DNA of 63,726 bases, filler included, from Diploschistes diacapsis (GCA_023645945.1; 25 parts of 25 records of this genome joined end to end with filler, not necessarily neighbours in it), one strand, 5' to 3'; shown: positions 1 through 63,726, counted from the whole stretch's first letter. The notes: generated by a model from the letters alone, not told the origin. Translations and numbers: made by a program.

Positions 1-497
1 GGCCCCCACCCCACGGATCCTAACCCCCGGACGAGAGCAAACAGAAGGCTTGTTTTAGAACCAGGGTGCGGAAGAGAAAAAAAGGCCTGAAACGCTGCAC
101 AGCCTCAATTTTCCTCTTTCGCGCACCCCCACCACGGAAAAACGGTCATGGATCACGTTTCGCTGCTGCTTTCACTGTTGCTGCGCCCACTCGCTGCAAA
201 GAAGAACCTGTTGATCTCAATCTTCATTGCCGCCATTCGATCGAGTCGCAGATCCCCTGCTTACACAACCACCGTTGCTGTCGTTTCCCAAAAAAAACCT
301 TTCGGTTGGGCTCCCCCCACTTTGCGCCCGACCGTCCCTAAATATGTCACTAAGAAGCAGATTAAAAATAGTAAATAATCCCGTAGAAGGTAAAAAATGC
401 CCGATGAATCGAAAGGAGGGAAACCCGCTTTTTGGTGACACTGGTTTTTGCCTCGATGCCGATCCCAGAAACAGGAAAGAAGCCTCAAATACCTGCA

Positions 498-645
498 TCA
501 TGCGTGGAAAGCTGATTGTGGTGGGAGCGTCGCTGGCGGGTACATTGGATACGTGCCTGGCCCAGCGGCTGAGCCTGGTTGCCAGGCGATCGGCGAGCTT
601 TGCGGTATCGCCCCGCTGAAAGACCTTGACCGAGGGTACGCCGAA

Positions 646-679
<34 letters not shown>

Positions 680-1884
680 AGGAGGGAAACGACCACCTGG
701 ACGACTGTTGCTGCGAGGCAACTGCCGCCGCAGAGTCGTGTACGCCAAGCTCGAATCGCTTAGGGCAGCCATCTTCGGTGTGACGGCGCAGGGTGTCGCG
801 ACGTGCGAACCGGTGGCCGCAAAGCTTGCACTCGTGGTTTCTCGCCTTCAGATGAACCTGAGATTATGATTAGCGACAGAAGCTGGAATACAATACGTCG
901 GTGTCTGCCTACGCTATCGTGATGCCTATCAAGATCGGTCTTGCGTTGGAACTTCTTCGTGCAAGGTACGTCCCCAATCATGGCGAGGCATGGATGAGGG
1001 TACTTTCGCTCCGGGTTGTGTGTCTCCAAGTGCGACTTCCAGTTGTAGGAGCGTTTGAACAGTTTCCCGCAGACCTTGCAGTCGTGGGTGGCTTCTTCGG
1101 GAGTGGTCCGCCGACGCTTCTTCTTTATGCGAGCAGCGCTTGGCAGCATCGTGTTGTTGATCTCGAAACGAGGGATACGACCCTCGGGGCCGGCCTGAAA
1201 TTGGCTCATGTATGTTACGGTGTCTTCCTTGGACCATTCCGCATGGGGCCGGTACAGATCCTCTGCTTGCGTCGGCTGCGGTCTGTAGAGGTCTTCGGTC
1301 TGCGATGGTAGCGTATTGGAGCTTGGGGCATAAGATACTGCTGCCTGCGTTGAGGTGCGGGTAAGAATGTCGTCGCCAGCGGCCGATGCGTACCAATCTC
1401 TGGCGTCATCGTGCCTCGCTCGCGGCGTGTACGCACGGTCTGAGCCGTCTGAGGGAGCGTAGGAGGACACGGAGCCTCGATGAGACTGCAGGTTTGAGCT
1501 TGGAGGCGAATGGCAGAATTCGAGGCCTGGAGCCTCGGGGGACTGTGCGCCTACCATGCCTGTCGAAGAAAAGCCAGAGAAGGGATCGAACGCAGCGGAC
1601 AGCATGTCCGAGTGCTGCGACGCCGAGTATTGTGCCTCCATGGCGGGAGCCTGCGACCAGTCTTCGGGCTGCGGAGAGGCAACCATCGGGCTCACCGATG
1701 CCGAGTGCGAGGGACCCATCGGAACCGGATACAAACCCAGACCCCGTGGCGGCGCTTGCTGTCGCGGAGGAGACATGGCAGGAGACATGGGATAGCGCTG
1801 GTGTGGGGCGGAGAAGCTGGGCCTGTGCTGTTGCGTGTAGGGCGAGACGGGCGAGGGTATTTGGTGAGCGGCAGCGTTCATCAT
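498..1884 (-). CDS. C2H2 zinc-finger transcription factor (3 fingers), 2 exons (1884-913, 857-498), C-terminal poly-Ala
   Basis: HDCKVCGKLFKRSYNWKSHLETH, C..CTKKFQRKTDLDRHHDSVH, and after intron 912-858 (GTAGGC..CAG) HECKLCGHRFARRDTLRRH. Basic NLS-like KKKRRR. Stop TGA at 498-500. Start ATG is approximate. Confidence 0.9.
646..678. repeat. (GCT)11 coding microsatellite encoding poly-Ala in the C2H2 protein
   Basis: Perfect trinucleotide run read directly. Confidence 0.95.
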
Positions 1885-4800
1885 GAGGCCAGGCCCGCAA
1901 GCTGTTGAGTTCTTACCAGCGGTTGTTGCTTTGGTAGTGTAGATAGTTACTAGACTTGGAAGTGGCGAGGGAGGATAAAAGGATATATAAGGTTGGAGGC
2001 AAAACGATACAGTCAGAGCGTTGTTGGTACGAGCGTCGAGAGACGGATCTTGTCTTGTATTCCTAGTGCGCGATAGCAGACATAAATGGTCCAAGTCAGG
2101 TAAGGCAGAGACAGGAGGGCTGGTAGCAACCGTGTTTGTACGTCCTGTTCCTGAGTTTAGGGATCGAGGCTGTGAAGTGGGTGCATTCGAGATATATAAG
2201 TTTCAAGTTATGGGACGTAGAACGGGCTCTGGGGCGGGTGGGTACCTGGCAAGGCCATGGTGGGAAGAAGGAAGGGGTCGAGCCAGGGGTGGTGGGTGGA
2301 GGAAGACTATGGTGCATGGGTGTCTGGAAAAGGCTAGGTCGTGGGAGGGAGCCTGGAGAGAGGGGAGAGAAGAAGATCACAGTTCCAAAAGCTCGCCGAA
2401 ACTAGACGTGGCATTATCAGTAGGACTCGAAACTTGAAGTTGACGCATGCCTCACTAGTCGCTGGTCGCCTGGGAGGAGGAGGAGGAGGAGGTAAGGCAG
2501 GCAGGTAGGTAGGTGCATCCCAAAGGACACCAGTGAAAACGGACCCGACAGTTATAGCGTGTTGAAGCGAAGCACAAGGGCTTAGATGGGGGGAGGGGTG
2601 TGCAGTTAGTAACGCATGCATGCAATCGACCAGGCCCCTGCAGACATAACAAGCATAAGTAACTTAAGTCGAGCTGCTGACATAAGTGGTAGATGCAAAG
2701 TCAGAGGGAAAAAGAAAAGTGTAATCGGAGTCAGGTCCGGGGAAAGGAAGCATCATATCAAATGGAAATCTACTTCAAAGATGGGAGCGGAAAAAAAAGG
2801 ATGATCTACAAAGGGGCATCTACGTGAAACATCATCATCGTTAGACATTGTGATTGATTAAATCTACGATTTTCCATGTTCCAGGTTCCATGTTCCATGT
2901 TCGCAGCAGCTAGGGAGTCCGGTTCGGACTCGGATTCGGACTCGGAGTGACGCCAGGCAAAAAAAAAAGAGGGCAACGCGACTATACTCGTATTAGGCTA
3001 GCGTCTCACTTCGGCCACCCATCGGCTGCCAAGGCATAAGCCCCGTAATGAAACTTTTCGTTTTCATTACCCCTAGTATTCAATTCTGCCTTCTAGCTTC
3101 CAGTCTGCAAGTCTGCAGCCGAAGTAGGGGCTGCTTTGGGCTGCTTTGAACCCCCGAGAGCCGATAGACAGACGATATATGGATTTGCAGCAATGCCTAC
3201 TTCCTTCGTAACACGGACTATGGAGTGGTGACTCCCTACTACCCCACTGCGGACGTTCGAACACTATTGAAACTCCTTTTGGCCCCCCCTTTTTTTTTGG
3301 CCCATGAGCAGCCCAAGGGCAGGGAGGGGAACACAAGGAGGACATACTTCTACCGTACAGTTTGGCTCGTTCATATTGTTATACCGCCTACTGATGCATG
3401 CACTTGCTGGTCTACAATATCCACATCGGGGCATCCGTCGACAACTGTGAGGCTTGAACTCATGGGACATGCAAGCCATGCAGCTGTTCATATTTAGCTT
3501 AAATCCTCCACTTCAGCCTCCAGATCCTATCAATAATCTCCACAGCAAACGTTCCGGACTCTACTCAAAATGAGCGAGGTTGGCTTGTGGTGGCGACATA
3601 TCCCGCCCGTGTCGGCGAACACGGCCCCCCGATCCTTGTAAAATCCGTGGTGCCTTTCGCGATTTTGAGTCCCCTTATTTTGAACTTCATCAAGGCAGTC
3701 GAGACGGGGCTCAAGGCCCAACAGATTCAGCAACACAGTGTAGTTTCTAAAGCATACCCTCAGAGACCGTTCCGGTTCCATTCGAGAAAACATCCCCGTG
3801 GTCGTACAGTTGATGCTTGCAAAGCTTCAGAACTTGCCTGGCTTCGCCAATGCTCTATGCCTCGACGACCTTGATGCTCAATCATTGTTTGCACCGCCCA
3901 AAAGCACAGTGCACAATCGGGTAAACTTGCAGCTTTGCTCAGTAACAGCGGCGCCAGTTGGGACCCCTCCTACCGGGCACATTGTATTCCGAGCACAAGC
4001 TTCCAAGACATGATGCTGCGCGCCGCTGCGCCTACATTTACGAGCGCTGCGTATGCGTTCCAAGCAAAGGTGATTTGATATCAATGCTCTCTTATGCTCT
4101 GGGGTATACTCCAGCATGTCCTGATGCAAAGGTCGCCACTGGTTGGCATACCTTTTCTGACAGACTTGCCCATGCTTGCATACCCAGGATAAGCGCTTTC
4201 TGCGGATGCTGGTTCGTGCCTGGAAGTTTTGCGCAATCCAGACCGAAATCGATTTGTAGCGTACGATGCCACCACGGCATAGGGCGAACGGGGCCGAAAG
4301 CGACTAAGATGGGAAAGGGGATCAAGCTAATGATGAAAACGAATCCTGCAATTCTGAATGCTCATTCTTTGAGCACGGCCCCAGTCTAGACGACAACTAA
4401 CCGTTCCTTGTCGGTTTCAGCACTTCCAAAGAGGACATCGCAGGTAGTGAGCAGCCATTTAGGCAGGACTAGTTGAATCCAGCTTCCTCCTTGACAGGTT
4501 TGCCCATTGTACAGATACTATACATGAGAAGTACTGGTTGAGCATGGAGAAGGCAAGGTGGTATCGCCACCCACGATTAGATGCTAACACATTGGCCGCT
4601 CCTTTCTAAAGCAATGCAGAAGAGGGCTCTCATTGCTTGCACGAGAACGGACAACGCAACGCTTTTTGTTGCAAACTTTAGTTTAGCAAAAGCGGATACA
4701 ATTTTGCAATCGGCGCAACACGGAACCCAAAAATAACATGAAGAATTGATACCACAAGAAGAAACTAGCACAAGTCGCAAGACTGAGGCAATATGAGTAC

Positions 4801-7800
4801 GCAATCAGTCGCAGACGTCACATCTTGCACTTGGAGGAGGCTACTTGTATGCCCTTGCTTGGTTTTCAGTCGTGTAACTTCTCGTATGGCTATGCGAAGT
4901 AAAAAAGGAGCTTCTTCCGGTTCCGTTCGTCGAGTGTAGCACCCGTAGTGCGGGTGACTCTATCGTGCTGCATACTACACGTGCAGCAGGTAACTACCCA
5001 CTTTTGGGGACCTTATCAAGTGACACACACCTCTGGCTGGGCTGAGCTTGAAACAAGAGCTTTGTGCCTGTCTCGAGTCATAGACCTGCAAGTATGCTGA
5101 TGTAGTACCTCAAAGTTCGTTATACATGATGTAGGAGCAAAGCAAAAATAAACAATGATTTCGTCATGAGTCTTGCTAATTGTGCATGCTATTGGAAAAA
5201 CCCCATCAGTGTTCCAGGGTAATGAACGTGCGATCTGGAACTTCACCACAGCAACGCGTGCTGCCGCTGCCAGTGAGGTGGACAAGAAACGAAAGGAACC
5301 ACTGAAAGGCAAAAGAATTACGAAAAACCAACAGAGAGCACGGCAACTCGGCATCTCTAGACCTAAGAAACCAGGCGTTGATCGACAATTACCGGGGTAC
5401 GCGAGACATCAATGGTAAGTTGATGATCTGAGCCTTGGTTGATTGGTGAGATGTTGGATTCGTCAGATGGAAAAACACGTGGCCGCTAGGGGCAGGTGGC
5501 GCCCACCCCTTGTCACAACATCACATGTTCTCTTCTACTGTTTTTCGGCCCGGAAACGGTTAGATCCGTCAGTCACACACACACACGGATGGCCAGTCCT
5601 GAAACAAATACTAGCTCCAAACAGATCGACAATCTGAAACAACTCGCTTCAAGCTTGTTAACGTCCCCATCATCATCTTTTGCTTCTGCTTCTGCTTCTG
5701 CTTCTTTGCTTTTGCGTTTGCTTCATAATATTTTACTCTTTGAATATGTGTGTTGCATTCTTCGCCGCCTGCTAGCAACCGACTCCTCTCTGTAGGAGCC
5801 GCTTCTGCAATCCTCACAGAAGTGGTCGTTGGGTAATTTCGGGGTGCTTCGAAGAAGAACAACGTGGGACTCGAACCTACCATGTACACCCTGTTACGAT
5901 TCTCCGAGCGGCTATCGATCATCTCATCCCATCTGTCTCATGGACCTTTCGCATATAGTCTTCCGATCCGACTGATTGGAATTTCAATCTACAGCTGGCA
6001 GATCGTAGCCACGTCCACTGTCTTGCAAAAGCAAAATCCCACGAATTCGGAAGTGCCGGTAGCACGATGATGGCTCGAGGAGGGACCCCGAAGGGCTTTC
6101 GGCCTTGTGTCTTGCCTTTGAAAATGTTCAAGCGGGTAGCACCAAGGCGACAAAATCGAAAAAAAGCAACCAACGGATTGTGTTGACATCGCCCATTCTC
6201 TGCCAGCTTAAGGTTTGCTGATCCGCTGCTTTACCTACGCTTGCAGCTTTGTTGCTTTGCGATCTGCACTCTGTATGGAGCGAAGCTTGTTACCAGCTCG
6301 TGCTAGGCTCCTCCCTACAGCAATTCACACGGGCTGGATCTTGACGTGTGTTACAGCTGTGCAGCAAGGGCGATGTGTGGACAGCTTGGTGTGGAAAACC
6401 AAAATGCAATCAAGTGAGTTATAGCGAGGCACAATCCCGGGGTTGTTCTCTGTGTACCTGAGTTCAAGGAGATGTACGTACACGGCCACCCAGTCACAAA
6501 ATGCACACACATTCTAGCACGTCTAACGGTTCCCACCCTCCCAGCTGCACTGTTCAGAGCTAAAGGTTGTTTCGAGCTCTCACAGATTTCACATCAACCA
6601 TCACTGGTAGAACCCAGGACGCTCCAAACCCCTACGTGGAGAATGTTGGTAGGTGTACGTCCCTTCCTGTAGGAATATGCATCCCATGAACATGAGCCCA
6701 TCCGTCTCCCAGAGGGACTGCTAATGGCTTTTTGGCCTCGCTCCTCGATGTGACCACACCACTTGGTGGAATACGAGGCTAACATCTTCTTTGTCTGTTT
6801 ATTGGACCAATCCACATAGAACCTTGCGCTGGAAATCGGAGAAGTAGTAGGAAATTACCCTAATACTGGCGCTTTCATCTAGAACGGCCTGCAGTTCTTC
6901 TCCCTGCTCCGTCTTGCTTTATTCGCGGCGGCTGTGGCTGAGCTTATCGTTCAATCTAGTCTTTTCCCACCCAAATGAACTTCTGCTTTGCCGCTACTTG
7001 TTCTTTAAGCCTACCCTCCACTGTATTCGCTTCCGGCCATGTCCGACAGCTGGTCAAACCTTGTCTTCAGCTCTCCCACAAGGCTGCCGAGTCCCTTAAT
7101 CATTCGTTTTAGTCCGTCTAGACCTGCGGTGATTGACACGTCAGCATGATGCCCATCTGCGTTTCGTGCATCAACCGTTGAGCCTTGTCTGTTCCTACCT
7201 GGGCCTGGATGCCTGACCAATGAAAGCCTCACTTTTGGTCATCAAGGCTGCCAGGCTGGATGGCTTGGGAATGGGCGAAGGATCAAAATGATCGTGGCTC
7301 TGCCGCACTCCGTTCAACATGCTTTTGGTAGGGGTCGTGTGTGCTTGGTCGCGCGAGCAACTCTGAGTCGACACGCAGCGTCGTTGTAACTGGGGGTCTA
7401 AGTTCAGATGCCAGGATCCTGCACGTTCTATACCCTCTTCAACGCTCTCTTCCTGACCTTACCATCTTCGAGGGGCATTCTCGTAAACCCAGATCGCCGC
7501 GACAAAGGGAAAGTGTGTAGCCTCGAGCAGTAAGATTCGCATGCTGCGAAGCTCCTCACCAGGCACACAGTCGTAGAAGGCGGAAGAGGACCAACGGGAT
7601 AAGGTTCTAGATGCAGGAGCTCTATGTTAGTGCAATCTTCTTACTCGATGAAGCTTTGAATTAATGAAAATTTCCCTCTTTCCTGAAATTGACAAATACC
7701 AGCAAGACTGGACTCATGGTGACCAAGGGACACTAAACATCTGTGTTGATAAGAGGTTCCGGTATGGCCCACGCCTACTGTGACATCCAGTTTAGGACTG

Positions 7801-8949
7801 GAAGCGAAGCAAGAAGGCCTCCCTTAGCGCTTCCGCCAGATAGCAAGTGCCTTAGGTAATGTTCGGCCGACAAAGGACGGAACTGAGCAAGAACGGTTGG
7901 TCTTTACCGGTTCCAGACCATTCATCCTTCTCAGGTCCGCGAGAACTCAAAAGTAGCTGACGAACCAGGCCTTTCCTCTGATCTTTCTGAACAGAAGGGC
8001 GGGAAGGATATTCGTTAGTGGGCACTGTGCTCAACGGCCATGCCAATGTCGATTTGCACAAGCCGGGCTAGATCTTCTAATAGCACGTACCAGATATCGT
8101 GTTGCCGGAGACAAGCCTCACCCTGACGATGCAGGTGCATCTTCTCACCAAGCGATATATCTCTAGACAGAGTATGTACAAACGTAGCACAAATTAGAGA
8201 ATCAAAGGAGAAGTAACTTACTAGAGGCGGTAAATAGTATGTGAGCCAGCGCGAAGCCAAAGCCTGGGAACGTAAGTCAACGTCAGAACTTGAATAGTAG
8301 ATAGATCAGGTAGTGCAGCGCACAAACATCCAGTGCTCGATCACACTTTGTTTGCCAACATCGCTGACTGCCTCTACCACTTTAGCCTTCCGTGACCTGC
8401 GTACCTCGAGGACAAGAATGGAGTGTCTGTAATGTGAATCCTACGTCAGATTTCAACTACCGTAAACACGCTTGCCACGGATCTAATGATGAGGAGCACG
8501 ACAGTCACCTCAGAAGTGCATGAGCGGACGGGTTCAGGCATGCTTTGGGGGTTGTCATGTTTCTGGGGGACGTCTTGTGATGCGCCTCTCTATTCATGTT
8601 GTCTCGCTCAGCCTGGACAATAGAATCGGAGGTCCTATAGGCTAAGACGGATGGAATTCCTTCGGATCCAGCAATGTAATACAATCTTTCGATCATGGTA
8701 CGCGAGCCAATCGTATGATGAAAGCAGAAAACACAACTTACTGAAACCAGTACTGTCCTCTGGCATGGTCCATAACCTGCGCGGTAAGTGTATCAGCAAC
8801 GATTTCTCTTGAAATGGTATTTCGAATGTCCGTATCAAACCGAGCATCATCAGCTCGTACTTGTAACGAGACAAACAAGGGCACCAAAGAAGCATCTGAG
8901 ACAACACAAGCTTCATACCTGGAGCAACTAACGGATTGAATGAGTGTTG

Positions 8950-10670
8950 TATTCTAGGGGAAGGCTGATTACTGAGAAGCTCCAAGGTTGAACGAGCTCT
9001 CCGATATGGGCCCGAGCGAGTGGAGCTGATGGCTCAATTGTATCCGGGGGCAGCACGATTGTAAACAGTTCTGTGCTCACCCAGCTGTGAAAGCCATAGG
9101 ACCAGGAACCTCTTCCCTAAAGGATCGCGCAACCCAGAGCTTGCATAACCTACTCGGGTATATGATAGATGACGGAAAGGAGCGTGATAGAGAGAAACTC
9201 GACATACCTTCGTCAAACCTGTTCGTTAACAAACTGATGAGAAACGTCATCAACAGGATGTCAAATGATACACACAAAACACAATCATCAGTGGAGGTCC
9301 AAGCGTGGGGCTTATGCGCTCTGCCACGTCGAAGCCCATGTAACTGGAACCAAAGAACACATAGACTAGGCTCTATGATATGTGACCAGATGAGACCAGG
9401 TGAGACCAGGTCTCTGACGCGCATCGCGAACGTGGCAAGAAATCCAGGATCCAAGATAAGCACAATGGCAAGGAACTTTAGAAAATCTTTAGTCACCCCT
9501 TTCAAGCGAGGAACGAGGGTGCCAAGGTACGGGTGCACGCTGAGGATTGAAAAACAGGCGAGGAGCAAGGAATAGTGCCTCAAGACTGAGAATATCAAAG
9601 GAGATATCAAGGGTTGCGCAGTCACCAAGCTAAAGCGCCACGATACGTGCAAGCAGGAAGGCCACACCAACCAAAACGATCGCGACATCCCACAGGTTCC
9701 ATACGTCAGTAACGTAAAGGAGCGAGCCCGTATCTCGAAATTCTCCAAGCTCTTCGTATGCGAACGCTGCGATCCAGACATATAATAGGAACTCCAGGAC
9801 TGTAATCCGCTTTAGATAACGCTCGATAAGAACCGCATAGTATAGCGCTAGGAAGGAGGCGAAGAAGAGGGCCTCGAAGAGTTTCTGGCAGCCAGGCACA
9901 CGAAGGCGTGAGCAAGGGTCCGCTCCACGCTGATGATTGTTATTTTTGCGCTTTTGACAAGCATGTAAATTAAACGAATGCCAGAAGATGATTTCGCCGC
10001 GCCAGATAGCGTTGGTAATCTTCTGAACCGACCGTTGGCTGAGAAGTATTTTTGCCTCCGCAATGGTGGCGATCTCCCCGGCATTGAGTCCGATGAATCG
10101 GGCGGTGGGATCTTCTTCCTGCTCATCGAGCGATCGCTTGGTACAGCGTTCAGGATATCCTTAGTCCAAGCCCCCATTTGAGAAGTGGTGTGGTCTCGTC
10201 TGGACCTCCTTGGCGCCCAGAAGGAGTATCAAGGCCATTTCTAGGGGGCTTGCTTGCCTTGAGTCCGCAGAGTCAGTAGTCCAATGCCTCTGACTCCGAG
10301 AGATGGGCTACAAATCTCCAGGCAATTATCTCACAGGCGTAGCCTCTGGTCTCGTTAATGCCACGATCATCACGTTTTGGGTCGCAGTAGTGCCATTTCA
10401 ACGCTCTACAACCTTTGGATAGTAGCATTCATTAGATGATAAGGGGAGAAAGAAGCAAGCTTCTCTGCCCATTGCGTAAATGATCTTAGGTGTATGGGAC
10501 GTTGATTATATCCGATATGTAGCATACCTAACAGTGTGATAGATTGTTACACTAGAGAGTGCACGACCCTCGACGAAGGGCAGCTCTTCCAAAATGACTG
10601 GAAAGTTTGGAGATATTTCTGATCTCGGTGGGATGGGCGGCGACGACGACGACGGTTGTGGCTGCATAAT
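8950..10670 (-). pseudogene. YVC1: Degenerate vacuolar TRP cation channel (Yvc1-like)
   Basis: Segments GINETRGYACEIIAWRFVAHLSESEALDY*, RLRVPGCQKLFEALFFASFLALYYAVL, YVWIAAFAYEELGEFRD, DVWNLWDVAIVLVG and VHPYLGTLVPRLK..DFLKFL lie in different frames, with an in-frame stop at 10273-10275. Boundaries approximate. Confidence 0.8.
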
Positions 10671-11148
10671 GTGAGTTCAAAGATAAAGAGGGGGTATGTC
10701 ACATATCGAGTTTCTAGTCTTGGTTCCGTCTATGCTATGACATTTTATCTGCCTCCCCCACCCGACATGTGACGTACATGGCCCAGGATGGCCTACTGAA
10801 CAGCTTATTCTGCTCAACGCTAAAAAACAGACTCGGAAGCACTTCCTCAGGGCTTGTATCATCATACAAAGACTCCCTGTCTATATATATCTGGAAGTAG
10901 CCTTGAGGCTCTTAATAGGCAATCAACATCCTCTGATCATGGTACCTTATCGGTTATTTTCTACTATATACTTAATCTGACAGTTGTACTACTCAGTTCA
11001 GCCATACCAAATACAATTACTTCCCCTTCTCTTGTCCATGGCCCAGCCAGCATATCGCTCCATCAATTCGAGCACGTTGTTCGCATTCTAGTGAAAAATT
11101 CCGGATCTGCTCCCCAGCTCATGATGTGGGACAAACCTTACCTTTTTA

Positions 11149-12300
11149 TCAGCACCCGCTTCCCCTAACCCCTCTTCCTCCTTCAGCCCCTCTGGCCCAT
11201 TCCTTTCCGCACCTCCTTCGCCTCATTTCCAGGGCAAACACGCCCAGATTTCCCCCGTCCAGGACCAAAAATACCAGCACTGTAGGCAGCAGTACTTGCA
11301 CCCCCTTTATCCTGCGCAACCGCCCCACCACGAATGGGAGCACACACGCGCCCGCCGCACCCATCGCGACTGCAAATCCCACGCCCGCCACGTGTAGGTG
11401 CGCGGGGATGAGTTTGGTGGCCGCCACAGCCGCTGCGGGGAAAAGAGGTCCGATGAAGAAGCCTTCGAAGCTGACGGCAAGGAAAAGATGCGGTTGCTGA
11501 GGGGACGAGGAAGAGGATTGGGTGGAAGACAGCGGGCGAGGCAGATGTAAATCTGCCAGGATTTAGTAGACCTGGCACAGTCAAAGGAAGAAGAGGGAAT
11601 AATGAGCAAAGCAAAAAGAAGCAGAGGAAGTAGGAGCAGAGGAGGTGAGACGGTAGGCAATAGTGACGATAATCGCCACACCAAACACCTCTTCCACCAC
11701 TTTATGCCCCCACACGAGAGCTCACAGGATGCTTTAGATGATTACCAATATAATTTTCGAAGCTCAGGATGAGCCCCGGATACTTTAGGTTCAAGTTGTA
11801 ATTGATATGAAGCATCTTATAAGCTCAGTGGAAGGGGTATTTGGAATGTCAACCATGATTATTATTGCCTGGACAACTTCAATTTGTCACTAGGAGAAGC
11901 CCTTGGGGGTAATTTGCAAGGACATCTTAGCTGCAACAAAGCGTGTGCTCACCAGGATTGCCCCTTTCTCTTCGATACGTCCTCTGACAAAGCCTAGCAC
12001 GACTCTCCCCACCGTAATACCCCAGCCAGAGCTAAAGATCCACCACCTAAGTACCGTATGCGCCATGTAAGAAGCAGAGCACTTCATTTGCGCGCTGCAG
12101 ATGACCAATCCAGGCGTTCCACGCCGCGTCTTCAAGGCCATTGCCGAACGAAGGCGAGCACCAAGCCGATAATGGCGACGGGATAAGGAGGATGCAGACA
12201 TATCAGAAGGTAGCCGGCCAGACGGGAAGAGGGGCCAACCAGGGCCTAGATTGAAAGGGCGAATAAATTTGGCTTGAGGTTGTTATAGATGCTTTGGGGC
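11149..12300 (-). pseudogene. Degenerate MFS transporter (Bsc6/FucP-like)
   Basis: Fragments YLLICLHPPYPV, FGNGLEDAAWNAWIG..ANEVLCFLHGAYG, GITVGRVVLGFV..IEEK, GFFIGPLFPAA..ATKLIPAHLHV..VGFA..GACVLPF. Frameshifted and apparently missing the central helices. Confidence 0.7.
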
Positions 12301-12599
12301 TCATGTTTTGTGTTTGCTTCAGGATGAGGGAACGGGCGGGGGTAGGTGCCGGTGGTGGTTAACATGGTGGTTATGGGGATAGTATCTCTAGGCTCTTGTT
12401 TGCTGGACGGAAAAGTGGTGAGACGGTACTTACAATGCCGCACTGGCCAAGGCTAATATGCACCAGATCGATGATCGCTGCCGACTATAATATTATGTCT
12501 CAAGCTGTGCAGGGTCGGTTTAGACGCGTTGGGTCAGAGGATCCAAAGGCGAATGTTGGATAGGGATAGGCTTAAAGGATCAATAATGCTACTCACCAT

Positions 12600-12650
12600 C
12601 ACTGTCACTGTCACTGTCACTGTCACTGTCACTGTCACCGTCACTGTCAC
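12600..12650. repeat. (CACTGT)n hexanucleotide microsatellite
   Basis: About 8 tandem units, one variant unit CACCGT. Confidence 0.95.
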
Positions 12651-14852
12651 GTAGGGTATAATAAGCCTGCGGCTGGGTTCAGTCCAAAGGTGCGAGACTG
12701 GCCTTACGCCATACTGCACATCATTAATGAAGAGGCCGTAGCAGGCAACGAGTTGTCCCCTATATATATATATTAACAAGGGGTTTATTCCGCTTCTGCT
12801 GAGATGACATTTGAGTCAGCATCTCAGCAACAACGGCAGCGCCTTCTTGCGATGTTCCCCTCCTGAGCTGCCGCATCGTGGTCTTGCAAGGATACGAGCA
12901 GGGTATCCTTTGCGTTTAGGCTGATCTGAAGATCTCGGCTGCGAACTCTTCGTGTGGCCTGTTTTGCGGGCGCAGTTGATGATTGCCCACATGGAAATCC
13001 CTGCAGTGCAATGGCATCCGGTTTCGACATGCTGCTTGGCTTGTGTCTCATCACTACTCTCGCAGAGTGCGTGTGACTGACTGACTGTCACGCTTGTGTA
13101 CCGTACACGAAGTGAAGTTTAGACGACACTGCAATGATGGATGGCGGCAGCTAATGCAGCCTCGCAGACACACGCACACACACATCTGATCTGATTCAAA
13201 ATGTTGGGACCTCTCGGTGCGATTTCCTATTGATCAGGTATAGGTGGTACCTTCCTGACCTGCTACTACTAAACGGGAATTAGTGCTGCTAGGTAAACTG
13301 AGTTTCATAAACGCTAGTCAACCGCTCAGAGGCTGAGGCTCTAGCACATCTATTTTTGATCAAAGCGCAAAAAATCAGATCTCTGTCCGCAAGCGTTCAG
13401 GTACGAAGTGATGGCAAAGTCTCGAGCCTTGCGTCTTACTGTACTAGGGCTTACCAACATTGGCTGTACTCTCATAATCCTATTTTACAGCAGGCTAAGC
13501 TGTCTAAGTTGCTCGGGTATGCCGTGGCGGCTTCAGGCAGAGGCAGGCAGGCAGGCAGAGGATAATGGACAGTGGCCCATTGCAAAAGGAACATGCTTGT
13601 GCGCAGGGCTATCTATCTCTTATCTATATAAATACAGTCCCATTCCAAAAGCAGTGAGCCCTCCACCAAAACATAGCAAAGGTTCGCCATTTGCAACAGC
13701 TCCACAGCCACTACTTGGAGCTCTTTCATATATCAGCTTTTGAGTCTTGGGGACCAGAGTACTTCAGTGTTTTGAATACTTTTAAGCTTTATTGCGAATA
13801 ATGGGTTAACGCACCGTTGCTGTACCGCTGACCGCTAAAATTTCGTGGTAATATCCCAAAACAGTATTACAGTATTAACAAAAGATTTTCCACCTTCGTC
13901 TAGGTCCCCCCAATTAAGTCGCATTTTCACTAGAGCTGCTCAAAGATATCGAATGTATAGTGGTTTTTATGCTGCCCGTGCCGGAACCGAAGAGCTCCTC
14001 CATCAACTTATAATTTGCCGAGGGACGCGCCCACAAAGTAACCTTCCCAGCACATTGGGCTCTGATCATTTCTACTTGCAGCCCGGAATCATTGGGCACT
14101 TTCCCCGGCCACCGCCCGTGACAGACTATTGGGTTCCGACCTTCTCTGACTCTGAGCAGAGAGTGTAGTTGTGGATGTGGATCAAAAGCTGAGAATACGC
14201 AGTACCTTGCAACCTCCTCGCCGCGGAACCATTGGCCGCGATGTAGCCAAGGGATTCCTTTTCCAAGGCCCTGGACATGGGCCATCTCTTAGACACCTGG
14301 CAGTGCTGTGTCCGCGTCATGTATTTCCAACGCTAAGACGCTTCCCTGCCCAGGAGCTGGTCGCTCCTTTGAGTGAAACACTTTTCGTCCATTCCTCCAA
14401 GAGAGATCTGCTATCATCTCCAAACGAGATGCAGAGTAGCACATGTGATAGGTATGCATCACATTTCCTGCTCGGCACAGTCAAAGGTCAGGGCTCAACA
14501 GGCCGCCGCACGGCCGAGATAAAGCAAATCAAGACATTCTGGACGCAGTTGCCCGGCGGAGAGTCTCACTTGCTGTTACACGCGATCAGCAAGTAAATTA
14601 TATCAATCATTGTTTGCCTTCTTCTAGTGAATTCCAGCGCAAGACTCATAACCCACAAGATTCACGTGTAATCGGCAAGCAATGCTTTCTTTCCAAGTTT
14701 CGCCAGTGGTCCCTTCTTTACTTTCAAACGTCTTACCCACACTGTGCAGTAGCGGCATCAGTCCAGCGGTTCGCATTCAAGCTCTTAACCTTCCTCCAAA
14801 GTCTGAACCACATATCCACATAAAACAAGACAGGCACAACGAACAGCGAACC

Positions 14853-16232
14853 ATGGATCAGGCACAAAGCCAGGCTATGGAGCTTTCACCGCTCGACCAG
14901 ATCATGGTTCGTGGCATTGTAAGACTCATACTTTGCTTTCCTGTGCGAGACCCCACAGATAGGCCTTTGATTGTTGAGACAATTCAGAGAGGGCTTGACG
15001 ATACCGTCAGGCAGATGCCATATTTGAGTGGTGAAGTGCGAGAGAAGGGAAACCTCAAGAAGGAAATCGAGGTAGTTTACAAGGAAGGCGACAAGGTCAA
15101 ATTACTGGCCAGAGACGTCGGAAAGGAACTACCAACTTACCAAGACCTCCATAGCAAGCAGATGCCGCCCTCATACTTTGATGATGAGCTCTTGTCACCA
15201 ATGCGCAACATGCCTGAGTCGAGTAAGCAATCGCACCCGGTAATGGCGATGCAGGCGAACTTTATCCGTGGCGGACTTTTCCTTTGCGTGTGTTTCCACC
15301 ACTCTGTTCTCGATGGCGCTGGGTTTGCGCACCTTTTGAAGATGCTAGGCAACAACTGTTCCAATGTTCGCAAGCCCGAGGCCTTCTTGATGGGCGAGGA
15401 TAGTACAGACCGAGGCGGACTCTTTCGAAATATCCCACCTGCACGTGGTCCAGATCAGAGGACTGACGGCTATCCGGAATACTTTCTCGAAGACCCTAAG
15501 AGCATGGTTCCACCTGAGTCTGGCGCTGAGGAACCTCCGACGACCGCGAGGCTCTTCTACATCCGCAAGTCGGATCTGCAGAATCTCAAGGCTTCCGCAG
15601 CCCCAGAAGATGCCAAGCGATGGATCTCCAGCCATCATGCTTTAGGAGCTCTCGTTTGGTCCCGCATCACTCTTGCACGCTCCTCGAGAGATAGCAACAA
15701 GGCTACATCGAAGTTCTGTATCTTCGTCAACTGTCGTGGTCGGCTCAAAGGCATTGTACCCGAAGATTTCATCGGCAACGTCTGTGTAGGAGCGCAAGCC
15801 CAGTTAAAATCTACTAAAGTTCTGGATTCCAAACTCTCTGTGCTTGCAGGGCATATTCAAAAGGCCATCGGAGCAGTCGACAGAGACTATGTTCTTGGAC
15901 TAGTCAAGCACGTAAAAGAATATCCAGCTGACATAACCTGCATCAAACCGGGAATTCAGTCTTACATGGGAAACGACATCAACCTTGTCTCGTGGAGGGC
16001 TTTTGATGTGTACGACATGAATTTTGGTTCGTATCTCGGCAAGCCTGAGTGGTTTCGCTGCCCTTGGCGTACGCTGGATGGAACAGTCAAGATTCTCCCC
16101 GAGAGGAGAGTGCCTCGTCCAGGTAGCTCTGAAGAAGGGTTTGAGGTCAACGTTGAGCTTAGAGAGGATGACATGGAAAGGTTGCTGCATGATGCAGTCT
16201 GGACAGCTTATGCGCAAGAGGTACTCCATTGA
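14853..16232 (+). CDS. Acyl-CoA-dependent O-acyltransferase, Tri101/BAHD-like transferase family, intronless
   Basis: ELSPLDQ N-terminal motif, PVMAMQANFIRGGL, catalytic HHSVLDG (HXXXD), FVNCRGRL, FIGN, and YDMNFG..LGKP (DFG-like motif). Confidence 0.88.
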   Translation: MDQAQSQAMELSPLDQIMVRGIVRLILCFPVRDPTDRPLIVETIQRGLDDTVRQMPYLSGEVREKGNLKKEIEVVYKEGDKVKLLARDVGKELPTYQDLHSKQMPPSYFDDELLSPMRNMPESSKQSHPVMAMQANFIRGGLFLCVCFHHSVLDGAGFAHLLKMLGNNCSNVRKPEAFLMGEDSTDRGGLFRNIPPARGPDQRTDGYPEYFLEDPKSMVPPESGAEEPPTTARLFYIRKSDLQNLKASAAPEDAKRWISSHHALGALVWSRITLARSSRDSNKATSKFCIFVNCRGRLKGIVPEDFIGNVCVGAQAQLKSTKVLDSKLSVLAGHIQKAIGAVDRDYVLGLVKHVKEYPADITCIKPGIQSYMGNDINLVSWRAFDVYDMNFGSYLGKPEWFRCPWRTLDGTVKILPERRVPRPGSSEEGFEVNVELREDDMERLLHDAVWTAYAQEVLH

Positions 16233-16929
16233 TGGATTTACTTAATTCCGATGCAGACGAATTATGATATTGGTACGGTATTGATGGGCTTGTTAATGTC
16301 TGCTTTTCCGATGAACGATTTCTGAATTACCACCCGGGTCGTGGTCTCCTTGTTGGTTTGCAGTGGAAGTGGCAGAAGACCATTAGAGGGCGTTTAAGAT
16401 AGAAGGTCTTTCTGCGAAGACATTACCAGTCATCTCTGATAGAGGGAGCTCAGGGTTCCCATACTATTAATGTTAGTAACAGCAAGTTTGTATGCACGAT
16501 TGAACCTCCAATACCTGAACTGTGCTTTTCAGTTGCCTATTGCCTATTGCACTTTCGGTCTCGCTGCGGGCTGTTGAATAAACTAGGTTGCAGAGATCTT
16601 GGTCGAATCCTGAATAGAAACAAGAGGAGCCCCACGAAGCTGTCAGCCCTACCGGCATCCAAACATAGAGAGGTACTTTTGTGCAACCCAGCTTCAACTC
16701 CTGCAACCCATCTCGACATCAAAACATTATTCAAACCCAAACTCCCAAATTTGTCCCTTCATGCTAATTTCCTTTTGAAGTGCCACCTCTCTAATTGTGG
16801 AAGCGATCGTCCCCGTATCCGCATTGCCCTCGCATTGGGACTAACAAAACTCTTGACTTTCTTGATCTTGTTGGCTAATCCCAACCCACCGACCACACCC
16901 CTTTTACTTCATCTGCACTTGATGTAATC

Positions 16930-18270
<1,341 letters not shown>

Positions 18271-18513
18271 AAGCAATCTACGAGGGATGAGTTGGCGGGT
18301 CGGCGGAACATGATCGATTAGGGCATGAGTCGGAGGGCCAGCGCCGATTACGACATACAGCACGATGGAGGAAAAATAATTCAGCCTTGGAGAAAGCAGT
18401 ACAAATGCCTGCATCAAAACAGAAAAGCAGGCCGGCAACTTTGGCAACACCTATGGGGCATGCATGTGAACGCTGTTTCCACGGGAAAACCATCTTCATG
18501 CATGCATGTACCC

Positions 18514-18613
18514 NNNNNNNNNNNNNNNNNNNNNNNNNNNNNNNNNNNNNNNNNNNNTTAATTAATTAANNNNNNNNNNNNNNNNNNNNNNNNNNNNNNN
18601 NNNNNNNNNNNNN
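18514..18613. other. Artificial contig linker (N44-TTAATTAATTAA-N44), first of 24 in the window
   Basis: The same 100-nt spacer, with stops in all six frames, recurs at 19675, 20836, 21997, 40590, 41751 and so on to 62573. Confidence 0.99.
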
Positions 18614-19674
18614 CCTCCGCACCTCCCCCCAATCTCCCCACCAAGCCCTCACACCTTCCTCCCACCGCTCAATCTCCCCCTCCTCATCCTCCAGATCGAA
18701 TCTCACCTCCAACACCTTCCGGTATCTCGCCTCGAGCACCTTCATTCGCGAGGCAAGATAACGAATCTCGGAAGCCGACCGGGAATTTGCCTTGGTCCTG
18801 CGCCGGGATTCAGTACCGTCAGGAGCGAGAGTGCTGAAGGCCACGTCGAGGTTGAACTCACAGATCCCGAACCTGTGCACGAAGAAGCGAGATTTCCGAC
18901 GATGCCTCCGCTGCTTTCTGCAGGGACAGCGACTGGAGGTGCTGGGACGCCGTTACTCTAGCCTCCGAAGGACTCGTAGAACAATCACTCCGAAGTTAAA
19001 TAGGAGACAATGGGGTAGAAGATAGGGGATGGAAGGCAGAAGGTATGGAATAGCCAACAGATACATGGGCAAAAAGATATTCAACAGACGTACCCAGTTT
19101 TCCTCCTGCCGCATCCTCATTTCCGCCACCACCCTCTCTACCCTCTCCGACAAACACAGCACACTCTCCCGCAGGCCACCGAGTGCCTCCTCATTAGCCT
19201 TCTCCTTATTCTCCTCCTCCTCCTCCTCCTCCCTCCTCACCAGCGCAATAGCACCCCCATCTCCCCCTCTCCCGAAAACGGTATCAGAAACAGAATGAGA
19301 AACAGAACCAGAGCCAGCATCCCCTCTCCCCGCCCCAAAGTCCGTCACGGTGCGGCGTATGCGCTTCACACGCGGTGAAACACCCGCGCTCACGTTCGCA
19401 GCTGGCGGTGACCGCAGTAGTGGCAGTAGCCATGGCGGGTGGTGGAGATGGTGCTCTGCAGCAGGTGCGGAATTGGAGTTAGAGAGTGGCGGGAGTGGGA
19501 CGGGGAGGGTTGCTTCGAGAGCGTCGAGGGCGCGATTGCAGGAAATGAAAGCGGAGAGGGAGAGGGTTGAGCTGGCGAGCCGGGTGGTTAGGTGGTGGAT
19601 GCGGGCGAGGAGGCGCGTTTGTGGTTGGCGGTGGGGTTGGGATTCGGAGGAGAGAGTGGAAGGAGGGGTGGAGG
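18614..19674 (-). CDS. Partial hypothetical coiled-coil protein, probably 2 introns, truncated at both contig ends
   Basis: Open frames RLLARIHHLTTRL..ALDALEATL, LSERVERVVAEMRMRQEE, LQKAAEASSEISLLRAQVRDL and SEIRYLASRMKVLEARY, separated by GTACGT..TAG and GTGAGT..CAG introns. Confidence 0.6.
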
Positions 19675-19774
19675 NNNNNNNNNNNNNNNNNNNNNNNNNN
19701 NNNNNNNNNNNNNNNNNNTTAATTAATTAANNNNNNNNNNNNNNNNNNNNNNNNNNNNNNNNNNNNNNNNNNNN

Positions 19775-20525
19775 CGCTCGAATAAATATTTATATTATTA
19801 GAAACGCTCGCGTCGCGTAAAAAACGTCGGTATCGAGTCTTTCAATTTTTTGAAATCGATTTATAAGATTCTCGATATCGTCGACGATCTTTTTAGCGTC
19901 TTTAAAGCTCGTTATAGTTTATTTAAGACGTCTGGAGCTTTTCGAGAGGTAAATTTTTTAAAATACTCGACTTTAAACTTTCGATAAAAGCTTAAAATGC
20001 CTTAAAGTTTCTTTAAGATGATTAAAGCGGTTAAAGAGGTTTTTACGGAGGTTACGCTTTTAAAATAAAAAATAAGAAGTTTAAAGAAATCTCGATATAT
20101 CGTCAGAAGCGTAAACGCATTATTATAATTATAAAAGATATATTTTTAACTTTTATTAAAATTACTAACGCGCGTTAAACGAAGCGAAAAGCACTCTACG
20201 AAATAAATAAATAAAAAAGACAGAAATAAGCTAAAAAAAAAAATTAACAATATTTCAAATTATTAAGATATATAAAAATAAAAAGATAATTCCGAAAGAA
20301 AGGTTAATTATCTTAAAAAGGCTTTCTAACGTTAACGTCGTCGACGCTAACGATTAGACATAATTAAATAAATCTATAAAATTAAATATAACTATTATTC
20401 GATCTATAAGGCTTTAAATTAATTACTTTTAAAGATATTTCATTTTAAATATTTATTATTATAGTTTTGTTATTATATCACGTGCTCGGGTACTAAGGTC
20501 TGATCGGGTACTAGGGTCACGACTC
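19775..20525 (+). mobile_element. RIP-degraded Fot1/pogo-like DNA transposon end with TIR
   Basis: Terminus reads (minus strand) TA-GAGTCGTGACCCTAGTACCCGATCAGACCTTAGTACCCGA, with two direct repeats as in Fot1-type TIRs. The body is very AT-rich and stop-riddled. Confidence 0.5.
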
Positions 20526-20536
20526 TAATTCAAAAC

Positions 20537-20800
20537 TAGGCTGGCCGTCACTGACACTGACAGTGTCAGTGTCCGTGTTTTAGATTTTTTAGCTGCGGTA
20601 TCCGTGTCCGTGGATTCACGGAAGTGCAGTGTCCGTGTCAATATTAATATTTTAAATTTTTTAATTATAGTGTCCGTATTCGTGAATTCACGGAAATATA
20701 ATGTCCGTATTAATATCCATGTTTTAAAAAATTTAGTTACGGTGTCCGTGTCCGTGTATTTATTATAATATAGTGTCCGTGTCCGTATCCGTATTTTAAA
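20537..20800 (-). mobile_element. hAT-type MITE (TAGGCTGGCCGT family), partial
   Basis: TIR TAGGCTGGCCGT followed by TCCGTG arrays. Confidence 0.85.
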
Positions 20801-21016
20801 AAAACTTTTTTAAAAATAAAAGCGTGAGAAATAAGNNNNNNNNNNNNNNNNNNNNNNNNNNNNNNNNNNNNNNNNNNNNTTAATTAATTAANNNNNNNNN
20901 NNNNNNNNNNNNNNNNNNNNNNNNNNNNNNNNNNNTAGCGACGAGGCGCGTATAATAACCGAGTCGAAAGAACGCGTCGTAACCGTAAAAAACGAATCTT
21001 ATCACGTTAGATAAGC

Positions 21017-21633
21017 TAGGCTGGCCGTTTCGTGCCACGGACACTTCCACGGACACTACCGAGAAAATTTTTAAAACACGATACTGCCACGGACACTACC
21101 GCTAAAATTTTAAAACACGGATATTTCTACGGACATTATATTATAGTAAAAATACGGACACGGACATTACTGTTAAAAAATTTAAAACACGGATACTTTT
21201 ACGGATATTATCGTTAAAAATTTTAAAATACGATATTATTACGGATATTATATTATAATAAATTTATCGAAATATTATCGTAAATCTATCGAAACACCGC
21301 GATAAAAAAATAAAAACGTAAAAAATAAACGTAATAATTTTAAAATTATTTAAAAAATAAATATTATTTAAAAATGTTTCGATAAATATACGGATACGGT
21401 AATAAATTTATTAATACGAATATTACAATTAAAAATTTTAAAATACGGATGTTTTTACGGATATTATATTATAATGAAAGCACGAACACGGATACTACGA
21501 TTAAAATTTTTTAAACACGGACACTTCCACGGACACTACACTACAGTAAAAGCACGGACACGGACACTACGGTTAAAAATTTCAAAACACGGATACTGCC
21601 ACGGCCGTGTCAGTGTCCGTGACGGCCAGCCTA
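21017..21633 (+). mobile_element. Complete non-autonomous hAT-type element (617 bp), 12-bp TIR, 8-bp TSD AGATAAGC
   Basis: TAGGCTGGCCGT...ACGGCCAGCCTA, with AGATAAGC at 21009-21016 and 21634-21641. Internal CACGGA tandem units. Confidence 0.93.
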
Positions 21634-22096
21634 AGATAAGCGACGGAGATAAGAGGTTATTAAAATTAAAATAAAGGAAAGAACGGCAGCGATAATAACG
21701 ATAACGGCGGCAAAGGATTAAAAAACGGCGGCGAGAAACGCGCCGATGAATACGACTGCGATAAGATTTATAAAGATATTAGCACAAAAATAGAAAAAAA
21801 AAAAGAAAATAAATAACATAATAAAAAGAATAGACGAAAGAGAAAAAAAAAAATATAAAACGCGTAGAGCTAATTAATAATTAATATAATCGTAAAAAGA
21901 TTATTTAAATATTAATTATTTAAATAATTTAATAAGCGATATATTAAATTCTAAAAAAGAACTCTAAAATATATAAAAAAAAAAGAGTTTTAATAANNNN
22001 NNNNNNNNNNNNNNNNNNNNNNNNNNNNNNNNNNNNNNNNTTAATTAATTAANNNNNNNNNNNNNNNNNNNNNNNNNNNNNNNNNNNNNNNNNNNN

Positions 22097-23941
22097 CCCC
22101 TCCCGGTCGCTCCGCCCATCCCGGTACCAGTCACAGTAGCACTCATGCTAACCCTCGCACCCACACTTCCAATATTCGCCACGCTAAGACTGAACCCCTC
22201 CGCTCCTGCTCCTGCTCCCGCTCCCACGCCTCTCACCGTGCCCGTGAAAGAAGCAAGGGAAACGTTCCCGTTCCCGGAACCGCTGCCGATACCGTTGCCA
22301 ACACCGTCACTGTCACCGTCACCGGTAGCCGTATGCGTATCATTACACGCGCAGCTCTCATTACTGGCCTTCGGCGGCCAAAAGGGCGGTGCTGTTGTTA
22401 TTGCTGTTGCTGTTGCTTGGCTCGAGCTAGAAGAGAAACTGGAGCCAGAGCTGGAGCTATACGGACCCCAGCTCGTGCTCACGCTCACGCTCCTATTCCT
22501 ACTCCTGTTCTCGCTGGTTCTCGCGCTTGTCCCCAGGCTCTTGCTCTTGACGCTTGAGTTGGAGACAGGCGAAGAAGGAGCGTAAAGCGGCGCGAGAGCC
22601 GTGAGGGTGCCGACCATCGAAAACGGCGGTGTTTGTGTTACCTCCGGGGAGAGTGGTGTGGAAGTGTTCGTCGGGCTGCCGGTCGGGATGGATAAGGCCG
22701 CCGTAAGCACTGCCGTGGGTGCGGGAGCAGAGGAGAGCGGGAGCGCAGGCGTGGGCGTGGGCGTGGGCGTGGCTGTCTGCTCTATTTGCTGCGTGAGAGA
22801 GCTGAGGATGCTGAGGATGGGGTTGGTGGTGGGGATGATGTCGGAGGATAGCGCGGATTCGAGGGATGAGGCGAGGGAGATGTCGGAGGCGGGGTTGGAG
22901 GGTAGGGTCAGAGCGGAGAGGGTGGTGGAGCCGAAGGTTAGGGGTGGGATGAGGGGGATTATCCAAGCGGAAGAGCTGTTGGTGTTAGGTTTATGATAGG
23001 GAGATGGGTTGAGGGAGGGTGGGGAAGAGATGGGAGGGAGAATGGACGCGATAGAAGAGGGAGGGTAAGGAGAAGGGTAGTATCTACGGCGAATTCCTGC
23101 TAATGTAGAAAGTAGACGGCGGTGGAGGGACGACGAAGAAGAGCTTCCATTGGGGAATGAATGTGGAAAATGTGGAAACCCCTATAATCGCTACGAAGGA
23201 ACAAAGGTTACTTACCCAATAATAATAGCCCCCACACTTGGATCCAGTCCTACGGGCGGAGCAGACGGTACACCCCGTGTGACGCTGCCCATAATAACGA
23301 AGCGTGGACTGACGTCCGTATATCCATCTTGGAAGATCTCGAGGGAATAGTTTCCCGCCAGGTTATGCGAGAGTGGATACCAGACGAAGCTAGACCCTGG
23401 GCGATTAACTGCGCAGAAGCTTATCTTCAGCAGTCTGGCCTATTGAAGCGGTGGGCCCAAAGAGAAAATTGAGAGGTACGGGCTTGGGGATCGGAGACGT
23501 ACTCGTGATATTCCGGACGAATTGCATGTTATCGCTTGGGCCATGGAACAGAGAAATGTTGACGGGCTGGTGAGGACATGCACGTCAGCTTTGCTTTTCC
23601 TTGTTTATCAAGCTACCTCCTGCCATCGTCCGACATGGCTCAATGGATACAAGAACACATAGCCGACAAGGGCCAATGGAGTTCGAAGCTCTAGTGGCCT
23701 ATCCCAGAGCAAGAGGCTTTGTGAGACGTAAAAGAGACCTTGAAAAACTCACACCCCCGTCACCTTCCCATCTAGAGGAATAACATGTTAGTCCACCAAC
23801 AGCGCTCTGACAGGTGGAGAAACTCAACGTTATGGTTAGGGGCGATAGCACCGTAATGCCATCCCAATTCGTGTTCGTAAATTGGACTTGGGCTCTGGCG
23901 TAGCCAGCAACAAGGATAAGTAGGAAGAAACTGCGAACCAT
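22097..23941 (-). CDS. Secreted Ser/Thr-rich cell-wall protein with N-terminal Kre9/KNH-like domain; 5 exons (23941-23829, 23771-23753, 23566-23503, 23408-23216, 22975-<22097), 3' truncated
   Basis: Signal peptide MVRSFFLLILVAGYARA. Spliced product QVQFTNTNWDGITVLSPLTITWEGDGGPVNISLFHG..SFVWYP..GNYSLEIFQDG..SPRF, then a long S/T/P-rich tail. Splice phases are consistent. Confidence 0.75.
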
Positions 23942-24367
23942 CAAATGCGTAAAGAGCAGCATCTTAATGAACGACAATTGAAAGCAATTGGAAGAAAGGT
24001 AAATGAGCAGGGAGCACTCCAATACCTCGGAAGGAAGAAAGATAATTGAGCATGGAGCACTCCGATATCTCTGAACACGATTAGAACTGCACTCGTCCAT
24101 GTGATATTCGCAGATGAGGGTCGTGGCTGCATTCCAAACGCAGCATTCCCAGCGTGGCGCATCACAACAGGGCCAAGCATATTTCTTCACGGAAATCTGG
24201 AATCCTGTAATCATTTCATATGCCATTGCAAAAATAGTTAATAACATTGGGTATAAAAATATTCTAACCTCTCACATGATCAAACCAATGTGCAGCTAAT
24301 GCCGGCTCGGTAGATTGGCTAACATTAATGTCGACTTGCACAATTCCCCTTTTTCCTCGTTCTATCC

Positions 24368-24974
24368 TTACAAGAAAGCAGCAACACCACCGATAACGCC
24401 AGCAACGGCTCCCATAGCGATAACGGCACTGTTTCCAGTCGCCAGCGGAGCACCAGCAGTGGAGATGGAGTTCGAGCCCGAGGCAGTAGCAGCGGAAGAG
24501 ACCGCAGAAGCGATGGAACCAAGAGCGCTGGAGGCGCTAGCACCAGCAGCGCTACCGGAAGCGCCGGCACCGGTGGTGGCAGCCGACGAGCCGGCGAGAA
24601 GACCGTTGGCCGAGGCAATGGACAGCTCGTGGCTGTAGACGCTGGAGAGGATGGAGTTGTAGGGAGATGGGACCATGGTGAGGAGTGCGGGAGGTGTGGT
24701 GAGCTGGGCGACATTGGTCACCGGGGTGGCGAGCGCTTCGAGAGAGCTGAGAATGTTAGGGTTGATGGTCGCAAGGCCCTGGAGTTCGTTTATGAAGCTC
24801 CCGTCGCCGAGAAGGGAGGTAAAGTAGGCATTGGCCTGGGACTGGTAGCCGGCCATGCTGTACGTGTCTGTTAGCACAATGCTCTCCTTTTTCCGAGCAT
24901 AGAGAAGCTTACTTGGCGGACTGAGCCGAGGCGAGGGTGAGGAGGGAAAGGCCGGTGAGGGTCTTGAACTGCAT
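24368..24974 (-). CDS. Small secreted, probably GPI-anchored Ser/Ala-rich protein, 2 exons (24974-24913, 24857-24368)
   Basis: Signal peptide MQFKTLTGLSLLTLASA, GTAAGC..CTAAC..CAG intron, S/A-rich linker and hydrophobic C-terminus AVIAMGAVAGVIGGVAAFL. Confidence 0.85.
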
Positions 24975-26760
24975 CTTGACGGATTTGATGGTTTTTGATC
25001 GAGAAAAAGTATTGAATGATTGAAGATGATACGGCTGAAAGAATGAAGCTGAAAGGCAAGCAAGTTTCAATCTTGGAAAATTATGTGCTGAAGCGAAACA
25101 GAAGAGAGAAGCGTTTATAGGGGTATGGCAGCAGTTATACGGAGAGGGAGTCGAACCTCGCAGACCCCTGAACCTGCATCGACGTCAGCCATTGGACAAT
25201 CCGAGCAATTACGCATTGAGCAAAGAAAGGCTGAGACGTGGCCCAGTGGGTGAGACCATGGATGCGCTCTCGATAGCTTTGTTTCGCTTTCCGAAAGGCC
25301 CTTGAGTTTCGCATCGGATAGGATCTTCATCGGCTTGCACAGGGAGCGCATGCCAAAATCTCACAATTTCCAGACAACCCGCTTGTATCAACCACACGAG
25401 ACTCTGTGTTGAATATCCAACTGTCAGCCTCGCTCCGATTAAAACTGATTTCGTATACTCTGTACGCCGCAAGCAAATCTCCGTCCGCGTCAATGTCACC
25501 TTTAGTGGGAGACATGGGAGCACAGCCTTCGGCCAACGTTGGTATTGCACTGCTAATTGTGGCAAGCTTCAGTTGCTCGCGGTTTAGGCCTGAATCATCG
25601 TCCGATGGTGCTTTTACTCGTCACTCCGCCACAGAACCCGCGGTACGAAGGTAATCCGGAGTAACAGCGCGTCCTGAATTGCGGAAATAGAACAAGTCGC
25701 ACGCAGAGCCCAATATTGATCTCGAACCAAAAGTATTATCTCGCATTTCCAACTAGCTTGAGGTCGAGCTGTCGATCTGTGATCAGTGTGTATTTTTAAA
25801 CCACCGTGGATGATTTGTGCGGATACAGTTGATCATGCCCACCCCAAACGGCGAAGCCCCAGCCTGCAGGTTGAACATGACACAAGTGATAGGTAGGTAT
25901 CATTGTTCACAACGTGATAAAGCCTAGCAGCACGCCCTGTTTTCTGCGTGGTAAGTCTTCACGCCGCATGCATTTGTAGAGGCTGTGAAACACGCATCAG
26001 CAACTGCACCTGTGATCTCTCGTAATACTGCAACATCAGGCATGCGAATGTGAGATGGAACGCTGTGACCTTCCCAAAGTCATTCAAGGACAGTAAACGA
26101 ATCAGTCAAGGGGTTGCAGTAGTTTTGGCTGGATTCGAATCGAGTTCAGTATCAAAGCAACCTTCACAAGGCTATCCCAGCAGACATGATCAAGATAGAG
26201 AACGGCCGATATCTGCTCAAAACATGCCTCTCTGGCCTTGCATACTCAAGCGGTCGCCCCCTTTGCTGAAGATTCGTGCAACTCTGTTGGGCCCCTTGAT
26301 ATCCGACGAGGCTCGATGCTGCTGCTGAGAGAAGGGCACAAGGGTTGAAGATTGTATGAAGACGCAAGCAATTGCAAAATTTGTTCTGCTGGTGTATGAG
26401 CAGCTTACTACCATGAGCTTGCAATGTACACATACACTAAACCAAAGCTAAGGGAAGGGGGGTTTCTGGATATCATAAGCACTTTTCGAATACATCAGAG
26501 AGAGAGACATTGTTGCCACTCAAGGGCTGGTAGTAGTAGCATTATTCAAGGCTTATAGCCCCTGCTCTCGCGCGTTTTATTACAATTAGATGCTAGAGCT
26601 TGCACACAACCGCGATCTGTACCTTACGGAGGTATCTTATCAGGGCCGAACACCATCCTTACGTCTACCAGGCTCAAAACCAAGTACGAGACTGCTGACG
26701 AAGCTGCACGTTTGGTGAGAAGATAGCCTCCGTTGCACACCATTAGCCGCATCGCCCCAT

Positions 26761-29207
26761 CTAGCCTTGTATGCCACGCTTCTCGCTTTCGGAGAAGAAG
26801 ATGATCATCCGCCATAACTTCTTGACAAGTACTTCTGCCTCTTCGTCCAGAGCCTACCCGACAACGTTAGTAAAGTAAGGTTCAACAGACGGCAAGGACG
26901 GTGGAATACTGACCCCTTCCAACTGCTCCACCAGGTCCTGAGGTTTTCCTCTTGACCGAATATGCTCTTCCACCACCTCGACCAACATCTGCTCTTGCAC
27001 GCCAAGGTACTCGACAATCTTCTTCTCCACGAACGGCCGTAATTGATCGACAAGCACGCTCTCGTCCACAAACTCCCACTTGACGTCCCAGGTCCATAAG
27101 CCATCCTTGTCCGCGGGAATTTCTGCCGCAAGCTGCCTCGCTGCCTGTTGCCTTTCCTCTTCCGTAAGCGCCGACGCCTCTGCTGAACTGTCGAACTTGA
27201 TGGGCACAAGCGTGCGCTTGGACGTAGTGTCCGTTTCCTCTTCGTCCTCCAGCAGGCCTTCGACTTCGGCAACGGTTCGCTTGCTGGTCGCGGCCGCCTG
27301 TTGCGCTCTCTGCGCTGCAGCACCAAGAGACAGCTTGAAGCGCTGTGGCTCACGAGGGGCCGCGGCTCGTGACTCCAGCTCCAGCGCTTGCTGGTTGAGA
27401 AAGCTGTCGGCCATGCCGCGGGCTTGGTTCTGCTGCTGGACCTCTTTGGCGCGTTCGCGTTCCTCTGAGGCACGGTCGAGATCGTCCAGATGGGCTTCAC
27501 GGGTACGATAGGCGGCGCGATTCCGGATCCAGAGACTCCGGTCGGCATAGTATTCCTCTGACCCTCTTTTGGCTTCAATATCGTCATTCCAATCGCGGTA
27601 CCTCTTCGCTGCAGCCTCTTTGGCAGATTCGGTTTTCCCTTCTTCATCTTGATCACGGTTCTTCTCGCGCTCGACCGCTGCGGTTCGGCTCCGTTCACGA
27701 TTGAGCCATCTTCGCTCTTGATCGAGGTAGATCTTTTCCTGTTCCGCTTCCTTCTTTTGTTTCCGCCTGCGCTCTAGTTCCTCATCACTGGCATCAGTGT
27801 CGTCATCCTCTCTGTAGACGTGATCCCCATTCAAGCCGGTGCCATTGACAAATGACACGCTCTTCTGATAGTCCCTGGGCATTTGTGAGCTCTGAAAGCC
27901 CTTAGGGCCTGAGGGAGCCCCAGGAATTATCCGTTCACGAGGGCCAACAGGAATTGCGTTGGCTCCCCCCGGACCGTTTGGTGCGGTCGGGGTGGGCGAT
28001 GCAAGCCGATTCGGTCGAGCTCCGTTTCTCAGCCGCTCTTGAGCTTCAATCTCCTCTTCTCGCTTGAGCCGCTCCAAGTCTCGACGGGTGCTGCGCTCAC
28101 GGAATGCTGCTATCTCCCTAGCTACAGTTTCGCGCATTTCTGCCGGAATTTCTGAGAGCTCATCATCCATCGTCAGTGGGATAGTGACCACTTCGGCATC
28201 TCCGTTTCTCTCTCCATTTTGCATTGCCGTATCGCCTTCAACATCGACTTTGGACATGTCTATTTGCTGGACCGGTGCCGATGGATTTTCAAGTTCTGAA
28301 AGAACCGCAGCAAGCGAACTCCTTGCCGCATTGAGGCGTAGTTGAGCCTGAATTGGATCTTGGTCTTCTCTAGACTGTCTATAATTGTCGAGATAATCCA
28401 GTGTACCATCGTCAACCACAATCTGAACTCCATTAGCCGATTGCGAAGTCAGCTGTGGGAAACACGCACTAGTAGCGAACTTTTCTCTACTTTGTGTGTA
28501 TCCTCATCATCCTTTTTCTCCAATGACTGCGGCTTTACAGGAACTTCGACGTTCTTCAGCACATCTATGGCTGTAGCAAGACTTTCGGGATCTTCGTACT
28601 CTGCAAAGCCGAACCGGCATGGCTTATTTTCTGCATCCATTGCACGTAGCCATCTTTTTAGATTCCCCGCGCTTTGCAGAATCTTTTCCATTCCTTCATC
28701 GCCTCCTGCGCCCTCCGTAATTCCACCAACGAAAATGGTCCGAACCATCTCCTCTTTTGTAGGAGGAACCAAAGGCAGCATGCTTTCCCTCCCTTGACGC
28801 TGGCCTTCCATTCCCGACGCGCCTAAGCCTCCTCGTCCGGGTCTCTGGTAATCGCCTTGGCGTCCAGGCTCTCCACCAGGAGCGCCAGGCTTAGCTGGGC
28901 CGGATGTGCCCAGTCGAATAACTGGAGCTGCAAAGTTGATGTTCGGCATGTTCGCAGGAGGTTGGAAATTGGGAGGGAAGCCACTTCGGCTTTGCTGCTG
29001 ATTGTTCTGTTGCGGCATACCGGGTGGTGCAGCGGTTCCTGGGGCCGACATGCCTGATGGAGCTATTGAACTTGTTAGATCCTAAAACACTGATAGCTTG
29101 CGATTCGAGGACTCACCACCCATTCCTGGAGGCGGGCCTTGGGAGGGTGGAAACCCTTGCCCAAAGCCCGGAGGCCTGCCAAACGGGCTACTAGGAAAGT
29201 TATACAT
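26761..29207 (-). CDS. SNU71: U1 snRNP-associated RRM/PWI protein (Snu71/Usp107/RBM25 family), multi-exon
   Basis: RTIFVGGI..CRFGFAEYED (RRM), an E/R-rich region, and a PWI domain (LRPFVEKKIVEYLGVQEQMLV..ALDEEAEVLVKKLWRMIIF). Stop TAG at 26761-26763. The true start may lie in a further upstream exon. Confidence 0.88.
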
Positions 29208-29495
29208 CGTCAGCACGACTACGAAAATTTTGTTTTGAAGGGATGGTTAGAGAAAGCCAAGTACAGGTTAATCGCGAAGATATTTCGACAATTGAAAAGT
29301 TCCGGTACCTCCGGAGATAGAGCGGCGATTGCGCAGCCTTCGAGGTGAGCCATAGGGCTGAAGGCACGCTTCGAATGATCCCTGTCCGCCTACCGCTGGT
29401 GATGATTTTTCTTAAATCTGAATGAGCTCTCCGACATCATCATTCAAAGCCCGCGGCTACGTTGACACGCGAAGCATTCTACGATTGGGAATAGC

Positions 29496-30362
29496 ATGAA
29501 GCTGCAGCGCGTTGGCAATGCACTTATACGGTCAGATGTCTCTTCACCATTACTAGCTTTCCTCGCACCAGCGGTAGCTAGGTCAACTCTCACCACTCCC
29601 CATCAACGTCTTTCACTCTCAAAAACCTATCCCGGACACATCTCGCCGCGAAGATGCTTCGCCGCTGCCCCTACTCAACAAGCCGCTGCCCCTGGATTCC
29701 GCATAGAAGAGGAAGTCGGCCCCGACGCCCGACCCTCTCAAGCCCGACCCCTAGGCACCACAACCTCCACCACCCATGGCGCCACCCTCTCCGACCGGGC
29801 GCAGCCTCAGCGTCCCACCCCATCCCAATTAACCACCTCCTCATCAGCCCACATACAGGACATGCTCAACGACATGCGTCTGCCGCGTTCCCCAAGCGCA
29901 AGGCGCACCGCCCCCCGTAGCATCCCATCCTCCTCTTCCGCCCTCATGGACGAAGCCTTGCGCAAATTTTACTACTCCCCCACCGCTACAGGCCAGCGCC
30001 AAGACACCCTCACCCGGGCCGGCTCCTCCAATGCCGACTTGATGAAGGACATTCAGGGCATCGGCAAATCCCAAGGCAGCAGCATCGGCGCCGCGCCGCC
30101 CGCCATGCGGCTAGACGCGTACATGGGCCGCGCGGAGGAGGTGAACAACAAGGCGGGGCGGCCGCTGATACGTGCGCTGGCGCTGCTGGACATCAATTGC
30201 CGCGCGAACAAGGTGCGACAGACGATGAACTATCAGCGGTTCCACGAGAGGAAGGGGTTGAAGAGGAAGAGACTGAAGTCGCAGCGGTGGAGGAGGAGGT
30301 TTATGGAGGGGTTTAAGGAGATGGTGCAGAAGGTGGGGAGGATGAGGAAGCAGGGTTGGTGA
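29496..30362 (+). CDS. MRP21: Mitochondrial small-subunit ribosomal protein bS21m
   Basis: Basic presequence-like N-terminus and C-terminal S21 domain NKVRQTMNYQRFHERKGLKRKRLKSQRWRRRF..MRKQGW. Confidence 0.88.
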   Translation: MKLQRVGNALIRSDVSSPLLAFLAPAVARSTLTTPHQRLSLSKTYPGHISPRRCFAAAPTQQAAAPGFRIEEEVGPDARPSQARPLGTTTSTTHGATLSDRAQPQRPTPSQLTTSSSAHIQDMLNDMRLPRSPSARRTAPRSIPSSSSALMDEALRKFYYSPTATGQRQDTLTRAGSSNADLMKDIQGIGKSQGSSIGAAPPAMRLDAYMGRAEEVNNKAGRPLIRALALLDINCRANKVRQTMNYQRFHERKGLKRKRLKSQRWRRRFMEGFKEMVQKVGRMRKQGW

Positions 30363-30688
30363 GGAGGGAGGGGTGGAGATTTAAGGGGATCGGAGAGGGC
30401 GGAGGGGGCAGGATGTGGAGCGAGGATGCAATATACGGTCGCTTTGGGTGTCGCTAGAGGAGTGGATTTGCATGTAGAATAAGATGCATCATAGAGCGGG
30501 TGATAGACTGTAATCTGCACACCAACGTTGCTCTACACTTTACGTTGAATGAGAGGAGCCAAATCCTTGCAAAAGAGATGGAGATTGGCTTGGAAAGGTA
30601 GCCGTCTTTGCACTCATTGGAGGCTTCACTGCTGGAACTGATTCCATAGGCCTATCCGCAGGTCCATCCCCACAGCCTCTCACAACAC

Positions 30689-33292
30689 TCAACCCCCAAA
30701 GAAGCACAGGCCACACCTAACCAGCCTCACGACCGCGCAAGTCCAAGCAAACGCCAGGCTCCCCGCCCTCAGGACAACGATACCAAGATAAACCAGGAGC
30801 GCAAAGTACAGCACAGCCAGCATAAAGTCGGACAGCGCATTCCTCTCTTCGATCACCATCCCTTTCCCACTCACCACCTTAACCCTTCTCGTAGCATCCT
30901 TGGCGCTAGATTCCGGCTCAAGCATATAAGAAACATGCCTCACCATCTCCCCCACCGCCTTGGCCACGCCCAACACTCCCCACTCCATCCAATGCATCCA
31001 CTCCACCCGCCTTCTCTCCGCCCATCTCCCACTACTACTGCCACTCTCCTCCAACCCCCATCTTACTCCACTCCTCTTCCCCATACCCTTAGCCAACAAC
31101 TCCCCACCCCTATCCCTGTTTCTACCACCAAGATCCCTTCCCAACCCTCCTCCTTCTCCCCCTCCAGCTCTCCTTCCCGCTCCATTCTCCCCATCCAACC
31201 ATCCTGCTCCTCCCTTTCCCTTGTCGCCGCCGGACCACGAGGACGGGCGCATCTCGACCCAGCCCGTGTAAAGCTCGCTCGAGACCCGGCCAGGATCGGT
31301 AGCGCCGAGGACGCCGCCGCTCGCGAGGCGATGGGAGGTAATTGCTTTCTGGGCTGCGTGGGCGGTGGGTTTGGTGCGGAGGGTTGGGGGCCTGGTGCGC
31401 GGTGGGCTGGGGGTTGCTGCTGGGCCGTGGACTGGTACGGAGCTTAGAGGATGCGGGCAAGGGGTTCCTGTGTGCAGTTGGGGTGCGGTCTGGTGCGAAG
31501 GGAGGGGGCCGTCTGGTGGAGCTCTGAGGCTGGAGAGGCGCTGCTGGTAGATTGGAGGTATGAAGCGAGGGCTCTCTGACGGAAGTCGGGTTGGAGATGG
31601 AGGCTGCGGCGGGATTGGGTATTGCGGTCGAAGATTGCCTAAGGGAGGATGAGGTGGGGTCGGCGTGAGCTGATTGGCGGTATGCTGGTTCACGGGGATG
31701 TTTTGAGGACACTGCGGCTGGACAGCGAGGTGCGTTTGTACTGGATGCGGTACTGATCGAGGGTGGGACTGAGTCGGCGAAGGAGGAACGGAGTGGTTGT
31801 GGACGATGCTCTTGCTCGGAGAGACGTATCTTGGAGCTGGGTTGGGTAGCGTAACAGTGACGCATGCTCTCAGTTGCTTCACCCGAGGCACGCAATCCGC
31901 GGCTGGGTAACGAATTGCCTCTGGGCCGAACTGTCCGCGCCGTTGGCTGCGAGGGACTTTCAGGTCGGGCAAGGTAGTGGTAGTGGTGATGGTGGTGGGT
32001 ACATCCTGAGCAGTGGAAAACCTTGGCATTTTGTGACTCCCATCTTGCGGGTTCAGTGCTGGGAAAGTACATCTTGTGGTTGGCGCTTCTTTGCAGGCCT
32101 GATGATTGTCGAGAGCCGATGTAGTTGCTGTTGACCAGCGAGTCTCTTCCTCGTGGTGGGTCTCCACTGAATTGAACCTCACCTGTTTCGGAGGTGATTG
32201 GCTTGGATTGGGGAACGCTGGGGTGGGATTGCGAAGCACGCTGCGGACTCCATAGGCGCGATTGCTGCTTACTTGCCTCGGTGTTGTTGGAGCGGTCATG
32301 TTCTGTGGTGCCCATTGAGGATCGTAAGATGCCACGGAGGGGCCGGTGCTTCTCTCGCTGTTCTGGAGATTTGGGTTCAGTTTGCCCAGCTGAAGCTTGG
32401 CTTGTATACCCGGCAGGTTCCTGGGGTTTCTCGCTTGCTTGTGCTGGCCTAAAAAAGGACTCTGGTCTCTCTTATTTTGTCCAGACGAAGGCACAGAACG
32501 AGGTGGAGAGTGCTTCGGCGTGACAATGTTAACATGCCCTTCCCGCATTAGTCTTCCAAGAGCTGGTCGAGAACTGCCAGGCTTTCCCCCATTTATAACG
32601 ACTGTTCCTGTGGAATCGTTTCTCCTTTCCGGTTCTTGTGCAATAGGCTTTCTCCTAATCTTGAACAATGACGGTCGGGGTGAACTTGGACCATCTGAAG
32701 TAGAATCCCTAGGTTTCGGTGGATCGAGTGGATCTACCAGACCGTTACCAGGCCCGCATGATCTTAATCCTCTTTGGTATTCTGCGTGGTAGCGTCGAAA
32801 GAGCTCCGCATCGCCTCGGCTCTGGTGCAGCGGCTTCGGCACAGAAAGGGGTTCCTCTACGTTGTATGTTGGTTCACTGGTTGGAATAGCGTCCACAAGC
32901 GACCACCCACTACTGTCCTGCTTCCATTTGCCTTGAGCTGACGTCGGACCTTGCTCGGATTTAGACTCAATATAGTCCTGGTTGCTGTCTAAACTCGCCG
33001 TAGCCCTTGGACTTATAACGCCAGTCCTAGGGTTTGCACCACGAGCTATCAATGTGTCATCTCTGCCAACTGTTCGCACCATGTCATGCGGTAGGCCTTT
33101 CTTCCCTGGTGGCGCTAGTTCATAGGGATTTTTAGGGCTGGGCGACAGCCAATGTGCCTTGTGTCGTGATCCTCCTGCTATAAAGCTACCAAGGGATGAA
33201 GATCGAAAATGGTCACGGCGTTTCTGACGTTGACTTTCGGAGCTGATCTTGCCCGGTCGAACCGAGGTAGACGATGTTGGGGGGGATGACAT
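30689..33292 (-). CDS. Hypothetical protein (~870 aa), disordered and Pro-rich, with a C-terminal hydrophobic helix
   Basis: Single long ORF, DDTLIARGANPRTGVISP motif near the N-terminus, TM-like FMLAVLYFALLVYLGIVVL. Confidence 0.75.
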   Translation of the reverse strand: MSSPPTSSTSVRPGKISSESQRQKRRDHFRSSSLGSFIAGGSRHKAHWLSPSPKNPYELAPPGKKGLPHDMVRTVGRDDTLIARGANPRTGVISPRATASLDSNQDYIESKSEQGPTSAQGKWKQDSSGWSLVDAIPTSEPTYNVEEPLSVPKPLHQSRGDAELFRRYHAEYQRGLRSCGPGNGLVDPLDPPKPRDSTSDGPSSPRPSLFKIRRKPIAQEPERRNDSTGTVVINGGKPGSSRPALGRLMREGHVNIVTPKHSPPRSVPSSGQNKRDQSPFLGQHKQARNPRNLPGIQAKLQLGKLNPNLQNSERSTGPSVASYDPQWAPQNMTAPTTPRQVSSNRAYGVRSVLRNPTPAFPNPSQSPPKQVRFNSVETHHEEETRWSTATTSALDNHQACKEAPTTRCTFPALNPQDGSHKMPRFSTAQDVPTTITTTTTLPDLKVPRSQRRGQFGPEAIRYPAADCVPRVKQLRACVTVTLPNPAPRYVSPSKSIVHNHSVPPSPTQSHPRSVPHPVQTHLAVQPQCPQNIPVNQHTANQLTPTPPHPPLGNLRPQYPIPPQPPSPTRLPSESPRFIPPIYQQRLSSLRAPPDGPLPSHQTAPQLHTGTPCPHPLSSVPVHGPAATPSPPRTRPPTLRTKPTAHAAQKAITSHRLASGGVLGATDPGRVSSELYTGWVEMRPSSWSGGDKGKGGAGWLDGENGAGRRAGGGEGGGLGRDLGGRNRDRGGELLAKGMGKRSGVRWGLEESGSSSGRWAERRRVEWMHWMEWGVLGVAKAVGEMVRHVSYMLEPESSAKDATRRVKVVSGKGMVIEERNALSDFMLAVLYFALLVYLGIVVLRAGSLAFAWTCAVVRLVRCGLCFFGG

Positions 33293-33507
33293 AGTAAATA
33301 CAGTTGACACGACAACAGCTGGAATGCAATCTATAAGCAATACCTGGCAATGTTGATAGGATTAACATGAACGATTGTCAACGAAGAATCTTCGATACGG
33401 GATCTGCAGAAAGATATTCGAGCGTTTAGAATAAAAGTAAAAACCTGAGCTCTGCACGCAAGGCAGGAGCATCCAAGCAGATGCCTTACCCGGTAGTATA
33501 CAATATA

Positions 33508-34810
33508 TTAAAACCTGCCACTTTCCCTTCTTGGGTTATTCTGCAAATGGCTCAACCTCTGGTTAGCTAGAAAATTCTGCGAAGCAGCCTTCTTGAGAGG
33601 AGAGTGGGCATGAGAGTAAATTCCAAGACTTCCACCATCGCCTGTCCCTGGTCCAACATTACTTCTGATCTGTGGTTGTCGCATTGCAGATCTTTGTTGT
33701 AGGGGCGAAGAGATATCTCGTACCGGCGCTGGAGCATGGAAAACCGGTGTTGTTGCCTGGGCCATGTTCCAGGACGGTATTCGAGTAGGTGTCTCCCTGA
33801 CCATCTGTCCATCCGGATCAACGTGCTTCACATAGTTTGGGTTAGGGTTAGTGCGAAATCCTCTCTTCACGATGGTCATGGGCCTGAACAAGTCTACTTC
33901 ATTCGAATCTTTGAACTGCTTGTCATGACCTCCTGCTTGCACACCAACGTCCCTCATTACCGGCTGAGTCTGTGGATGCACGTATTTGATGTCGTACTCA
34001 TTAAGCACTTCCTTGTGGATGAGGGAAGTGTCCTTTGACTGCTGGGAGAAGCTCGATTGGAGCATGAAAAGCTGTGCGGAGAGTAGGCAAGCGAGCGCAA
34101 CTGTTGTGGCAACAGTTGTACTTGGTCTAACGTCTTGCGGGGCCGTCGGCAGAAAAAGCCAGTAGACGAAGATATGGCCAGGGCTGAAGCTCCAGAACAA
34201 GTTCAGGCACAAAGGCAGCGGATCCCACACCGAGAGCTCCCAAACGTCCTGTTGCGGATTTGGGTGAGCTCGCGACTCTGCGGTGTTGCTTGCTATTATA
34301 TTGGATAGAAATCGCAGAGGCGATGACGATACAGGAGACGAGTCAACTCGCACTCGGTGGGCTGATGGAGTGCTCGGTGGTGCATCAATCGATGCCTCGA
34401 ACAGTCGGTAGTGGCGTTTCCGATAGAAGGTATAGAAAGCGTTTGTGAAGGAGAACAGAGAGAGAAGATGTACAATAAACGTAGCCTAGATCATGTACCC
34501 TCTCAGAACATGCCGTCAGGGAAGGGCACAGAAGTCCACTTACAAGCCATGTCAAAAAGCTACTGCTCGAATAGTCATCTGAGAAGACGTCGTCGTAGTC
34601 GCTACTTCTCCCACTACTATTGGCTCTAGCGATCAGCATCACCAGATTTATGCCGATGCCGATGGTTGTTCCCCAATCTCTTTGCCATTGTTCCCAGTCA
34701 CTAGTCTCCAGCTCTTCTGAAAGCCAAAGCAGAAAGTCCCAGGGATTTAGGTGCGCCTTGATGCGCTCCGATAGGGGTTGCCTTCTGACGAGCCGGCGAG
34801 AAGGCGCCAT
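33508..34810 (-). CDS. Nuclear rim protein Nur1/Mug154-like (DUF2418), 1 intron near 34486-34543
   Basis: RRLVRRQPLSERIKAHLNPWDFLLWLSEEL, VWELSVWDPLPLCLNLF..FSPGH, IHKEVLNEYDIKYVHP. Confidence 0.8.
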
Positions 34811-35334
34811 CGTGACAAGGTTGAAGCCAATCGCAGAAGCAAAGCCCAGAGCAGACGATGAGCTCAATGGGGCTGGTCTAAGATCTGTAAAGATATGGCA
34901 TGTCTTGAAATGTTGTGAAAGCCCCGAAAGGCTTCTGTAAGCACGGACTAGGCTTTGAACGATTGAACAATCGCTTTGTGCGCTGCTTGCAGGTGGTTGT
35001 TGACGATTTTGTTTACTTTGCTGCTCGGAGCGTTCCAATTGGTCGGGAGACCTCATCTTTACCTCCGTTAGCCGCGGCTCCTCCCCAATATCCAACCTAC
35101 TACTTACTCAATTGAATTGGAATTATACATTTGTAGACTTTAATCATATATCACGAAGCCTCGGCCATTTATACAGAAAGTCTAAGTAGAAGCAGCTTCC
35201 AACCTGGATAAGCTTGACTACTAGACCACCCAAAACACTGATCAGCTACCAACGGCCCACCAAGTTCCTCACATCTTGTCCAGCGACGGGCACTTCTCGC
35301 TGCGGTGCCTTTCCGATCAGCAATTTCCCTTGCG

Positions 35335-36205
35335 ATGTCCGAGATGCCCCTATCTCCTCCAAGCACGGCCGCCAACGCCCCATCACAAGAACCCATCGAC
35401 TACTCAGCTCTCAAAAAATACACAGCCTGCGACATCTCCGATGCCCTCCTTAACCTGCCACACCCAACCCATAACAGAGCCCAGCACCACCTCGCCGGCT
35501 TCCTCTGCGACATCGTGCCACGGAACCCTACCCCTCCCGGCCCGGGCGCGACCGTCTTCGTCGGCCCCTCTTTCACAGTGCAATTCCAGCCCCAGCGCAT
35601 GCCGGGACACGAAGGCTACACTCGACCCGAGCCCGGCGCGTCGAAGATGCCACCGGGCGCGATCTGGTCCGATCTTGCGGAACGGGACTCGATCGTCGTG
35701 GTGCAACAGCCGGAGGGCCAGCGGAGTGCGGTTGTGGGCGGAATCCACATGCAGAATCTGCGCAGGCTGGGTGTGCGGGCGCTTGTTGTTGACGGGAGAA
35801 TTAGGGACCGGAGGGAGATTGCTGGGTTGGACATGCCTGTAGGTTCTGAAAGGTTTCCCTTGTTTTGGCGTATTTTTCTCGCGATTTTTTTTTTTTTTGG
35901 ATTCGTTGGTCAAATAGCCTGTGATCTGAGATGACTAGGTTTGCTCCAAGGGGACTTCGGTCGTGGCGGCGAAGGCGGAGAGCGTGCCGTGTGCGGTGCA
36001 AGTGCCCGTTGTGGCGGCTGGCGTGTACATCGAGCCTGGGGATGTCGTGATGGTGGATCTGGAGGAAGGGGTAGTGAGTATTCCTAGGGCCATGGTTGCC
36101 GGTGTGCTTCGCTGGCTGGAGGCGCGGGGAGATGGTGAGGAAAGGGCCATGGATGCTGTGAAGTCGGGAAGCACTGTAAAGGATGCTTTCAAAGCGTTCC
36201 GATGA
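35335..36205 (+). CDS. RraA-like / HMG aldolase family protein, 2 exons (35335-35838, 35939-36205)
   Basis: YTACDISDAL, AVVGGI, GVRALVVDGRIRD, IEPGDVVMVD..GVVSIP. Confidence 0.88.
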
Positions 36206-36435
36206 TGCGTCAGCATCTGAAGGCTCCGCTCATGCTTACAGCCATGGACACTCGTGTTCGATTAATGTAAGTTATTATGGAGTGCTCTGGGATGTCTCGA
36301 TGAGTTTTCGACTACATCTGCATATGAGAATACTTTCGAAATTATCAAGTTTGATTGATTGTATGGTGATGAAAATGTGAAGTTCTCATTCCTTCCATAC
36401 CCAAGAGCTAAAATGCATCGGTCCTTGAGAATAAA

Positions 36436-38486
36436 TCATGTAAACCCAGTAACGCTAAAGACGGAAAATCCCCTGGGCGGTGCATCATTCGCCGGCCGAA
36501 GTTTGCCTGTCGGCGTGATGGCTAAATACATGCCATGAGAGGTCTGCACGCTATATCCCTGGCCACCACCAAGGTACCTTATCGTAAAATTTTCTCGTGG
36601 GCGCCTGTCCTTGGTAAACCTAAGATCTGAAGTCAGGTATGACCCGTCAACAGCACTCGATATCTGAAATTGCGTTCCTCCGGGTTGTAGCTGGTGGATG
36701 ACGAACAACTGCGAGCGCTGATCATGCTGCGGTACAGTCTGGCCAGCACCCAGGGCTCCGGTGCCGTTTGAATATTTGGTGGTGTTGCTGCCACCGTTTT
36801 GCAGCGCAAAGCCGTTCGACTCGAACGCAAGGTAGCGTCCCTCTGTCAGGGCGCCACGTACAGACTTGAAGCCCTTCTCGCTCAGGCTGCTCATCCTTTG
36901 GGTACTATTTTGAGTGCTGTTTTGTTGGCCAAATGGCACCGGGGGCTGCTGGACGCTGTATAAGCTCCAGCAGTTTGCGACGCCATCCCAGTTTCCGCTC
37001 GAATCAGTATGCGGGGCTGGTGCTGTTGGTATCTCGGGTACGCTGAAGTCGGGGTTGGAAAAATCGAAAGCGTTGACTAGGTTGCTCATATGTGAGCGGC
37101 GCCAGGGGGTCATGGCCTCGGCCAGGACGTCGGGGTGGCCCTTTGCTGCAAGCCACTCTTCGAGGAAGAGGAGTTGGGAGTTGTGGTCGGCGTGCTCTGT
37201 GAAGACGCTGCCTCCGCGGGTGAATGGGGAGACGATATAGAACGGTAGTCGATAGCCAGGGCCTGTGGGTACTTCTCCAAGACCATATGGATCGGTGACC
37301 CATTCGACTGGAGTGCCTTCGGGTGATGTATAAGGCGTAACATGATCTGCCCATCCTCCAGTTTCTAAAAGCAGATTAGTCATTCCAGTCAGGATAGTAG
37401 ACGAAAAAGGAAGATACGTACCATCCCAAGATACTATCAGGGCAGATCTGTTGTATAACGGGGATGAAGTCATGGCATTTACGATTTGCTGCTGAAGCCA
37501 AGCGCCATCGTTTGGCAGAAAGGGTGGATGCTCGCTGAGCTCCTCGGGTCCAATGATCCACGAGATCATCGGAAGTGACCCGTTTTTTGCTGCAGCGTAG
37601 AAAGCGTCGAGGCCAGGGTAGCCTAAACCTCTATAGGCGAGTGAACTGTTTACCGGCAGATTTTGCCAGTACGAGAACCAAGCAAGCGGGTCGTCACCGA
37701 AATTATCCTCGTCCTGCCACATTTCCCATGATACTGAAGCTTTCTGGACGGATTCCGGGTAGGTCGTCCAGTTCAGTGGGTAGCAGTTAACACCAGGCAT
37801 CTCGCACCCTATATCACTCCATCAGTATCTCGGCATAACGGCGAATTCCGGCCAACTCACCTGGAGTACCATTATTGTCTATGTAGATAGTGTCTCCTTC
37901 GGTAATGGTGCCAGAGATCCATGTAACTCGATTAGGACACGTTGCTGCAATGACACTTTCGGTATACATGTCCGCAACCGTCCAGCCATCTGCGAGGGCG
38001 TAATGAACTGGTATGTCTTGACGCTGAAAGTAGCCGAGACTCCAGGGGGTGTTGTTGACAGCCCAGTGGTTGTTTAAACCGCCATTGAAAGCCTCGTGGT
38101 TTGCTTGCCAGCTATTTGAGCCGGCGACCATGCACTGAGTTGCATCGACCCAATCCCCGCCAAGGTAATTAAGATACCATGGCTCTAGGTAAGGGGCGGA
38201 TGTGTTGAGGCTGCTGTCGACGTACTGCTGCCACACGGGTACTCCATCATTGACTTGTATATTGGGATCAGAGAAGCCACGAACGCTGAAATGCTCCTTA
38301 GTACTCGCGCTGCATGCCTTTGAAACGATATACTGACCCTGCTAAAGTACCATAGTAATGATCGAAAGCACGATTTTCTTGCATGAAAAGGACGACATGG
38401 TCGATATCAGCAAGAGAATACGCATCTACCACAGCGTTAATGGCAAGTAGAACGACAGTAGTAACACTGGAAACCAAGTACCCCAT
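36436..38486 (-). CDS. Secreted non-hemolytic phospholipase C (phosphoesterase family), 3 introns
   Basis: Signal peptide, [76 protein letters not shown]. Confidence 0.92.
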
Positions 38487-39120
38487 TATGACTATTGTGA
38501 CTGCTTATACCAGAGGAACCTGCCCAACAGACAAAGAAAGGAAACCCCATGCTTTAAGGACTCGAAGACGCAAGCGCATGGTGAGGAGTTTCCGTTTCCT
38601 GCAAGAACTCGTCCAGCTGAGCAGGTCGCCTTGCGAGTCCGAAGACACTACATGTAGCAAAGCGGAGATGGCAGTTCAGCGCTCAGTGAAGTCAAAATCT
38701 AGCTCGAAGATCAACAGGGAGCCTGTCGACTTGGCCACCAATCCACGCCGGCAGATCGTCCTCGTGGAGTTACCGGAGGCCATACCGTCATGGCTTTTCA
38801 AAGAACTCACGATGGACAAAGTCCCGAGAAGTGGGGTCGAGATCCTCTCCCTAACACTAATTGAAGGGTAAACGAAGGGGAGCGCCTAGTAACGCCAGGG
38901 ATAAAGTGGGATGAGAAGCACCGCTATGCAGATTGAGGTTGATAGCTTCCTATCAGGGAAGGACGGCCGCGCATCCAAGTCGATGCAGGGTATCTTGATG
39001 TTCCCATGATTGCAATGAGAGATCCAACGCTATGGAGGACGTGCAAGAAGCTTGTTTGCGTTCTTTTCCAGGGTCAGCCATGCATCTCACTTCTTTCCTG
39101 ATCTTAGATCATGCCACACA

Positions 39121-40589
39121 ATGGACGATGATGACTTGGAACGAGCGCTCGAGAAAGGCGCAGGAGCAGGAGAAGAACAGCGCCTACTCCATCGCGACGA
39201 GGACGATGTGAGCAACCCAGAGCTTGCAGCTCGAGATCTAGAGCGCAGGCGCAAACAGCGCCAGAAAGTCTTCTCAGTACTCTACGGAGTGTTGCTGGCT
39301 TTCACTGCCGCTGCGTTCTTAGCCTACAGCATCAGGAGACCGACAACATTCACCTTTCTGGAAAGTTCGAGACTTCCATCAGCTATCGAAGATGACAACA
39401 GTCTGGCCATACCTTTGCATCCTGAGCTACATAAATATCGAGCTCCTCGAACCATCGAGCATGACTGGACAATCACATGGGATGTCAGAGCCCCGGATGG
39501 AGTGGAGAAACAGGTCTATCTCGTCAACGGTAGGCCAGATGCCTCAGCGTCAAGGCTGCACCGAGTGGTACTGACGAGTCCTAGATGAATTTCCAGGTCC
39601 GACAGTCGAAGCCCGCTCTGGAGACAGACTGGTCTTCCGAGTCCGGAACAATCTGACCGACAACGAAGGCTTGTCCATCCACTGGCATGGGCTCTTCATG
39701 CGCGGTGCGAACGACATGGACGGGGCATTGGGCCTCACCCAATCTGCAATAACCCAAGGAGATGCTATGACCTACGAGTTTGATGTTGCGGAGGACCAGT
39801 GCGGTACCTTCTGGTACCACGCCCATTCTCAGCTGCAGAGGGCAGACGGTCTATATGGAGGCCTGGTGGTCCACTGCCCTGACGAACAGGATAACCCGGG
39901 CAAGCGGCCGGCACGCCAGCACGAGAGCGAGCGACTACTGTTGATGGGAGATTGGTATCATCGTCCTGCCGCGGAAACACTAGCGTGGTACCACCACTGG
40001 CGCTCCTTTGGGAACGAGGTAAGCCTCGCACGTCTTCAATCAACTTTAGTCTTCCACTCCAGTGTTCTAATAGAACGTAGCCAGTCCCCGACTCCCTCGT
40101 CATAAACGCCGGCGGCTCTTATAACTGCTCCAAAGCCGTGCCCGCGCGCCCCATCACCTGCACGCCAACCTCCGCCCAAACCCTGCTCTCACTCACTCAA
40201 GCCCCCACCCGCCTGCGCGTCGTCAATGTGGGTTCCATGACCGGCCTCACCCTACGGATGCCAAAGGCCAGCATGTTCCCCTTCGAGCTAGACGGCGGCA
40301 ACCCAATCGAGGGTTCCACGGTGCACTCCGTCGGCATACTCTATCCCGGGGAGAGGGTCGACCTGCTCATCCAGCCTCTGCCGGGCCCCGCAGACGACGC
40401 CACCACGACATCGTCCATGGAGATCATCATGGACCCCGAGAACTTCCGCTACGGCAACCCTGCCCTCACGCCGAACCAGACCTTTCCGATCTCCCACGCC
40501 TCGCACTCTTCATCCACCGCCACCAACCCCCTCGCACCCATCCACTTTCCGCCGATTCCTCCCTCTCTCTCCCCCTCTCTCTCCCCCTC
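39121..40589 (+). CDS. Multicopper oxidase with N-terminal membrane anchor, 3' truncated by contig end
   Basis: APDGVEKQVYLVNG, FPGPTVE, SIHWHG (L1), GTFWYHAH (L2), DGLYG, TRLRVVNVG, PGERVDL. Introns near 39531-39585 and 40019-40080. Confidence 0.9.
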
Positions 40590-40785
40590 NNNNNNNNNNN
40601 NNNNNNNNNNNNNNNNNNNNNNNNNNNNNNNNNTTAATTAATTAANNNNNNNNNNNNNNNNNNNNNNNNNNNNNNNNNNNNNNNNNNNNCCATACGAGGT
40701 AGTCATTATTGAAAAAGATCGAATATAAGATGATAATAATGATTTAAGGTGGCCGGAATCCCCGTGAAACCCGTTAAGTTTAAAT

Positions 40786-41076
40786 TAGGCTGGCCGTTTC
40801 GTGCCACGGTCACTGACACGGACACTACAACAAAAATTTTCAAAACACGGACACTGACACGGACACGACAACTAAAATTTTAAAACACGGACACTGACAC
40901 GGACACTACACTGCAGTAAAAGCACGGACACGGACACTGAAATTAAAAATTTTAAAACACTGATACTAATACGGACATTATACTTCCGTGAATCCACGGA
41001 TACGGACACCGCAGCTAAAAAATCTAAAACACGGACACTGACACTGTCAGTGTCCGTGTCAGTGACGGCCAGCCTA
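40786..41076 (+). mobile_element. Complete short (291 bp) member of the TAGGCTGGCCGT hAT-type MITE family
   Basis: Both TIRs present. Flanks GTTTAAAT / TTTTAGGT are compatible with a mutated 8-bp TSD. Confidence 0.9.
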
Positions 41077-41084
41077 TTTTAGGT

Positions 41085-41551
41085 CAACGTATTAAGATCC
41101 CGCGTTCTTTTAAAGTAGTATAATTTCTATCTTTGAATCAGCCTATCCTAAGGTTTTATAATTCAGATCCTGGGTTTTTAAATCTTTTCGATTTAATCTA
41201 CGTTAAATAACGTAATCGGTACCCGCGTTCGTAATCGTAATAACTGCCGAGAAACGTAATTTTAATAAACGATTAAGCATAATAAAGTAAGTGCTAATTC
41301 GGGCTTATAATCTATTTAACAACGAAATGGATATATTGAAGTTTAAAGGTTTTAATAAGGAGGTTATTTTATTTTATAGATTTTTATCCTCGTGGGATAC
41401 GTTAAGCTTTATTACTTATACTATTCCTTATTCGGTCTAGTTGGAATTCCAGAAGGTTTAGCTGAATTGAACCTCGGAGTTCAGCCGAACTGAACCTCCT
41501 TCTAGAACCCAGTTATACTCCCAGCCATGCCTTCTGCCTGTTTGCTCAACA
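41085..41551 (-). mobile_element. Copia LTR, TGTTGAGCAG family, partial
   Basis: Aligns by eye with 47386-47549, 61519-61940 and 62971-63506. Starts TGTTGA on the minus strand. Confidence 0.8.
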
Positions 41552-41850
41552 GTCTTAATAAAAATATATCGAAAAGGTTTTAAGAAGTTTATTAAAAACG
41601 AACTTATACGTAATTAAAATAGAATTTAAAGTCTAAATATTCTATAAACGTACGTTATAATAATAAACGATCGATTATTAAATCGAGATTAAAAACGTCG
41701 CTTTAAACGAAAAAATATTATAGATTTAAAACCTCGATACCGTATTAATTNNNNNNNNNNNNNNNNNNNNNNNNNNNNNNNNNNNNNNNNNNNNTTAATT
41801 AATTAANNNNNNNNNNNNNNNNNNNNNNNNNNNNNNNNNNNNNNNNNNNN

Positions 41851-42243
41851 TTAGAAAAGGAATGTGGTAAAAAAAGAAGATAGAGTAATTATAAGTTTTA
41901 GATTGTTTTTAAAAAGAAGGTTTTAAAATAATAAAAATAACGAATATAAATTGATCCCGAGTAATAACTTAAAATATTTATAAAAATAAACACGTTTTAA
42001 ATTTATAGAAGTTATAATAGCGTTCTTATATAATTAATAGTTCTTTTAGTGGAATAAATAAATAAATAAATAGAATTATCGTTCTTTCTTTTTATTTACG
42101 ATTAAGTAAAATGGTTTTTTAGATTCTTTACTCGTTATGTGACCCGTGTCATCCTGATTGGACTATATATAAGGAATGGTTGGGAAGTGCTCGACTAGCT
42201 GTTGCGTGCCAAGTACTACCGCCTAGTACCTTGGATCGTAACA
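41851..42243 (-). mobile_element. LTR, TGTTACGATC family, U3 variant A, partial
   Basis: Terminus CTTGGATCGTAACA; colinear with 58057-58494. Confidence 0.8.
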
Positions 42244-43164
42244 TTCCGCCCGAAAACGAGAAATAAGCGGTAAAAAGACGCGGGGGAGACGAGTCGAAAA
42301 CCAAAGAAATAGAACCTTTCTTTTAACGAAATAATAAGACGAAAATGGAAGAAAATCGAAAGAAATCTTTACAATAAAAGAACCAGACGGCGGATCTCCG
42401 GTTTCGTAAATCTAAAAATAAATTAATAAATAATTCGTAAAAGAAAAAGATTTATCTAAAACAGGTCTTAATAAACGCAGGCCACACTTATTCGTCGTTA
42501 AAATCGAAGTTAATGGAAAGATAAGAAAAAAAAGGAAAATAACGCGGCGAGAAATCTCGCGCTTTGTTTTTGTTGAAAATGTGGAAGTGGGGTAACTAAA
42601 TAGGCAAGTAATGACTAGGGAAATAATGCTGAGTACAATAGTAATGTATTACTATTGTAGGAGGTAATGAATGAAGATGAAGATAACGTTAGTAAAGATG
42701 GGAGGTGAGAGGTCTTTTATAGACACATGACACCTAACTAACGCCTAATAATTAATATACATTTAATCTCCGATAATGTTGGATTTATAATCCAACATCA
42801 TGCGCCCCATAATCCAACATAATAGTAAATCTAATTTCCCCCTATCTTCGTATCCATAATTCTAGTATTATTAGATTATTAATCCAATACTTGGATTAAT
42901 GATCTAATGATNNNNNNNNNNNNNNNNNNNNNNNNNNNNNNNNNNNNNNNNNNNNTTAATTAATTAANNNNNNNNNNNNNNNNNNNNNNNNNNNNNNNNN
43001 NNNNNNNNNNNATAGAACGGGAAAGTTAAATTCGTTTAACGAACCGGTTGCGAGAAATTAAAAAAGATATCGTTATTTTACGATTTAAGATTCTTTTTTA
43101 TTTAATATTTATATTAAACCCTTCGGCGAATTATCGGGCCGATAATATTAAAAAAAAAGAATAA

Positions 43165-43619
43165 TATTACGATCTAAGTATTAGATTTAACACGTCTTAA
43201 CTTTATATATATATTAATTACGGGATTAAGGATTACGTGATGCGTTTATTATTCGCGTTTATTTTTATAAGCGGCGAGTAAGCTTTCGCTATCGCTCGAT
43301 AATCGCGTTTATTTTAATAAACGGCAAATCTCGAAAACATCGTTTATTAGATTTACGATAAGCGGCGAGCGAGTTAATTATATATAAACACGTCTTTATT
43401 TTCGTGAAAAAAGGCGTGTTCATTTTTATAGATATCTTAAATTATTGTTCGGGATTAATTTATATTCGTTACTTTTATTATCTTAAAGCCTTCTTTCTAG
43501 AAATAATCCAAGATTTATAACTATTTTATCTTCTTCTCCTGCCATACTCCTCTTCTAACAGAAACCAAACCTACCTTGATCCTACTCGTGTATACCTTGT
43601 ATAGATAGAGATCATAACA
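43165..43619 (+). mobile_element. Complete RIP-mutated 3' LTR (~455 bp), TGTTACGATC family variant C, probably Gypsy
   Basis: TATTACGATC...GATCATAACA termini. Preceded by an A-run consistent with a G->A mutated PPT. Homologous to 60365-60673. Confidence 0.8.
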
Positions 43620-44072
43620 CTTAAGTAGATGTAACTAGTTAGTTATATATGATAAGGCGCCGGTATTACCGATCTATTCAGTAGGAGTAATCTTACTTTT
43701 AATAATAACGTCTTTAACTATATTACTAACTTTATTATTATATAATTAAGATTTAGGTTTAGATTTAATTTTCGAACTTTTTGAACCTTTATCGTCTGAA
43801 CCTTCTGTATTGTAAGCGCGCTTGTTCTTATTTTTTTTATCGCGGATGTCTCGGGATTCTTTTCTTTTCTTTCGCTTCTTGTCTTTTGCTATAATGATCA
43901 TTTATCTGAATTCTTTAGCGAGTTTGTACTGTATTGCGCGATGGTTATTGTTTCTATAAAATAGATATCTTTTTATTAAATTAAAATGGCGGCGTCGTCT
44001 TTCGTCGGATCGTTTTTGGGAACGGGAGCCTTTAGGGTGCTATGATCTATTATGACGCAGGGAATATGCTAT
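43620..44072 (-). mobile_element. RIP-degraded Ty1/Copia gag zinc knuckle to protease fragment
   Basis: Reverse-complement homolog of ~60830-61290; *IGNTGALSY matches W-x-x-DTGASSH. Confidence 0.75.
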
Positions 44073-44479
44073 NNNNNNNNNNNNNNNNNNNNNNNNNNNN
44101 NNNNNNNNNNNNNNNNTTAATTAATTAANNNNNNNNNNNNNNNNNNNNNNNNNNNNNNNNNNNNNNNNNNNNATTATAAGAAGATAAAAAAGAGGATTTT
44201 AGCATGTCGAGTAAGAAGGAGATTAAGTTTAACGGCTATAAGGGGGTTTATGGTTAAGAATAATGGAACGTGGATATAAACGGATTTGGATTTATTTGGG
44301 GCATATTTTGAGCGTTTGTTTTGCTTTTGTGACTAAAAGTTTGTATGAGCTTTTGGTTTTTCCGGAATTGCAAATGTCGCGCGTTGATTTGGAAGTTGCT
44401 ATCGAGTTACTTTCTAGATTGCCTATAATTATAGATATACTTTTAAAAAAGAAGGATATAGAGGCTATTGAGGTAATAG

Positions 44480-44638
44480 TAGGCTGGCCGTCACTGACAC
44501 TGACAGTGTCAGTGTCAGTGTTTTAGATTTTTTAACTACGGTGTCCGTGCCCGTAGATTCACGGAAATGTAATATCCGTGTTAATATTAATATTTTAAAA
44601 TTTTTAATTACAATGTCCGTGTCCGTGTTTTTATTATA
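44480..44638 (-). mobile_element. hAT-type MITE end interrupted by a Fot1-type element
   Basis: TAGGCTGGCCGTCACTGAC start; breaks at TA/ACGTGTTTGACGG. Confidence 0.85.
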
Positions 44639-45174
44639 ACGTGTTTGACGGGGAGTTGGGCCACCCCCACATCTGGGCCACTTTTGCCAAGAAATATTTT
44701 AAAGCTTTAATAACTCTTCGAATTTAATCGTTAGTTTTGATTTTTTTTCTCGAAATATTACTATTAGGTCGCTCATCTATCATACCCGAAAAGTGCACAT
44801 TGATTATGTCAGGAGTTAATTTTTTAAAGCTAATTAAAAATAACGACTCGAAACACGTATTATTTTATCTTTCAAAACTGGTCATTACGCAGCATAAATA
44901 TGTTTTTTAAATATATCATTATAATCGGTTTTATGCATAGATCTCAATAAAAATATAATAAAAACAGTTTTTCGACGTTATACAATGGTTGTGTAGCGTT
45001 TTTCATCATTTTTCAGTCATTTTAGACTAAACGAAACCTAGCCGTCGCCAACCAAAATTCTTTAAATCTACTGATTTCAATGAATAACACCACATAACGA
45101 CTATATAACGTCCAAAAAACGTTTTTTTAATATTTTTATTGAAGTCTACGCATGAAACCGCTTATAATGATCTA
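44639..45174. mobile_element. Fot1/pogo-type non-autonomous fold-back element, partial
   Basis: TA + ACGTGTTTGACGG TIR; internal inverted arms at 44916-45006 and 45080-45170. Confidence 0.7.
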
Positions 45175-45332
45175 CATCACGAAAAGTTTTTGTGGGCGAA
45201 ACACCGCGAAAATCCGCAAGGTTGGCGAAACTNNNNNNNNNNNNNNNNNNNNNNNNNNNNNNNNNNNNNNNNNNNNTTAATTAATTAANNNNNNNNNNNN
45301 NNNNNNNNNNNNNNNNNNNNNNNNNNNNNNNN

Positions 45333-45851
45333 ATAAAAACACGGACACGGATACTACGACTAAAAATTTTAAAACACGAATACTTCTACGGATACTATAT
45401 TATAATAAAAACACGAACACGAATATTACGACTAAAAATTTTAAAATACGAATACTTTTACGGATGTTATATTATAACAAATTTATAGAAATATTACCGT
45501 AAATTTATAGAAATAACTCAATAAATAAATAAAAACATAAAAAATAAACGTAATAATTTTAAAACTATTAATAAATAAATATTATTTAAAAATATTTCGG
45601 TAAATATACGGATACGATAATAAAAAAATTAACACGAATATTATAATTAAAAAATTTAAAACACGGATATTTCTATGAATATTATATTATAATAAAAACA
45701 CGAACACGAATATTATAATTAAAAATTTTAAAATACGGATACTTTTACGGATATTATATTATAATAAAAGCACGGACACGGACATTACGGCTAAAAATTT
45801 TAAAACACGGATACTGCCACGGCCGTGTCAGTGTCCGTGACGGCCAGCCTA
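45333..45851 (+). mobile_element. hAT-type MITE, heavily RIP-mutated, right end intact
   Basis: Ends GTGACGGCCAGCCTA; CACGGA/TACGAA arrays. Confidence 0.88.
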
Positions 45852-46689
45852 GTTTGCGTCGTTAAAAAGCGCGTTGGCGTAAAAAACGGATTATATTATT
45901 CGATTAAATAAATTAGCGTAATCTAGTACCGATTTACGGCGTATTCGGCTAATTATTGTATTAGATTTAGTTGTTTTTATCGACCTTACTTTAATAATAA
46001 GACAAAACGAAGACCTAAGATCAGTTAATATAAACAAATAGTTCTCTCTTATAAAAAATAGAGATCCATTAATAATTAATAAAAATACCGAGTCTATTAA
46101 TTTCATAATTATCGACACCGAACAGGAGACCCTGGAATCCTATGATCAAGACAGCTTCGATTCCGTCGTTTTTAACAGTCCTTTATCATTTACTTAACCG
46201 GTAAGATCAGTTATCATAAGAACGAGAAGGATGGCCCTTATTATTATAAAAATACAGAATTATAATTATCGAATAAAAAGCAAACTATATAAAATCATTA
46301 TTATAAAAGATCTATCTTCTTCTTCTATCTTTATTGTAAAGGATGAAATGCAGTAGTGTGATATTAATGGTCATAGTATTCATGAACTAATNNNNNNNNN
46401 NNNNNNNNNNNNNNNNNNNNNNNNNNNNNNNNNNNTTAATTAATTAANNNNNNNNNNNNNNNNNNNNNNNNNNNNNNNNNNNNNNNNNNNNATTATAATC
46501 TATAAATATACGTAATTCATACCCGCGTCCCGCGTATTAAAAAACCGACACCGGCCCGTATATTAATTAATCGAAATTACGCCGGCAAGTTTTCCGTTTA
46601 ACGGCGGATTTATACCCGTTATCTTTCCGCGAAATTAACGGGGGTATATCGGAACCTTTACGGGAATTTTTAAATAAACGTAAGCAACG

Positions 46690-46905
46690 GTTCTAAAGAT
46701 CTAAAACTTAAAAACAAGAAATAACTATAATAGATATCTATAACAATCTTTCGGGCGAACGGACGATCTCAACCCTAACATCGCGCCAAGACCGCGGGAT
46801 TATATAAAAGAAGTTTTAAGAAGAAATCTCTTACTTTCTTTTACAGAGATTAGTTCATGAATACTATGACCATTACTATCACGCTACTGCATTTTATCCT
46901 TTACA
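46690..46905 (-). mobile_element. LTR-like repeat, TGTAAAGGATG family (other copies 46335-46391 + and 47212-47385 +)
   Basis: Three copies share TGCAGTAGTGTGAT..ATGGTCATAGTATTCATGAACTAAT and a common TG start point. Confidence 0.6.
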
Positions 46906-46964
46906 CGATTAATTAAATTCTTTATTAATTTTTTTGCTTACGTAATATATTAGTAAAAAAATGA

Positions 46965-47175
46965 TTGGCCTCGCCATCTTCTCCGGTTTCGCCGGTTTCG
47001 CCAGTTTTGTTAGCTTTTGCCGGTTTCGCCGGTTTCGCCACGTTTCGCCAAACCTTTTGGCGAAAGTTGGCGAGTCGCTTAAACGCATTATCTGTCGCCC
47101 ACCTCGCCGGTTTCGCCAGTTTCGCCAACTTCGCGGATTTTTGCGGTGTTTCGCCGCCAAAAACTTTTCGTGATG
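46965..47175 (-). mobile_element. End of a DNA-transposon-like element, CATCACGAAAAG terminus with 9-bp GGTTTCGCC subterminal repeats (second copy 45175-45232 +)
   Basis: Two copies share exactly the same terminus, with dense TTCGCC/GGCGAA repeats. Confidence 0.6.
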
Positions 47176-47385
47176 CCGCTGCTAAAATAATTATAAATAT
47201 TATATCATTATTTTAAAAGATGATTTGCAGTAGTGTGATAGTAATGGTCATAGTATTCATGAACTAATCTCTAGAAAAGAAAGCAGGAGACTTCTTCTTG
47301 AAAACTCCTCTTATGTGGGCCTGCGGCCTTGGCGCGGTATTAGCGTGGGTGTCTTTCGGTTATATCATGAAATATTATAGATATC

Positions 47386-47549
47386 TGTTGAGCAGACAGG
47401 CAGAAGGCATGGCTGGGAGTTCCACTGAGTTCCAGTCGGGGGTTCAGTTCAGCTGAACTTCGAGGTTTAGTTAATTGAACTTTTTAGGACTCTAACTAGA
47501 CCGATCGGGAGTAATATTAATAATAAAACTTAGCGGATCCTATAGCTGT
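47386..47549 (+). mobile_element. Copia LTR 5' part, TGTTGAGCAG family
   Basis: TGTTGAGCAGACAGGCAGAAGGCATGGCTGGGAG. Confidence 0.8.
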
Positions 47550-47649
47550 NNNNNNNNNNNNNNNNNNNNNNNNNNNNNNNNNNNNNNNNNNNNTTAATTA
47601 ATTAANNNNNNNNNNNNNNNNNNNNNNNNNNNNNNNNNNNNNNNNNNNN

Positions 47650-48056
47650 ATTAAAAGAGGAATATAATAAGAAAAAAAGATAAAATAATTATAGATCTTA
47701 AACTATTTCTGAAAAGAAGGTTCTAAAATAATAAAGATAACAAATATAAATTAATCCCGAGCAATAACTTAAGATGTCTATAAAAATGAACACGTTTTAA
47801 ACTTATAGAAGCTATAGCGACGTTTTTATATAATTTAGAACGATAGCCGGTCGCCGACAGCAAAGTTATCACGACAGATCTATTATTAACAGATAACTGT
47901 CCTAACAGATCTGTCCTTGACAGATATCTACTCACGGAAGTCTATCAGTCACGTAACTTCTGGTCCGTGGTTGGTCTATATACAAAGAATGGTTGGGAAG
48001 TACCCGACTAGCTGTTGCGTGCCAAGTACTACCGACTAGTACCTTGGATCGTAACA
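47650..48056 (-). mobile_element. LTR, TGTTACGATC family, U3 variant B, abutting a clipped hAT TIR
   Basis: ...CTTGGATCGTAACA|GCTGGCCGT junction. Confidence 0.8.
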
Positions 48057-48628
48057 GCTGGCCGTTTCGTGCCACGGACACTTCCACGGACACTACCGAG
48101 AAAATTTTTAAAACACGACACTGCCACGGACACTACCGCTAAAATTTTAAAACACGGACATTTCCACGGACACTACATTATAGTAAAAGCACGGACACGG
48201 ACATTACGACTAAAAATTTTAAAACACGGACACTTCCACGGACACTACCGCCAAAAATTTTAAAACACGATATTGTCACGAACACTATATTATAGTAAAT
48301 TTACCGAAATATTACCGTGAATTCACCGAAACACCGCGGTGAAAAAATAAAAGCATAAAAAATAAACGTAATAATTTCAGAACTTTTAAAAAATAAATAT
48401 TATTTAAAAATATTTCGGTAAATGCACGGACACGATAATAAATCTATTAAAACGAACATTACACTATAATAAAAACACGGACACGGACACTACGACTAAA
48501 AATTTTAAAATATAGACACTTTCAGGGACATTGCACTGCAGTAAAAGCACGGACACGGACACTACGGCTGAAAATTTCAAAACACGGATACTGCCACGGC
48601 CGTGTCAGTGTCCGTGACGGCCAGCCTA
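48057..48628 (+). mobile_element. Near-complete hAT-type MITE, first 3 bp displaced by LTR insertion
   Basis: GCTGGCCGTTTCGTG...ACGGCCAGCCTA, with about 10 units of 36-41 bp. Confidence 0.9.
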
Positions 48629-48807
48629 ATTTAAACGTAAACGTATCGTACAAGTTTCGTATTAATAGATTTATTATCGTGTCCGTGCATTTACCGAAAT
48701 ATTTTTANNNNNNNNNNNNNNNNNNNNNNNNNNNNNNNNNNNNNNNNNNNNTTAATTAATTAANNNNNNNNNNNNNNNNNNNNNNNNNNNNNNNNNNNNN
48801 NNNNNNN

Positions 48808-49864
48808 CCCCTGGCCCACCTGACAGGGCATACCGACTCCGTGGCCAACCTGATCTTTACCTTACCAAAAGGTGACTTTCTCGTCACGGGTGGTCTAGAC
48901 GGGCAAATCCGGATCTACACCTGCCCTGCGCCCTCTTCCTTCTCCAACCCGAACCCCTCTTCTCCACCGCAATTCACCCTTCTCACCTCAGCAAGCGAAG
49001 TCCCCGAGATATCCTGGTTGACCGCTTGCCCGAACCCCTCTTACCCCAACACCTTTGCCCTCGGCGCCACCGATGGAAGCGTGTGGGTATACGCCATCGA
49101 CGCCTCCGCCCCACCAGACTCCGCCCTGCAGCTCCTTCAAGCATACTACATCCACTCCGTACCCACCACCGCCGGCTCCTGGTCCCCGTCCGGCAGCCTC
49201 ATAGCCTCTGTCGCCGAAGATTCCACCCTGATAGTGTACGACCCCTTCGGCGAGGCAGCCGGCGCAGGGATCACCAACCCCGCTGGTGGATCGGGACAAG
49301 CGCTTGTACAGCTCGGACCCGAAGACCAACGGTTCAACGTCGAAGGCGGGCTGTACTCCCTCGCTTTCTCGCCTTCTGGATCTCTCCTAGCAGCCGGTGG
49401 TGCAGGCGGCATGATCCGCATCATCGGCCTCCCCCTCCTCTCCGGCGCAGCGAACGCCAGCACCGGTGCCCAGAGCGCCACAAAAAGCCAAAAGGGTGCC
49501 GGCGCCCGCAGCAAAGCAGGTGGAAGCAAACAGGCCCACGCTCCCGGCTCATCGGGCGGCCAAGGCCAGGCCGGCCAGATTCTAGCCTCACTACAGGCGC
49601 AGACGGACGGTGTGGAGACGCTCGCGTTCGCGGACCCGGCGAGCGGGCTACAGGTGCTAGTCACGGGGAGCGTGGACGGGAGCATAGCGCTGTTTGACGC
49701 GGGACGAAACTTTGCGGTGAGGAGGGTGGTGAGGGAGGCGCATGGGGGTGAGGCTGTGGTGCAGGTGGCGTTTGATAAGATGCAAACGGGGACGCCGTGG
49801 ATGCTGACGAGCTGTGGGATGGATGGGGTGGTAAGGAGGTGGGATGTTAGAGGGGGTACAGGCA
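48808..49864 (+). CDS. SQT1: WD40-repeat ribosome assembly factor Sqt1/AAMP-like, partial
   Basis: LTGHTDSV, GDFLVTGGLDGQIRIY, EVPEISWL, FALGATDGSVWVY, GSVDGSIALFD, GMDGVVRRWD. Both ends cut by linkers. Confidence 0.8.
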
Positions 49865-49964
49865 NNNNNNNNNNNNNNNNNNNNNNNNNNNNNNNNNNNN
49901 NNNNNNNNTTAATTAATTAANNNNNNNNNNNNNNNNNNNNNNNNNNNNNNNNNNNNNNNNNNNN

Positions 49965-50438
49965 TTAATGTCCGTGTTTTAAAAAATTTTATTACGTTAT
50001 CCGTGTCCGTGCTTTTAATATAATATAGTGTCCGTGTCCGTGTCCGTATCGAAAATTTTTTTATTATAATATTCGTATCCGTGCATTCACCGAAACATTT
50101 TTAAATAACTTTTTTATTTTAATAATTCTAGAATTATCACGCTTATTTCTCACGCTTTTATTTTTTTAAAAATTAAACTGCGGTGTCCGTGTCCGTGGAT
50201 TCACGGAAATATAGTATCCGTATTAGTATCCGTGTTTTAAAAATTTTTATTACGGTATCCGTGTCCGTGTTTTCACTACAGTACAATGTCCGTGTCAATA
50301 TCCGTGTTTTAAAATTTTTTACTGCGGTATCCGTGTCCGTGCTTTCACCGCAGTGCAGTGTCCGTGTCAGTATCCGTGCTGAGAAAATTTTTGCTGCAGT
50401 GTCCGTGTCAGTGTCCGTGGCACGAAACGGCCAGCCAA
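49965..50438 (-). mobile_element. hAT-type MITE, partial
   Basis: TCCGTG arrays ending CACGAAACGGCCAGCCAA. Confidence 0.85.
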
Positions 50439-51121
50439 ACCTAAAGAACTATAAAGCAAAATTAAAGAAGTTATACGATATTAACGGATCTACTATTAAG
50501 GATAATTAAGATTAAGAATATAGAATTTACGGACTATATGTATATTTAATATAAGAATTAATCTGGCGAAACGGGAATTTTATTTTTAAAATTTAGTTTA
50601 ATTAACCCGGCGATATTATCGTCAATTCAGATAATTCTAAATTAAACTCCGTTGACAAACCTTTTTAAACGTTGATGTATGCCTCGAATAATTCTAAATC
50701 CAGCTTTTTCGTTAAATAACGCATTTATTCGTCAACACGACCTTCCGTCAGCTTAAAAACCTTTCGGTTACGGCGAATACGACGTTTACGTTAAAGACGA
50801 CGATCTTTAATTTCACGGAATTACTTCTTTAGCTCTTTTTCTTATTCATTATCCTCGTTAATAAGTTTCTTATCTTTATCGATTTCTTCGCGTATCGAAA
50901 GGATAATCCGATTAATTATTTCTTAAATAATAGAAATACAATCTTTTTTATTAAACTTAACATAGCGAGCGTATTTAATAGAAATAAAAGATATCCTGAT
51001 ACAGTCGTAAGAGAACAGATANNNNNNNNNNNNNNNNNNNNNNNNNNNNNNNNNNNNNNNNNNNNTTAATTAATTAANNNNNNNNNNNNNNNNNNNNNNN
51101 NNNNNNNNNNNNNNNNNNNNN

Positions 51122-51937
51122 ATAAATAATAGATAGACACGGTTATTAATAGTTTATGCGTATCTTTAAGCCTTTAATTAGACCGAATAGATCCGAAACG
51201 CGTCGTTTATTAATTATAAACGGTTATAATAGCTATATTACCGTCAATATTATTCGTTTTTATATATCTAATCGAATCGATCTGATAATATTATTTTCGT
51301 ATAGTTCTTATCTTTTTTAACCATTCGATGTCGCAATATTTTCGCCGTTGAAAAGCGCGTTAACGCAAAAGACGGATCATATTACTCGACTAAATAAATC
51401 GCGTATGATACGCTCGGAATAAATCGAATTATTTTTAATAGCTCGGAATCGAGCTATTACGAATCGAAACGCTTAGATAAATTTTATAAATATTAAATTA
51501 TAATTTATTAATCTTATAACCGTGTTTAATAAGCTTTATTCGACTTATCGGACCCCTTCACTTCCATTTTATAGTTCTTTTTTAACCTCGAATCAATTCG
51601 ATTTAGATTTATTCTTACTGTATAATTCTTCACCAAATACGACCGAACTGCGAAAGATTAATAAAGAGTTTAATTAAGCGTTACGAGCCGTTCTAGAACT
51701 AATTAGTCCGATTCGACGTTATTCGAGTCGAGTAACCCGTATATTTAAATCGACGCATACTAAACTCATAACGCTTCGTAAAGAAAACCGAGAACAAAAA
51801 ACGCTTCTTAATAATCGTAAAAAACGTAAATCAAATAAACGAATCGAATTAGAAGGTCGTTTTATGTTTAACATAAACGAAATTCTTAAAATAGTAGCTT
51901 AGGTTAAATCGAATCGAATAATTTCGAAACGATCTAC
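51122..51937 (+). mobile_element. RIP-inactivated Fot1/pogo DDE transposase
   Basis: RRLLIINGYNSYIT..IDLIILFSYSSYLF*PFDVAIFSPLK corresponds, allowing C->T/G->A changes, to the DDE_1 consensus LLIxDGHxSH..LPPHSSHxLQPLDVxxFxPLK. Confidence 0.88.
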
Positions 51938-52178
51938 TAGGCTGGCCGTCACGGACACGGCCGTGGTAGTGTCCGTATTTTAAAATTTTCAGCCGTAGTG
52001 TCCGTGTCCGTGCTTTTATTATAATATAATGTCCGTAGAAATGTTCGTATTTTAAAATTTTTAATCGTAGTGTCCGTGTCCGTGTTTTTATTATAATATA
52101 GTATCCGTGGAAGTATCCGTGCTACAAAATTTTTAGCCGTAGTGTCCGTGTCCGTGCTTTTATTGTAGTATAGTGTCC
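51938..52178 (-). mobile_element. hAT-type MITE end inserted in the Fot1 transposase
   Basis: TAGGCTGGCCGTCACGGAC start. The uninterrupted transposase sequence is seen at 54800-54840. Confidence 0.88.
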
Positions 52179-53720
52179 NNNNNNNNNNNNNNNNNNNNNN
52201 NNNNNNNNNNNNNNNNNNNNNNTTAATTAATTAANNNNNNNNNNNNNNNNNNNNNNNNNNNNNNNNNNNNNNNNNNNNGTTATATTACCTCATACATTCA
52301 TTCTTAAAGATATTTAAATGTTATAATATTTAGCTCCGGAATATAAAAACGACGTATTAGTTAAAATAAGTTTAATCTCATATAAAAAAATACAAAAAAA
52401 AACAATTATAAATCTAAAACTGATGTCAAAGGAAATTTTATTAAAAAAATAATATAACCGACAATATTACTCTGACAAATCACAAAAATATCGATACCAA
52501 TAAACATACTAGAACTCATAAAAGCCGTAACTGGCAGCGTTATATACCCAACGCCGCCTAAACCAAATAAACGGTGATTCAGTTCGTTCATCTAAATCAA
52601 CTAAACTGAAGTTCATTTCGTTCAAATGTCACGTGACCTGTATCACTGTGGCTGTTTTAAGTACAAAGAGTGATTAGGATGTGACGAGGTCGAGACCTCG
52701 GATCGTAACAGTTTTCTAACCAGGGTAACTCATTTTCGGTTAATAATTCTTTATTTAAGTTTCTTTAAATAAATAGCGTCTTAACTGACCTACGATAGAC
52801 CTACGGTATACTACCGTTTTCCTTATTTTTCAGGTTTTATAGCCCGGGTAACTGATTTTGGGTTAATAATTTTTTTTTTAGTTTTTTTAAGTTATTAGTA
52901 TCTTAGCTAATCTGCGATAAACCTTCCGTATGTTCTCGTTTTTCTCGTTTTCCAGATTTTTTACTCCCGGAAATTTCTTAAATTCGCGTAACATCGCGGC
53001 GCCATTACGAAGGGTTTACAGTATAACACCGGACATCCTTCAATACGGTATAGTGGATAGTTAATTTAATTTAATAACCTTTTATTTTAAAATAGGTCAT
53101 AATTTATGAATTTTATAATCCGTTTTATAATATTATAAATTCCGTAACGATATATTAGCAGGATTTATCTTACTGGGACTGTACGTGATAATGAAATTAA
53201 AAAAAGTTAGACTTACTATTATTTACCTCGGTTGTCTATCGGTTCAAGAATTTTATTTTATAAAACCTTTTAAGTTATTATCATCAATTAAAATCTCGAT
53301 ACTATATCGAACGTTTTCTTAATAACATTTCTCANNNNNNNNNNNNNNNNNNNNNNNNNNNNNNNNNNNNNNNNNNNNTTAATTAATTAANNNNNNNNNN
53401 NNNNNNNNNNNNNNNNNNNNNNNNNNNNNNNNNNGGTGATATTGGAGGGAGAGGGAGAGGGAGAGGGAGAGGGAGGGGCGAAAGAAGGGGTGATGGTTTC
53501 AGCGTTATGGATAGGAAACGGCGTTGGGGAAGTGCTGTGCATAGTGGGCTGTACGATGTGCAGAATAGATGAAGAGACATGGTGGAAGGAACATTGCACT
53601 GAATTGCAGGAAAGCGAAATGAATGTACATGGACGAATCTCCGCTTGTATTATATACCACCCTCTAAAATACCACGAACCCATCCATCTTCTTATCTCGA
53701 TCACCACCAAATCAATCCTC

Positions 53721-54490
53721 TCAAACCCCACCCTCCTCCTCTTTAGACTTCCTGTACATAACATCCGTCCTCATCGTCCACTTCTCCCCACCCACTACCT
53801 CCTCCCCACTATGCAGCAGACCCCTTTGCTGAAACACCACAACCCTGCCCATCTTGGGCTCCACATCAAAATACTTCCCCTTCGGCTCATCACCCCAATC
53901 ACCCCCATAATAATCCGGCCCAAAGAACCTCGTCGCCCCTCCCTCCAGCAGATTCCCACTCCCCTCGTCTCTCTCGTTCATATACAGATGCAGCGTAAAC
54001 AACGAGAACTCGTCCCCCTCCGGCGTGCGGTACTGTCCGTCGCAGTGCTCGCGGAAATACTCGCCGGGCCCGTACTTCAGGAAGCGCATGCGCTCGTTCA
54101 GGCGGGAGAAGATGGCGGCCTCGTTGCGCCGCACGGGCCCGTAGCCCGTGATCAGCGGGCTGTTCACGACGAGGCCGATGTCCGCGTGCACGAAGGGCTG
54201 GATGCGCGCCCAGATCCGCGCGACGAGGTCGCGGCTGTCCCAGATGATGCGCGAGCAGTTGCGGATGTCCTCGATCAGGGCCTGCGTGTTGCCGCCCGTG
54301 TTGACGAGAGCGCGCTCCCAGGTGTTGGAGGCGGAGGCGAGGGCCAGGGCGGAGAGCTGCTGGCATTCCGAGGCGGTGAAGGCATTGTCGAGGATGAGGG
54401 CGTAGTGTTCCGAGTACGTGGGGAGGTCGACGGCTGCGAAGTCGACCTTTTTGGCGGTTATGTTTGGGGGTGGAGGGGAGGCGAGGAAGG
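53721..54490 (-). CDS. 2OG-Fe(II) dioxygenase (prolyl 4-hydroxylase-like), 5' truncated
   Basis: ILDNAFTASEC, IRNCSRIIWD, LNERMRFLKYGPGEYFREHCDG (HxD), TLHLYMN, GGATRF, LLHSGEEV..KWTMRTD. Confidence 0.9.
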
Positions 54491-54590
54491 NNNNNNNNNN
54501 NNNNNNNNNNNNNNNNNNNNNNNNNNNNNNNNNNTTAATTAATTAANNNNNNNNNNNNNNNNNNNNNNNNNNNNNNNNNNNNNNNNNNNN

Positions 54591-55015
54591 GATCGATTAG
54601 ATTTTAATTGCGACGAATAGGTTATATTTAAAAACCGTAGAATGTTAGCGGTAGTGATTTGAGGTGGCCGGACTCTGGGGGTGGCCGGATTCACCGTCAA
54701 ACACGTTATCGTAAAAATAGAAATTAAATAAACGAATAGAATTAAAAGGTCGTTTTATATTTAACATAGACGAAATTCTTAAAATAATAATTTAAACTAA
54801 ATCGAATTAAACAGTTTCGAAACGATCTATAACGCGTAAAAAACGTCGTCGCGCCTCTGAAATCGAAGAAGATAAAGAAAAAAAAAAAAATTCGATTTAG
54901 ATCGATTAGATTCTGATTACGACGAATAGGTTATATCTAAAAACCGTAAAATGTTAGCGGTAGTGATTTGAAGTGGCCGAGCTTTGGGGGTGGCCGAGCT
55001 GACCGTGAAACACGT
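54591..55015 (+). mobile_element. Two 3' ends of the Fot1-type ACGTGTTTGACGG family, one copy nested in another
   Basis: Ends ..CCGTCAAACACGT-TA at 54706 and ..CCGTGAAACACGT-TA at 55015. The DNA between matches the transposase C-terminus at 51810-51937. Confidence 0.8.
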
Positions 55016-55179
55016 TACGTATGTTTAACTAAATTGAATCACCGGGATTAATCTTGTTAATAAAACGTCGGTATTTATCCGCGTATCGTTTCTATCGTTC
55101 TTGCGTTAAGGTCATATATCGTTTTACGAAGTTCTAGATGTTTTATATGATTTCGACAATAATATTAATATTTCGATTA

Positions 55180-55646
55180 ACGTATATGCATAGCGAGCGG
55201 ACACCCCCCATTGGATTTTACGAGCTTTTAACTTTTGTATCAATTTTCTACGCGTCCGATTATAGAATCATCTTTAATTAAAAATAAAATTATAATGATA
55301 TTTTAGGCTATTAAATAAGATTCAAATCTTAATATAAAACGCGTATTTTAAATATATAAGATTTCTCGTACGACGTTTATTGCTCGACGCGATAATTATA
55401 CTTTAAGACACGATATTTTAATTAATTTAAGGAATTTCATCGTATAAAAAAAAGAGTTTTTAAACGTACGATTGATTTAATCGAATATAATTTTCCGCCG
55501 AGATAGAACAACATACGCGATATAATTAATTTAATACGCATAGCTCGAAAAGCGCGGCCGATCGAACCACGATAAATATAAAATTTCGTACGAAGGTAAA
55601 AAATGATTAAAACGCGATTTTAACGTAAAATCGATTATTAAAAAGT
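55180..55646 (+). mobile_element. 5' part of a second Fot1/pogo family, RIP-mutated (TIR + HTH domains)
   Basis: TA-ACGTATATGCATAGCGAGCGGACACCC, then IYKISRTT and NFPPR..IRDIINL..NFVRR..KTRF*RKIDY (psq/CENP-B-type HTH). Confidence 0.75.
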
Positions 55647-56342
55647 NNNNNNNNNNNNNNNNNNNNNNNNNNNNNNNNNNNNNNNNNNNNTTAATTAATT
55701 AANNNNNNNNNNNNNNNNNNNNNNNNNNNNNNNNNNNNNNNNNNNNAAATTACCTTACGCTACGCTGGAAAAATCAGGTTCCGATATTCTGTATTTAAAA
55801 TATATTATAAACTTCTTTGAATTAAAAATAATCTCTTATCGGGATAGGAGTTATACAAGATAAAATTACGAAGAAGTTTTAATCAAAACGGCCTGTATCT
55901 ATACGACGACGACGGACGGATCATTTCTACGTACAAATAGATAAATAGAGTCTATTACTCGAGCAAAATTACAAATGAAGAACAAACGTATAGAACAATA
56001 GCGTATCTAATAATTAAAATCTAAATCTAAACTAAACCCGATAGTTCAGCCTAGACTGAACCCGAGGATTTAATCTAACAAAACCAATTATCAGCTATGA
56101 CACGCACGCATGGCCCATATGGGACCCAAGAAGCTCCAGAACCTGCACGAAATTACGATTCTTACTAATCCTATCCGCGTCACACCTTATACGTATAAAA
56201 TATGCCAATTAATTAAAATTAAGCAATAAATTAGCCGCACCTTAGCTAAACATAAATAAAACATTTTAAATTTAATAAATATCGATATCTATAAACCGTC
56301 CTTAAAATTATTTAACAACAACTAATATAAACACAAGGCGCG

Positions 56343-56560
56343 CTGTCTAGGGAGACTTCCCTTGCTGTAGTAGGTAGATAGTCGTAGGTGGTGTAGTAGG
56401 TGAATGTAGTGTGATCTCGTAGTCAACAGCATACCCAGGTAGGACATTTGTGAGGTATAAGATGCATTAATTGTCTAGAGCTACCTAACAGACCTCCTTA
56501 TGTAAAACTACTTTAAGGGACTCGCCCCCCATTAAGTCCATAACTTATTTTTATATTTAT
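56343..56560 (+). repeat. LTR-like dispersed repeat (second copy 58495-58630)
   Basis: Shared CATACCYAGGTAGGAYATTTGTGAGGT..TTGTCTAGAGCTACCTA; possible TG start near 56343. Confidence 0.55.
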
Positions 56561-56956
56561 ATACGACCCCCCCTTCAATAGTTCGCTGACCTATAGCGAA
56601 TTCTATACAAGTCTTATTAATAGAAAACCTAAATCCCGTTACCTTCTTATCTTAACGTAATCCTGTACCTTTTAAATAAAGGTAATACCTAAAAACCTAT
56701 CTTCTTTAATACTTCTTTCTCGATATAATAATGTTCTTAAACGTAATAACGTTATTAAATTTAATTCTTTATATTTCATTCTTTCGAATCACGAGGATAG
56801 ANNNNNNNNNNNNNNNNNNNNNNNNNNNNNNNNNNNNNNNNNNNNTTAATTAATTAANNNNNNNNNNNNNNNNNNNNNNNNNNNNNNNNNNNNNNNNNNN
56901 NGACAGATTTGATGTGGTCCACTTCTGGGGGTGGCCCGGTTCCCCGTCAAACACGT

Positions 56957-57410
56957 TAATATAATATCCGTAAAAATGTCCGTGTTTTAAAAATTTTAAT
57001 CGTAATATTCGTGTTAATAGATTTATTATCGTGTCCGTATATTTATCGAAATACTTTTAAATAATATTTATTTTTTAATAATTTTAGAATTATTATGTTT
57101 ATTTTTTACGTTTTTATTTTTTTATCGCGGTGTTTCGGTAAATTTACGGTAGTATTTCGGTGGATTTACTATAATATAGTATTCGTAGCAATATCGTGTT
57201 TTAAAATTTTTAGCGGTAGTGTCCGTGGAAATATCCGTGTTTTAAATTTTTTAGCCGTAGTGTCCGTGTCCGTGCTTTTATTATAATGTAGTGTCCGTGG
57301 AAGTGTCCGTGTTTTAAAATTTTAGCGGTAGTGTCCGTGGCAGTATCGTGTTTTAAAAATTTTCTCGGTAGTGTCCGTGGAAGTGTCCGTGGCACGAAAC
57401 GGCCAGCCTA
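56957..57410 (-). mobile_element. hAT-type MITE interrupted by a Fot1-type end (56902-56956)
   Basis: Ends CACGAAACGGCCAGCCTA; junction CCGTCAAACACGT|TA. Confidence 0.88.
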
Positions 57411-57824
57411 ATTTAAATCTGCTGATCAAGGTTCTTTTTAATTCCGGTTCGGGAAGTATCGCATAATACTTTTTTTTTATCTGCCGTAGTCGCCATGATT
57501 GCGTATAGACGGGATATATTAATATATATATATCCGTTTAATTCAAAAGTCCGTGTTTTAAAGTTAATTGTTAGATTATAGATATTTAGCCACGAATCTT
57601 TTAGAATAGCGTCGTATTTTGTTATCTTGATAATAATAAAGGTAAGTTTTTTAATATGCCTACGGATCCGGACTATCAACGGAATTATACGTTTAATACT
57701 TTATTAAACGTTACGATCCGTTACGGTTACGAATATAAATTTCCTTTTAAGTTCGTAATTCTTTATCTTTAATCGTTGTACATATTAGGATAAAATAACA
57801 ATTATTTCGGTATCTAGATCGATT
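57411..57824 (-). mobile_element. RIP-degraded Ty3/Gypsy aspartyl protease region (homolog at 59928-60264)
   Basis: YDAILKDSWLNIYNLTINF corresponds to the Gypsy motif YDxILGxPWLxxHNPxIDW/F. Confidence 0.7.
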
Positions 57825-57956
57825 TAGGCTGGCCGTCACTGACACTGACACGGCCGTGTCAGTGACACGGACACTGACAGTGTCAGTATCCGTGTTTTAG
57901 ATTTTTTAACTGCGGTGTCCGTGTCCGTGGATTCACGGAAGTGCAGTGTCCGTATT
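57825..57956 (-). mobile_element. hAT-type MITE end
   Basis: TAGGCTGGCCGTCACTGACACTGACACGGCCGTGTCAGTG. Confidence 0.85.
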
Positions 57957-58056
57957 NNNNNNNNNNNNNNNNNNNNNNNNNNNNNNNNNNNNNNNNNNNN
58001 TTAATTAATTAANNNNNNNNNNNNNNNNNNNNNNNNNNNNNNNNNNNNNNNNNNNN

Positions 58057-58494
58057 AATAGATACGAGGTATTAATTAAGATAAATTTGATTTCGTTTAA
58101 AAAAGGAATGCAAGTAAGAGAAGAAAATACAATAGTTATAGGTCTTAAATTATCTTTAGAAAAAAGGTTTTCTAATAATAAAGATAACGAATATAAATTA
58201 ATCTCGAGCAATCGTTAAGGATGTTTATAAAAATAAATACGTTCTAAACTTATAAAAGTTATGGCGACGTTTTTATATAATTAACAACTCTTTTAATAAA
58301 ATAAATAAATAAATAAATAAATAAAATTACCGTTCTTTCTTTTTATTTATGACTAAATAGAATGGTCTTTTAGACCTTTTACTCATCACGTGACCCGCGT
58401 TATCCTAATTGGACTATATATAAGGAATAATTGAGAAGTGCTCGATTAGCTGTTGCGTGCCAAGTACTACCGCCTAGTACCTTGGATCGTAACA
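58057..58494 (-). mobile_element. LTR, TGTTACGATC family, U3 variant A
   Basis: Colinear with 41851-42243. Confidence 0.8.
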
Positions 58495-59210
58495 CATACC
58501 TAGGTAGGATATTTGTGAGGTGTAGGATGTATTGATTGTCTAGAGCTACCTAGCAGGCCTCCTTAAATGGAGCTCCCAGTGGGGACTACCCCCACCAAGT
58601 CTGCCGCCTACTTTTATGTTTACAGTATAACGCCCGTTGTTGACGTAATAGGCTTTAATATATTCGGTTTAATAAATTTAGGTTTAGGTTCGGGTTTAAA
58701 TTTAATTCTTTTTCTTAAAATTTTAACTCGTAAGAACTTCTTTATTGACCGTTGGCCACTATCATCTGGCTTAGGATAATTATATAGAACGAAAATAAGG
58801 GCCTTTAGGATATTATGATCCTCGATAAGAATAAATAATATAAATTTAATATGATTTAGCTGAACTTTTACCTTTATCGTTGATACATTTTTGGCGTGCG
58901 TAATTAATACGTCTTTAACGTGAATAATTAACCCGTCGTTGATATTTTTAATATTAAATATTAGATCGTTCGTTAAACGTCCCGGTGGTTTCCGGATATA
59001 TATTATGTTATCGTTCTTTTTATAACTTTTAAATAATTTTAATTTTTAAAAAATAAACGTTCTGTTTTCTTTAAATTTGATTAAAGTGATTTTAATAATC
59101 TTCTAAACATNNNNNNNNNNNNNNNNNNNNNNNNNNNNNNNNNNNNNNNNNNNNTTAATTAATTAANNNNNNNNNNNNNNNNNNNNNNNNNNNNNNNNNN
59201 NNNNNNNNNN

Positions 59211-59925
59211 TCCTTTAATAACTTTCTAATTCGAGCCTGTTCGACTCAAAACGAAGGCTTTAAAAAAAGAATTATCATTAATACCAAAACCTAACTCGTT
59301 TATATTATATATATATTCGGTCGCGTATTGATCCTTATTATATTAAACTATTATTATATCGAATTACCGTTATATAACATCGTAATTTATCGCATTAAAT
59401 CTATTAAACTCGATTTACCTTATTTAAATATTAATAATTTCAGGAAATCGTTTGCGAAATCGCGATACCTAATTTTTACCGATAAATTAAAGATTCGCGA
59501 TTATGATTTTTGAATTCGAATTAAATCGAATGCGTTCGCGTCGAATCTTTTCGGTTATATCCATCACCAACGCAGGCGATGCAGAAAAACCAGTTTATGT
59601 AAAACGTGTAATCTATCGTACTAATATCTTTTTTTCTGAATTTAAGAGGATTTGAGTCGTTTCGTGGCTATTAAAGTATAATTAAGTTCTATTAAGTCGA
59701 TCTATAATGGTCGATCGAGATACTTTAAATGCGCGGGCAGCCTCTCGAATGCTAATATATTGTTATAATTTTAGGGCCTGTAAACAGTCGTTGATATTAG
59801 ATTTTATTAGAATCGAATTATTTCGATGCGAGATAATCATTATTGAGAAAAATCGAATGTAAGATGAACACAGTGATTTGAAGTGGCCGGACTCTGGGGG
59901 TGGCCGGACTCACCGTCAAACACGT
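59211..59925 (-). mobile_element. 5' part of a Fot1-type transposon (ACGTGTTTGACGG TIR + HTH), RIP-mutated
   Basis: TIR with flanking TA; SIREAARAFKVSRSTIIDRL HTH. Confidence 0.82.
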
Positions 59926-60364
59926 TATCTAAATTTACTAATTTAAGGTTTTTCTTGATTCCGATTCGGGAAGTATCGTATAATATTTTCTTTTTACTTA
60001 TCGTAATCGTCATGACTACGCGTAAACGGGATATATTAATATACGTATATCCGTTTAATTTAAAAGTCCGTGTTTTAAAATTAATCGTTAAATTATAGAT
60101 AGATATTTAATTAAAAGTCTCCGAAGATAACGTCGTAAATAATTATATTTATTAAATCGAAGATAAGTTCTTTAATATACCTTAAAATTTTAATTATTAG
60201 CGATAACGTACGTTTAATAATCTATAAAACGTTACGTATTATCATAATTTCGAGTATATACTTCNNNNNNNNNNNNNNNNNNNNNNNNNNNNNNNNNNNN
60301 NNNNNNNNTTAATTAATTAANNNNNNNNNNNNNNNNNNNNNNNNNNNNNNNNNNNNNNNNNNNN

Positions 60365-60673
60365 AATAACGAATATAAATTAATCCCGAATAATAACTTA
60401 AAATATTTATAAAAATAAATACGTTTTTTTTTACGAAAATAAAGTCGTGTTTATATATAATTAGCTCGCTCGCCGTTTACTGCAAGTTCAGCGAGCGGTG
60501 TTTTCGAGGCTCGCCGCTTATGAGAATAAGCGCGATCATCGAGCGATAACGAAAACTTACTCGCCGTTCACGAGAGTGAGCGCGAGCAGTGAACGCATCA
60601 CGTGACTCCTGGTCCCGTGACTGATCTATATATAAAGCTGGGACGTGCCAAGTCTAGTACTTGGATCGTAACA
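60365..60673 (-). mobile_element. LTR, TGTTACGATC family, U3 variant C, lightly mutated
   Basis: Homolog of 43165-43470 that retains its C/G residues. Confidence 0.82.
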
Positions 60674-61418
60674 CTCTTTTAATAATTATTTATAGTATTG
60701 CCGCCTGATTACGGAATCATTATCGACGTTATTAATATTTAGATTGATAATATCTTATCCGTCAATATCGATTTCGATAGATGGCTTAATAGACTTACCG
60801 ATAAGCAAGATAAGCTAATAAAAGAAGTTATAGCATATTTCCTGCGTCATAGAAGATCATAGTACCCTAAAGGCTTCCGCTTTCGCTTCTAGAGACGATC
60901 CGACGAAAAACGACGCTACCATTCTAGCTCAAGAAAAGGATGTTTATTTTATAATGGCGATAATTATCGCGCGATACGATACAAGCTCGCCAAAAAGTTC
61001 AGAAAAATGGTTATCGTAACAAAAGATAAGAAGCGAAAGAAATCAAAAGGATCCCGAGATATCCGCGACAAGAAAAGTAAAAACAAGCGCGTTTATAATA
61101 CAGAAAGTTTAGACGATAAAAGTTCAAAAAGTTTAAAATTTAAATTTAAACCTGAACCTCAACTATATAATAATAAAATTAGTAATATAATTAAGGACGC
61201 TATTATTAAAAGTAAAATTACTTTTATTAAATAAATCGGTAATACCGGCGCCTTATCACATATAACTAATTAATTACATCTGCTTAAAAACCTAATTCTT
61301 ATTCAAAAACGACGAATCAAAATTGGGAAAAGAATATTCTATTTAAATTATACTAAAAAGGTTAAATTAAAGCAAGGCAATGGAGTTCTATATTTAGAAT
61401 ATATAATATATATGCTGT
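60674..61418 (+). mobile_element. RIP-degraded Ty1/Copia gag-protease
   Basis: LPPDYGIIIDVI (gag), CLFYNGDNYRAIRY (mutated CCHC knuckle), *IGNTGALSHITN (protease). Confidence 0.8.
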
Positions 61419-61518
61419 NNNNNNNNNNNNNNNNNNNNNNNNNNNNNNNNNNNNNNNNNNNNTTAATTAATTAANNNNNNNNNNNNNNNNNNNNNNNNNN
61501 NNNNNNNNNNNNNNNNNN

Positions 61519-61940
61519 CTTTTAAATCGGCCTATCCTAAAGTTTTATGATTAAAATCTTAAGCTTTCGGATTTCTTCGATTTAACTTATATTAAATAAC
61601 GTAATCGGTACCCGCGTTCGTGTCCGTATTAGTTATCGGGAGACGTAGTTTTAATAAACGATTAAACGTAATAAAGTAGATATAAATCCGGATTCATAAC
61701 CTATTTAATAACGTAATAAATATATTGAAATCTACAGATCTATTTTTAAAAAAAATTTTATTTTATAAACTTTTATTCTCGTAAGATACGCTAAGTTTTA
61801 TTATTTATATTATTCCTTAATCGGTCTAGTTGAAATTCCAGGAGATTTAGCTGAACTGAACCTCGGAGTTCAGCTGAACTGGACCTCCCTCTGGAACTCA
61901 GTCGAACTCCCAGCCATGCCTTCTGCCTGTCTGCTCAACA
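61519..61940 (-). mobile_element. Copia LTR, TGTTGAGCAG family, inserted into a hAT MITE (61941-62122)
   Basis: CTGCTCAACA abuts MITE internal repeats. The MITE ends ACGGCCAGCCTA at 62122. Confidence 0.82.
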
Positions 61941-62269
61941 AATATTAATATTTTAAAATTTTTAATTGTAGTGTCCGTGTCCGTGCTTTTATTATAATGT
62001 AATATCCGTGTCAATATCCGTGTTTTAAAATTTTAGCTGTAGTGTCCGTGTTAATGTCCGTGTTTTGAAAATTTTTGCTGCAGTGTCCGTGTTAGTGACC
62101 GTGGCACGAAACGGCCAGCCTAAAATAAAGAATTTATAACACCGTTTATTAGTTTTATTATCGTCGTTACCGCCGATAATACCCTATAGCTTTTAACGCA
62201 GGTCTTTATCTTTTTCCCCCCTTCAGCCTTTTCCTTCTTCCCTTCCTTCCCCCCCTCTAGCCTTTTCCT

Positions 62270-62572
62270 TAGGCTGGCCGTCACGGACACGGCCGTGACA
62301 GTGTCCGTGTTTTAAAAATTTTAGCCGTAGTGTCCGTGTCCGTGCTTTTACTGTAATATAATGTTCGTGAGTGTATCCGTATTTTAAAATTTTTAATCGT
62401 AATATCCGTGTCCGTGCTTTTATTATAATATAATATTCGTAAAAATATTCGTGTTTTAAAAATTTTAATTATAATATTCGTATTAATAGATTTATTATCG
62501 TATCCGTATATTTATCGAAATATTTTACATAATATTTATTTTTTAATAATTTAAGAATTATGACGTTTATTT
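62270..62572 (-). mobile_element. hAT-type MITE, partial
   Basis: TAGGCTGGCCGTCACGGAC start. Confidence 0.87.
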
Positions 62573-62672
62573 NNNNNNNNNNNNNNNNNNNNNNNNNNNN
62601 NNNNNNNNNNNNNNNNTTAATTAATTAANNNNNNNNNNNNNNNNNNNNNNNNNNNNNNNNNNNNNNNNNNNN

Positions 62673-63506
62673 CTTTATATATTATCAATCTATTCGATAA
62701 TAATATTAATTCTCTAAATCTAATAAAACACGTAAAAATCAAATAATCGTTCAAAACACGTCGATATTACTTATTATCATATACGAGATCTTATCAAACA
62801 AAAACGTATTAAAATATCTTATGTCTTTACCGATAAAATGATTATTAATAAGCTTACGAAACCATTAAATTACTCAAAGCACGACGCCTTTATTTAAAAA
62901 ACTCGGCCTAATTTAAAAGATATCTAATTGAACTATATAGATATACCGGACGATTCCGTTTATAAAAAAGTATTGAACAGATAGGTAGAAGGCATGGATA
63001 AAAATTCGATTAAGTTTTAAAAGGAAGTTCAGTTCAGTTGAACTCTAAAGTTCAGTTTAGTTGAACTTTTTAGAATTCCAACTAAACCGATTAAAAAATA
63101 ATGTAAGTAATAGGGCTTAGCGTATCCCACGAGGATAAAAGTCTACTGTCGGAATATAAACATGAACTGCTGCTTGCTAAGTGGTGCGCATCTTTTGGCG
63201 TAGTGGTTTAGTTCAACAGGTTATGAGCCCGGGTAGCGCACTGCGCTACATCCCCACCCGTTTAGTTCAGAGGTCTGAAATCGAGTCCCGCTCACGGCAG
63301 ATTTTGATCTGGCTGGAAAGAACACAGATAAATAGTAAGAACCGCAGAGCCATGTTTACGGGGGTGTGTCGGAATATAAACATGAACTGCTGCTTGCTAA
63401 GAGGTGCGCATCTTTTGGCGTAGTGGTTTAGTTCAACATCTACAAAATAGGATAACCTCCTAAAGTAGATTTCTAGACTTCAATATATCTATTACGTTGT
63501 CAAACA
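62673..63506 (+). mobile_element. 3' end of a RIP-inactivated Ty1/Copia element: RNase H, mutated PPT, 3' LTR from 62971 (host of the TRIM)
   Basis: RSKHVDITYYHIRDL..YVFTDKMIINKLTKPL matches Copia RNase H KHIDxxYHxIR..ADxLTK. AAAAAAG|TATTGAACAG is the mutated PPT|TGTTGAGCAG. Confidence 0.85.
63147..63438 (+). mobile_element. Complete miniature non-autonomous LTR retroelement (TRIM-like), 292 bp, Copia-type signals
   Basis: LTRs 63147-63218 and 63367-63438 (72 bp, TG..CA, 1 mismatch). PBS GGTTATGAGCCC 63219-63230, PPT GGGGGTG 63360-63366, TSD TCTAC 63142-63146 and 63439-63443. Confidence 0.95.
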
Positions 63507-63726
63507 TTTTCTACCGTTAAGTTTCGGTAGGAAAATAATTGGAAATAATATTAATAATTTGGATTTACGAATATATTCTTTTTTAAATATTTTTTAAAAA
63601 TATTATTTAAGGAATTTTAACTTTATAATTAATGTTTTATAAAAAGATTTAAATTTTAAAATTTTTTCGTTTATAAGTTCAATAATATGATTTTAAAATT
63701 TGTATTTAAGTAATGCTCGTAAGCCT

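Follow-up and report, generated by a model that had tools for sequence, protein, structure and literature searches.

The question raised by this locus is how a 292-bp insert that carries the outward features of an LTR retrotransposon, and that codes for nothing, came to lie intact within the heavily mutated remains of a Copia LTR. The sequence comes from Diploschistes diacapsis (GCA_023645945.1) and was analyzed as a 63,726-nt stretch of joined genome parts, hereafter the window; all coordinates are those of the window unless a metagenome locus is named. An earlier note on this DNA had interpreted the insert as a young, complete TRIM with half-tRNA priming that had remained untouched by RIP. 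The structure of the element, the event that placed it in its host, its likely mode of priming and its possible relatives are described below, along with other explanations for its existence.

A direct-repeat search of the window detected two copies of a 72-nt sequence, at 63147–63218 and 63367–63438 on the plus strand, that are 99% identical and differ at a single site (T at 63182 versus A at 63402), in agreement with the two LTRs and the one T/A difference described in the earlier note. Both copies start with TG and end with CA (TGTCGGAA and GTTCAACA, respectively), and they enclose an interior of 148 bp (63219–63366). The first bases of the interior are GGTTATGAGCCC, a putative primer site (PBS) that is followed by GG (63219–63232, +), and the last are ACGGGGGTG, a polypurine-type tract (PPT) that directly adjoins the 3' LTR (63358–63366, +), so that the PBS and the G-tract lie where they had been reported. 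Immediately 3' of the PBS is a perfect 7-bp hairpin, GTAGCGC-ACT-GCGCTAC (63233–63249, +), which carries a GCGC-rich second motif. The element is flanked on either side by TCTAC (63142–63146 and 63439–63443, +), a perfect 5-bp target site duplication (TSD) of the kind that had been claimed for it.

The interior had been described as non-coding, and this is the case. The longest ORF with an ATG start is 66 aa, begins at the ATG within the PBS, and shows no Pfam match at E ≤ 1, and the equivalent frame, read by eye in two similarly built elements found among the metagenome matches listed (L007 and L009, see below), stops after 29 and 25 codons, respectively. Four features by which a TRIM is recognized are present: direct repeats with TG..CA ends, a short interior that runs from a PBS to a PPT, an absence of coding capacity, and a TSD with its corresponding empty site. 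The first plant TRIMs had LTRs of 100–250 bp, longer than the 72 bp seen here. No promoter, R region or terminator could be assigned within the 72-bp LTR, and the predicted RNA fold energies of the leader and the interior are no better than those of shuffled sequences (z = −0.66 and −0.04, respectively).

The insertion can be reconstructed from paralogous copies of the host sequence. If the insert and one copy of the TSD are removed, the host aligns without a gap over the join to two minus-strand LTRs (approximately 41313–41551 and 61702–61940), with which it shares 76.6% and 75.3% identity, respectively. In both of these the target is present only once, as ATAGA at 41376–41380 (= TCTAT) and as ATAAA at 61765–61769 (= TTTAT). 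The first of these empty sites was already noted by the earlier reader, and the second is an additional example. The interrupted LTR spans 62969–63505 (+) and is 240 bp long without the insert. The 300 bases upstream of it translate, stops included, as a Copia RNase H tail, with the C-terminus of pol recognizable by tblastn at 62748–62891 (+), and this tail is matched by ORFs of four metagenome loci (L026, L025, L036 and L045; tblastn E-values of 9e-7 to 3e-4). Since the pol tail lies upstream of it, the split LTR represents the 3' end of a Copia on the plus strand. This Copia is dead, with stops in pol and a transition-rich LTR. The two paralogs represent minus-strand 5' LTRs (41301–41551 and 61690–61940, PBS included), and they are followed by mutated copies of the PBS of the miniature element, GATTATAAGCCC at 41301–41312 and GGTTATGAATCC at 61690–61701, which places the host family in the same priming class.

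Several other features of the window were observed in passing. Another repeat family, internally subdivided into units of about 40 bp, is scattered over the AT-rich regions with 74–92% identity (62147–62572, 45542–45851, 21323–21635, 51938–52135 and many more places), and is unrelated to the miniature element. An open frame of 386 aa with WD40 repeats (48760–49920, +; Pfam E = 5e-25) lies in an island of GC 0.62 within an AT-rich block of repeats, and exons of a multicopper oxidase (39575–40641, +; Cu-oxidase_3, E = 3e-33) lie at the border between a GC-rich gene region and an AT-rich block.

The condition of the host LTR is very different from that of its insert. Compared with the two paralogs, the host LTR shows 49 transitions and 8 transversions, and 55 and 5, respectively, and when the majority base of the three copies is taken as ancestral, C>T (23) and G>A (26) changes in the host exceed T>C (8) and A>G (10). 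This excess, together with a depletion of CpA/TpG, is what characterizes RIP-affected sequence, and the earlier claim that the host is loaded with changes of this type is well founded. Under the same three-copy majority ancestor, the mutated cytosines (n = 49) are found in CpT (27), CpA (9), CpC (9) and CpG (4) contexts, so that the CpA preference typical of Neurospora RIP is not seen in the host changes. The decay of the host is probably the result of classic RIP, an attribution that goes no further than probable because the context of the mutated cytosines is mostly CpT and not CpA. The miniature element, on the other hand, has a GC content of 0.48 versus 0.28 and 0.19 in its flanks, a (CpA+TpG)/(ApC+GpT) index of 1.16 versus 0.57–0.58, and LTRs that differ from each other by no transitions and one transversion, with no RIP-type change, and so does lack the marks of RIP, as had been proposed. 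The host was mutated first, and the element inserted later and has not been hit since.

The age of the element can be judged only in relation to this sequence of events. It is young relative to the decay of its host, and to this extent the earlier description of it as young holds; as an age in its own right the term is less secure, since a single transversion over 72 bp gives an LTR divergence of 1.4% that carries a very large error. Three explanations remain for the unmutated state of this one copy: the element is too short for RIP, or it is single-copy and hence invisible to it, or it post-dates the last sexual cycle in which the locus was mutated. Escape from RIP by compactness was proposed in 2020 for the TRIMs and MITEs of Parastagonospora nodorum, according to the available text of that study (bioRxiv 10.1101/2020.11.12.379651), and a size limit to RIP has also been invoked, in the accessible part of another, for the short repeats of Zymoseptoria (PMC4522978).

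The PBS provides an indication of how the element may be replicated. The 12-mer GGTTATGAGCCC is identical to the final 12 nt of oPA1732, an antisense probe for the initiator Met-tRNA of yeast (PMC11230868). As the probe is antisense, beginning in the T arm and reaching the anticodon stem, its final 12 nt pair with the anticodon stem-loop, and the ATG of the 12-mer lies opposite the CAU anticodon. With the yeast tRNA as the molecule compared, this identity supports the earlier proposal of a PBS that pairs with initiator tRNA-Met at its anticodon stem-loop; ARAGORN detected no tRNA of any kind in the window, and among the 120 metagenome loci listed it detected no tRNA-Met. The exact 12-mer occurs only once in the window, in the element itself. 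A PBS of the anticodon type abutting the 5' LTR and a TSD of 5 bp are the features of half-tRNA-primed Ty1/copia elements, and both are found here. Ty5 and Drosophila copia are known to prime from the anticodon loop, and in the available text of a survey of such elements this is the dominant type of priming among fungal TRIMs, in combination with 5-bp TSDs and Copia helpers (PMC10886601).

The sequence that follows the PBS also shows some regularity. When the leaders of the metagenome matches listed were grouped greedily into 63 families, which are not independent of each other, GG was present after the 12-mer in 41, and GCGC occurred no more than 25 nt from the PBS in 19, whereas shuffled sequences gave 5.9 on average and 13 at most. 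The GCGC-type motif of the leader may mark another point at which the primer tRNA is contacted, or it may be a 5' end that resembles that of a tRNA.

Taken together, we favor, with a probability of around 80%, the interpretation that the insert is a complete, non-coding TRIM of 292 bp that relied on the proteins of an autonomous Ty1/copia element for its reverse transcription and integration. In its RNA, the site of 12–14 nt can pair with the anticodon stem-loop of initiator tRNA-Met, as its identity to the yeast probe shows, and the 5' half of the cleaved tRNA would prime the minus strand, while the G-rich tract before the 3' LTR would serve to prime the plus strand. A copia-type integrase then joined the TG..CA ends to the target, with the 5-bp duplication that is evident from the TSD and the empty sites. 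The landing site was the 3' LTR of a Copia already degraded by RIP-like mutation, and the element has stayed clean since its insertion. The proteins presumably came from a Copia with the PBS type of the element, and the helper was probably a relative of the host family, because this family shares its PBS with the element and resembles it in the LTR tips. The cis signals that such a helper needs may lie in these conserved tips and in the leader.

Further copies of the element were searched for in several ways. The window, of which about 2.1 kb is masked by Ns, does not contain a second copy detectable by blastn-short. RIP-mutated copies were also not found in it, as the best matches after collapsing the sequence to purines and pyrimidines (57/72, 56/74 and 55/74) are close to the maxima obtained with shuffled sequences (56–58). 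The masked positions are arranged as pairs of 44-N runs, 12 bases apart, that recur every 1154–1161 bases in the AT-rich regions 18514–22096 and 40590–62672 (48 runs); so regular a pattern suggests that the Ns were introduced on purpose and are not gaps in the assembly, and each long element of the window is partly hidden by them. A scan with a 22-mer of the LTR gave no matches in metagenome, genome and viral contig collections. Thirty sampled words were partly present in three of nine listed sequencing runs (fractions of 0.33, 0.23 and 0.17), none of them an RNA run, values that are unusable for inferring copies, habitat or expression.

A scan of metagenome contigs with a 19-mer spanning the LTR/PBS junction was more productive, and returned at least 120 loci (L001–L120), most of which are ordinary Copia 5' LTR/PBS junctions. 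In a strict test requiring a 40-nt match, a second LTR end was found within 2 kb in two of the 120 matches listed, at 2.3–5.6 kb in 11, and not at all in 107, with only 54 of the 120 having at least 1 kb of downstream sequence in which to look for it. A looser test by local alignment gave four cases within 1.5 kb among the matches listed (L007, L009, L056 and L069). Locus L007 contains an element of 329 bp (reverse complement of 5939–6267) with LTRs of 69 bp, the TSD CAAAA, the PBS GGTTATGAGCCCGG and the PPT GCGGGGGTG, and L009 one of 317 bp with LTRs of 68 and 69 bp, the TSD CTATG and the PPT TAAGGGGAG. Both elements share with that of Diploschistes the PBS followed by GG, and in both the PPT is a G-tract; Pfam searches of the ORFs next to them gave no indication of the taxon. 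The LTRs of the L007 element differ at three sites, all of them G/A; its flanks are AT-rich (GC 0.24–0.31), yet their dinucleotide index of 1.23–1.24 is not RIP-like.

The LTRs of the three miniature elements are similar to each other, as in comparisons that excluded the last 7 nt, which are forced by the search, shuffled sequences reached the observed score in 2 of 2000 cases for Diploschistes and L007, 2 of 2000 for Diploschistes and L009, and 9 of 2000 for L007 and L009. The shared parts consist of the tip TGTYGRAATATA, found in the Diploschistes and L009 elements, and the block AAGTG..GCA.CTTTTGGC that precedes the TTCAACA end. With the PBS and PPT removed, the interiors of the Diploschistes and L009 elements are collinear, albeit weakly (28 of 2000 shuffles score as high), while those of Diploschistes and L007 (458/2000) and of L007 and L009 (965/2000) are not alike. 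These values apply to relatives drawn from a search that forces a 19-nt match, with further similarity over about 20–45 aligned bases, and they come from post hoc tests. Within the 562 kb searched, an nhmmer profile built from six LTRs detected no further member, and a helper with TGTCGG...TTCAACA ends was not found in the window or in the 498 kb of metagenome loci listed. Longer elements with the same junction have longer LTRs. In the 10 elements of 2.3–5.6 kb that have their 5' LTR wholly within the locus, LTR lengths are 115–302 bp; in an eleventh, L036, the locus ends after 148 bp of the LTR, and the LTR of a 1.4-kb element is 99 bp. An LTR of about 70 bp is found in none of these longer elements among the matches listed.

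These comparisons bear upon the simplest competing explanation, that the insert is a one-off internal deletion of a full-length Copia, which was inserted here, or elsewhere and then moved once, and lost almost its whole interior, and hence a single accident without a family. Only a single copy is present in the window, the leader after its PBS (GGGTAGCGCA) resembles those of Copia-type junctions such as the ones in L101, L051 and L067, and some TRIMs do arise by internal deletion according to the available text of Kojima 2024 (PMC10886601). Against a deletion, the 10 longer elements among the matches listed that carry the junction and have their 5' LTR wholly within the locus have LTRs of 115–302 bp and not 72 bp. 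In addition, the independent elements in L009 (317 bp) and L007 (329 bp) have LTRs of 68–69 bp that are related to the one seen here, and the L009 interior is collinear with that of the Diploschistes element. The occurrence of these two elements, alike in size and build and with related LTRs, on metagenome contigs that are unrelated to each other suggests that the miniature form was inherited, and argues for what may be a persisting miniature lineage rather than a one-off deletion; we regard the deletion as unlikely. A further proposal is that the structure is an artefact of chance or assembly, in which a local tandem duplication mimics an LTR element, and only the single copy speaks in its favor. 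It would leave the elements of like build in L007 and L009 unexplained, as well as the coincidence of a near-perfect 72-nt repeat with TG..CA ends, a PBS, a purine tract, an exact 5-bp duplication and two empty sites, for which chance is not a credible source, and it can be considered highly improbable.

A different kind of alternative concerns transcription, and holds that the element is a TRIM of the Helenus/TRIMp3 type, driven by pol III from a tRNA-derived promoter and not by a pol II promoter in the LTR or by read-through. Each LTR contains an exact match to TRGCNNAGTGG, which we take to be the box A consensus, at 63196–63206 and again at 63416–63426 (+); these are two of only three matches in the window, where 0.53 would be expected. 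The interior of the L009 element has a box A at bases 16–26, just past the PBS, and a box B with one mismatch (AGTTCGATCCC) 32 nt later, a pair that is unique in the 562 kb searched, on both strands, and that shuffled sequences produce 0–1 times even if two mismatches are allowed. The interior of the Diploschistes element carries weaker versions at the corresponding offsets, TAGCGCACTGC at bases 16–26 and, one base off the position of its L009 counterpart, a putative decayed box B, AAATCGAGTCC, at bases 60–70 (63278–63288, +), and there is a TTTT run within the conserved LTR block. Against a pol III promoter, Rfam at E ≤ 10 found nothing in the Diploschistes element and only chance-level miRNA and snoRNA matches in L007 and L009, and ARAGORN detected no tRNA in the Diploschistes element with default settings, its relaxed calls being indistinguishable from those for shuffled sequences (62–73 of 100 shuffles give a call). 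Moreover, the LTR lacks a box B, its box A is in a stretch specific to this element that is absent from L007 and L009, and transcription from a promoter located 3' of the PBS would probably begin so far downstream that the RNA would lack R and U5. We consider pol III transcription of this type quite improbable. Membership in Helenus/TRIMp3 was rejected, the LTR having a box A and no box B, and the Rfam and ARAGORN results together with an LTR box A that is confined to this element mean that it is not placed in Helenus.

The boxes in L009 do suggest a more specific extension of the preferred reading, that of a Copia-dependent TRIM. It is possible, although we are doubtful of it, that the three elements belong to an undescribed lineage present in more than one organism, made up of Copia-dependent TRIMs of 292–329 bp whose LTRs of about 70 bp share AAGTG..GCA.CTTTTGGC...TTCAACA, and whose interior carries a tRNA-derived pol III A/B module after the PBS that is intact in L009 and decayed in Diploschistes. 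If true, this would be the internal-tRNA counterpart of Helenus, in which the tRNA-like part sits in the LTR. Among the metagenome loci, L022 is a full-length element of Copia type (LTR starts at 1822 and 6725) with the PBS found in Diploschistes, and its leader (2263–2800) contains three tandem units of about 185 bp. By eye, each unit has a tRNA-like A/B pair, that of the third being decayed; a pattern search matched only the first, and ARAGORN calls no tRNA in any of them. This leader hints that tRNA-like modules may be recurrent in this PBS class.

How does the element compare with known systems? The earlier note held that descriptions of TRIMs come mostly from plants, with a few from animals; this is outdated, as the available text of Kojima 2024 (PMC10886601) reports 113 Helenus TRIM families in rusts, with some in Agaricomycetes, and TRIMs are also on record from RIP-active ascomycetes. 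Helenus elements resemble the Diploschistes element in being small, non-autonomous fungal LTR elements with 5-bp TSDs and inferred Copia helpers, and their LTRs need not match those of the helper (PMC10886601, available text). By their description, however, the LTR of these elements has a tRNA-like part that includes both box A and box B, whereas the LTR described here has box A alone and no detectable tRNA. They also come from Basidiomycota (Pucciniales, and some Agaricomycetes), the word 'Ascomycota' not occurring in PMC10886601, while the present element is from a genome with RIP-like decay.

A further comparison is with the TRIMs of RIP-active ascomycetes. Seven Copia-related TRIMs are reported from Cochliobolus heterostrophus in the available part of PMC4112212, and in Parastagonospora nodorum TRIMs and MITEs are given as the main recent insertions, with 793 copies of RLX_TRIM_Sinope across isolates (10.1101/2020.11.12.379651, available text). 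RLX_TRIM_Sinope and other TRIMs of such fungi are like the Diploschistes element in being shorter than 400 bp, higher in GC than long elements, and recently active, a comparison made by description in which the Diploschistes element stands as one copy without population data. The grass element SMART, according to the accessible text of PMC3281118 and PMC10886601, has a total length of 292 bp, is called the smallest LTR retrotransposon, and has a probable Copia helper; the earlier comparison of the insert to the smallest grass elements is therefore apt, but SMART is a plant family, and the likeness is one of size and probable helper, and not of sequence, PBS type or LTR. Ty5 of yeast and copia of Drosophila share with the Diploschistes element priming by the anticodon stem-loop of initiator tRNA-Met and not by the 3' end of the tRNA, membership of the Copia superfamily and 5-bp TSDs (PMC10886601, available text), and differ in being autonomous, coding elements of 5 kb.

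The element belongs to a known kind of TRIM, and may match one of the named families. That fungi have TRIMs, that these can use half-tRNA priming, and that small size may permit escape from RIP are each already published for other fungi, in the parts of the sources cited above. At 292 bp, the Diploschistes element ties with the smallest LTR retrotransposon on record, and by itself changes no current view. What it does provide is a clean, datable case of retrotransposition into sequence already wrecked by RIP-like mutation, and its insertion after this decay means that some Copia machinery was still working when the visible copies were already dead from RIP. Should its link to the elements of L007 and L009 hold, it would define a widespread miniature lineage, and if the source genome has many unmutated copies, it would supply an independent case for the published idea that elements of less than about 400 bp evade RIP.
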